From: Trichosphaerium sp. ATCC 40318
Lineage: Eukaryota; Protista; Tubulinea
Length of the DNA stretch: 64,000 nt
Assembly (NCBI GenBank): GCA_038496445.1
Contig: JALMLS010000322.1
Coordinates: 1,118,366 to 1,182,365, forward strand
Direction of reading: 5' to 3'
In this document: positions 1-64,000 of the stretch, piece after piece
How positions within the stretch are numbered: the first letter of the stretch is position 1
Layout: every line of letters starts with the position of its first letter
Made by a program: the position numbers and the translations under genes
Notes under the pieces: model-generated
Databases searched by the model: none
Seen by the model: the letters and a program-made list of their open reading frames with translations, nothing else
Told to the model about the DNA's origin: nothing

Positions 1-805
1 TTAAGGTTCCTGGTGACACTGACACGCCTGAACTGCGTGAATACGATATGACTATATTAGGATCTGGCATGAAGCGTAGTGCGTCATCATACACGCGCCT
101 TCGATCCCCTAGATCGCCTACTAATATGAAAACTACAAAATACCCTAGAATGGGTGCTGGTGTGGAACAGTGCGTGTTTTTTGAACCTAAAACGTTTTTT
201 CCTGAAGTTTCCTCTAACTTAATTTGCTAGTAGCTCTAGTGCGGACTCGTTTAGGACTCCACCAAAACGTAATAAATCAACACGAGATGGACGTATTGCT
301 GCTAATCTAACAGCGTTAAGTGCACGTTTGTCTGCAAGACATAAGGCGAAATCAATGAGACTACGTAAAAACAAGATAGGTGGATCACCACCTGTTGTGC
401 CAAGAAGAGACGGATTGTCTGATATAGAGCAGCAACATAGACGTCTCCAACTATTGAAGAAACTTCATAAGTTGGAGGCTGAAAAATTTAAGGATATGTT
501 AGACGATGACATAGCAAACAGTCAGTACGTCTCTAAAACTTGTGGATAGCTTTCTAATTATCATTTTACTAAAACTCTTTTTTTGAAGGTCTGACGATGA
601 ATCTGAGTCCTTTATGGATGAGAGTGAGGAACGGCAAACGCCCAAAGGAAGCCCTGCTAAACCTAAGTCTATTTTAAAGAATAGGCCAGCACCAATGTCA
701 CCTAGACAACAATTCTTGTTGGATATTCAACAGGTTGTACGTTTGAAGAAAGCGAAAAGGCAAAGTGAAATAGCTGCGCTAAGAGCAGCAAGCAAAGAGT
801 TTTAA
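1..805 (+). CDS. 3' part of a spliced hypothetical protein (basic, low complexity); 5' end lies outside the window
   Basis: ORF pieces 48-230, 328-549 and 614-805 can be joined by short GT..AG introns; stop at 805; no recognisable domain. Confidence 0.5.
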
Positions 806-1026
806 AACAAAAAAAGTGCTAGAATGTAAAACATAGTTTGTAAAGTAAATCAAGTGATACACCCATAACTACAGTGGTCAGGTAGTGGTTTTTGGTAAAA
901 CCAATCAGTGAATCAAAGCAGGAGAAAGAGAAACTTCGAAGAGAATGCCTCACGTTAAGTATTGTTAAGTCTTACACGAAAATCATTCTTTACAACCTTA
1001 CACATCAACAACAACACCTCTAAACA

Positions 1027-2796
1027 ATGGCCAAACCTACCTCTCGTGTTACACTATCCCATGCCACTCTTGTTCAAGCACTAGCTTGTGATGTATCCTC
1101 AAAAATGACAGTAACGGCTTCACTCAAGGCACCGTTAATTGAAACAGATGCCCATAAATCTAGGTCTCCCGTTGACGTTGTATGTGCCGTTGATGTTAGC
1201 GGTTCAATGGCAGGTGTTAAGCTCCAATTAGTCACCCGTTCTTTAGAGTTTATGGTTTCTGTGTTAAAACCTACTGACCGCTTGGCAGTCGTTGTGTTTT
1301 CGGATGGCGCTCGTCTTTGTTTCCCGTTTGTTAACCTAACCGAGCTTGGCAAAAAAACAGCCCTTGATTCGATAAGAAGTATTCGCGCTTCCGGACAAAC
1401 TAATATCTCTGCCGGGCTTCATATGGCCTTAGATCTTGTTAAACAAACTCCTTCGTCTGCTAATGTGTCATCTGTTGTCCTGTTTACTGACGGCTACGCC
1501 AATGTTGGCATTACCAAAATCGAACCGCTTTGTGCTAGTATAAAGGACCGTATAGCCGCCATTGATGATACGGCTTGTTCTATTAATGCTATGGGATTTG
1601 GTAACCATGACGCCGAGTTTCTAACGGCTATAGCTGAAGAGGGAATGGGCATGTTTTATTACGTCGACAAGCCTGACTCTATTGCCACGGCCTTTGGCGA
1701 TGTTATTGGCGGATTATTAAGTGTAGTTGCGCAAAAAGTTAAGATTACTTTGGAGGCCGCAGACGACTCTGTTGTCATTGAATCTGTGCCGACAGGTTAC
1801 ACAAAGACTAATCCTATCCCTGGTAAAACCTCTACGGTATGTATATCACTTGGCGACTTGCTGAGCGAAGATAAAAAGGATTTTGTTGTTTTCTTAAAGG
1901 TACGTACCTGGAACTGCGTTTTTTTTACTTTTGGTCGTAAGCGCTTATGTTTTTCATTTAGTTATCGCCTCACTATACCTCTGCCATCCAGTCTCTTCTC
2001 AAAGTGACAGTTTCTTACCATAATTTAATCAGCGACACCAACGAATTGTCAACAATGGACATTAAAATAGCAAGGTACGATCCCAACACCAGCAATTTTA
2101 TGCAAAAAAAAGTTGTAAAAACAAATTTATCTTACTAATTTCGTGATTAGGCCAAAAGCGAGTGAGATCACGGCTGAACAAAAAATTCCAAATGTGGGTG
2201 TCCTTAGACAAACACGTCGTATCCAAACAGCTGTAGCAATGAAGCAAGCACTCCAGCACTATAACGCGAACAACGTTCATGCTGCCAAAAAAGTGATTCT
2301 AACCGCTATGACTACTTTGGCAAAAGAAGCAGCAAAAGATACAACAATAGCGAACTTGCTACAAGATTTGAAACAATGCCTTCAAAAAATGGACCAAAAG
2401 GGCGCTAGAGGATATTTAGTATCTCAAAGGCAGTCTCACATGCAACAACGGTCTAACGCAATCAATACTTGCTACTCCAACACTCGACAAATGGCGTGTC
2501 AACAAAGTACACGTGCTTATGTTAATAAGAATACTTTACCAGGAAAGTCAGGATATGGTCCAGTGAGAGTACGTGGCACTCGTTCTTGGTACCAACGCTC
2601 ACATTTTTATCAGCAACATCCAAACCATCCCAGCACCAATAGGTACACTCCCTATGTAGCACCAAACTGTTATCCACAAGCGCAACAACAGCACCCTCAA
2701 CAACAGCAACAGCAACAGCGCCCTCAACAACAACAACAGCAACAACGCCCTCAACAACAACAGCAACAACTCCCTCAACGCCAACGATTTCATTAG
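1027..2796 (+). CDS. von Willebrand factor A (VWA) domain protein with Vwaint-like C-terminal region and poly-Q tail
   Basis: MIDAS motif DVSGSM, GQTNISAGL, VVLFTDG; C-terminal SHMQQRS..YSN resembles WAV3-type VWA proteins; introns near 1900-1961 and 2075-2150. Confidence 0.85.
2682..2790 (+). repeat. coding (CAA/CAG)n poly-glutamine tract with repeated Q7-RP units
   Basis: caacaacagcaacagcaacagcgccctcaacaa... seen directly. Confidence 0.9.
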
Positions 2797-3070
2797 CCCC
2801 GACACATTGCCAATGTGCCAGCTGTATTTTTATGAATAAATTAGTCTTTTTGTTTATCGTAGGTACATTCATTGTTTTTTATTGGAAAGAAAAAGTGTAC
2901 TATTCTGTTCATTTCCAATCCGAATAGGATATTAGAACTACTCCGCATCAAATTTGCAGCTTATTTCCAAGTTGGTACATTTTTTGTTGTTTATTGTTAA
3001 TGCACGTTGTCTACTGTACAGCTTGCTACACCCAGCTTGTAAAAAACTTGTGTGTTTTGTCAATATTTGG

Positions 3071-6000
3071 CTACAATTGGATATTATCAAATGTAGTAGG
3101 TGGTATCTTAAGGCCAACAGCACGTGTTGTACAGTGCTTGTTACTTGCATTGAAAATAAACAGGTATCGAGTAATAATGTGGTCCTCATTCGACTAAATC
3201 ATAATGATTAGCGTCAAAACGAATCAATACACAAAATCCATTGTGGTCTTGACAAAAAAAACCCGAAAACAACTAAAGCGTACAATAACGTAGTATGGAT
3301 TAGCTTTATAGCCTCCATTGATGACCTCACATAGTGCCATAACTTGTAATCCAGATGTACCAAACATAGACTTTGTCCAACCCTAAGAGCAATCCAAAAT
3401 AAGACGAGAGCAATGCACAGGTGCTTTAGCATCGATAAAATAAATAAGAACGTACACTACCGGTTTTGGCATAACTGAGGGAGGTTCCAGAGTCTGGCGC
3501 CAGGTAAATCCCATTACCATAGACAGCACCTGTAGTCATGAACTCGGTACCACCTAAGTTAGTAATGTTAGAAGACAACGTCTCTTCTCTCTTTTTTTGT
3601 CAAGCAAATCATTTCATTGATTTGGACGTACTGTAGTTCTTGAGACCTTGACGCAAGATACAATGCCAATTGTTGAAAGCACTACCATGGAAAGCATAGA
3701 AAGAGCCCTTTTTCTTCTTTTCTTGTTGAAATTTAAGCTCCTTCTTCGGTGGGCAACTAAGAAGTAACAGTTGTATTGTAGTTCCTATTTGAGTAATACG
3801 CTAAATTCATGTGTAAATAGAAGCAACTCACTTGAAGCGATAGTAATTTGGAAAAGGCAAAAACATAGCGTTATGGTTGTGCGTACATCTGAAGGTTTGA
3901 GTGAAGACATGTGCGCCCTGTTACTTGTCAAGCACCACCTCAAGAGAGGATAACACAAGATGTCAATACCGTCAAGATATTCCTTGATCGTTGGGCTATC
4001 TGGAAACTTTTGCAAATCCGCAATAGAAGGGATCTTCTCCAAGACATTACCCACTTTTGTCTTGTCGGGTTTTCCTGAAGAATTCTTGAATGTGTGTATA
4101 ACCTCTTTACCTCCTACAACTTGCTAATACCCATGGTAAGAACAGTAACTTGTAATCCAACCACGGCCAAAAAAAGACGTACGCGGACTTCTATAGCATT
4201 TGGGAATGGGTTAAAGCGCTTAATGTCTCCCATCGCAGCTACAATACATAATCAGCATAATCAAATTGCAATAGGTCATTTGTGAAGGTCTTACCCGCTT
4301 TGGTGGAACTAATGAGGAGATCGACGACCTGACCCTTCGATTTAATAATGGCGGCAACATCAACTCCCAATCCATATTGATCGTAACTGTACAGGCAGAG
4401 TGGGGAATCACAAATAGAAGGCTTTAACATCTCGAAAGCCAATGGTTTGTTGCATATGACACATGTCTTTGTACATCGCATCGTATTACCGACAAGCTCA
4501 TTGGCCACGTCCAAAAACAAATGTGTATTGGTTGGTGGCCAATGTTGTCTCATGTAATCCTAAAAATTATACTGTGAGCCAACGAACCCACTAGCGTGCA
4601 AAGAGATAAAAATAAAAGCAGATTCCCATACCTCAATACGTTTTTGTAATTGCCAAGCAAGTCCGAAACTAGCAACGTCCTTTAAGTATTTGGCGTCCAG
4701 AGCACCGTCTCCAGTCTGGTAGAGTGACAGTGCAGGCAACTATAGTTTTGATAAGACAAACAGTTGATTGGGCTTTAGTTATCATTTACCTTGTAGGCAT
4801 CCATGTAGTATGGTGCAACAAGTTCTATCTGTATGACAATACGCTTGTTGGGATTTATACCCCAAACTTCACACAAAATATCTGACAAGAATCCTCGAGG
4901 ATCCAACGCCATACGAACTGTGTAATCGCCTGTAGTGTCTGTGAGCACTGCAATGTTCTGTTTGCCATGCAACTTTTCATATTCTGCAACATGTTGATGA
5001 ATCTTGGAAGATGTCTGACTGGTGTCTTGATGGAATGTATCATCGTCAAAGTCCATTCTAGTTTATTGTCATCAGCGACAAAAAGATTGAAACTACAAGT
5101 TGCTCAGCGTACCCGAAATCACCATCGTCATCTGAAAATGCACGGACACTCTCGAAAAGCTTTGTATGGGTTAGCGAGGATTACAACAAATCATCTTGTT
5201 CTTTAAACTTACAGAGGCACGGCCTTTGCTCTTGAATTTGGGTTGCTTGTTTACAGGGAACACAGGCGATGGTGGTACACCTATTTTGTCAGCGTACTCC
5301 TTTACTACCCTATTCATTGCGCTTGTAATCGATCCTAATGTTCCTATTCTTTTTTGTGAATAATAGAGTAAACTATTTTGTCAATTGGACAAATGTTAAT
5401 ATGACGCGTACCCAACTCAACGACACCATCGTTAGTGAATAACATGTACTCGCCACGTTCAATGTTGTCTGGTATCATGAGCGTCACAGTTCTTTCTGTA
5501 TCCTCATCATCTGCCTTCATTGTGAATACGAGGTTATCGCAGTCATCCTCTTCCACATCTGAAAAAAAAAACCAGGTGAGTGTTAATCGAGGTAACAAAG
5601 GGGTGATGAAGACCCGTCATTACCTGTAACTAATGAAGAACCCGTTGTAATACATTTTTGACATATCAATGAGATTTGGTCAGCACGAGAAGCTGGTACA
5701 GACGACTCTAATGTGCTATCACCTCCAGTGGGTTTTGGATCTTTCTTTTTTGGCTTATCAGGCGTATTCGCTGTTACCACTTTGACATTCTTCTTTGGTC
5801 TCTTTTTCTTTTTTTCAAGCTCAGCTTCCTTCTTTTCTACGGCATCCTTATTTTCAGCACTAGAAAGTAGGTAAATAAACTCGAACTAGCATAAAATAGT
5901 GCGCTGTGAACAAAAAAAGCGTACCGGCCTATGCGACCAGAACTAGATCGTCTGCCTTTAGTAGGACCAGTTGGGGAGCTTTTAGGTGCAGTGGATGGGC

Positions 6001-7033
6001 TACCAGTACCTAACAAGCAGTCAACACGGTACATCTATCAATTTTTTTTTCACTGTTTTAATTCCTAATATGTACCCCGCTTCTTTCTGCCTGGGCTCTT
6101 GCCATCCTCTCCATCTTCCCCATCTTCTCCACTTTCGCTATCAGAATCATTATCTTCCTGGGGGATGTTAAATTTGTAGGTGTTGGGGGGAAGATTCAAA
6201 TAACAAAATTATCGTGCCTCTATTACAACGAATTTGGACTGTTCAAGCAAGTTGTCTTTGTGTGCCCAATGTTTAGAGACAGTCAATGCTTTGTTCTCTT
6301 CCTCAGGTACTTTACCAGCTACCGTGGAGGCGCTTTCATTTAATCCAGAAGATGCACGACCTACTCCATCTATGCCTTTTCCCTTGCGACTGCGTGTTGC
6401 CTTGCTGTCGCCATAAATTACTTTAAGATATATCTGTCCGGACACTGTGTCTTTCTTCTTCCTTTTGGAGAGCGTGAACCAATCATCCAATACGTCTTCG
6501 TCCTAATTAAGGCAGTTAATCATGGACAACGTAAATTAACAAAGAGGATATACGTACCTGTATCATGTTTGTATTGAATTTAATGGTCAGTATGCCCAAA
6601 AATTTATCCTTGAAAAAAGTATGCTTCTCCCATACACGGACTACTACACCCGCAAAGTCTGCGCCCTTTACTTTACTATTTTTATTCGGTCAGTTTAAAA
6701 AAAGTATGAACACTAAATGCGCCACGGAGCTAAGCTACTGTAATTTTGAGGCTACACACAAATACGTAACGTCATACGAGCGTGGGTAACTGAAACTGAA
6801 GCAAAAACGTACAACTTTAGCGTGTCGTTCCAGATCGGATTAGAGCTGTTCTTGTGAGAGTTAGACTTCTTTTGTTCGGTAGCATCACCCTTCTGGTCTA
6901 AAATATCGACAGTGCAATATATTTTACGCGAGCTCGCCAGGTTTTTACCCTTGCCCACTGGTTTTGATTAGTGCTGGAATAAAATTGTGTAAATAGCCAT
7001 TGACGCACCAACAACACGTATCTCTGCAGACAT
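3071..7033 (-). CDS. PARP6/PARP8-like mono-ADP-ribosyltransferase with N-terminal C2 domain (multi-exon)
   Basis: C2 motifs (NPIWNDTLK, DDWFTL..VSGQIYL); Zn finger CVIC..KPSICDSPLC; YPLLRWCLTSNRAH; AFHGSAFNNWHCILRQGL; YGNGIYLAPDSGTSLSY; SNEDHIITRYLFIF; ATG at 7033. Confidence 0.8.
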
Positions 7034-7094
7034 TATAGGATCTTTTACCGACTACGGATCCCTTTACAAGCGTTCACCAACAACAAAGTTATTT

Positions 7095-10000
7095 ATGGCT
7101 TTAAGCGAAAAGCGGACGAAGAGTCTTTGAAGGTCAATTTTTATGTACTACAACGTTCACTCTTTATGGCAGACCAGTTTGCACTGTATAAAAAACTAGC
7201 AGTTGTAAGCAATGAGAGCTCTGACACGCTCATTGCACGCATAAAAGTACAAACTTGATGACATTTTGCTTCTACGCACTGCAATGATCTAACAAGGCGT
7301 AGAATGAATTTTTGCGTGGAGCTTATTCTGTAGTTCCCCAATTGGCCAGCGAGCTAGAGAAATCACCTGGAGCATTGCATCAACTATACGGGGGATTGTT
7401 TAATGGTATTCTCAAAACTAGAAGCGACACTCAATCGTTTAGGGCTCGTAAATCGTGTCAATGGCGCTGAGGCAGCTCGTACGAGAAAAGGAAATTACAA
7501 TAGTTAAATATTGACAGTTTACGCTCAGACGTCGCGGTACGCATAGAATCAGCTATTAAAAAAGCTACCAGTGGTGGAATGGCAACTTGTGATGCGTTGG
7601 ATGAAGCTGGCGAGTTTCTGGGCGTCCTGCACAAGGAAAATGGAGATCTCATCAAGGCGGTTAGCAAACTTTCTCATTTACCAAATTAATTGAGTGTCAG
7701 ATTGCGTGCTTCTCGACTATTTTGATGCGCAACACTAGCCAGGATCCAAACGCAATTGGTATGCACTTTCTAGCTGTGTGCACCGTTGATATGGGCACAA
7801 AATTAAAGATGAATGGAGATGAAATTCGTGGTAGGAACAAAGAGTTTAAGCATTAGTTAGTAATCACGTTTTGTTTTCAGGTGTTGAACTCTACCAAAAG
7901 GCACTCACGATAGCTCCTACATATGCACCAGCGCACTATAATATAGGCGTAGTGCACGCAGAAAAAGGAAATCTAGATAGCGCGCTAAAGTGGTTTGAAT
8001 CATGCTTGCAACACGATCCAGGTTGTTCTGAAGCCATGTGTAATGTTGGCGTTATACATAAAGAACAAGGCCGACTTGATGATGCCATTTGCGTCTACAA
8101 GAGGACAATAGAGGTAGCTGACATATTAAGCTTTGTGTTATTTCTAATGCCATCTATAGCTGAATCCGGCGTTTACACTTGCGTATCATAATGTGGCGAT
8201 TGCGCTTACAGACAAGGGAGTTGTCCTAAAGTTGCAAGGAAAATTCAAAGAAGCGATACAGTTGTACAAAGAGGCGCTTGTATACAAACATGATTATGCT
8301 GATGCTTACTACAACCTCGGGGTTGCATACACTGATATCAAGAAGCATATGAGAGCGGTACGCAATTAGTATAGAGCATACATCCCAAAAGTGACTGGCA
8401 TCCAAAGCTTCAAATGTACAACCTTGCCATTACTTTCAACCCTCAGCACGTGGCAGCAAGCAACAACTTGGGTGTACTTTACAAGACGTTGAACAATGTA
8501 CCACTCGCTGTAGCTACGTTCTCTCGAGCACTTGCAATCAAAGGACCTCATTTCATGCAAACTATCAATAATCTAGCGGTATCGACTTTAGGCGTTGTTA
8601 ATAAAACCTTCTTACCTGTTACAGGTCGTGCATATTTTAGCGAATCAACTAAGGAAGGCCAAAAATATTCTGGAAGAAGCCCTAGCACCTGCCGTTGTCT
8701 CAGGTACAATCAGATTTTTGAATACTGGTAACGATTGTAGAGTGTGCTTGTACACCAGGTCATGTGGCTAACACATGGAACAACTTGGGAGTTGTATTCA
8801 GAGAAGAAGGAGACATCAAAAAGTCTTGTGTATGCTTTGCAAAGGCTTTGGCTTTAGACAAGAATTGCCGTAACGCAGGACACAACCGCTTGCTTGCCCT
8901 CAATTGTATGTTAAACAATTTAGTTAATAGGATGTTAATACAATTGAGTTTTTAGATCCAGAGGATTTGGACTTGAAAGTAGTGTGGACCGCACATCAAT
9001 CGTGGGCTACCACATTTAAAGAAGTGTTTTCTCCTGTACCAGGGAAGCGAGAGGCGTCAAAAACCCGACCTATAAAGGTTGGGTATGTGTCTCCTGATTT
9101 CTTTACCCACTCAGTATCCTACTTTATTGAGACTGCTTTAAAGCACCATGACCCTAAACGAGTGCATATAACATGGTAATGCCGAACAAAGAGGTGGTTT
9201 GCTTTTTATAGTATTCTAACGCGTTGTACTGTAGTTACTCAAGTGTCGAGAAACCAGATGCCAAAACAAAGCGATTGCAGTCATACGCACATCGATGGGT
9301 AGATATTCACCAGCTATCAGCTGATGCTGTAGCAGACCTAATTGTCAGTCACGAGATTGATATACTAGTTGATCTTGCAGGACACACTGCCAATAACAGA
9401 TTAGATGTAATGGCCAAGGGCACGTGCCTTATCATAGCCTTATGATTGAAAGGTTTAGATACGACCCTATTAACTTTTTTTACAGGTGCTGCGCCAATCC
9501 AGGTCACTTGGATAGGATATCCCAACACCACTGGATTAACTAACATAGATTATCGCCTAACAGACAGTGTGGTTGATCCAGTGGGAACAACACAAGAATA
9601 CAGCGAACAACTGGTTAGGTAAATATGGAATAATGACACTTGGTTTTTTAAGGCTGAGACTCTATCGTTAGAATACCTGGTTGCTTCCTCTGCTACACTC
9701 CAATAGAAAACCCACCACCCGTGTCTCCATCGCCTTGTGTAACTAACGGCTACGTTACATTTGGATCGTTCAACAATGTGTGCAAGGTGACAGCGCCACT
9801 GTTAGACGCTTGGTCCAACATATTACAGCGTGTGCCTACAGCAGTAAGTGCACTAATGTGTCATCCTTTTGTCTTACCTATTATCTGATAGAGGTTAGTA
9901 CTAAAATCTAAAGCTTTTGGAGACATGGCGCTATGTGATAAGACATGGTCCGAATTCAGGAAGCGAGGGATAGACAATCACAGGTACCTCTAAGAAACCA

Positions 10001-10595
10001 AAGCTGTGTTTGCGCTTACCCTTTCTCAAAGAATTAAATTACTATCATTTGTACCTGCAACAACCTCTCATCTGTCGTGCTATGACACCATGGATATAAG
10101 GTACAAATCTCTGCAAACCATACAGCGCTAACTTAATTTCACAACAGTCTGGACACTTTCCCTTACGCTGGTACTACAACAACAGCTGAGTCCCTTCTTA
10201 TGGGTGTGCCTGTCGTTACGTTGCAAACCAACACAGAACAAGACAAAACTGGATGGTCCTACTTCCACGCAACAAATGTTGGTGTAAGCATCCTACACGC
10301 TATCGACGCCAAAACATGGATTGCCCAGAGCATACAACAGTATCAAGATATTGCAGTGAGCATGGCATCTGACAAGGACGCCCTAGTAAAAATAAGGCAA
10401 AGGCTACGACAACAGATGTTATCTTCTCCTTTTTGCGATGGTACGCTACATAGACACCGCGCTATACAATGCGTTCTCAATTGGCCTTTAGGTAGTGGTT
10501 TTACAAAAAAATTGGAGGGGATATACGAACAAATGGTGGACGATCCTTCGGCGTTACAGACTACACAGCAAAACGTTGCACAAAAAAAAGAATAG
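7095..10595 (+). CDS. SPY: SPINDLY-type TPR O-fucosyltransferase/OGT-family (GT41) glycosyltransferase; start codon uncertain (7095-7330)
   Basis: Multiple TPRs (YAPAHYNIGVV, CNVGVIHK, ADAYYNLGVAY); VGYVSPDFFTHSVSYF; IDILVDLAGHTANNRL; PIQVTWIGYPNTTG; LDTFPYAGTTTTAESL. Confidence 0.88.
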
Positions 10596-10630
10596 AATCT
10601 TGATCAATTTGTATGTACATAAATATTTAC

Positions 10631-13600
10631 TCAGTCAGAGCTGGGTTCAACACTCTCCTCTTCTTTGACATCGGTCATTTCGACATCTTTGTCTGAGTCT
10701 GATTTGGCATTGGCGTCACCATCATCGCTGTCCTCATCGTCGAAACTAGGTTCGTCATCGTCATTGTCTGCGTCAGTTTTTTGTTTTGGATTACTACTCT
10801 TTTTCTTGATTGTGATGGACTTTCTCTTTTTGGTATCGACCTTTGTCAATTTAAGTTTTGTCTGTTTTTTCTTTGTATTCGGCGAAGGCTTTGACCCACC
10901 ATTCAACGACACTGGAGAATGCTTGACCTTGGGCATGGTCGGTTGTGTAACGCCTGAAGGCACTGAAAATTGCAAGGTTCGTGCTGCTTCACCTCGTAGG
11001 TAGGCATCACTCGCTGTATTGATTGCACGAAGCACACGTATGCACCGTTTATTGAGTAGGGAGGCAGATGGGAATGAATCAAGTGCGTACAGCGCTAAAG
11101 CTTACGTGAGAAGAAGTTCTGATGTGCAAGAACAAAACTGAGAAGAAGTTTTCTGAATTGATGTGCGAGAACAAAACCGGTCACGTACTTTTTGCTTTCT
11201 GTGTCGCCAAGTTTGCATCAAAATTTTCCTTCTGCTCACTCTTTAATTTGTCCAACTCCTTTGACGAAAAACTATCAGTACACGTGTTTTTAAAGAAAAA
11301 GGGATAAGAACATACCAAAGGAATATTAGCGGACTGCTTCTTTTGTACAAGTTGTTCAAAAGCAGGTCCTGAGAAGTTGAGCGTAGCGTCGTCCTTTAAT
11401 TTCAGTATCTGACCAAATCCATGCTTGTAAAACGCACAAAGTAGACTTTTATCATGTGGCTGAGACTCCCACCACCAAACAGGAGGTTTCAACTAAACAT
11501 TAAAAGTCAACCAACATTTGTAGGTAAAAAAAATAGATTATTTTGGAGTACCCTGAGGATTGGGATTTGCTTGAGTTTACTCAAGTTTGGTCCAAACGTC
11601 TTGAAGACGCCCTGTAGGTCGTTCAATACGGCCAATCTATTGCTCCACGTGGATGATGCACGTGATGCCATTTTAACAAAATCCTAAAAAAGTGTGAGTG
11701 GCCTGCGCCAGTCTAGATTATACCCAACTAAAAAACTGCAAATGGGTTCTTATTAACGAGAATCGTACATCTGTTTTGAGGACAGCGTGAGTCTCTACCT
11801 TTACAACCAGTTTAGGTTTAGGCGACTGCTTTAGCTGGTTGCAAACGAGCTGGTACGATGAAATCTCGTATGTTCCCGGGAATCCAGGCAAGTCTAAAGT
11901 GAGTGTCTTTGTGTCCTTGTTGATGATGTTGTGATCCATCAGAAACGGAGTGCCATTAGGTTCTGTCTCTGGTTTGTATTTGACCAATAAAAATCTAGTC
12001 TCACTACCCCAAGTCTTATCTTCTTCCTCTTCTTCAATAATCCTATCAGAACCGCGTAAGTCTCGTGCAACAAGGTGTAACACAACAGGGTAATAAATAA
12101 AGAGTGATTGTAGCGTACTTTACAGTAAGTTTAGCTCCTGGTTTAATTGTTGGCGATTCCTCTTTAGTGGCATTACCGTTGATTGATACAACCTACACAC
12201 GCTCTCTGTCAGCGAACGGGACTAAAAAAAGCAATATTGAGGAGTGTTGTTGTTTGTGCGTACCGATGCACTGCTGAACGTTGATGACGTTGGCATTTCT
12301 CCTTTAGAAAGTATATTGGCAACAGCACTTTCAAGTTCTTGTCTTGCCTGTTTGTGCAATATCTGAAAAAAAAAGATTGTAAGTTGATTTGTGTGAATTC
12401 ATTGACCGCTAAGCGAGACAAGAGAAAAAAAACTGAAAAAGCGTACAGTACAGAGCGTGCCAAAGAACGTCTTCTTGCCATCAAGTACCAACCCGTTTTT
12501 TTTCTTTGCTGTTGTTGTGTCGGGTTTGACGTCAGTTTTTTTCTGTTCCTTGGTTGACTCTGTCTTTTTGTTCTGTCCGTTGGAGGTTGTGTCCTCCACT
12601 TTCTTTTTGTCGTCGCCTTTTGCATCATCCTTTTTTTGTTCTGTCTTGTCAGATTTGGGTTTAGCCTTAGGCGGTGACGGTTGCACAAAGCGAACACCGT
12701 TGAAAAAGGCAGCAATCGTGTTCTGTGCAAAAGTGATGACCTCATCCTGCGTTATCGCCTTTAAGATGTTGCCCTCACGCATGATAGTATCCCAACGTCC
12801 ATAACCATACTTTAAGAGCTCTTTACGGAGGTTTTCTCGCTGTTTTTTGCTCCAAAGGGTCTCAGGCGGAGGTGCTTTCGTCTTTTGCTTTTTCTTTGCA
12901 GGCAATACGAAATCTTTGTCGTTTGCGTTTGATTTATCGTTGTACACGTTGCCTTCTTTGTAATACCGCTTGCGCTTACGCTTTGAAGAAATTGTAGCTT
13001 GCAAGGTACGCGCTCTGAGCTGTTCCTCCGGGGTAAAGGCAGAACTAATGGTGACAAGGGTGAGGAGGTGCGACACTTCAGTCATAGGACCGTCCGCTAT
13101 AAATAGTTGGTTAAAAACAAAGCCTTTACAGAAGTGCCATGTGGCAAGACGTACAACCAAAGGCAGAACGTGTCTCCACAGCGAGCTTGGCCCTGGCTAT
13201 CAAGGTCTCAACATCAGTGAAAAATTTGGTCTTTGACTCAAGTGTGTTGAGAGAGCCATCCTTGATCTGCCCAAGCAACATTGATGCGCTCTTGTATTCC
13301 GGTAGGACCTTACTCCAGAATTCAGGATCGTCGTAATCGATCATATCTTCTTCATTAGCTACGAAGCTAGCTTTTGAAAAGTTGATTTGACTTTGACTGC
13401 CTACCACAAGATTTAATCAGAAAATAAAAAAAAACAGGATAAAAAAGCGAATATTGACGCATTCGTACTCTCTGCTTTTGTTGGATCGTATACGACCTTC
13501 ACACCACGTTGTAGGATATTGGCAATGTCTTCAGAAAGCATAGCCTGTTCTAGAGCCTCTTCGTCCTCTTCAGTTTGTGAGAAGAGATGATAGGCACCAT

Positions 13601-16600
13601 GCTAGATACGAACGCACAAACATTAGCAACATACGAACAAATTCTCAGCTGTACGTACCTTTAAGAGATTATCAATCTCCTTGGCAGCTAGCGGTGTGTT
13701 GCCACCAGTGCCGAGAATGGCTTGGTTGAGACCAAGCTTCTTAGAGGCAATGGCAAACATCTTGGCTTCATAGGTCCGTCGAGTGATGAGGCGATACACC
13801 TTAACGTCCTTTTTTTGTCCAATTCTGTGACAACGAGCCTAGCCAAACAAAGTGAGTTGATATCAACTTTTGATAGAGCCTAAAATACCTGAGCTTGCAA
13901 ATCATTTTGTGGATTCCAATCGGAATCAAAGATGATTACAGTGTCCGCGGCAATGAGATTAAGTCCAAGCCCACCGGCACGTGTTGACAAGAGGAACAAA
14001 AAGCTGTCGCCACCTTCTCTGCTTTCGCCCTTGGTAAAGCGGTTGATTGCAGCTTTGCGATCCTCTCTGGATACACTACCGTCCAATCGCTCATATGCAT
14101 ATTCGCGATGTGATGCGTAATCCTCGATGATATCCAAGACGATTCGCATTTGAGAAAAGATGAGAACCTGAAACACGCAAGTCAACAAACAACTATTTGT
14201 CACCAGGTGCTGTTTTAACGTTACCTTGTGATTCTCTTTTTGTAGTCTAGGTAAGAGCTTGTCTAGAAGGACCATCTTTGCTGATGATCGTATGAGAAGC
14301 TCAGAGATCTCGGTAGAGCTGGACAAGTCCTTTGACATTTTATCCTCAGCGCCCTTTATCAAGAACGGGTGACAACACAATTTACGCAATTCCATGAGGG
14401 TGTTCATCAAGGAGGGACCTTTAGAACCCATGCTTAAAAAGTCTCTGTTGCGCTCAGTAATGGCACGGTAGTATTGCTAAAAAAAAAACCACGGTTAACA
14501 ATCGATAATTTGTTTCCTTTCCTGGGTACCTTCTGTATGCGCGTCAATTCGACTTCAATCACTGTCTCCTCTTTCATTGGCAACGTCTTTTCAACGTCTT
14601 CTTTAACTCGACGAAGAATATAAGGAGCGAGTGCCTTTTGTAATCTCTTTACTTCTTTGCTGGTTTCCACGTTTCCAAACTTGCGTTGAAAGTCTTCATA
14701 CGTCGGAAATTTGCTTGGATGCAGAAAGTACAACATTGCCCAAAGCTCTTCTATGTTGTTTTGTATAGGTGTACCAGTTAATAGAAGATAACTATATATC
14801 ACAGTCAGCAAACATGACCAACTAAGGGTACTAGACGTGCGTATCCACTCGAAAGCCATCCATAAGAGTCTCAAAAAGCTTGGAGCGCATGTTCTTCATT
14901 CTGTGCGCTTCGTCAATAACGACGTACTTCCAAAACGGTTTGGACAATGCCTCCTCGTCTTGAATTATCTACATACAACACATAAGACAGAAACAAGGTG
15001 TAGCAATTACTTACCAGTTCATAGGTGGTAATCAGAACATTGAATTTGTACAAGTTCTGTACACCATGCTGTTCATTCAATTCGTACTCCCTCAATCTGT
15101 CTAGGGTTGGCGTAAAAAATGTAGTTTTTTCAGTGGTTGGGGCCAGTATAGTACCTCGTGCAGCTCTACGGCCATGATAGACGAGAACGTCAAGATCCGT
15201 CCACGTCTCAATTTCGCTTCGCCATTGGTCTACACAGGACAGCGGGCTCACTACCAGGAAGGGACCACGCATCTAATACATCCAATATTAGATAAACACA
15301 CGTATAGTTGACATCAAAACCGCGAACGTACTCCAAGATTGCGATGCAGGTACGAAAGCATGGAGATTGCTTGGATTGTCTTACCCAGGCCCTAAACAAA
15401 AGAATGAATAAACCAACGGAAATAATAATTAGTCTAATGACAAGCTCTAGAGCCAAATGCTCTCAGTAATTTTTAAATAACGTACCATTTCATCAGCAAG
15501 TATGGTGTTTCTCGTGTTTAGATATGAAAACACAAGCCATTCATAGCCTTCTACTTGATAATCCCTGAGTACAAGATCTGGTCTTGCAAACTCTGGCACT
15601 GAATTATCACGTTTCCATGCTGCCATTGGTTTTTTGCGTGGTTGCTTTACAGCCAAGTATTTCAGTTCCGATTCGTCAGGCAGCTCAGATCGCTCTTTCC
15701 ATTTCTTCACCCTTTTGAGAACGTGTTAATAATTATCTCGTATTGCAGATGGCGGGCTATAAAAACCGAGAATGAAAACAAAAAAGAGTTGCCAACTTAC
15801 ACTTTTGGGAAGTGTTTGTCAATATCGTTCTTTGGCTCCCAATACACTTCTTCGTAATCCATTTTTTCGAATTTACACAGGTACTCCACATTATCGCCAT
15901 CGCCTACGTAGTGTTGTTACTAACGGTGATGGAGCGCGCGAATAAGATGAACAAACCTTCTTCTGCCATAATTTGTTCAACCTTAGCGAGTGCCGAATCA
16001 AAGAGAGGATCGTCCTCCCCTCTTGCAGCTGTACTCTTTTTATACGCTGCGATTCTGTTCTTTCCGTTAGAATACTCCAAGGCAGCCTCTTTAGTGATCC
16101 ACTCCAAGTGTCGATAAGAAGTGTCATCGTATTTTACAAGGTACTCGACAACGCTACAAAAAAAAAAAGGGTGAGACATTTTTGTAAATTTTACTTTTTT
16201 TTTTGAAAAGGTGCCATACTCTTCATCTCCTACTCTTCTGTCGAAAATCTTGTGAAGCTTACATCCATCATCTTCCATACGATCGCTTTCAGAATCGGAA
16301 GAGTCTTCCTCAGGTTCATCTTCTCTTTCAGAATCCCAAGACGAAGACGAATCCGAGTAATACTTGTAGGCAGGTTTTTCACTTTCGGTGTCGGTCTCGG
16401 TTCTTCTTGTTGTGATGACCTTGCGCACCTTTATTGGTGCTTTCTTTTTTGGCTTCTCCACAGTCTTTTTTTTCTTCTTGGGCTTCTTTGGCTTCTTCGG
16501 CTTCTTGAGTTTTTTAATCTTTATTTTCTAGGGAAATAGGTAACTCTTGTGTGGGTACGAGCGCACGTGCGGCCAAATAGTACCTTTGTGTTTGCTTTTT

Positions 16601-17044
16601 TTTTCAAAGGCGAATACTCCTCATCGGAAGCCTCTGATCCCTCACCAACCACCCAGTCCCCTGGAGTTTCTTCCCCATCGTCGGTTTTTGGGTTTTTGGA
16701 AGGTCTAAACAAAAAGCAATCAGCAAACTACGTAATAAACGCTCTGTGCTTTTTGTCGTTCTAACCTCTTTACTTTAATCTTCGATTTAGTGGCCCTAAC
16801 GCATGTGTGAGCGAACAGCAATTTTATTCGAAGGTAAAAAATGCCGCGGTTTTCATTTTCTTCGATGGCAGCATAACTGTAACGGCTGAGCATGTTACCT
16901 TGGTTTTTTTGGCTTTTTAGCTTTTTTCTGTCGTTTTGGAGGAGGTTCGGCGGTTTCTTCATCTTCAGGGTCTGCGTAACTAACAACACGCCTCTTTCGC
17001 GTGCTTCTCCGCCCTCCGGTAGTTATTGCGAGTTGGTCCGTCAT
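10631..17044 (-). CDS. CHD-family chromodomain helicase (SNF2 ATPase), CHD6-9-like
   Basis: Two chromodomains (YLVKY..SYRHLEW); LRDYQVEG; ILADEMGLGKT; [10 protein letters not shown]; VLIFSQ; [14 protein letters not shown]; [12 protein letters not shown]; NFSKASFVA. Confidence 0.92.
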
Positions 17045-17251
17045 TTCTGACAAAGCTTAGTATAGTTGCAGGATGTACTTATTCTGCTGCTTCAACTCGA
17101 GCAGTGTCACCAATTGGCGCGGTTTTAGTTCAACTGCTGTACAGTTATTTTGAGCGAAATTTTAGACCATGCCAAACTCCATTGACCGTTTTGAAATGCA
17201 CCCTCTGACACATTCAAAAGTCTTAAAACAACGCCCCGAGCCAATTACACA

Positions 17252-18836
17252 ATGCGTTCTTCACTGAGGCCTTACAAGGCCGTTAATAAGCGCCCATTTG
17301 CGCCAGTGCTTGTTGTGTATATCATTACGTTAGCATTGCTGTGTACTACACTGTACAAAGCGTAACCGCTGATTTGGTTTATGTAGCACGTATAATTTAC
17401 TACGCTGCTACCTGCAAGCAGAAGCCTCAGTACAGTTATTGCATTGAAGGAGAAAAAGCAAGCCCATACTTTGTCTGTGCGCGATACAGAAGCCACAATG
17501 TAGCTTACCAAGCGTAGACAATTACATAGTTAACTTCGGGCACGTTTATTTCATTGATGCGGTTACAAGGGTCACCAGGAGCCCCTATCAAATCGTAGAG
17601 ACCTACATCAGCAAGTTTTGGGGTACTATCCTCGTTATTGGTGCGTTTACGAGCCTCCAATCAGCCACGTCTTACATCATTTCTTAGACAAGGACTTGAT
17701 GACAACAACACGTGACGAATCTCATTACCACGAGGTGCGCCTTATGTCCCCACAAAACACAAGAGGGATCATCGTAGCAGGTATCCAATTGTATGTTTTG
17801 ACGTGCAACGTAGATGATAGCACATGTCCCTCTCGCTTACATACCAGGAGCATCGACGGCTCTTGTTATTGGAGGTGGAGATGGTGGTACCTTACAACAA
17901 ATGATAAAACACACAACGTTACATGCTACCTTGGTCGACATAGACAGGGCTGTACGGCGTTCTAACTAGTTTGATGTTTCCAAAAAACATGTGGCTCATT
18001 ACCCAAAAATAGGTGATATCCCTGTCAAAGAAGTATTTGCCACACCTGAGAACTGGCTTTGATAGTTCAAGATCAACAGTCATCAATGCTGAAGGAGCTG
18101 GTTGGATCAAGAAGAGAAAGGCAGAAAAACCACCACGTACATATTAGGTCTATATATCGGTACAATTGCTCACGAAAATACCAGGCAAGTTCAACGTCAT
18201 AGCTGTAGACTCGACAGACTATGGCCAAGCCACAACACTGTTTACAGACGCTTTCTACAGCGACCTTAAGGATCTGCTAAAACCAGGTACTATATCCCTC
18301 CAGTGACGTTACGCCATGCTCTAACAAGTGATTGCACGGTCAGGTGGCATCATAGTACGCAACATTGACTCGGGTGCAGTAGGATTACATTCGCTTCAAA
18401 AGGCGTACCAACACTACAGTGAGATGTTTAAGCACGTGTACTTCTTTAACTCGTACATCTCAACATATATATCCGGTCATTACTCTTTTGTGTTCCTGAG
18501 CGACGACGTTCATCCATTCAATACAAAGGTAAGCAAAAGCACAACTGCTTTTATTTTACCTGTTTGGTTTTTCTTTGCTGAAAGACAATGTCAAGGTGGA
18601 TTGGAGCAGGTTCACACCTGACCTTGGGAAAATGAAGTACTACAGCAAAGGTAAGCTTTCGGGCCCAAAAAAACCAAACAACAACAACATCAAACGCTTC
18701 ATTAAAAACAAGTGTGAGCTTACTTGTAGTAGAAACACATTACGCGTGTTTTGTGCAACCTGCGTTTGTCCAAGCGATTATGAACTCTAAACTGGAGTGG
18801 GCACAACTTTCAAATTCAACTTTGCCTGGGACGTGA
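17252..18836 (+). CDS. spermidine synthase-family aminopropyltransferase with N-terminal hydrophobic segment
   Basis: RSPYQ, DESHYHEM, LVIGGGDGG, LVDID, VIAVDSTD motifs spread over short exons. Confidence 0.8.
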
Positions 18837-19170
18837 AACTAGCGCGTGGGAGCTCGTCACATAGTGTATATTAATTCAAAAAATTTTTGTTTGTGGCAAA
18901 AAAGCAGCAAAGCTAAAACGAAAAATCGAAAAGCCAAATGAGGTATATTGTCACCGCATTTGTTTGTGTTTTTACTTGTTTAAATACATGCATTGTTCAA
19001 GTACTGGACACTTTTTGCATTGACCCAGGTTGGTCTGTGGGTGGTCAAGAATGCTTCATTGTGGCAGTTTTTTTTGGGAGATTTTCGAATGACAGCAAAG
19101 TGCTCCTAATTGTGACCAACAAACCTCCAAACAAAATTTTCGATAGAGTAGCGCTGTTTGGCGGCGTTGT

Positions 19171-22100
19171 ATGAGCAAATATTCGAAAATGCATAAAATA
19201 TTGCCATTTAACAAAGTAAGAGAAGCTGTGTCTGGAGACAGGCGTAGACATCAAGGAAATGGATATGACTTGGATCTCACGTATATTGAAGATAACATAA
19301 TTGGTAAATTACAACGTTTTGCAGGCTATCTTTTGACGTTGTTTAATTGCGAATTGTAGCCATGTCGTTCCCAGCGGCGGGGATCGAGGCTGCTTGGCGA
19401 AACCACATTGATCACGTTGTTAACTTTCTCAAAAAGGCTCACGGCCAGAATTTTATGATTTGGAACCTATCAGAGCGAACATACGATTTTGACAAATTCG
19501 ACAACCAGGTACATTTTTATTTCATAAATAAACCTTGAGCACGCATGAGAGGCTTTTGAGGACACTTTTGAGCGCTTGTGGCTTACTTAAGCACAGATCC
19601 TGCATCTGCCTTTCCCTGATCATCACCCACCTCCATTAACACGTCTATTTCAAATTGTACAAACAACAGACAACTGGATAAGGGCCGACAAGCGAAATGT
19701 CTGTGTAATACACTGTGTGGTACGTAATTTTATTGACATGGCGTCACAAAATTCGACCTACGCGTCGTCATTGAGCTCGCGCGCTTTTCTATTTTTTGGG
19801 TGACACTTGAACCGATATTATTTATCACAATAGAAAAAAAAAAACAAAAAAAAAAAGATTACAACGTATTTATTTTACACGTTGCCAGTAGCATGTCAGT
19901 ACTCGTATTTGCCGGGTATTTTTTTTTTTGTTTTGCCTTACAAAAAAAAATTTAGGGAGGTAAAGGAAGAACAGGAACAGTAATATCCGCCTGTCTTTTC
20001 TTCAGTGGCAAGTATTCTACTATAAATGATGCCATTGAGCACTTTGCGCGACAAAGATCAGCAGCCGGACGAGGCGTGACACAACCTAGCCAACGCCGAT
20101 ACATACAATACTTTGCCAAGGTCCTCACACAGATGAAACCCGTGCGCTTGACGGAAATACGATTAGTGCACGTGGCCGTAGGACCCGTGAGTGCCAATAA
20201 GGTACAATCCCGAAATTTCGTGTTTACCCAAATTTCGTTTGTACAAAGTAACTGCGCCATTACTACTACGAGTCCGATACACACCTAAAATCCGTTTCAG
20301 ACAAAATTACCCATTTTATATGATACGGCCCGCTAGCGAACAAAAAAAAAGAATTAATCACGTTTTCTAGGAGTACGGTTTGGAGGTTTACGACTCGCCT
20401 TATCTTGGTAAACTGCTGTATATGTCCTATCCTGGCCCTTCAGCGTTATTAAATTTTAATATAAATATCGATGTCAAAGGCGATATTTACATAAAGGTCC
20501 GTTACTTTCTTGGCTGTTTTTTTCCTCTCCTGTGAGTGTTGTGCTAACTTTTTAATTCTCGTTCAGTTCACAGAAAAGAGCGCCAAACACACAAAAAAGG
20601 ATCGCTTCTTTATTGTTATGCACGCTTCATTTGTTAGTCAGAAGCATTATCACTTTAATAAACGAAATCTGGACACCCTTGAATTTGATAAAAAGTACGC
20701 TTTATTGAAGGCGACCTCAACTCCTGTCCGACCTTATAGGGCCACCATTAATCGACTGTTTAGGTTCGCGGATAATCTTTCTGTTGGCATTAAATTTGGG
20801 CCACCACAGAGTCCAAGTGCCGAACCTGAAGTGGACAAAGTCATCGAAACAATGCGAAATGTAATCAGCCCCACATTTCGTCACAGCTGCAACCACTAAT
20901 ATTCCTTTTAGAGGTACTTGGAAGAGAAGAGCAACGAGCGAGAGAGGTCATCATACGTCCATGGCAATGGCGTAGAGCAACCAGCCATGTCTGTTAATTA
21001 CGTAGACCCACCCCCATTTGCACGTGAGGAAACAGAGCTCCCTCCTGATTCCTGGTCCAGGTACAAACACAATGCAACTTGATTTAGTCTGTAAAACCAA
21101 GTCCTGTCATTCATCTTTATCCGCACACCTAAACACCAGAATATCCTCAATATTAATCACTGTTTGTAGAGCGAAGCCTAAAAAACGTGCAGATATTGGA
21201 CCACCGCTACCTACAAAATTAATAAGTGTGAACGTGCGTGTGGTGAAAGCTGTTTTTTTTTTTTGAAAATAAGTAATTTCAGATTTTATGTTGAATTTGT
21301 ATTCTACGCCGTTGAAATCACCTTACTGGTTTTATTGTAGTCCACTAGCGATTTGCTTGCGAATGCCAATGTATCACGTGATCCACCACTGCTGGACGCT
21401 ATAGAGCAAGACGAACGCGATTTTAACGAGCCATCACAGCCTCTCAACCCACCACAGAACAGCTTCGCTGCCGCACAGTATAACAATATGCCTAATCAAC
21501 GCAATTCACCAACAAGAGATCGTTCCAACGGATACAGTCACAACAAGAGCGTAGCATATCCAGTTCCACTTGACACATTCTCCACAGCACTGCAAAAAAT
21601 AGAAACACACAAACGTCGATTATCACAGCTAAACAGCGATCGGCCTGATATGTCAGGTACACGCAGCAACGACGCGCAAACCACCACTGGCGGAGTTAAA
21701 AACAACAGCGCCAGCAGGCGACAGATGACCAAGAGCAGCCAGTACGACAGTGCCATCAAAGCAAGGCCATCAGGCGCTTTGCGTTCGTCGTCACCGGCCA
21801 CCCGCGCCAAAAGCACACAAATTTCACCTAAGAAAAAAGAGATGGCGACGCGTGTCCCTCCTTCCTCGGGGCGTGTTGCAACTAACCGCAACACTGCCCA
21901 AATATCGGTTGCTGGGACGCCGAAAGGGAACGCCAAGACGCCACGTTCTCAGACACCGTCCTCGCACTATGTCCAACTTTCAGAGCAGCTGCAAGCCAAA
22001 CAAAAGGCTGTAGGCGCTGGAAAACAGAGCAGAGCTGCTAGGATAGCTGCGCTGCCTAAAGCTCAAGTGTTGTACAATTTTAAAGCCAAGTACCCTGAGG

Positions 22101-22299
22101 AAATTAGCATGGTATGTGCACGTGGCATACCCTTCTGTACGACTAACTTTTTATTGTTTAGCGCAGAGGAGATGTTGTTCGCATCACTTCTCGAGCATAC
22201 GAGAATTGGTGGTTCGGCTATGTGCAGGGACAAGACGCTCTTGCTGTTACAAAGACAGGGTACTTTCCTAGCAAATATGTACAAATACTGGATGCCTAA
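19171..22299 (+). CDS. PTEN-like lipid phosphatase (phosphatase + C2) with C-terminal SH3 domain
   Basis: VSGDRRR..DLDLTYI; AMSFPA; FPDHHPP; HCVGGKGRTG; VTQPSQRRY; SH3 AQVLYNF..EISMRRGD..WWFG..GYFPSKYV. Confidence 0.85.
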
Positions 22300-22543
22300 G
22301 ATAACACCCGTCCGTTTCCCTTTCCTGTCTTGTGCTTTCCTTGTACTTTTAGAAAATTAATGCAGATATTAAAAGAAAAAAAATGAAACTAAAAAAAAAA
22401 TACACAATGGCCGCTATTTGTGGTTTTTATAGATTACAATATTTGCTTTATTTAATATACAACATTTTTTGTTTCTATTTTTCATTGTGGAGCAACAGAT
22501 CCAAATACACGGACGACTGGTCCACGGACTTGTTTCAGTTTGA

Positions 22544-23074
22544 CTATTGTGCCTTTGAATACGTCCTGTTGCGGGGCTGAATGCCTGTATGTGACGTGTG
22601 GACTGTACTGGCGGCGCTGGCATCCAAAGTGTCGAGCAAGTTCCTGACATCTGTAATGAAGTGCCCAGCTGCAATCACGTGTTTTATGCGTTTTGCAAAG
22701 TGGTTGTGTCGCCGTTTCATGTTTGTTATGATAGCCCTGCCGTTATTGTACTTTCTTTCCAAGCTCGGCCAGACTGCTGAGAAATCGGAGATGAATGCAG
22801 CTGTATCGAAACCTATGCAATCGGGTCGTAAGTAAATATCAACTGAAAATGCAACGATCGTACCAAGCCTAGTTGAGTAACAATCTAGAGTCAGATGAAG
22901 ACCACCTTCTAGGCTAAGGATAACTACGTATAGTGGAGAGCTTTGTTGCATTGTATGTAGGTGTTTTGGCTTTGTGTGGTTAATGTACCGTTTCGCCACA
23001 TTCATACATTGAGAAAACTCAACTCTTTTTCTACGATGAAACGTAATCTGCCTATTCAATCGATCAAGTTGCAT
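22544..23074 (-). CDS. hypothetical intronless protein, 176 aa
   Basis: ATG-initiated uninterrupted ORF filling the gap between the PTEN-like gene and CDC73; no motif recognised. Confidence 0.45.
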   Translation of the reverse strand: MQLDRLNRQITFHRRKRVEFSQCMNVAKRYINHTKPKHLHTMQQSSPLYVVILSLEGGLHLTLDCYSTRLGTIVAFSVDIYLRPDCIGFDTAAFISDFSAVWPSLERKYNNGRAIITNMKRRHNHFAKRIKHVIAAGHFITDVRNLLDTLDASAASTVHTSHTGIQPRNRTYSKAQ

Positions 23075-23079
23075 TAGTT

Positions 23080-23106
23080 ATTGGCCAGTAAGTTAAACCA
23101 ATCAGC
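23080..23106. promoter_or_regulatory. candidate CCAAT boxes (ATTGG ... AACCAATCAG) in a divergent promoter
   Basis: NF-Y-like consensus in the ~180-bp gap between head-to-head genes; similar CCAATCA motifs upstream of genes at ~901, ~46637 and ~53920. Confidence 0.35.
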
Positions 23107-23256
23107 GATCGTTAGGTGAACAAGATTCTTGAAAAATGTAGGCAGTTAAAGAATAGAACGTGCTTAGAATGTTCGCAATTAAGTGACAGTAGCACGTTGG
23201 TCGTCTGTCTTCCCCTCAATTGCGTTACAAACACTTTCTTCAACAAGCAAGGCGCC

Positions 23257-25307
23257 ATGGCAGACCCTCTAACGCTTCTACGCGAATTTACGATAAAGAA
23301 ACAACCAGTAGAGCAAGACAAGGACGGTAATTTCATATTCGGCAAGTATAGCATACCAGGGACAAAAGAAACACGTTTTAAAGCAAAGACTGGTGGTAAA
23401 TACACATTAGAGGCGGTTGCGTTTTTATTACGCCACGCTAAACAACTGCATCATGCGTACATGGTAAAACAGTTGACATCTCTTATTTTGTGTTAAAACG
23501 CGTTCAGGTGCAATGTAGAAAGTTCAAAGTACCGTCAGTATCGCTGGTAGACAAGAAACAACTCTTAGAGTACTTGGAGGGCAAAATAGCCGACTGCCCT
23601 CAAATCGACAAGTCTCTTGACGTCCCAACAATATTAGAACAACAAGATGTTGACATGACTGACGCGCCGGTACACATTTAGTGACCCTTTGAAATTTTAT
23701 GATTACACAGTCTCATGCACATGTGTACTCTTGTATACTTTTTGGCGTTGTATGTGGGGCTGACATGGTTGCATTAAGGATAGAAATGTGGCACCTCAGG
23801 CAGAGGAGGAACCAGATCTAACCAAACCCATGGAACTCAGTCAAAAGGAGCAAAAAGAGAGAGAAGAGCACGCTATGCGGTTAGAACGGAGAAAGCGATC
23901 CTCAAATGAACAAAAGAGCGAAGGAGATGTCAGGTACAGTACCCTCATCAATGCACCACTGCTCCCTTTATCTCTTTTTGTGAAAGTTGGCGCTGACACG
24001 TTGTTTCATGTAGATCCTTTGCGGAGGAGTTGGGCGTGTCTGCAGATAAACTGAAGCAAATGAAAAAGAAAAGAGGCAAGCGCAAACGCGGGGAGGTGAC
24101 TATCACGATTGATACCAGCATTCCTCACCGAGATGTATGTGTGTTGTGTCACATTGCACGTGTCACATGTCACGTTGAAATGATGCTATTTTTTTTTGTG
24201 GTGAATTTTTTTTTATTCAGTTCAATTTACAGTGCCTTGCATGCACAGTTGTGCTTATATCGTCATAGACTACATTTATAAAGAGGACATCAACAATGAC
24301 AAGAGCCATCATCAAGAGAGAGCGACCGCTGTACACTCGAGAAACGATATTACAAAGCAACGCGAAGGTGCTACAATTCCTTATTTTTGTGCTAACGTGT
24401 TGCTGTGCTAGAGTTTTGTGAAGCTATTGGATACCACAAAGGACATACTCAAAATGCAAACTAAACCAACGAAGCGACGCCGCTACAACAGATATGAATT
24501 TGAAGAAAAGAAAGTGCTCAAAGAAAAGCTTGAAGTAGAAGAGTTTGAGATTGACACACGTGGTTCTAATCTCTCAAAAAAGCCAGCGTGCGTGCTGCGG
24601 ACTACGCAAGAATTTTACTTGGCTTACCATTGCATTCATAGTCAACACCGTGACGCTCGAGAGTCTAGTCGTTCCTCGAGCAGGCATCGTAGGGAGTCGT
24701 CTCGTTCCTCCAAAGGTACTTGAATCGGTTTTACACCATGCAGCCCAATGTTGGGCATGTACTCATATCAACGTTTTAGTGTTGGGGACGCCTATAATTA
24801 TTGTCCCTAATGATCCTACAGCGGTTATTAATATTTCGAATGTGCGTGCATTCTTGCAGGATGGACAGTTCAAGCCTACCCATAAAACTGGTCGAAAAGA
24901 ACAACTTACAATGCTCACTGCGCCTAATGGCACCAAGTACGAGGTCATTGATAGCGCTACACGTCTGGAGCGCCGTGATTGGGCGAGGATAAAGGCGGTC
25001 TTTGCGCAAGGGCCAAAGTGGCAATTCAAAAATTGGCGTATAAGCAACCCAGTCGAACTATTTAACAAATACAAGGTACATCACGAAAAATGATGATTAT
25101 TATACGCGTTTTGACACGTCTAATTTTAGGGGTACCATGTACATTACGATGGTGAGGCCGTACCACCTACCATAAAGGCCTGGAACGTTAATATTCTATC
25201 GGTGCGCTTACAAGTGTGTGATTCGTTGCGCTTACAGTTAGCAGGTAAACAAACACAAGCGACATCTCGATAAGACGGCTTCACTAAAATTTTGGAAGTC
25301 AATGTGA
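23257..25307 (+). CDS. CDC73: parafibromin / Cdc73 (PAF1 complex)
   Basis: MADPLTLLREF; YTLEAVAFLL; PIIIVP; DWARIKAVFAQGPKWQFKNW; KHKRHLDK. Confidence 0.9.
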
Positions 25308-25552
25308 TCGAAGTCGACTTACACCTCCCTGGCACCCATTAATATCCCGACTTGTCAACCAAAGACTCAAAAGCAAGCAGTGGACAGCATATAAAAGTGA
25401 GAGGCCTTTTAATTTTAGGGGTTTTTTTTTTCCTTCTTGTACAAGTGTTCATTTCTACACACATCGAGGATGAAACAGCAGCAAACTGCATCAACCACTT
25501 CAGCTACCTACCTCATTGTAATTAATAAAAAATAATGGATATGCTTGCACAA

Positions 25553-26546
25553 CTAACTGGTCTTCAGCGCACGCTCCCTCTCGTCGATTGCAACAATGTC
25601 TGTGGCGCAATGCAAGTCAGTGTCAAAATTAAACCAAAAAGTCATAACAATAAAAATAAAACAATAAAAATGAGGCACGTACCTTTGGCTGCCTGTTGTA
25701 GTTGAATAAGGTTCATCAACTGCTTCAACGCCATCACAGGGAAGCTCAAGTATACACACCACGTCCACATACCGTAGCTGAAGCCTATGTCGATTCGTGT
25801 TTAGAGAGTGTTTTGTACTCGATTTTAGTACCTGCAAAGTTAATGATAGGTCCGGTGAAGAAATGGGTCAAATACAGGGTGATGAAGAATGCCTCGTTGC
25901 CGAAGCACAAAGTAAAGAGCGTAACGCGGCTAGTGTAGTAGATCTGCAACAAAAAGTTTTGTTTCTCAGAGACGTCTTTGTGACTGTTGTTGCCGCTTGA
26001 TAACGAACTAAAAATGTATGTGTCAACGTGGCATGTGAACACTCTCCCAAAAAACAAAAAAATCTACAAGTCATTTTGGCCAGTCTGTACCTCCACAAGT
26101 GCGTGTAATGGGACGTGAGATCGAGAGCAACCAGGAACATAAACATGTGGATCCAACTAGGGAAGAAATTGGCCAATACCATGAGGAGAGCGGTTGTTGA
26201 TGCCCTGTCCGTCACCATATCCAGCACAGATCCGTAACGCGAGCCTTGTTTGCATTAAGCTGAGCGTTTTACAAACGTTGCTGACGCACTTTGGTTCAAT
26301 AAACGAGCGGCGTAGCCGTCGAACGCGTCCAGAAATTGCGACAGGCCATAGCATACCAAAAAGACGTATGGACTATCGAAGCAGACGTAAAAGGCAGCAA
26401 ATGCCAGGCCAATGCGCGCATAACCTTATTTCGGGTAAGTGTATACCTTTGGAGGTTACTAAAGTGTGCAGGTTGCCCACGTAGAATTTTTGCACGGTTT
26501 GCGTACCAATCAAGTTGGGCACTAGAAAGTAGATACTTGTGGGCAT
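25553..26546 (-). CDS. PIS1: CDP-diacylglycerol-inositol 3-phosphatidyltransferase (PI synthase)
   Basis: IYFLVPNLIGYAR; LDAFDGYAAR; LDMVTDRAST; LDLTSHY; LCFGNEAFF. Confidence 0.92.
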
Positions 26547-26724
26547 GGTGTCGTGGTTTAGATGGTATTGAGCCAAAATTGTTGACGTTGGATTGTTATT
26601 GACTGTGTGGTTGTTTCGGATTTCCTTAACCGACCAAAAAATACAATGCTCACGTGGTACTGAAAAAAATGGTTCTTTATTTACACTATTGTACAACACC
26701 ATCCGATGATCGAAGGGAAAAGGT

Positions 26725-27587
26725 TCAAATGACAATCTCGAGCGTGTTGCACGCGTTGCATATCATGTAGAGGCCGGGAAGTGCATGATTCATTACCGCA
26801 AACGAAGGTTTACAATTACACCGAGTGCTGTGTGCGCTGCACAATGAGTCTAGCACGTTTGCTACATGTGCAAGAGAAATACAGTCCGTCTATAATAGCA
26901 GTAAGAGTTAGTTGTCATTACAGAAAGGAGAGATTGTCGCTCAATAAAAAAAAAAAAGGAAGAAGATTGGCCTTTGTACACACCTTCGTGTCTACGCGCA
27001 TACCGCACACACACGATATAAATCTACCCTGTCCGGTTGACATGAGCATACTTTTTTGACAGACGGGGCAAAGGCAAGAATTTGGTGTTTCCTAATAGCC
27101 GTTAATCACAAATTATTTCCCTCGTATTTTAGAACGCTATGCGTATTTATAGGCAACGGGTAGCGTACTTGGGCCCTTTGTAGTTCCTCAATCTCCTGTC
27201 TCTCAAACTGTTCAGCTGCCATCCTTAATTCTATGCTACGTGAGTTGTTGCGCGTTATATTTGTACTGTACCCTCTTCGCGTAAGTCTTTGTACATTGCT
27301 TCTTCCATGAATTGCATCAGATTTACATAGTCGTCGTGTGAAAGCTCTTCATCGAAGCACTCTTCGCGTTTAAAGTTGTCCCACGCGTTGTTGATAAGAT
27401 TTCTTACAACTTGCGTTTTATTATTTGTGCCTGCCAACCTACGCTTATCTTGCATCTGTTGGCGCAATGTTTTGGCTTGATCGAAACATTTTGTAAGGAA
27501 GCGCCGTTTCCACGCCTGCTTATTTCTGCCATGTGCTACGCCTCGCTTTGTTAATGCGGCATCTCTACGTGCAGTGCTACGGTCCAT
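26725..27587 (-). CDS. RPAIN: RPA-interacting protein (RPAIN/RIP)
   Basis: N-terminal WKRRFLTKC; LMQFMEEAMY; C-terminal Zn finger CLCPVCQK...C..C. Confidence 0.75.
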
Positions 27588-27691
27588 GGTATAAAGTGTA
27601 AACTAATGTTATTTTGAAGAATTTTTCAGTGGCGGACACAAGGACGAGTCAATACAAGTATTACATTCCAGGTCAGCACTTAAAACACGCC

Positions 27692-28502
27692 ATGTCCGAC
27701 AATTTGCGGTCCTTCAAGTGTATTGATCTCCCAGAGGAAGTGGACGAAGATGCCATTAGTGTAAGTTTTACAGAACGCATTGCTGATGCAAAATGTTACG
27801 TGAGACGTATTATAAATACTTACGCATACTACAGCAATACTTTTCACAGCATGGAGATGTAGAAGACGTCAAAATAGAGATCGCTGAGGACGACACGCTT
27901 GTGGCAACGGTATACCACGGTTTTATAGGCTTTATCGTGAAAAAAACTTGTAGGTGCGTATGGGGAGACCAGAGCAAGCTCTTGCTATGCTTGAAGCTGG
28001 ATCACATGTTATTTCTGGCGTAACAATCGCAATGGAGGAGATGGAAACAGATGACGGCGAAGATACATTCATGACAGTTGTATGTCATCCTGGTTTTTTT
28101 TATGTTATTATTTACCATCTACCACACCTTTTATCTTTGTAATGTTTGCACAGGTGGCTCAAGGCGTTAACGCTTCCATTGCCACTTTCAATTTGAAGGG
28201 AGAGGATCACACTTTGGGCAACACAGTCCGTTATATGCTCAATAAAAAGTACGTTACATCCACAAAGCGGTTGGGTACAAACTAAGAGTGAGCGTAGTCC
28301 CAATGTAGAGTTTGCTGGTTACTCCATTCCTCACCCGTACTCCAATTTGTTGAAGATTCGCGTTCAGACGAAACTAGGAGAAGCTGCTGTAGAATCGCTG
28401 AAGCAGTCATTGCGTGATTTGACAGACATGACCAACCACATACTGGACACCTTTACACAACAAGTCGATCAATACCAGGAGAGCAATATGGACATGTCCT
28501 AA
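27692..28502 (+). CDS. POLR1D: RNA polymerase I/III subunit RPAC2 (AC19/POLR1D) with N-terminal RRM-like domain
   Basis: ATFNLKGEDHTLGNTVRYML..PNVEFAGYSIPHP..KIRVQT; upstream exons LPEEVDEDAISQYFSQHGDVEDVKI splice in frame via four GT-AG introns. Confidence 0.85.
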
Positions 28503-28718
28503 GCGCCAATAGCTCAGTCGCTGCTGTCCTAATAGTACAAAGTTGCACTAATCTAAAATTTCTGTGGCTTGCCTTGGCCTGTTTGCCCTTCCATTTTTTC
28601 ACGTGAGAACATCAACCAATCCTTGTAAATTGTACAAATAGATCATTCCATGTGGGTTGAGCCAGTCGTTGTTGCTTAAGGCCGGTTTGTTCTTCATTAA
28701 GCTCAAAAACGTCTCGCT

Positions 28719-29049
28719 ATGGCCAATCAAGACTATACCCAACCTACCGCCTGCGCTGAGGCTAAAAATGCGCACAATGAGTGTTTTTTCGCTTGGTTAC
28801 AGGACGATTTCCTAGCTAATCCTGCAGGGCGTACAACGGTGAAAAACAATTGCGATGCGCTTTGGCAAACGTATCAGGACTGTTTAAAAGTGCGTGTAGC
28901 AATTTTTACACGTTTTGACGTGAATTTAGCTCAAACTGGGTGCTATTGGCCTGAAAGATATTACGCGTATGCCAGGTGCAATACAAGGAGACTTAGATGG
29001 TTGGGTAGCTGAACTTGAGTCATGGGGTGATGGGGACATTTCAAAATGA
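28719..29049 (+). CDS. MDM35: Mdm35/TRIAP1-like twin-CX9C mitochondrial intermembrane protein
   Basis: CAEAKNAHNECFFAWLQDDFL...CDALWQTYQDCLK; one intron ~28890-28929. Confidence 0.8.
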
Positions 29050-29550
29050 AGGGAAAAATTATATTAAAGAAAATGTATTACAGTTTGTTTTGCATGGTGT
29101 AAAGTTAATACACAGATGTACAGAAGTTTTAGTAAAAAGTGCAAACCAACATATTTGTTTCATTAAAGTTGGCAAAACCTGAAAAATACCCAAACCCAAT
29201 AATTTATCATTTGACAATACATTATTTTGACTAATATAAACAAAAATAAGTTTACAATAAAACTAGTACTTAATGCCACGATAACCAGCAGGGTCTACTG
29301 TCTCTTAAAAATAGAAAATGTCAGTAGACTATCAGCAGACATTTTAAATACCTTTAAAATGGTATACAACAAATACAAAAGTACTCTCATGCTCAGCTAT
29401 GTGATTTTTTTTAGTGAAGTCTGTTATTAACAACACTTCATTTGCTGAAATTGTCTTTTTGCTGTTTAAACTCGTTTATTTTAGTTGTTGCTTTTGTAAC
29501 ATGATCCTCATATGTACTAAGCTTGGCTTCTCAAATCATTTTTTTTTTTA

Positions 29551-29659
29551 TTTTATTTTTTACAAGCTAGGAGCAGCTACATGCTATTGATGATGCAGCT
29601 GTCACACGAGTGCTTGGCACATCTTCTTGGTGGAGGGTGGGCAACCACATCAAAATCAT
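29551..29659 (+). repeat. ~110-bp dispersed repeat, copy A (inverted copy at 31995-32103)
   Basis: tacaagctaggagcagctacatgctattgatgatgcagctg...gcaaccacatcaaaatcat matches the reverse complement of 31995-32103 with few mismatches. Confidence 0.9.
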
Positions 29660-29938
29660 ATTAGGTGGTGATTAAGCCTTGATCAAACCAGTTAAGTTTC
29701 TGGTCACCCAATATCAAAAATCTTATCGATTGGCCAATCAACTGTTCCCCATTGCTTTCTTCTGTACCCTGTGGAGGCCAGGTCATTCCTGACTTCTCAA
29801 ATCATGAACTTTGGCAAGAGCTTTTGGGCAGACTAGTGTTGGTTTTTTGTTTTTCATTTCTTGTTTTATGTAATAAATTTGCCATTTAATCTCCAAGCAC
29901 TTGATGCAGTGAGGACAGGCAAAATTATCAAACTTACA

Positions 29939-31169
29939 CAGTACTGGAATCGGGATTTTGACCCATACAAAACCCGTATGGAACCTGTACTTTTGACCTG
30001 TACTTAACCTGTACAGGTTCTGTACTTTTGACCCATACAAAACCTGTATGTGACCTGTACTTTTGACCTGTACTTAACCTGTACGGGTTCCGTATTGTTG
30101 ATCAGTACTTTACCCATATGGGTTATGTATGGGATCTGTACAGGTAGAGTACAATTAAATAATATGAAAAATTGTAATTATTGGATACAGAACATACTCC
30201 TCTTTTTTCCATACAATGTATGTACACATATATCACATGTGTGTCAAAACCACAACCATCAGTATACACTTGCAATCAAAAAAAAAATTTGGCCATCAAA
30301 TTTTGTTTGGATTTGGTGATCAAAAAATCCAAAAAAAAATTACTGCAATTAAATGGCAGCTTGTAATCGTAAGGTACAAAAACATGTATTATTAATAGAT
30401 GAGGGTGTTTTAAAGTTATTAGGGCATTTATTTAAAAAGTAGAGGAGAAAACTTAATAAAGTGCAAAATGTAGCTTTTTGCTGAATTTTGAATAACTTTG
30501 GTCTGACTGTATGAACTGCTCAGAAAATGTAGCATTAGGTATATTTAGGTACGATGCATGGTTTCATGGTGGTTTGGGGATCAACTCACCATTTTTAGGC
30601 AAAAATGACAGAAAATATATATTTGGAGTAGTTTAAGGATATTATGGCCTAATAGCTCTATTAAACCACTTTTTAAAGGTGATTATGGGTTTCAAGCATT
30701 TTTCTGAAATAGTTGTTAAGTTGTGGATATTAAGTTGGGTTTTAGGACAATTAAGGCATGATGTCTAAAATATCTCCTCAAACAGGTCAAAAACATGGTT
30801 GTTTAGTGGTAATGGGGTTGTAATGTAATGTAATGTATTGTAATGTGTTGTAATGTAAATGTACTTGTAATAGTTAAGAAAACAATAAACCAATCCATCA
30901 TTTTTACTATTTTGTGTACACAATTATAACTGCTGACACATATTTTGACCCGTACCTAACCCGTACGGGTTCCATACTTTTGACCCATACAAAACCCATA
31001 CGGAACCCATACTTTTGACCTGTACTCAACCTGTATGGGTTCCATACTTTTGACCGGATTAAACCCGTATGTAACCTGTACTTTTGACCTGTACAAAACC
31101 TGTATGGGATCTGTACTTTTTGACCTATACTCTACCTGTACATTATCCATACTCCTGATTTTACTACTG
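29939..31169. mobile_element. non-autonomous TIR DNA transposon-like element (~1.23 kb) with subterminal repeat arrays
   Basis: Imperfect TIR CAGTACTGGAATCGGGA / (rc) CAGTAGTAAAATCAGGA; arrays of TTTTGACC(C/T)RTAC units at ~29955-30100 and ~30945-31140; no coding capacity. Confidence 0.6.
30818..30871 (+). repeat. degenerate (TGTAA)n microsatellite
   Basis: ttgtaatgtaatgtaatgtattgtaatgtgttgtaatgtaaatgt. Confidence 0.8.
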
Positions 31170-31994
31170 CATCACTTAATGCCTGTGTTGTAGGTGAGAA
31201 TTGCAATAAAAACTAAAACTCAAAAGTATCAACAGCTAATTTTATTTTATGAAATACACTTGAACAACAAGCAAAAAAATCATTTGCTTCATACCAAGCA
31301 TGTAAGCCTTCCACATATTGTTGGGCATTCATCTTTGCAAAATTGCATGATGTCACCAAAAACTACATGCGCGTGTTGTATTTTAGATTTAATGGTGACG
31401 TTTTGTGATTCCTTGCTCTTTGAATGGTCCATGTTGAGCATGCAAGTTTTTATTGTTAATGTTAGGCCAACACCTTTACCAATAAGCTAATTACATACCT
31501 AAGTGACATTGGATGTTGAAAGACCATTAACAAGCTTTTTACACATTTTTGTGTTATAAGACTTCATTTAGATCTGTTTTTGATCATTTGTTTTAGATTT
31601 TTAACCAAAGTCACTTCAGTATTTTGTATTCTCTTTTTGAATACAACTGGGTATCATTTATGGGGATAGTTTTATGTAAAGTTTACTTAATACACTTAAA
31701 GTACCCCCATTAGTGAAACTTAATGACAATACTAAAACTGTAATGAGTAGTAAAAAACCAGTTTTGTGTAGTCACAAGGTGGAAATCTTTGATACCAGCT
31801 CAAAGATTTCCTAAAAAACTCAGGTTAATTGCAGCTCACATGGGCTTTGCTGTTGCCTTAAGGTGCTTTAGTATGCTGCCAATGGTAAGTAATAGTGATA
31901 ATTATTGCATTAAGTGAGTGCTTTAACAGTAAGATTGCCCTATAGAAGCCCCATTGCTTTTTTCTGTACCTTGTGGAGGCCAGGTCATTCTTGG

Positions 31995-32103
31995 ATGATT
32001 TTGATGTGGTTGCCCACCCTCCACCAAAAAGATGTGCCAAGCACTCATGCAACAGCTGCATCATCAATAGCATGTAGCTGCTCCTAGCTTGTAAAAAATA
32101 AAA
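31995..32103 (-). repeat. ~110-bp dispersed repeat, copy B (inverted relative to 29551-29659)
   Basis: Direct sequence comparison. Confidence 0.9.
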
Positions 32104-32137
32104 AAAAAAACTTTATGAAAAAAAGAAGTTGTGTAAA

Positions 32138-33186
32138 CAGTGGCATTGGACAGAATGCGAATCACATGTTTTGGGCACGTTTTGGGCACGTTTATTTTCC
32201 ACGCAAAAGACACATTTTGGACACGTTTTGGGCACGTTTTTTTTCCACACAAAAGGCACATTTCTCTTCCACATGCTGGCCACGCAAATCACACATTTTG
32301 GACACATTTTGAGCACATTTATTATCTACGTTTTGGGCACGTTTTGGGCACGCATATTTGCCACGCATATCGCACATTTTGGGCACGCATAAAACACCAC
32401 TTTATAGAGGAAAAGAAAATAACAGTTTATTATGATACATAACACATAACGATTACAAAGAGGTTTGGTACAATTATTACAGACTTTACATAAAACTATC
32501 CCCACATAAACAATACCCAGTTTATATCAACCAACTTCATGTTTTTGCCATTTTACCTGCTTTTTTTGCTAATCCTGCCTTATTGTAAATACTTAAGCAA
32601 GAACTTACCTAATTAGGCAAAAATTCTCAAATCTAATAATAGTCTTTAAAAAGGGGTTTAATGGAGTTATTGAGCCATAATATCCTTAATCTACCCTAAA
32701 TATCTATTTTCTATCGTTTTTGCCTTAAAAAAAGGCACCAAACCCCAAACCACCATGAAACCATGCATCATACCTAATAGTGGGCCATACTTCGTTTTTT
32801 AAAGGATTCATACTAGTAGACCTGAGTTATTCATGAAAAATAGGAAAATCAAGCAATTGTTGGTTTTTGGGTATTTTTAGATTTTTTCGCCTACTTTTAG
32901 AGCCATGCCGATACAAACCTAACTATTGCTTACTTGGGTGAAAATACATGTTTTATTGTTGACGATCGGAGGTGATCGGCTTTGGGGTGAGATGGTTGAG
33001 TTTTGAGTTTGTCAATTTTTTTATTTTGAATTTTTCTCCAATTTCTATTAAGGACAGGTAATGGTTAAAACACGCAAATGGCACGTTTTGGGCACGTTTA
33101 TTGCAAATATACAACACGCAAATGGCACGTTTATTTTCCACACAAATGGCACGTTTTAAGCACGCGTATTTTGTCCGACTCCACTG
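32138..33186. mobile_element. second non-autonomous TIR element (~1.05 kb) with CACGTTTTGGGCACG subterminal arrays
   Basis: TIR CAGTGGCATTGGACAGAATGCG / (rc) CAGTGGAGTCGGACAAAATACG (17/22); arrays at ~32164-32390 and ~33070-33165; no clear TSD. Confidence 0.6.
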
Positions 33187-33530
33187 CTATTGGAAATCAA
33201 CTAACTGGCTATCAGACTTTAAAAACTCCTGGAAAGACTGGGGTGCTGGTTTACCTCCTCCACCTGAGCCTCCTCCATTACCAACCTCATCTTTTACAAA
33301 TACTCACACTAATAGTATCATATCTGCTACACCAATCTTTCCTGTAACTCTCAGATCCACCAGAAAAAGGTATAAATATTACTCAGACTATGAAAGTTCA
33401 GATGGTGATAGCTCTGAGGAATGGGATTTAAACCATTTATTCTAACATTGTAACACTTGTACTAAAATTGCATGTGTGGTTATTGTTGTCCACAGCACAA
33501 TAAACCCACCAAAATTAAAAAAAAAAAAAA
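33187..33530 (+). mobile_element. possible 3' fragment of a retroposed sequence / non-LTR element
   Basis: Open frame ending ...PPPPEPPP...EEWDLNHLF* (33445), AATAAA at ~33499, A14 tract ending 33530. Confidence 0.35.
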
Positions 33531-34491
33531 TAGTTGAGTCTTGCCTACTTGATCTATTAGTGGATGGTGGAGTTAGTGAGCTAATCTGTTTGTTAACATA
33601 AGTATACATCATATTCATGAGTTTGTGTTATTGAGTTATACTGCATTGTATCTTGTTTGTGAGGCCTTTTAAACACTTTTTTAATGCTGCATAAATGATC
33701 AAGCTTCAATCTAAAGTTGATAATTTTTAAGGACTTTGTAGAAAAAAAGAAAATAACAATTTCTTACAATACATATCACATAACAATTCTAAAAAGGTTT
33801 GATACAATCATTACAGGGGCAGTCTCAGCCTTAATTCAACTTTTTCCTGTTCTATGAGTGATAAAAGTAGATTTATTGGTTATAGCCTCTTCCCATATAA
33901 TTACATATTTTGGTATGCCTACAATGCACAAATAAGGCCTCAAACTCAAAAAAATTGTTTATTTTATATTTCTCCTACCAACACCTACCAGACTGTAATT
34001 ACTATAAATTAGCTTTACACATCACATACTTTTGCACATTTGCAGCAAATGATAACTTTGGATGAAAAAGGTAGAATTCAGATAATGTTTCTACTTTTGC
34101 CTAAAACTCCCTGGTTCATGTTAAAATAGTAATGTAAAGCCCTATTTAAGTGTTTTTGGTGAATTCATTACTTGAATTCACTTATTTACACTTTAAAACA
34201 CTGTGTAATGAATAACAGAAACTGTTTTACATTCTGAAGTGGCTATCTATTTTTTTAGTGTCTTTTTTGGTGTGATCCTTGAAGTCATTATTTTTTTTCT
34301 TTGCATTGTCAGTCTTTGTGTATGCTCTCACTTATCTACAAAACTGTTATCAACATTTTGCCTTCTAAACATTAACTAAAAGCATGTACAAGGCACATAC
34401 TGGTACACATACAAAGCCATATTTCATCTATATTGAACTCTTTTTTGCCAATTTAAGGCCAACTGACTACAAAAACAATCTGAGATTTATT

Positions 34492-35709
34492 TCACAATTG
34501 TATTATCATGACAGTTACATTATCTGTGCTTCCGCCCTTTATAGCCCCAACTAACAATAACTTGGCTTGTACAGTTGTATTGCTCTAATTCAAAATAAGT
34601 ACAACCCTTGTGCAACCAGCATACCTCATCTTTGATTATGTCAACTGCTGCTTGTGGTTCAATAACATCCCATACCTAATACCCACATGAGCTATCAATG
34701 GCTTTGTTACAAAAAGCATCATACACCATCACAAGCCAGTATCACATGTGTGTCCCTGGCAGTCAGTACAGTGCGCACAAAATGAGGTTCATTTGTTATG
34801 TATTTACTGGACTTCATGTGCATATCACCTACCATACATTATTTGAATACTGCACAATAATGTTTCCAGATAACGTACCCAATGACCGTGTGATTGCCAA
34901 CATGCCATTGACACGCCCATTTTTTACAAATCCGCCAACATCAGTAACACGCTTTGCTTCCTCGGGATCACTAGCAGCGTGGTCCTTACACTTTATAAGC
35001 AACATGATAAGCCGTGAAAGCAACCAACCTTTGTGAGCACATTTGCCTTGCCATCTGATACCAGAATCGCACGTGAGTCGCCAACATTAGCCACATAAAG
35101 TACCTGCAAGTAATTGCATTAGCCAAATTCTTCTTGATAACATGTGTGCTGAAGGGTTGAAAACAACTGAAAAAACAAAAAAAACAAAAAAAAAAAACGT
35201 TTAAATCCACCCGTTAAATCGTACCCTGTCATCTCCTTCCTTTTTAAGTATGGCACTAACAACGCAAGCCCCAGCGGCTGGCACAGTCGGCTTCATCGCA
35301 GCGTCACATTTCTGGAAAGCACTCCAAAATGTGTCTTTAGTAATATTTCCCTTTGCCACCTCTTCTAGGATGTGCTATAGCGCGTTGGTCTAGCAAACGA
35401 CAGATCGGTTACATACCTCGTGTAAATGGCTTTGGCAAAATAATGACGCGCCCTTGCCTCCATGACCATCGTGAACCTACTACATTTAACATCATCTTCA
35501 GTAGACGTCAAACAAGGTACAGCAAAGTAACCAGTAGTGTTTTCCCCACCAAACTTATCAATTATCGTGTGAGTATCCTAGTACGTATTAGGGACGCTAT
35601 TCAGAGCAATAAATAAATAACGTGCCTCCATTTTGCGCCTGTGCCTAGAATTTCTATCTGCAACGACGCCCACGGCTTTAACAGAAGTGTAGGATGCCTT
35701 TGTAGCCAT
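34492..35709 (-). CDS. protein phosphatase 2C (PPM family)
   Basis: RRKMEDTH; YDGHG; LYVANVGDSRA; DHAASDPEEAKRV..GGFVKNGRVNGMLAITRSLG; LVMVYDAF/DG..WDV region; GSTDNVTVMII. Confidence 0.9.
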
Positions 35710-35817
35710 TGTTGCGCACTCAGAGGGCTGTTTAGTGGTTTTTGAACGGTCCGGACTTTTGAGCAACTCGAAAAAAACGCAGACGTACAAATTCCTAAGT
35801 TATCAAGTGCACCTGTA

Positions 35818-36315
35818 ATGCTCGGTAAATTGCTACTATACGTAGCAGCGGCAGTGTTGCTACATGTGACATACGTAGCGTCACTGAGTATGTACAAAAT
35901 TACTTAACGTTTCTAACGATGTCTTTGCGTTAGGACAGACTAATTTACGCCAAGCCAATGAGAATTTTACGCCAACAACGCAGGTGAGTAGCTACACGTA
36001 GCTAAAGCATAATAATATGACGTAGATTGTGATAGAATGCGCTGGCGTACTTCTAATGGCAGCGTGGGGGTCAGCCATGCTCTATTCCGATATGAAGCCA
36101 ATCAAAGCCTCTAGAGTAAACGCAAACATGTACGTAACACCATTGTAGCGTGTAATGGTAATGACATTGCAAAACTGGACTAATCCAATCAAAATCGTCG
36201 TGTATATGTACTAACACACTACTCTAGACCGTACAATTCGTTCTTGCACAGCAAAAGTTTTATGACATTTAATCACAGAGGGAAACAATTATTTTCAAAA
36301 TTGAACAAGCAATAA
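35818..36315 (+). CDS. EMC5: ER membrane complex subunit 5 / MMGT1
   Basis: Not in the ORF track; spliced product MLGKLLLYVAAAVLLHVTYVASL..IVIECAGVLLMAAWGSA..MKPI..SFMTFNHRGK matches the MMgT family (two TM segments, FNHRG). Confidence 0.8.
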
Positions 36316-36392
36316 ACGTTCATGTACACATGTAATTGCGTTGACGCTTTAACCTGCCAAGTTTTTAGTCAACACTTTTTTTAATTTCACAA

Positions 36393-36907
36393 ATGTTACA
36401 ATCATTCAGCCGCACAGCTTACCTGGCCAGAGGAATCAACACTACGTCTTCCATCCGCTCAGTAAAGACATTTAACCCACAACACATCTATTCGAAGCCT
36501 ACAAAACGCGCAGGCCGTGTACTAAGGTCCCGCGTGCGCAATCAGGCACAAGAACATGGTGTTAACCCAAACATGTGCAATAGGCACATAAAAGAACATT
36601 TAATGAAGCTAGGTGAGTAGGCGTGCGTTTTTAAGCGTACCATGGTACTTTTTGTCTTACATCACTAACAAGCGTAGGTGTGCAAGGTTTTAACCCATCC
36701 AAGAAGGTAAAGCAAGAGATGGAGTGGGAAAAACAAGGCTACGATGTTGACTTTCGCTCCAGTAAGGAACTGCGTAGCGACCCTGAATTCATGGAAGATA
36801 TTGAACGACAAGCAGAAGCAGAGATGATAGAGCAATTGAAGAGCTCAACTACAGCCAAGATAAAAAAGAACAAAAACCAACAAAGACGATTGCAGGACGA
36901 CGTTTAA
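36393..36907 (+). CDS. small, probably mitochondrial protein (weak resemblance to mitoribosomal mS33)
   Basis: N-terminal R/S-rich targeting-like peptide; two exons joined by intron ~36613-36677; TFNP..RAGRVLRSR. Confidence 0.55.
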
Positions 36908-37108
36908 AAGGCTTTAAAACATGCATGTCACAAAACAAACATTTGTATAAATTGAATTGATAAAAACGTGGATAGGACTATGCGATGTAAGCAGGTGGTG
37001 TTTTTTGACAGTTACATTTCTGTTATTTCAAAACAAAATGATCATAATTGCGAAATTGCCTCATATTTCCGTTAAGGCCTACATTGGCATTAAAAAAACA
37101 GTGACACT

Positions 37109-39117
37109 ATGTTGAAAGTACTCGGAACATCTCGTACACTCTCGTCTCCGCGTGTAGCTGGAGCGAACAGCCGCATTTCAACTAAAACGACCCATAAACG
37201 TGCAGTTTACGTTCGACAACGCACTAGAGGTGTTGCAACGTTCGAAGGTTAGTAATTGTAGCTAATCACGTATAAACCTTACTGTAGCGGATATTGCGTT
37301 GAATGAGGACCAAATAGAGGTGTTTGAAACAGCTAGAACATTCGCGCAAGAACAAATGGCTCCACACGCCGCAGAGTGGGACGAAAAGCAGATATTTCCA
37401 GGTACAAGAAGTATTCACCAGCTAAAACAAAATCAAATGTCATCTCAAGTCCAAAACATCGCCAAGGGCATAAACTTACACGAGAGTAGTTGATACGCTC
37501 AGGCAAGCCGCTGAACTGGGTTTGGGAGGAATTTATGTGTCTGATGGAGATTTGGGTGGCAGTGAAATGACAAGATTGGATGCCGCCATTGTATTCGAAA
37601 CGCTCTCAACCGCTTGCGTATCGACAACCGCCTACCTTTCAATACACAAGTACGTCTCAGCTCGTGCCACACTATGCGTGTGGTGACAAACATGGCATTA
37701 ATGTGATGATACAACAACATGATGATGCAACAACCATAGCATATTAGTGTCATGATCCATTTTAAACTTGTAAACACATGTGGCGCTGTTTGACTGTTTG
37801 TAGCATGTGCGCTGGCATGGTAGACAAGTACGGCACACAGAAGCAAAAGGAACAATTTCTACCAGGTATTTTGTACTTTTTGTTTATTAACCCAATTTTT
37901 AGACTCTTTTGTTTATTAAACCAATTATGTCAAAGCCTAACTACCTTAAGGCCTTTGCAGCATGGAAAAACTTGCATCATATTGCCTCACTGAACCAAAC
38001 GCTGGGTCAGACGCTGCAGCGTTACGCACACAAGCAAAGGAATCTGGCGGTGATTGGATTCTAAATGGGGAAAAGGTAAGTTATCTCTCGCGATCACAAA
38101 CACACTTGACAACAACCGCAGCTTTTCCAAAGTATTCACCATCAATGTGTAGGCTTTTATCAGTGGTGCTGGGTCAAGTGACGTGTACCTTATAATGGCA
38201 CGAACAGGAGAAGCTGGTATGCCAAAAACTGTACAATCCTGAGGAAAAAGAAGCCTAATCCTTTTTTGTTTATCATTAGGTCCAAAAGGTATTTCTTGTT
38301 TTATCGTACCGAAAGATGCACCTGGCCTCTCTTTTGGGAAGAAAGAAGCCAAGGCAAGTTGAGATTAAGATTTAGTGACGAAAATAAATGAATTTGACTA
38401 GCTTGGGTGGAATTCACAACCAACTCGCCAAGTCGTCATGCAAGACTGTAAAATTCCAAAGGAAAATATGTTGGGTAAACCAGGCCAAGGCTTCGAAATA
38501 GCGATGGTTGGCCTTGATGGTGGCAGGATCAATATTGGCACGTTGTCACATGCTTTACAATACCCTTCCAGTTTGCTAACAGCCTCAATGCAGCGGCATG
38601 CTCAGTAGGTGGTGCTCACGCCTGTCTCAAACTAGCCAAAGAACACGCCACTGTGCGCAAAGCGTTTGGTAAACCACTATCCTCACTACAAAGCATTCAA
38701 TTCAAGTTGGCTGACATGGCGACAGACATTTATGCGTCCAGAATGCTGGTGCGTTGTATTTGAGTAGTGCTTTCTTATCTCATAACAACATTTCAAAAGG
38801 TGCGTAATGCGGCCAAGCTCATGGATGCGAACGACCCGAGTTTAACGGTAGGCGCTGCAATGGCAAAACAGTTTGCAACTGATAGGTGTTTCAATGTACG
38901 TAGAGAGAATTAGACTCGCTTCGAGTAAATGATGTAACAAATGCCTTGATAGGTTTGCAATGATGCACTTCAAGTTTTTGGAGGCTACGGTTATCTCAAA
39001 GAGTACCCCATTGAACGGTATGTGCGTGATTTGCGTGTACATCAAATTTTAGAAGGTACAAACGAGATTATGCGTGTCATAATATCCCGCAAATTGCTAA
39101 GTCACGACTTTCAATAA
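37109..39117 (+). CDS. ACAD8: isobutyryl-CoA dehydrogenase (acyl-CoA dehydrogenase 8)
   Basis: [15 protein letters not shown]; AFISGAG; [11 protein letters not shown]; [15 protein letters not shown]; [10 protein letters not shown]; [13 protein letters not shown]. Confidence 0.93.
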
Positions 39118-39176
39118 AAATATCTTGTACACAATGTTGGGTTGCCATTACAAAAAAAAAACTTGAGTGCAACCTT

Positions 39177-39922
39177 TTACAATTCGACGTGATAGTACGA
39201 CTCCATTGGTGCTAGTAGCTTTTCAAAGTTATAGCATCCCTCCTTCATACCGTATACAGGCTTATCTGCTACAAGCTAAAAGTGCACAACGCGTCAGTAT
39301 AGGCGTATCGAGAAAGCTTTCTTCAAAGTGTAGTACCTGTTGACAAAGGTTGGTACTGGTCAGGTGCTTGGCACGCAATAGCATGCACAAGTCATTGCAA
39401 TTCCTACGAAGATGGTCGCAAGCTTTATGTTTAAGTATCATTCGGACACAGCTGCGAACTTGTTTCGCCAGGGGATCGTCCTCGTAATGCAGAGCGTTTG
39501 AGTCCGGTCCCTCCAACTTGTGTATAACCTGTATTACGTGCGAATGAGCATGATAAAATATAAAAAAAAAAGACATTTCTATCAACACATACTGTTTCAA
39601 TAAGATTCTCTAGCTGGGGGTTCCATTTGAGCAATAAGTCTACTAGGTCTTTCTTGTGGACTGCGTCGTATTGGTTTCTTTTACCTCGCAGCTGTTTTGG
39701 TATCAGCGCTTGAGCCATTTTGTCCAAGCGCTCTATCACCTCGCCTACATACTCGTCCGCCTCCGGTACGCGCATAAATGTCTTCTTGTTAGGTTTGTGT
39801 GGCCTAGACCAATCAACAGCTTGAAAATGCGCACGTTAGGCATGCCACGTGATAATAATAATAACATGCTTACCATTTACGCTGACTATTACCATCAACA
39901 CCAATAGCGTCGTTATATGCAT
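39177..39922 (-). CDS. hypothetical secretory-pathway protein (signal peptide, Cys-rich C-terminus, ends HVEL)
   Basis: MHITTLLVLMVIVSVN signal-like start; exons from ORFs 39431-39775 and 39262-39600; last exon PVYGMKEGC..YYHVEL*. Confidence 0.55.
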
Positions 39923-40203
39923 GGATACAGAAATTATGGTACCAGATACGTTTGTTCAAGTTTATTATGACGAAATCTTTTTTAACATCTCAGAGCTGTG
40001 ATAAGTCCACGCTGAAACTTAACGTCCGTGCTAACTTACCAAAACTGCTGTGACGGTGCTACTGCGATGCAGTGCGCCTCACAAACAAAAAAATACACAG
40101 GTCGTTTCGAGTTAAGTTGAGATTGTTCGCTTTTATTAATAAGTATACGTAAAAAGTCTGTTTTTGTGATGCGAGAGCTGCTAAATACTACAAAAAAGGG
40201 GTG

Positions 40204-43200
40204 TCAAAGGTTCTGGTACAGATGGCTTGATCCCGACATAGTCGCGTTTTCGTCGTAAATGCCGCTAACATTGGCGCTGTCCATTTGTCCACCTCGGCTA
40301 GCAACTGCTTGATACGCTTTGGCACCACCAGCAGTGGCTGCAGCTGCAACTACAAGGACTGCTGCAACAATACCGATTATAGCCTATTTGAGCAATAGAC
40401 TAGTTAGTTTTATAATAAAGCCAGCGCAAGACACAAAAAATAAAGGGACGTACAGCTACACCGAGACTGGCTTTTGGCGTGGCAACTGCTGAAGGCGCCT
40501 GAAATACGGTACAAGCAAGATCGATGGATTCGCAGCCAGTGGTTTCGTTACAGTACGCAACTTCACAGACGTCCGGACGAGCCACACATTCCACTGGTTT
40601 CGTAGTGCAATTCCCTGTAGCCTCATCGCAGAATGCTATTTTGCACTTGGATGTGTTCTCTGGGATGCACTCCGTTTCAGTTCTGTTCTCGTAAACACAT
40701 CGCTCAGCGCTTGTAGTTGCATTACCATTGCAAAAATCGTTGGTGCAGGGGTTGCCGTCATCACAAGCAATCTTTGGATCGATTCTGACATTACTGCATT
40801 CTGTAACAAAGTCACAGGTATCTATCGTGCACATATCGTTATCATTGCACGGATCAAGGTTCGCTTTATAGCTACATTTTCCAGTATCTGCATCACATGT
40901 GTTGTTACCACATTTAGTATTTGGCGCACAAGTGATAGGTGTCGCAACACACGACCCTGTTGCAATGTCACATTGGTACGTTGCGCATTTATCGTTACAA
41001 ACACCAGGGTTCTCTGGAGTGGCTACGCCAAACTGATCTTTGCCAGCACACTGTGTGAAAAACGGTTAATCACCAGAACTTGGGGGTGGGATTGATAAAA
41101 ATGGAATGGATGAATACACGTACGATATTATTCTGTGAGTCCGTAGGGTCGCAGGTAAGACTTACAATCTTGCCACCAACACTACGCTGGCACAAGTTGC
41201 ACTCTCTATTTGCACGTATAACGCAGCCATTATATGGCATGGATGGATAGGTGCCCGCTGGTGGTCCTGCAGGGTCACAACCTGTTACTGTACATGCGTC
41301 CTGGTCCACACACAGTGCTGCGTGGGAAGCACGTTGACACCCACCAACACGCTGACATGTAGCAACAACACACGCATCAGCACTAACGCAAGCATTTTCT
41401 AAACGAGTTATATTAGTCCTCCAGTCATGTCACACGCGAAGAACCAAAGCAACGAAAAACCTCTCCCAAACAAAAGAAAATCAGATTTTCGAACGCACTT
41501 ATTGCAGAATCAGTGTGTTTGCACTCTGGTCCATGGGGATTGTAGTTACCACCTATAAGTGTAGGTGCGTTTTCAGGACCAGGTGGATTTTGGCAGACAT
41601 CGTCTGTGCAGACGTCCCCATCATTACACTGAGCAAGGCCTAACACACAACAATTAGTAAACCAAAAACAATTGTACAGGTTAAGAGTCCTATGAACCAT
41701 TTTTTGAATATTTCGACAGTACAAAAAACGCAATCTAAACCAATTGGTCTATATAAGTGTACCATTGGGACCAACAGGATTGTGCGGCAAATGTTGACAA
41801 CCTACAGCATGAGAGGCGCAAATGTCTTGAGTGCAAGGGTTTCTATCACCACAGTCGTTTGGGCAGAGGCATTGGTTACCACAAGCGCAGAACCCTTTGC
41901 ATGCAGCACCACAGGAGCTACTGCCCTTACACAAGGTTTCAACAAGGTTCTTACGGACTACTGCAAGATCTTCTGGTCTTGCTGTTGGTGAAAAAAAGGC
42001 ATGGGATGCATCATTTTCGACTAGTCCTAGCAAAGCTTTCTTGTCGATACCTTCTCTGCTATTCGGGCCCGATGCTTGTTTGCCAACGCCCACAACATAA
42101 ACAATATAACCTTCGCCCTGTGGAGGAGGCTTGGTCAATACGTCTTGGTAGATGTGTTAGCGATCACATTTGCTATTTTCTCCAGCAACAGACAAATGCC
42201 GGGGCAAAGGGGGTTAGCACGTACTTGTCCTGATGAGATTTTCCCAACCTCTGTTGTTTCCGTCTTGCCTATTGTTTACGCCATCTGTCATAACAATCAT
42301 GACACGTTTAACACCAGGCCTAGCTCTTGACAAGGCTGATCTCGCTTTGTCAATGCCACAAGGGATGCATGTCCAGCCTCCCAGTTTGGCATAGTTCCGG
42401 TAGTTTTGAGAAATGTCGGTCAACTTGTGGATCACGCTGTTATGATCTGCTGTAAGTTCCAAGTCTATCTTTTCTTTACCCTCAGTAGAGTAGGATGATA
42501 TACCTTAAACAGCAAAAAAAAGTTAGATTATTGAATTACACTTTGTGGAAAAGGTAGTCGACTGACAGTCAACATCGACTACGGCCAGAGAACTGTATTT
42601 TTTCAAAGAAAACCGCACCAAATCGGACCAAACCAGGTTCAGGAAAGCTTCTAACTACTTCTCGGGCCCAGGCCGCTACGTTTCGGAGTTTTTCATGAAG
42701 TCTCATGGATCCTGAGTAATCCAACACTGTACACACGTCAGGCAACCCCACCAGCAAACAAATAACGCACCAAATACTAGATCTAGAGGCTCGACACACG
42801 TTTCTTTACAAGCAGCCGTCTTTGCAAAAGCGTTTACAGCTGTGCCAGGATAAATCGCGTCTAGTCTGAAGTGTCCAGGCAAAAAGTGGAACGTTGTGCC
42901 ATCAGTGTAAGTCATTCTAACAGAACCGAGCGTGTCAGAATAAATGGTTCAATTTTGTTTTTGTTTCATTTGACAAAGAAGGGCTACTCCTGAACCAACA
43001 ACAACAATAAAATAGAGTAAAAAATTGTGACGCACTTGCAAACATGGTTGTTCGTTGGATCAAGCCACAAATTGCTAACATCTCTGGCGCTCACTGCTGC
43101 GTTTCTAATGTAACGTACACAGTTGCGCGGGTGTTTGCCAAGTTCACCTTGTGGGCCTCCATATATTGCTGTAACTACTTCTACAGGACCTCGGTTGAAA

Positions 43201-43633
43201 CTACTTCCATCAATGTGCATGAGCGGCAGTACGGTGGTGTCTAATTTGTTCAGCGTTTCACAAGAGCCAGGACATTGTCTAAACACTTGATTCTAGGTGT
43301 CATTTAGTGGGAGTGCTTTTTTGCAGTGTAAAATGTGTAAATAGAATCCCGTACTGTGGCGAATTGGTAAATGTACGAAACAAAGACGTGACCAGGCGCT
43401 GGGTGATTATAGTGCACAGCAAACCGTCTCCCAGGAGCGTCGTACGCAAGGTAAGCGTCGTATCTGCCCTAATTGATTTTTTGGATGAGCTACAAGCGTA
43501 TAAAACGTCTAATGGACCGAACCTTTTGAGTTGGGTCGTCACTGACTAGCACGCGGGCAGAAAACACTTGCGGCGATGCGCAAGTAACTGCAACAAGTGC
43601 TGATACAAATATCAGTATCAAACCTTGAAGCAT
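40204..43633 (-). CDS. type I membrane adhesion-like protein: signal peptide, VWA (MIDAS), Cys-rich CxDxNPCTxDxC repeats, TM, Tyr-motif tail (Sib/integrin-beta-like)
   Basis: MLQGLILIFVSALVAVTCA; LDYSGSM; VMIVMTDG; CDDGNPCTNDFC repeats; TM AIIGIVAAVLVVAAAATAGG; tail SGIYDE..SHLYQNL*. Confidence 0.8.
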
Positions 43634-43811
43634 CGCTTGCAGCAGTTGATTTTTTGAATATGGAAATTTATTTCCGCATTTGGTCAATACTCTGCGGCAA
43701 AGTGAAACAAACAAAAATTACTTTATAAGCGAACTACACGTGCAAGGTTTTTACTACTGCAACTCTCAGGTAATTTGTGAGAGGGAAAAAAGCATTCACA
43801 ATACATTAGCG

Positions 43812-46315
43812 CTAACACAAGTGCATAAACTGCTCTTTGTTCTGCTCAGGAAGACTGGCTAATTTGAAAGGGATGTGCGTCACCGATTGGTATCCTTCTT
43901 GTCGCGTTGGTAGCTCCAACTTTTTGCGGAAAATGTTGTACGCTATTCCAGGTACTGGCTTCACGCCTTCAACAAGCTAAAACGAGAGTTAACAATGAAC
44001 TTGGTTAAAAACTTATTCCATTTCCCATAACGGTTGGATTAAAAACGATGACCATGAAAATAAGAAAAAAGCAAATCCGACATCCACACTGTATTGTACG
44101 TACCCAGCGGTAGTTGTTGAGGTGTTTGGCCAACTCAATAGAAGTAGACATTACGAAACATCGGACGCGAATGCCGTGCTTAAGTGCGAGTTGTAGATAT
44201 GGTTGTCTGAGAGAAAAAAATCCAAGTAAGTACACTTGGAGTGTAGACCAGGTTTTTATGGCGACTTACCTTGATATTTTACTTGGATTTGTGTTATCTA
44301 TGACTACATTTCGGCCACCAATGAGTGCAGTAGACGCCGCTTTTAAACATTTTGCTATTTGGTAGTGTTAAGTTTGAAGTACGATTCCTTACATGTCCGT
44401 GTACCTTTAGTTTTGAGAATATCGCGATTAATTCTAGTGTATCCATTTGCTGCCATAATCGTCTTGGCAAACGTTGATTTTCCGCTGCCAGGATAGCCCA
44501 CCTACGAGAAATGCAACATTAATAAACAGCTTGAGTCTAGTTCAACTCGAAGTGATTTGTTGTTTCAAGAACGCACAAGTATGATCATCTCCTGTTGTGT
44601 GCCAATGTAATCGCTTGGGTTGTGTGTGCCTGGGTCATCACATAAGGCCTGCAAGTCTTCAGGCGAAACACCGTCCCATCCAAAAGCCTCAGGTCCGGCA
44701 TCCTGGAAGTACTCTGTCTCTGTTTTGAAAGCAATGGACAAGTTCCATGCAAACTTCCTGTCAGAGCAACTAAAGTCCTTCTTTCGTGACCCAACAGCAG
44801 GTCTACCAGCAGCATCACCGACGTACATACAATTTGTCTTATCTACAAAAGAAAAAAAAAAGGTTAAAACAGGCCTTTGTTTGGGTTGCTATGGCGTTTA
44901 CCTGGAGTAATGCCATCGTTGAAACTGCTGCACATGAGATCCCACATGGCCAAGTTTGGTTTTCGGAACTCGTCACCAGTAGTAGCGATAAAGGCTTGTA
45001 TTGGAAAACCAAGTTCGGCAGCGATATCCTCGATTTTTCCTTTAATGTCGTCCAGCTTCTGTTTGCCCTTGCTGATGCCGGCTTGATTTGTGAATATTAC
45101 AATTTTGTGCCCGTCACTGCGAGCCTTATGCAACTTCGAGTGCATCGTCATAGGGAACATCCACTCCCAGTCATGACGATCTGTTGGGAAGCGGCGCCCG
45201 GATTTGGTTACGATCAGAGTAGAGTCCATGTCGAAGCCTGTTATCCGTGCGGAACCTTGTATACCCGGTGGATTGTACACAAGGCATGTAGAATGCATTG
45301 ACCAATTGCTAGACCCCTAAATGATAACAGGTCAGTTTAGGATTGTCAACGGAGAATTGTACCTTAGGTTCAGCAGGTTTTGTTGTTGTTCTTTTTGACG
45401 TCCTGCCGACATTTGAGATGGTTGAAGCCTAGAAGAAATCTATGTTAGTCCCACCAGATATTTATCACACGTGTTAACATCACGGCACGCACTGTATTAA
45501 CGCTTCTTAGCGGTTGTTTGGGTTGTTGTGCTATTCTTGTGTGTCCGTGCTGTGTCATGCTTAAAGCGCTTCCCCAGATTTGAGAGCCATGATTTGACTG
45601 TGTTGGGTTGACTCTGTATGCAGGCTTTGAAGTCGACGTAGTAGGTCCTCGTGGCACGCCTGCAAATCCAGAATTCTTGTGAGGTGTCAATGTTTGACAT
45701 AATGCGTCCACAGAGGGACGTGCAGCATGCAGATTTAGTGCGTTCTCAATGGCCGAGATGCCAAACAAGCCGTTTTGTTGTCGCGCGTGCATTGATTGGA
45801 ATGGCGCTGAGGATAAAATTTGCGATATTTGCTGGTTTGGTAGTGATGTATTGTATCCCTGCGACGCTTTACCGCCATTTGTGCGTTCAACAAAAATTTG
45901 CGCGGTACGTTCGTGGAATTGCTTCAACCACGTCAAATCTTCCTATTCAACACGTTCGTTTTAGTTGTGTATTTTAAAATAAAAAGTTGTACAGGCCATG
46001 GAATGGAGAAAGGATCTTCTTCCTCTGCTACTACGTATGTAGGGTCCACCTCTGCAGAACCTAAACGGGTGTTAAAGCCGACAAGCCAAACAGGTTCCAC
46101 GAAAACCTAACACTGTGTCTAAACATACACGCTGTTGTGGAAACACAGCACTTGAGCGTATCCGCGAGCTCTGGGAAGTCTTTTGTAATTTCAAAGATTT
46201 CAGTTGCTGCAACGATTTCTGGTTTAGTCTGATGCTTAACAACGTAGTCATGCTCTCTGGTAGTGAGACTTCCAGCTCTGCGTAAAATTTCAGCGAGTAG
46301 TGCAATCTGCGACAT
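43812..46315 (-). CDS. PNKP: bifunctional polynucleotide kinase 3'-phosphatase; 5' exons uncertain
   Basis: GFDMDSTLI; [10 protein letters not shown]; FRKP; [20 protein letters not shown]; [11 protein letters not shown]; INRD; VVIDNTNPS. Confidence 0.88.
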
Positions 46316-46685
46316 AATTTAAAAGAATAGAGAGAACGCATTTGACTCATGGTTTGCCTAGCGCTGTAAGCACGTGTTGACACTATTGCCTCTTACACGC
46401 ACTCTTTTAACGCCATTTGAGTTCTGTTGTGGCAGGCAAATGTTCGTAAAACCAAAAATGTACTGTTGGCTGTGACAAATCTTTTTTATTGCTTCTCTTC
46501 GTCATCACGCGTTTTTTCATTTTGTTGAACGTTACCGCGGTCTGCTGGGGAGCGCGTACAAATCGGATAATTGAGTGATTTCTTCCAAGCGACGTAAATT
46601 TGTTGTCCCGAGAACACCAGATAAGGACTGCAAAGCTGATTGGTGCAAACTGCGAAAGCAACAACGCAAACATCACTAAAATAAC

Positions 46686-49600
46686 ATGCGCGTTGCTATT
46701 ATAGGTTCTGGCGTAACTGGGCTTGCTGCCGCCTCACATCTCCACAAACACGGTGCGCGCTGCAAACCTAACGATACACTATTTTTCTCGTTTGTATCTC
46801 GCAAACAAACCAAAACTAAATTCGTTTTGTCAGGCTGCGACGTTGTTGTCTATGAGGCAAGCGATCACGTTGGTGGGCACGCTCACACCCAATACGTTAA
46901 CGGTAAGTACTTTTGTGCGAGCTGCGTAAAAAAAAAACCTACAGCGTCTAAGAACACTCTAGGTATACCTGTAGATACAGGTTTTATGGTTTTGAACAGA
47001 GTTACGTATCCAAACCTTCTGAAATGGTTCAAAGAGAGCGGTACGCAAAAGCAAACTTTTCAAAAAAAAAAAAGCTCTAGCTCCCTTTTGTGTTACGCTC
47101 TCATACTCATTAACTCTCTCAGGCGTGCTGTTAGAGAACTCGGAAATGTCGTTTTCTGTGAGTTTGAGCGACGCAAACATAGAGTGGAGTAGCGATGCGC
47201 CGTTTGCTTCCGCTGTACGTTTAAAACTATCGCTATTGTATTTTTCCGTGCTTCGTGCGCAAAGGATTTATTCCGTTTCGCCTTTTTGCACTTTTTATCA
47301 AACTGCGACAAAAACTTATTGCAAACATAGTCTAGCTACTATAGTCCCAATTTTTACGGCATGTTGTACGATATTACGCGATTTAAGCGTGATGCAACGC
47401 AGTTTGTGGAAAATAAAGAGCCAGACACTACAACAACCATGGAGCAGTTTTTGCAAAAACACGTACGACCGCATTTCCCAATTCTCAAAGGTCGGAACAT
47501 TTAGTTTCCGATCGGGCCAATTTCGCGTTTGTGGATCCAAACCAAAGACGAAAACTGCCCCATATACTCCATGTCCCTACCATCTCCTTACATTCTTTTT
47601 TTGTAGGGCTACGGCTACTACTTTATACACTACTATTTGGTACCAATGATGGCAGCGATTTGGTCATGTGACACGGGAGATACACTCAAGTTTCCAGCCC
47701 TGTTTCTCTTGAAGTTTTTTTATAATCACCACCTACTCCAAGTATCTGGTAGACCACTATGGCTCACTGTCAAAGGCCGCTGTGCGGATGGCTACGTTAG
47801 TAAGGTATGGCCTACCAGAAAAACAAACAATTCACCAGTCATTGACAACGTGCTACATAGGTAACAGCTCCTTTTGCTGACAAGATTCATGTAAACAATC
47901 CAGTAAAGGAGGTGTATGCTACCTCTACCGGCAAAGTAAAAGTAGTGGCTAATGATGGTATGTCTTTGTTTGAACCAATACATAGTTCATATTATATTTC
48001 GTGACTAATGGGGCCGCTTAGAGGATGAGTTTGATCGTGTCGTCTTTGCAAACCACGCACCAGATGTCTTGAAGATACTAAAGGATGTATTGCCTGAAGA
48101 GCAAGATGTACGTTGCGCTAGTGTTGGAACTTTTTCTGACGTGTGGGTGTTGTTAGATCCTCAGCAAATTCAAGTACCAAGAGAATGATGTATGGCTCCA
48201 CCACGACACTTCTCTCATGCCTAAAAACCCTGCAGCATGGGCCTGCTGGAATTTTATTGGAAATAGTGACTGTACGAGAAAAAACCCATTATCGACACTT
48301 GTGCTGTTGCTGACTGCTTGGTTAGTGGGATGTTGCGTCACATATTGGTTGAAGCGGTTGCAGAACATTGAATCAAATGATCAACCCATCTTCGTTACCC
48401 TTAACCCTAGCACTCCACCAAAGGCCGAGCTTGTTGTGAATCACTGGAAGGCATCACACCCAGTGCCATCATTGCACACTATCAATTCGGATGACCTCTT
48501 TTCAAAAATTCAAGGAAAACGAAACATGTGGTTTGCAGGTGCCTACCAAGGCAACGGTTTCCATGAAGATGGCTTCAAGAGCGGTATGGCTGCTGCCAAT
48601 GACTTGTTGCAAGGTACGTTCTAAGCGCCATACCTGTTGTGGCCTGTGGCTAACAGATTATTCGCTAGGACCATGGAAACCACTTCCAAACAATGTCATG
48701 CATCCGATCGGCATGGTCGATTCAATGTGCCGCAATGTTGTCCTTTCGTACCTCAAGTCAACCATCTCATCTGGTACACTCGAAGTACACGACATTGGAC
48801 ATGGTGTCGTACGTCTTTTGTTATTATTACTGGATTCTCTCTCTTGTTCTTGTGGCAAATCGACTAACACAGATGGACTTTAGACTACCATGGGCGATGG
48901 TAAGGAACCAAAGGCTATTCTGACTGTAATGCGTCCACAGTTTTACTCCAAGATGTGTTGGCGTTCCGCTCTAGGTACTATCACCCACACAGGTTATTGT
49001 TAGGCTGTTCCAGCTCACAATATTTCTAGGTCTTGCCGATGCTTTCATCGCCGGAGACGTATTGTGTGATGACCTTTGCATCTTGTTTGAACTCATTGTA
49101 AACAACAGAAAGAAGAAAGGTACGATATATCACTTTTTGGTTAAAGACAAGTTGTCTTTGTTTGTGATTGTAGTCGCTCACTCGCTTCTGTAGAAGGTGC
49201 TATTGCACCTAGTTTGATGACATCCATACTTGGACAATTGACAGCTTACTGGACGCACCAGAGCCGAAATAACTCGGTTAACAACACGCGTCAGAACATT
49301 CACGAACACTACGATCTAGGCAATGACTTTTTCAAACTGTTCTTGGACAAATCCATGTCGTACTCTTGCGGTATTTTTAACAAACCAGACGAAAGCCTTT
49401 ACGACTCTCAAATGAACAAAGTGAATCGGTTGATCGAGCTCGCTTGTGTCAAACCAGGAGATCGTGTGCTGGAGGTAAGGAGGAGCCTTCAACCAATGAC
49501 CTTATAAGTTATTAACCTTGTTTTCTGTAACAGATTGGTTTTGGTTGGGGTACAATGAGTATTGAGCTGGCCAAGTTGGGTTGTAAGGTAACTGGATTGA

Positions 49601-50489
49601 CTTTATCATCTGAGCAGAAGAAATACGCAGAACAGCGTGCTAAAGAAATGGTAAGTTAAACACGTGCATGACCCAATATCAGTGAGCTCAGTGTCGTTAT
49701 CAGTATCCACCTCCATCACTTACACTCGCACTCTTAGGGCGTTGCTGATAATATCTCTTTTGAGCTTGTAGATTACAGACAGTATGTACCTGAGCAGAAG
49801 TTTGACAGAATAGTTTCTTGTGAGATGCTGGAAGCAGTTGGTACGATTGGCTCAATATAAACTCCTTTTTTTTTTACTTGTTCTTTAACATATCGACTAA
49901 CTGTTGGCACTAGGTCATGATTATTTGCCTGACTTTTTTGATGTTTGCAACAAACTCCTCGGGCCAAATGGTATCCTGGTTGTCCAGGTCATTACTATCC
50001 CCGATAGCCGATACGAGGAGTACCGCAGGACAACAGACTTTATTCAGCAATACATCTTCCCAGGAGGTCACCTTCCATCCCTTGGCGCACTAACAGAGGC
50101 CATGGGCAAGAAGACGCCATTCATGGTGCGTATATTGTAATTTGTTCTTTGTGGTTTTTACTGACCGTGGTTTGTTCCTATCAAGGTTGAAAGCGTTGAC
50201 AATATTGGTCCACACTACGCAACAACATTACGTCATTGGTTGAACCTATTCAGAGCCAAGGTACATTTCTCACAACAAGTTGTAATGTTTACATGGTACA
50301 ATGTTGCTAAAATTGTGATTCTAGATTCCTGAAATCAGATCTCAAGGATTCTCTGACGAATTTATTCGCACGTGGGAGTACTATTTTCAATACTGCGAAG
50401 CCGGGTTCAAGACAAGAACTTTGTCTGATTTACATATAGTGTTCACGCGCCCTGGTAACTATGATCTAGATACACAATTGTACAAATAA
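46686..50489 (+). CDS. FAD-dependent (amine-oxidase-family) oxidoreductase fused to cyclopropane-fatty-acyl-phospholipid synthase-family SAM methyltransferase
   Basis: MRVAIIGSGVTGL; GGHAHT; VDTGFMVLNRVTYPNL; AWACWNF; GFHEDG; continues in frame to NIHEHYDLGNDFF, VLEIGFGWG, CEMLEAVGH, DFIQQYIFPGG, WEYYFQYCEAGF. Confidence 0.92.
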
Positions 50490-51140
50490 GTAAAACTATT
50501 TTTTTTCCAAAGTTGCTTTATTGCTTTTATGATAGATACTAACTACAATTAACTTGTTTGACCTCGATAATCACATTGAAAATCCAATGGATAACAGTAC
50601 CGTACTCTAAAAAGCGTATTCCTGGCATTTTGACCTACCTGTCTTTACTTTGGCTGTAACTTTAATGTGTAATTCTACATATCATATACGCCTGCCAATG
50701 CGTTTATACCTTGGTCTGTTACAAGGTGGCTTTGCAAACTTACTGTGTACACCGCTGCATCCTATAATACTTGCATGACACTGGCGTTTAAAGGTCATTT
50801 GAAAGCAATTCACAGCAGTGGCTAGGATCGTGATAAAGACCTTCAACTCACGTTTTAAATCCGATAAGAGCAAATACAATATTATTCCATATTCTTTTTC
50901 GTTCTACAAACAGCTTGTTGAGTAAGACAGCTTGAGATTTTTGTAATTATCGCACAAGAAAAAAAGTTGTACTTTTCTAACCAAAATAACTTAACAACTT
51001 ATCTTTGTGTCTTTACTTTGTTTACTTGTTAACTTGTTAATACAGTGCTTGGGGGTTTCTATTTACAAAGGGGTTGGTGAATTAGTGGTATGTACAATTT
51101 GATACAAAGCGAGGTTTGAAAAAAAAAACTGGAATGAAAT

Positions 51141-53879
51141 CTAGTTCATTTCGTCAAGTTTGGTGTATGTCGCAGCAGCCATTATCACGTCGCTGTTCAA
51201 ATCTCTTCGTAGGTGAAGGACACACCTCTCCAATGTGTGGTAAAGTTTGACGTGGTTTTCCATCAACGATAATTCTAAAAGGGGTTAGTGGCTAATCTCA
51301 AGAACACTAGTAAGGTAATCACAAGCTGCTCATTAAAAGCGCGCAAAGTTTCATGTGCGAGTAATGCTTGGGTGTACGTACTTCGCCATGTTTCTCTTTG
51401 GGACTTGTACAAGCAGTCGCGCATCATCGCCTTTGTAGGGTTCGATAGGAGCTGAGAATAGTCGCTCAATCCAACGTTAGGTACGATTGTTATATCTCCC
51501 TGTTTGATGCAGTTAGACAAACAACGATTTCAATAAAAGCAAGGACAGCAGTCCTGTCCGCATAGTGACCCGTTTTTGAAAAGATTGTAATGGTAATCAC
51601 GTACCTTGTATTGCTGTGACACCAAGTTATGTAACATGTTCAACTGTTGTGGCCACAAACCAAGATGTTCGAGCTGTTCGATTAAACAATTAGCACACGT
51701 GTACATACATATTTCTGCAATACAAAAAACCGTGCGTCTCAATGTGGTGTACCTGTAAGATGCGATGCTTAAGTTCGGACGTTATACAATATGCTGCTTT
51801 ACTAAGCAAGCTGTCGTTGATCTGATCTGTAGAGCTAATGAATGGTATAACGTGGGGATTAACCTAAAAATAAGGTCAACAAAACGTGCATGTGAATACT
51901 GAAGAGTAGGGTTTACCTGAGAAACAATAAAGTGATTCACGTTAAACAGCTCACGCAACCGTATCATAGGCAAGTCATTCTCAACGCTGCCATCAGAGCA
52001 CTTGATGCCCTTAGGATCATACCGTCCAATATTGCCATTCTCGTCTTTTGATTGAAGCTAAAAAACCGACGTGAATAACAAAAAGACATGCTTAAAAGCC
52101 AAAATGTAAAATATAGATGCCACGCGTGTAAGTAGATTGTTGAAGCTCTAAATGTGGTTCACCTACCTCTACAGGTTCGTATAAAAATGCTAGCGCACAT
52201 GAAGCGAGTGCTGCAGAGAAAACAAGAACCTACCCGAGGTTTAACGTCAACGTGAGGAAAACAAACAAGTTCAATGACTAGCGCGCGTACATTAGGTGCT
52301 GTGATGTAGTTTAAGAGGCGCGGATGATCGAACGTCTTGTTGCTGCACACTGTAATGTTGAGGATACAGCCAGTGCGCTGGTATGCCTCTTGAAAGGTGA
52401 CATTGCCGATATTCGATCTAATGCAATCACCGAGCTTATTGATGTCCATCAACACGCCTAGAGACTGGAATCAACAAAAATAACGGGCGATGATAGAGCT
52501 AAAGAGTGGAAAGAAGGATTGTTTGTACCTTTTGTCATTAATCGTGCCAATTTTCTGTTTAGTGATCCTTCAGAATCGAATGCCTCAAATTGTAGATCTT
52601 CAAATTCGTTTTCAAGCATCTTTGAGAGCTCAGATCTGGTCTTTGTACCTAAATTCATCTTTTTTTTAAAATGGATGCCTCGCCATTGTTTAAAACTTTT
52701 TTCACTAGCGTACCAACGAATGAAGCAATAATAGAACCAATACTAGATCCAGAAATAATTTTGGGTAAAATATCTAGATGAACAAATCAGAAAAAGCGAA
52801 TAACTTGTCCAGTTTTAGTTCTTTTTTTTCTATTTTGGATTTTTTTTGAAAAAAGATCTTCTCGACGTACCATTGTCGTGTAATACTTTGATGACACCCA
52901 AATGGTATAATCCTAATGTAGCACCACCACTGAGACACAATGCTGTTCTACCATATGCTTGACGTGCGGCAAAGAAGAATTCAAACTTTTGCTGCGTATT
53001 AATGTAAGTAGAAATCACGTGGCAGTATTTTCGTTTTTGGATTGTGTGGGTTCAAAAATAAAAGCTCCGTTGATACAGCTAACACAGACCACGTGGGTAA
53101 TGGTGTAATCTGTGCTAGGCGCATACTCGGGTATTCTGTAATTTGGGTGACTAGCGCTAGAGCCGCGGTTTTGGTACCTGTAGAGATACTGTTTTAAAGT
53201 TGCTGTGACATATGATGCGAAGAAGCTCGTCTGTTTCGTTTGTGTACTCCTCTATCAATTGTTTGGTACCAAAGTAACATTTCTCGTATAGTTTTGGGTT
53301 TCCAATGCCGGAAAAATTACGTCGCATCCCTTTAGGAAGATTATAAGCAAAATGTCGTCCCAAAAAAAAAAAAAAAAAAAAAAAAAACAACAAGAAAAAA
53401 AATTGTACCGTTACGGAGGAATAATAAAACTTCTTGAATATTCTCTGCGCTCAGTTTTGCCTTGTAGTATCGTAGCATAGCTAAGCGGTTTCGAATTGTT
53501 GTGTAGTCGTAAATATTCGATTCATCCATCTCTTTCCATTCATTGTTTCCTGAAATTCGCGTTAAAGGGCTGTGGCTTCGGGTATAGCAACACTACCTAG
53601 CTTTTTGTCGAGGGATAACGCTGCTTCTTTCCAAGTGGCGTAATCCTCGCTACTATCGAGTACATTGGTCAACCTTTCAAGTTCTTCTTTGTCTGGGTAT
53701 ACTGTTGTGAGTAGTGCCTAAAAATGTTACACTCTGAATTCCGCTCACCACGGAGATGTATATACATGTGCTGGTGCCCTTTAGAAGGGTGGCGCACAAA
53801 AGTAGGCTTTTTGCTCAAAGGTTGTTGAATGTACCTTTGGTAAGAACGCACTAGCTGCCCAGTACGCGTATGAAGTCAT
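51141..53879 (-). CDS. patatin-domain triacylglycerol lipase (TGL3/4/5-SDP1 type)
   Basis: GTKQLIEEY; [20 protein letters not shown]; IISGSSIGS (GxSxG); [10 protein letters not shown]; [23 protein letters not shown]. Confidence 0.9.
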
Positions 53880-54333
53880 TTTTATGCTAGAAATTTACTA
53901 CTGTACTTGGGTTATCCTGCCAATCACAAACTTTCAGTTACTTATATAGATACCTAGTGCTAAAGTGCTGGGTGTGGCTGTTGACTTATTTGAATTTTGA
54001 AATGATTTTTGTTTTTGCTGTCGCTTAATGTGGCGTCTTTAAGCACTGCGAGCCCATACTGTAGTAATGATTAAATGCAACTTACGACACTGACCCATGT
54101 CTGTGTAGCATCGTAAAACGTCAGTATGCGAAAATAGTTTCAAGGAAGCCAATTCAGGTATTACTACCAATCCAACTATTAAAAATTTCTGATTTGTATT
54201 TATACATGGTGGAACTACAACGTAGATCATATGTGGCGAAATTGCTATACATGATGACGTGATGAATTCCTCTGGGAGTTCAAATATGATTAACCAATTT
54301 AGAGACAGATCGCCACTACTGTAGCCAATGAGG

Positions 54334-56127
54334 TTATTGAGGTTTTACCTTTGGGTGTGGAATGTATGGCACGCCACTGCAAATGAGTTTAAGCGCTTGC
54401 CAATGTATACCAGCAAAGACCTTGAACGTCATCAAAGGATGCTTCGCTAAGATCCACAGTAGATTAGATTGTGTCACTTCATGCCTTTGCACGTGCAATG
54501 ACGCCTATGACAGAAAAATTGGTATGTAAAGTAAAAAAACCCTTCCGTACAATAAAATTGAGCTTTTGTGTCGTTTCGTGTGTCATAAGCCAAGTCATCT
54601 GTAGCAAACGGGTTAGTACGCTGTTTCAGTATAGAAAAATTGGATGCATACATTCCAGTTCTCGTTGGGCGTATCGTACTTTGCTCGATAGTCATAATGC
54701 ATTTTAAAAAATGGAGAAACATGCCTGGACAACGCCGATATTAGCAGATAGACTCAAAGGCAGAAGAAATAAAAACCATGACGTACATTATTTTAGTGAA
54801 TTTGTCTGTCATTCTCTTGGGGTTTAGTGGAGTGCAGGCGTGGGTGTAGTAGCATTTTTCACCCCTAGCACAAATGAGTTAGATTTACTGGCGTTGATCG
54901 GTGTATACAGCGGTACCAAGGTGTGTTGGTTACTTCAGAGAGCATGGCGACCAGCTTGCCAGATTCATCCTTGCACCAATAATACGAGATTGGATTAAAA
55001 GTGTATCCCCAGTACCGCCAGTTTGTAAGCAAGTAAACCTTACCTAACATTAAAACAGGTTAGTATTTCTGAAATGCAGGAAGCTGCCTTATGTTCAAAA
55101 ACACAAACCTGACACTTTCTTTCCTGTATCTTGGAATACCTTTTCGTGCACTTGTTCACGACTCAAGTATTCTGATTTGCGTAAATAACCCAACGCTGGC
55201 TTTTGTGAGTCTCCTACAAGTGAACTGTTTTTAGTTCATCATTTATACTAGATATTGACCTTTGACCAGTGCGTACCTGTGTCATTGCTTGACCATAGCC
55301 AATACTGATCAAAGGCATAATCAGTATCATCGTTGAGTTCAATCATCATCATGAAAACATCATAAGAAAATTTATGATCACGTGGCGATGTATCCGTCTT
55401 GAAACGACGATGGAATACTGATCCAGCGTAGATGTATTTCTCTACATGAAATGCTCTGGATGCTAGAATCTTTTCATTCGGGCCGTTCAGGTCGCCGACA
55501 AGTCCAAATAAATTGAGTACAACGAGCACTTGGTAGGTCATATCGAATTCCCACAACTGATGTGCAAAATTAGCGGCTAAAACGTCCGCTTTGTGATTGT
55601 TTTGATAACCTGTCAACTGTCAACAATGTGTTCAACCGTGTCGTGGAGGATAAGGGTGTTACCTTGACCTGCTGTGAGTAGCGCTACAATCGTGTTATTC
55701 ACGCCATCCGCTTTGTACGATTTGGTGCCATAAAACCCCACTTCGAGGCATCTGTTAGCGAGATAAAGCAAAATCTCTGGTATTATAACGCCACTCAACA
55801 CGCCGAACCTACAATGCGTTAAAACAATACGGATTTAACGCTCACCATAACGCAGATACCACTGACGCTGCTATCCATACAATTACGCGCAACAGGGTTG
55901 ACGCAAAACTCGTTCTTAGCGCCTACTGTTCTTCAATCATTACGCAAATGCGCTTAAAGTACCTTTGAGTGTATATTGACGCATGACAAGAGATAAAGAA
56001 CGGTAGTTGTAAAAGCTGGTGCGGTAAAAAGTTTCTCCTTGTGCCTCAGGACGATATTACTTGCTACTTGCCGCCATTGCGCTTGTAAAATGCCAATGGC
56101 GGTTAGCTGTACGAGATATCTTATCAT
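54334..56127 (-). CDS. DUF1365 (UfaO-like) protein with N-terminal degenerate delta-9 fatty-acid-desaturase-like domain
   Basis: DUF1365 motifs IYAGSVFHRRF..HKFSY, LLTNWRYWGYTFNPISYYWC, EVTNTPWGE, HVSPFF, IHWQALKL..GVPYIPHP; N-terminal NNTIVALLTAGQGYQNNHKA..WEFDMTYQVL..LFGLVGDL. Confidence 0.85.
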
Positions 56128-56271
56128 GACGATTCCCTTTATTCGCGCTATATCCTAATGGCACGTTATATAGCGTATGCACCAAATGTAGGTTTATTGC
56201 GCTTGAGACAGCATCACTTAAGCGAGTAGACGAAGTCGCTCTTATAAGTGTTCCAAAAAACCTAAACCACT

Positions 56272-58827
56272 ATGGCCACTATTCGCGACATTGTACTAGG
56301 CATACGCCACGCGGTATGTAAGCGTATTCACATACCATACATTAACAATTATCAAGACAAGCGCTGCAGATAAAAACCAGGTTCAAAAATTGACTTCGGA
56401 GGAATATAGAGATATACAGCGGTTCAAATTACGTGGGTAAGCGCAAAATAACAAGTAATGTTTTTTGAGTTGTGCACGTGGTTTGGATAGCAGATCTACG
56501 CCAAAACAAAACGCAAAACAGTCTGTGTATACGCCCTAACACTGTCCTTTAGAGACGAAGAATTTGAGATAAAAGCCTACGCTCCTCACGTATTCCATCA
56601 CTTGCGCAAGATACATGGTATTAGCGCCAAGTCCTTTTTGGTGCGTCTTCTTTTTTTTGTAATGTCTGTTTTCGCCTGTCTTGTATTGCTTGTATCGTCC
56701 ATTGTTACAAACGGTATTAGGGTTCTTGGATATTACCCGCTAAAAAAGAGGATGTAACCCTGGATGAGTCGACAGGGCGGTCAGGATCAATGTTCTACAT
56801 GACCGAGGATAAGAAGTATTTTTTCAAGACGATCCTACACGCAGAGGCACGTGTCGATGGTTGTCACTTTTTGTTTTTGACATTGGCACAGGTTGGTGCG
56901 TTGATGGTAATGTTAGAAGACTACGTCAAGGTATGCCCGGTTTTTAACAGTGAGTTTCTTGTGGATATTGAGTTGCCTACTACTACAGCATTTGAACAAA
57001 CACAAGCGATCTTTCATAATGAAAGTCTTTGGGATGTATCGCTTAGAAACTGGACGGTAATGACGGTGTAGTAAACATGCTTTGACTGATTTCCCTATTA
57101 GAACAGTGAAGCCAACACAAACATGGTTGATTGTTATGGGTAATGTGTTACCTACAAGACTGAAGATACACGAAAAGTACGGCTTTCTGAACGGTTTAGT
57201 AAAAGTTAATTGTTGTGTTCTCAAGATATGATTTAAAAGGACGAACAGCAAAACCTGGAAAGAGTTACGCTGAGCGTGGAAAGACGTCTGAAGGACCTGT
57301 GAAGGATAATGAGATTAATAGAATATTAAAGTTTATTCAGTACTACTACTACAACCACCTCTGTAAACAGTGCTGACAAAGGTTAGTGAAGACGACAAGA
57401 AGTTATTCATCAAGCAGGTGACGGACGATATAAATGTAAGCACTTTTTTTGACGCCAGTTTTTTTGACTTAAATAATTGTTTAGCTTCTTGGCAGGAAAA
57501 ATATTATGGATTATTCCCTGTTAGTTGGTTAGGCCCAATTCTTATTTACTTTTTGTAACATCCGTGTGACAGGTATTCACCATGTTGGGGAACTTGACAA
57601 GGACGAGATGGATAAAGTAGATCAAGTTATTGAAACTGGTTCTGATCCTGAAAGGCCACGTGATATTGCAGAAAATGCTTCAGAGGTTCATCTTTAAATA
57701 TTATTTCTTGTGTATTTGTATTAACTCTTCTTGAAGGATGAAAAATCCAGCGATTCTGGAGAAGCAAAAGCACCAGAGAGTGGTGCTGAAGAAAAAACAG
57801 AAAAGAAACATGGAAGGCAAAGGAAGAAGGCTGTATCTGAGGGCGCAAAATCTAAGCCAAAAAAAAAGAAGGAATCATTTGGCGAAAACTTGTATACTGT
57901 CATGGTAATACCCCATGAATTAAGGTCTTTCTTTAAAACCAACGTAGGTTGACGATATAGCTCCGCTTAAATCAGATATAAACACGTGGGACACCAAGAA
58001 GATATTGGAAGAGGAACGTTTCATGGCAGAAAGCTGCAAAAGGTATGTTTGCTTATTGCTAGCCATAATAACGGTTTTTTTCTTCAAGTCCTTTTGGATT
58101 CGGTATGGAATGTGAGAATCCTACCACTGGTGGTAAAGAGGCACGACATGCGTAATAGACATATCGTGAATAATTGTGCTGATATATTAGATTGTGTTTA
58201 TAGGCATCATCGATTGTCTCACCAACTACCATCTTGGCAAGCGTGTTGCTCATTTTATGAAAAAGTTTATTTGGTATGTGACTCTTTAAGGCATTTCGTT
58301 TAGAAACCAACATCACCCTAATTTTGTGCGCTTAGGGAGTCTTCAACACTATCAACGGCATAACTTTTCATTTCATTAGAGTACGATGTACTAATTGTGC
58401 TAACTGTAGGTCCGTGCCGAGTTTTATGCTGAAAGATTCTGGCATTTTATGACCCACGATTTAATCGGTGAAGAAGTAGATCCAGACAAGGAAGAAACAA
58501 GGCACGTGACCTTTTTATTTTCAGTGTACGTTTCAACTCAAATTGTACTAACTAGCAGCTCGATTAGGATAAAGACAGACGAGCCACAGCTCATTCCAGA
58601 GCTTCGTGTTAACACTGATAGGTAACCCATTACCCATTCAGTTAAATGTTCCTCCTTACACATGTGCCAATAGGGTAAGAAAGCGCAGTCGTAGTTTGGG
58701 ATATGGCAACGTACGAAGGAACACCATCAGCGGGCACACGCCGTTTAAAGGTGAAAAAAAAGAAGGAGAAGAGAAAGATGGTGGCAACAAGGATCAGGAC
58801 GCTGAAGAACAACATTCTTTTGAGTGA
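56272..58827 (+). CDS. phosphatidylinositol-phosphate kinase (PIP5K family)
   Basis: KAYAPHVFHHLR; STGRSGSMFYMTEDKKYFFKTI; YDLKG; IMDYSLLVG; GIIDCLTNY; FYAERF. Confidence 0.9.
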
Positions 58828-59232
58828 GATCGGCATGCTATTCAGTTCTTGCACATGTCTTTCGAGTAAATACCAATCCTATTAATAAATAACGTTACGC
58901 CAGCACACCTCTTGTTCGTACGATTAGGCTCTTGCGACATTCAATACCAACTATTATACTGTTGCTGGCTTGCAATACAGCTTGATACAGCAGCAAATAC
59001 GATTAAAAGAGCTGATATGTGCAATGGGCTAAAAAGGCAAGTCAATTCAAACTTAGACTTAATTAATTTACTGTTTCTTTTCTTTAAAAACGTTTACAAT
59101 CTATCTGATGTGGCATAGCTGCTAAATACCAACAAACAGCAGTAAAACTGTGTTAATAGTAACGTGCTTTACATTGTGCGACACCTTATTTGGATCCATT
59201 ACAGTGCAGGTTATTGTTCAAGCTAGTCATAA

Positions 59233-60351
59233 TCAAGTGAAATAGTGAATATATTGAATACCCATTGACTCAACAGCCTCTTTTGTAACTTTAGAAAAGA
59301 GTGTTGCAACACGTTTTAGCGATTTGAGATATTTCAAACAATCATTTGTAATATTATCACATCCACACAGTTTGAGGTGTTCAAGGTTGATCAATGTCTT
59401 TAAACCCAAGTCTGTTATCCTAGGGGAATAAACAAGATGAAGGTATTTGGCATTAATCAATGCTTTGATGCCATCATCTGTAAGATTATTTCTCCCACCA
59501 TTAATACGAATTGACTGCACATTGCAAAGGAGTCGGAGCCACGAATCCTTTGGGTCAGAAAGATGAATCTCGTGAACATCTTTGAGTGCCTTGATCGCTT
59601 CAATAGTAATAAGACGTGTAGAACCAGTCAGCTTAATTGTGTGTACACCAACAAGACTTTGGATTGCTTCATCTGTTACTACACGCATGTAGCTCAGGTC
59701 AATATTATGCACACCAGCAAGCGACATTATACCTTTAGCAGTCACATGAGTTTCATTCAAAGCAATAGTGTGCACTCCAGCGAGTGCTTTTACACCTTCA
59801 TCTGTCACTTGTGTACCCTCCAGATTAATATTATGAACACCTTTAAGGGCTTGTATACCTACATTTGTCACTTCAGTGTAACTAAGATCAATTGTATGAA
59901 CACCAGCAAGTGCTATAACACCTTCATCTGTCACTTGAGTGTAACCAAGATTAATCTGATGAACGCCAGCAAGTAATTTGACACCTTGATCATCAATATC
60001 AGCCTCAAAAAGGTTGATCGTATGTACTCCAGCAAGCCATTTCATACCTTCTGCTGTTATATAACTTTTATGAAGAGCAATGCTATGGACGCCTGCAAAT
60101 TGTTCCAGAAGCTCATCTGATGGAAACCCCTCAGAATCAAATGCCAGCAATTTGATTTCTGTGTGTTTCATGATCCCTTTATGTTTTACAACCTGTTTCG
60201 CTTGTTTAGCCGTCCTTATCCTCACACTATGATAGCCGATAATGTCATGAATAATAGAAGAAAAGAGACAACATGTTTGACAAGCTGCAAATCGATCTTT
60301 TATATTTTCTAAAATACTTGCTAGAATCTCGATAGGTATATCCAATAACAT
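59233..60351 (-). CDS. intronless F-box + leucine-rich repeat protein (372 aa)
   Basis: F-box-like MLLDIPIEILASIL; ~22-aa repeats GVHTINLxxTxVTDEGVxALA. Confidence 0.85.
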   Translation of the reverse strand: MLLDIPIEILASILENIKDRFAACQTCCLFSSIIHDIIGYHSVRIRTAKQAKQVVKHKGIMKHTEIKLLAFDSEGFPSDELLEQFAGVHSIALHKSYITAEGMKWLAGVHTINLFEADIDDQGVKLLAGVHQINLGYTQVTDEGVIALAGVHTIDLSYTEVTNVGIQALKGVHNINLEGTQVTDEGVKALAGVHTIALNETHVTAKGIMSLAGVHNIDLSYMRVVTDEAIQSLVGVHTIKLTGSTRLITIEAIKALKDVHEIHLSDPKDSWLRLLCNVQSIRINGGRNNLTDDGIKALINAKYLHLVYSPRITDLGLKTLINLEHLKLCGCDNITNDCLKYLKSLKRVATLFSKVTKEAVESMGIQYIHYFT

Positions 60352-61005
60352 TGTTTCAGCACTAGTAGTATTTTAGAATGATATTTAAACAACAACAGAG
60401 GTTCTTAATAATATAAGAAACGTAGTAGGTGCATTTAACCTGAAATAACGCCATTTTAATTTAAAACGTTGTCATCACATTTCAGGTCAAACAAACCACG
60501 TCGTTGTATTTAATTTTTACCTTCGATTAATGCTTGCGTTAGACACCTGGTTGCATCGTTTGTTACTTCCATCCATGGTTACCGCCTACGTTCGTTGGTA
60601 TATTGCAACCCAGCGAGCTTGTTTTCTATGAGAAGTGTGACACGCGTTAAATTTAAAACTGTTGACTGTGTGAAGACCAAAAAACTTACTTTGTCGTAGC
60701 ACGTGGCTACGTGAAAACGCAATGAGATACATTCTGCAGGCATTTCTGCTAAGCGTACTCTGGTAGGACGCTTTGGTACTATCAAAGCAAAACGAACGTT
60801 AAAGCCATTCAGCTTAACAGCTCTGGGAAAGTATGTGATGTGCATAGTGAAGCCAACTGGATATTTTTTTTTGAGATGAGAAAGTCGTATTTAACAATCG
60901 ATTTTGTACGCTCTAACGTTGGAATCGACGGTATTCTACATTGGAGGCTCTACCGAAAAATAGTTGCACAACAAGTAAAGAGACTTAAAGACAAAGTTGG
61001 TTCGT

Positions 61006-62322
61006 TTATTGCTTTGCAGGTGTGCCTTCATAAGCCAGTTTCTCCTTGAGTACAAAGTCCCAAACAGTAGTCAAGCGCTTGTTAATATCAGCACGTGTGT
61101 CGTTACTAGTTTTTTGGTCCCACTGATAAAAACCTGTACCGGTCTTGATACCTTAAAAAAAAGCCAAGTTAGCAAAAAGCACTCCCAATTATAAAGTTTA
61201 GACGCACCAATGTGATTGTCGTCAACCTTTTTCTTGAGTGTTTTGCTTACAGTAGTGTCTTTGCAAAGCACCTTAAGCATTTCTGATTGGGCTTTACATG
61301 TTGTGTCCAAACCACTTACATCTTTTTGCATTAACAGACCAGTGATACACATACGTGGTCCAAGCATAAACTTTGCTACTTTATCAATTTCTTCAGCAGT
61401 AACAATTCCCTTATCAAGTAGATCGTATACTTCCCGGTACATAGCATGTTGTAGCCTGTTTGTAATAAATCTGAATCGCGTCAGTGAGGTAAAACAAATG
61501 GTTGATTAAACTCGTCCAAAAAAAGTACCCTTGTAGTGGTTTTTGCAGCAATACTACAGCCTTGCCAGCTGCTTCCAAAATATCTGAAACAATTTTAATG
61601 TTCTCATCTGAGGAGTCTTTCATCTTTGTGACTTCGACGACAGGATTTAGGTCTGCAGGTTGGTTAAAATGAGCGCCTACGAACCTAAGCAGTGAATAAG
61701 CATTCAACACAATTCACACAACACAGGAACTGATTCTATGAATTAATAGAATTTTGATAAATTCACGTGCCGTGAAGGGATATTGAAAGTATCAGCCATT
61801 TTTTGGAGGTCGAACGTTGATGTATTTGAAGCAACGATTGTCTAATGATTATGTGAGTTGACAGAAGCAGTTGAGATGAAACTTAAAAATTCCAAAGTAC
61901 TTTTTCGCTAAAATGAGCCTCAATTTGCTTGTACAAAGAAGTTTTCAATTCTTCCTTCTCTGGTATCGCCTATGATGCGTGTTATAGAGATAATAAATGA
62001 ATTTTTAATGAAGAACTGTATTTACCGAATACAATCGATGAAATAAGCCGTTCAAGGACTACCGACGCATAGGAACGGCGAAAACAAGGTTGACAGCACA
62101 AATAGCGCTCAAACGTACTTCGAATATTACATCGATGTCTTTATCGACTTCCTCAAGCGTCTCGTATCTAATAATATCATCTGGGGCATCGAATTTTTTT
62201 AGTTGCTCTTCAAACTTCTCAACCACGACCACACGGCTACCAACCGATTTTACAGTCTTGTATATGCCAGAACCCATTGTCCCAAACCCAATAACTGCTA
62301 TCGTATACTTTTTCTCAGCCAT
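61006..62322 (-). CDS. 3-hydroxyacyl-CoA (3-hydroxybutyryl-CoA) dehydrogenase family protein
   Basis: IAVIGFGTMGSGI; EAIPE; IVASNTSTF; GAHFNQP; NRLQHAMYRE; GIKTGTGFYQW. Confidence 0.88.
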
Positions 62323-62726
62323 AGCGTCTAGTTGTGCAACACTATCACAATAATAATTGATAATGCAGTAGCCTTAACTAAAACGGTCCTTCGCTTAATC
62401 CCATTAAAGCCGTTTTTCGCAAGCCGTTACATCAATGTACAAAGTGTGGTGCTATTGTGATAGTACTCGTATTGCACCACATCACAGCATCTACAGATGG
62501 AGTACATTATTATGGGAAGGCTCAAATGTTTTGGATAGTTCACGTGACTAAAAACGTGCCAAGTTTGCACTGTACAAAGTATCTCCAATTCAGATTACCT
62601 TACAGATTATTTACTTTACATTCTAACATACACTGTACACGATCCACAAGTATTCTACCACTTCGTCCATCTCTTTCTTTTTTGTTGTTGTTTTTTTTCT
62701 TTTTTTTATCCACAAGCGTTACAAAA

Positions 62727-64000
62727 TCACAAAACCTTTAGAGAGTTTTCGTTCGTTATAGGAAGAACGCTATACGTTTCATCAACAATCTTGGGCCGTG
62801 GTGAAGAAGTAGGTAGTGGAGAATAACTGGTGATGAACATTTCTTTGGTGATACCTTTCCTTGATGGGAGTGACGCGTATCCATCAATAGAACCAGCAGA
62901 AACCTTTGGTCCTGCCATTAACCCTGCAGCATCTGCCGGTAGATCAGCATATCCGCTGTAAACAGATTCGCTTCGTCCACGTGATGGTAGCGAAGAATAG
63001 TCTTCATCTAATCGGGCTCTACGTTCTTCATCTTCGTCTTCATCAATGCTTGCGAACATATCTGATATAGAAGGTCCAACTGGTAGACTCTGTGGGCGTT
63101 TTGGAAGTGATAGTTTTGGGCTTGGTGGTAAAGGGGTTTGAAGAGAGTTAACATTGGATGGCCCTGAACTGGGAGGTAGTTTGTGGATAAAGTTATTGTT
63201 ATTTTTTTTCTGTTGACGCTCTCTTGAAGCCTTTCGTCTATGTTTAGCAGAGTGACCTGATCCTGAACTCGCTCTTGCGCCTTTATTTATTCGATTTTTT
63301 TTGTTCATACCTTCAGGTCTCGATGGTCTAGTAACATCACAATTCATTAGACTCTATCCATTTTTTCTAAAAACATAATGGCGTAACATACCTTCTCTTT
63401 CTCGATCGCCCTGGCGTAGAAACTATAGCCACAGAAGCCCGTTTTGTGTTTGCCGGTAATCTACCATACTCACACCTAATGAACTTATTAGCTGTTTTGC
63501 TTTTGGTTATAAAGTGGCCAACGATCATGATCGTTACTTTCTTTTTTAATGGCCAAAAATTCACGTGCTTTAACTTATACTTGGGAATATCGTTATCGGA
63601 GTTACGGCGACCATTCCCTTGCATTCTGTTTTTAACATGTGATACTGGTGTTTTGGGTTTTATGCGATATAAACCGTGTTTTTGAAAGTAATTGCCGTTT
63701 TTTGCATTTGCTATTTTACTGACCCATGTTTCTTGTACTTCAGGTGTACCTATGGCATGTGTTAACATTCGGGTATAACATCATTAAAAAAAGAGACTGT
63801 CTGTACTGCATTGTTACATTATTGAAGGCAGTGTATTTATCTAAAAAGAATAGGAACTGTCTCTCTAAAGAAATGAATAAAGCACGTGCCTACGCCACAT
63901 AGGTATTGCTTTGCTGTGTTCTTACAAATGATATAAAACAAGCTCCTTCCTTTTGAGGCTGTTGCGCTCTGCACTCTATCAATACTACTCAAAGGAAGGC
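62727..64000 (-). CDS. 3' part of a spliced gene: probable PH-domain end followed by a Pro/Ser-rich disordered tail
   Basis: THAIGTPEVQETWVSKI resembles a PH C-terminal helix; long exons 63367-63768 and 62727-63347; 5' end outside window. Confidence 0.55.

Follow-up and report, generated by a model that had tools for sequence, protein, structure and literature searches.

A gene on the minus strand of a 64,000-nucleotide stretch of the Trichosphaerium sp. ATCC 40318 genome (contig JALMLS010000322.1; hereafter the window) raises the question of why a DUF1365 domain should follow, in one reading frame, a segment that resembles the C-terminal part of a membrane-bound acyl-CoA desaturase. DUF1365 corresponds to the UfaO family, in which O2 is incorporated into a phospholipid-bound methylated dienoic acyl chain to yield a furan ring, a reaction that has been established only for two α-proteobacterial proteins (PMC7380195). 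On the synthesis of furan fatty acids in eukaryotes, what has been published consists of homology to bacterial UfaM, UfaD and UfaO and of localisation to lipid droplets in Arabidopsis. The locus described here provides a cDNA-verified eukaryotic UfaO homologue that is physically linked to a presumed UfaD-UfaM fusion gene.

Transcript evidence was taken from intron-less, cDNA-like contigs of three public runs (X1 to X3, from two studies) covering positions 53900-56700. These contigs define a gene of ten exons in which all nine introns are of the GT..AG type on the minus strand, that is, CT..AC on the plus strand (Table 1). Exons 1 to 4 are bridged by a single contig (X3 record 11), and another (X2 record 5) spans the gene from the 3′ UTR through to exon 1. 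On the 3′ side, X2 record 5 and X3 record 8 begin at 54196 and X1 record 2 begins at 54205. On the 5′ side, X2 record 6 ends at about 56186 in loose letters that we take to be a SMART-type template-switch oligo (TSO); the presence of such an oligo at this cDNA end would mark a capped 5′ end. A script run on the sequence found the 59-nt leader to be free of AUG and an in-frame stop to lie upstream. In the joined exons the first AUG, at 56127, opens a single frame of 440 codons that closes with the stop at 54336-54334. The product of the joined exons is identical to P0149, a 440-aa protein from a Trichosphaerium sp. MMETSP transcript, which served as the reference sequence for all protein comparisons and which clusters with P0001, a protein labelled Trichosphaerium sp. 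ATCC 40318 (Amoebozoa). The original prediction, which had been made from the genomic letters, of a desaturase-like segment fused in frame to DUF1365 is confirmed by the cDNA, the 440-codon frame and Pfam; the peptide string quoted at the time occurs exactly in the product (residues 92-170), and the three introns then proposed lie within 1-2 nt of cDNA introns.

Table 1. Features of the fusion gene and of its neighbour, in window positions.
Feature	Position	Strand	Basis or remark
Complete CDS, 10 exons, 440 codons plus stop	54334-56127	−	cDNA introns, frame check
5′ UTR, 59 nt	56128-56186	−	presumed oligo, loose end at 56186, contig X2 record 6
Exons 1-5	56127-55963, 55922-55846, 55808-55663, 55609-55277, 55213-55109	−	
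Exons 6-10	55043-54917, 54864-54787, 54724-54652, 54598-54551, 54504-54334	−	
Introns (plus-strand coordinates)	54505-54550, 54599-54651, 54725-54786, 54865-54916, 55044-55108		cDNA contigs
Introns (plus-strand coordinates), remaining four	55214-55276, 55610-55662, 55809-55845, 55923-55962		cDNA contigs
3′ UTR, as far as contigs extend	54196-54333	−	contig ends
Putative remnant of His-box I, LRHKEKLFTAPAFT, residues 27-40	56008-56049	−	not significant
47-residue hydrophobic stretch, residues 56-102	55745-55922	−	contains intron 55809-55845
Demonstrably desaturase-derived core, by sequence comparison, residues 87-178	55464-55792	−	BLASTP, PDB profile match, hhalign; contains intron 55610-55662
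His-box III relic QNNHK (canonical HNNHH), residues 132-136	55590-55604	−	alignments A1, A5
DUF1365 (UfaO-like) domain, residues 189-436	54349-55433	−	Pfam PF07103; introns inside
Neighbour gene, UfaD-like N-terminus and UfaM-like C-terminus	46686-50140	+	presumed fusion, Pfam on single ORF pieces
Amino_oxidase Pfam match	46686-47189	+	ORF piece
CMAS Pfam matches	49214-49504, 49904-50137	+	ORF pieces

The junction between the desaturase-like part and DUF1365 lies inside exon 4. Since it falls within a single exon and is common to distant relatives, a read-through of two genes was ruled out. A separate downstream mRNA for DUF1365, the outcome against which the original prediction had been staked, was not seen either, as the contigs describe a single mRNA with its first AUG upstream of both domains. 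A different reading would treat the upstream part as an untranslated or non-functional leader and place the true start at Met153, which would make the product a soluble DUF1365 enzyme. This reading draws on P0001, a 249-aa database model that begins at Met153 (MTYQ...), and on the lack of any Pfam match in residues 1-188. However, P0001 is truncated at the C-terminal end as well and is for this reason best seen as a partial model, whereas the 440-aa ORF was called in the MMETSP data. Furthermore, the apparently capped mRNA contains no AUG before 56127, the 152 codons that precede Met153 remain open across three introns, and for the region that they encode, homologous coding sequence exists in at least 12 other proteins. 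We consider an untranslated leader extremely unlikely, and the transcript contigs together with the frame check rule out a separate start at Met153 for the main product. The truncated database model of this gene should give way to the 440-aa product.

The desaturase ancestry of the upstream part escapes Pfam: the FA_desaturase family (PF00487) gave no match to residues 1-190 or to single exons at E-values up to 10, and nothing in Pfam matched exons 1-3. BLASTP with residues 1-180 aligned residues 87-178 with the desaturase domain of a fusion protein from Corallochytrium (P0002) at E 4e-17, and found a Chondromyces acyl-CoA desaturase at E 9e-12. When a profile built solely from the degenerate N-terminal domains of the window protein and its relatives was searched against the PDB, the two significant matches were both SCD1 (4ymk and 4zyo, E 2e-4), followed in third place by RnfA at E 0.95. 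Alignment with a bacterial desaturase by hhalign gave a probability of 99% (E 9e-18). Language-model look-alikes of the N-terminal domain are FA_desaturase clusters, which we use as a lead only. With phmmer, exons 3 and 4 gave no PDB match, or solely one to a pantothenate kinase (E 0.018), which we attribute to chance, given that it straddles the domain junction and does not recur in the profile search. The likeness to the C-terminus of membrane desaturases that had been noticed by eye is borne out by these alignments, and similarity to desaturase profiles, the absence of which would have spoken against it, is present. It extends over the equivalent of TM4, a relic of the NxxxH motif (NRCLE), the His-box III relic and the C-terminal helices, with the motifs G..Y, NN..ALLT.G.G..NNH and WE.D.TY shared with SCD1 and DesC. 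Residues 1-110 compared with a desaturase profile by hhalign gave an E-value of 0.12, which is not significant, and consequently we claim no desaturase origin for the residues encoded by exons 1 and 2; judged by sequence comparison, residues 87-178 are demonstrably desaturase-derived and residues 1-86 are not.

We next counted across the alignment the nine ligands of the di-iron centre, which are provided by the three His boxes and the NxxxH motif of TM4. All nine histidines are kept in the free-standing desaturases (n=38) and in P0002, between one and six in the other fusions, and one in the window protein. The segment that carries His-box II is wholly deleted in the window protein and also in P0015 and P0138, and the window protein falls short of the desaturase part of P0002 by about 110 residues. 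Both MAFFT and hhalign align LRHKEKLFTAPAFT with HRYFSHRSFRTS as a possible trace of His-box I (hhalign E 0.12, not significant), and the relative P0138 retains a clearer His-box I-type HRILVHNSFATS. The alignments agree with the earlier observation that the third box reads QNNHK and that boxes I and II are absent. The sequence likewise fits the suggestion that the domain is catalytically dead: because a single ligand histidine out of nine is left and the His-box II segment is missing, the N-terminal domain has very probably lost its desaturase activity. With eight of the nine iron-binding histidines replaced and box II deleted in this lineage, a di-iron centre should no longer be able to form.

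The architecture, of which the original prediction knew no other example, does occur elsewhere. A homologue search with P0149 yielded chiefly bacterial DUF1365 proteins of 250 aa but not the fusions, which were recovered by a representative whole-library search and by a region-restricted search with P0002. The latter, EukProt protein Clim_evm28s156, presumably belongs to Corallochytrium limacisporum, as we read its prefix. P0002 contains both Pfam FA_desaturase and DUF1365, and its match to mouse SCD1 (4ymk) has an E-value of 1.5e-24. A single BLASTP HSP crosses the junction, aligning residues 87-440 of P0149 with residues 195-566 of P0002 (42% identity, 380 columns, E 4e-88). The two proteins have the same domain order, the same junction and the same clade in the DUF1365 tree, but P0002 has a complete desaturase with all three His boxes and the NxxxH motif, of which the window protein has the decayed form. 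Since its nine ligands are retained, P0002 may be bifunctional, and it is the only one among the fusions found to have an intact desaturase. At least 12 other eukaryotic fusion proteins were found (P0003, P0004, P0005, P0008, P0015, P0020, P0138, P0140, P0142, P0143, P0147 and cluster members); P0004 and P0008 share with P0002 the presence of both Pfam matches. One fusion protein is annotated in public databases merely as ‘stearoyl-CoA desaturase’. A DUF1365 tree, inferred by a quick search with no bootstrap and no outgroup, separates a group of 16 rows (12 fused proteins, the window protein and three unfused eukaryotic proteins) from 86 mostly bacterial rows with an SH-aLRT of 99. P0011, an unfused member of this clade, has a single N-terminal hydrophobic helix where the fused members have the desaturase body, an arrangement that fits a requirement for some membrane anchor.

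Two pairs of relatives for which DNA was available, rather than the window gene, were used to estimate selection on the degenerate desaturase domains. The dN/dS ratios of the degenerate desaturase and DUF1365 domains are 0.22 and 0.18, respectively, for P0004 and P0020, and 0.16 and 0.09 for P0140 and P0147; these values are rough because dS amounts to 0.8-1.3. Rough as they are, these estimates place the degenerate domains of the relatives under purifying selection. Among the degenerate domains, four positions do not vary (G108, N119, E150 and D152), and G108, E150 and D152 also stay fixed when true desaturases are included. Such conservation could be expected if the N-terminal domain were still catalytic or metal-binding through ligands other than histidine, acting with UfaO as an atypical oxidase or desaturase that would supply, for example, activated oxygen or a double bond; this reading also draws on the reductant and the cofactor of UfaO being unknown (PMC7380195). 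We nevertheless hold this to be very improbable, given the single ligand histidine and the missing box II segment in the window protein and the full set of nine in every free desaturase counted. Moreover, different fusion lineages have lost different ligand histidines, which argues against a shared alternative metal site. Desaturase catalysis would rather have been lost repeatedly, in a different manner in each lineage, while the body was retained under selection. Several protists carry UfaO joined to a Δ9-desaturase body, complete in one lineage and degraded yet selectively maintained in the others, and the fusions form a natural series from a bifunctional enzyme to a pseudoenzyme-enzyme fusion. 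From this series it would seem that UfaO requires a partner embedded in the membrane.

The N-terminal part of the window protein has a hydrophobic stretch of 47 residues with a Kyte-Doolittle 19-residue maximum of 2.21 and a Gly/Pro-containing centre. In alignment A1 this stretch falls on TM3-TM4 of P0002, and it is likely a hairpin equivalent to TM3 and TM4. AF2 renders the same residues as one long helix with moderate confidence. Modelled alone, the N-terminal domain has low confidence (pLDDT 68.6, pTM 0.38), and a Foldseek search of the PDB with it yields no fold of the SCD type, a result that we regard as uninformative because of the low confidence of the model.

The C-terminal part, about 250 residues long, is an intact DUF1365/UfaO domain. 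Pfam PF07103 matches it with 211.5 bits against a gathering cutoff of 25, residues 189-436 corresponding to profile positions 1-234 of 235, and searches with single exons detect DUF1365 in exons 4, 6, 8 and 10. Compared with 16 bacterial members, the domain retains 20 of 21 invariant and all 14 near-invariant columns; the family-invariant motifs are H..R, FNPIS, NTPWGE, K..HVSPF and YPLMT..IxWxA. AF2 predicts a β-barrel with pLDDT >90, the nearest PDB folds to which are nitrobindin and the FABP-like Ycf58 (Foldseek, weak E-values), and this barrel also dominates the Foldseek matches of the full-length model. The window protein contains the full domain of the bacterial UfaO proteins RSP1090 and RPA2570 (Cereibacter sphaeroides and Rhodopseudomonas palustris). 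Bacterial UfaO is a protein of ~250 aa without an N-terminal domain, whereas in the window protein the domain is preceded by a 180-residue hydrophobic desaturase remnant. Arabidopsis UFAO1 (AT1G30130) is a related DUF1365 protein, the eukaryotic members being known from homology and their function being predicted.

Taken together, we think it probable that the gene encodes a UfaO-type oxygenase tethered to or scaffolded on a membrane by a pseudo-desaturase, and that it descends from a fusion of a complete desaturase with UfaO. The product would be a membrane-bound UfaO-type enzyme of 440 residues, the first ~180 of which would be the remains of a bacterial-type Δ9 acyl-CoA desaturase, with one or more hydrophobic transmembrane hairpins and the C-terminal cytosolic helices as the surviving parts. 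A role of the remnant as membrane anchor or scaffold, which had been put forward in the original prediction, is plausible on the basis of the sequence. The remnant might hold the UfaO barrel at the cytosolic face of the ER or of a lipid-droplet membrane, and may even retain a grip on an acyl chain. Desaturase catalysis would be dispensable because the cell would have its own Δ9 desaturase.

Such a tether could allow UfaO to meet the lipid made by the enzyme encoded in its vicinity. The window contains, on the opposite strand, a presumed fusion gene with a UfaD-like N-terminus and a UfaM-like C-terminus (Table 1), and the UfaO gene is thus accompanied by the same types of neighbours as in bacterial UfaO operons. 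A comparable organization exists at four other eukaryotic fusion loci: at L001 and L093 an Amino_oxidase+CMAS fusion gene (1006-aa or 999-aa) stands head-to-head with the Des~DUF1365 gene, and at L002 and L092 Amino_oxidase fragments lie upstream of the fusion gene. In Arabidopsis, a UfaM/UfaD fusion and a separate UFAO1 are both found on lipid droplets (PMC10940516, PMC13247531). These plant proteins, the Gly/Pro-containing centre of the 47-residue hydrophobic stretch, and a patatin-like exon located between the two pathway genes of the window would be compatible with a more specific interpretation, according to which the remnant is a lipid-droplet targeting hairpin that brings UfaO beside a patatin-like lipase to act on triacylglycerol-bound chains. 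The droplet placement is, however, only what we infer, the patatin match is below the Pfam gathering score (21.4 vs 27.7 bits), and the lipase does not adjoin the fusion gene at L001, L093, L092 or L002. We consider this specific interpretation improbable, and retain the more general reading of a membrane tether or scaffold.

The origin of the arrangement was approached through a survey of 80 bacterial DUF1365 loci on one-genome-per-species contigs. A match to a Δ9-type acyl-CoA desaturase was present in 22 of them (one partial), and about 19-21 of the 80 display on one strand the order Des, UfaD-like, DUF1365 and, where the contig extends so far, UfaM-like, with neighbouring genes separated by a few to tens of bases. 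Such loci occur, for example, in Xanthomonas, Lysobacter, Gemmatimonadota, Planctomycetota and Nitrospirota. These data point to a common, undescribed variant of the bacterial operon, in which a Δ9 desaturase stands ahead of ufaD-ufaO-ufaM; in the literature on DUF1365, UfaO, UfaD and UfaM we found no description of a desaturase-DUF1365 fusion or of a desaturase-containing operon, and the UfaO/UfaD/UfaM literature that we found is confined to bacteria and plant lipid droplets. The bacterial operons (for example Xanthomonas prunicola L071, Lysobacter L073, Gemmatimonadota L020, L091) and the eukaryotic loci link the same four activities, namely a Δ9-type desaturase, an amine-oxidase-type UfaD, DUF1365 and a CMAS-type methylase. 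Yet these are four separate genes in bacteria and two fusion genes, Des~UfaO and UfaD~UfaM, in eukaryotes. As the eukaryotic fusions join operon members that are not adjacent, they are not simple read-through fusions.

A more ambitious version of the preferred reading would see in the dead desaturase more than an anchor, namely a conserved pseudoenzyme whose old acyl-chain tunnel raises the phospholipid-bound chain from the bilayer and passes it to the UfaO barrel, and in the two genes a whole operon that was acquired by an early amorphean eukaryote and then compacted into two fusion genes. If correct, the locus would be the first tractable gene cluster for furan (or related modified) fatty acids in eukaryotes outside plants. 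We regard it as tentative and on balance unlikely. The unrooted DUF1365 tree does not place the eukaryotic clade beside the desaturase-containing bacterial operons, and the loci with such operons are scattered over it (10 changes). Among bacterial relatives of the fused desaturase domain, three close ones were inspected, and they give no clear signal of a donor: one is in a ufa operon, one outside and one at a contig end. The suggestion that the fusion is a relic of a bacterial operon is thus upheld as regards the existence of the operon itself, but the tree identifies no bacterial donor. Three other ufa operons are without a desaturase, and L091 has a longer version of the operon that comprises, in order, CMAS, DUF2878, DUF1295, DUF6134, lipocalin, desaturase, amine oxidase, DUF1365 and CMAS.

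The database peptide for this gene (P0001, EukProt/MMETSP) is incomplete: it begins at Met153, is truncated C-terminally and comprises 249 aa. Genome and cDNA both support the 440-aa transcript protein P0149. Structure prediction on residues 185-440 of P0149 (model m71a5c4e38f92) gave a high-confidence β-barrel for DUF1365, with nitrobindin and the FABP-like Ycf58 as nearest folds in the PDB (Foldseek probability 0.99, E ~3e-3). These neighbours hint that the acyl substrate of UfaO may be held within a calycin-like barrel.

Comparison of genomic contexts revealed that about one in four of the bacterial DUF1365 loci sampled (L020, L022, L027, L031, L038, L041, L042, L049, L062, L063, L065-L067, L071, L073, L076, L078, L083 and L086) carry a des-ufaD-ufaO-ufaM operon that opens with a gene for a Δ9-type acyl-CoA desaturase, as does locus L091. 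Our literature search found no paper describing this operon variant. On two large eukaryotic metagenome contigs (L001 and L093), a Des-like~DUF1365 gene and an Amino_oxidase+CMAS fusion gene, both apparently devoid of introns, lie head-to-head with ~950 bp between them. In Trichosphaerium, the exons located within 46686-53018, together with the DUF1365 gene, look like a candidate modified-fatty-acid gene cluster.

Coordinates of the neighbouring and related features
Feature	Location	Strand	Remark
UfaD-like (Amino_oxidase) and UfaM-like (CMAS) exons	within 46686-53018	plus	
Patatin-like exon	52833-53018	minus	weak; between UfaD-like/UfaM-like exons and DUF1365 gene
cDNA 5′ end, Des-like~DUF1365 gene	~56186	minus	template-switch oligo loose end
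cDNA 5′ end, divergent gene	56250	plus	template-switch oligo loose end
Introns of divergent gene	56313-56355, 56436-56551	plus	
Des-like~DUF1365 gene (~630 aa) and Amino_oxidase+CMAS fusion gene (~1000 aa)	L001 6039-11896; L093 2046-7896		

The cDNA 5′ ends of the Trichosphaerium Des-like~DUF1365 gene and its divergent neighbour are separated by only ~63 bp (56186-56250), and this interval is a very compact bidirectional promoter. Run X3, one of the public sequencing runs, also shows a second 3′ splice site for intron 6 (55214-55276), in which the acceptor lies at 55225 instead of 55214; its use adds 11 nt to the transcript and shifts the frame, and the resulting isoform is minor and presumably unproductive.
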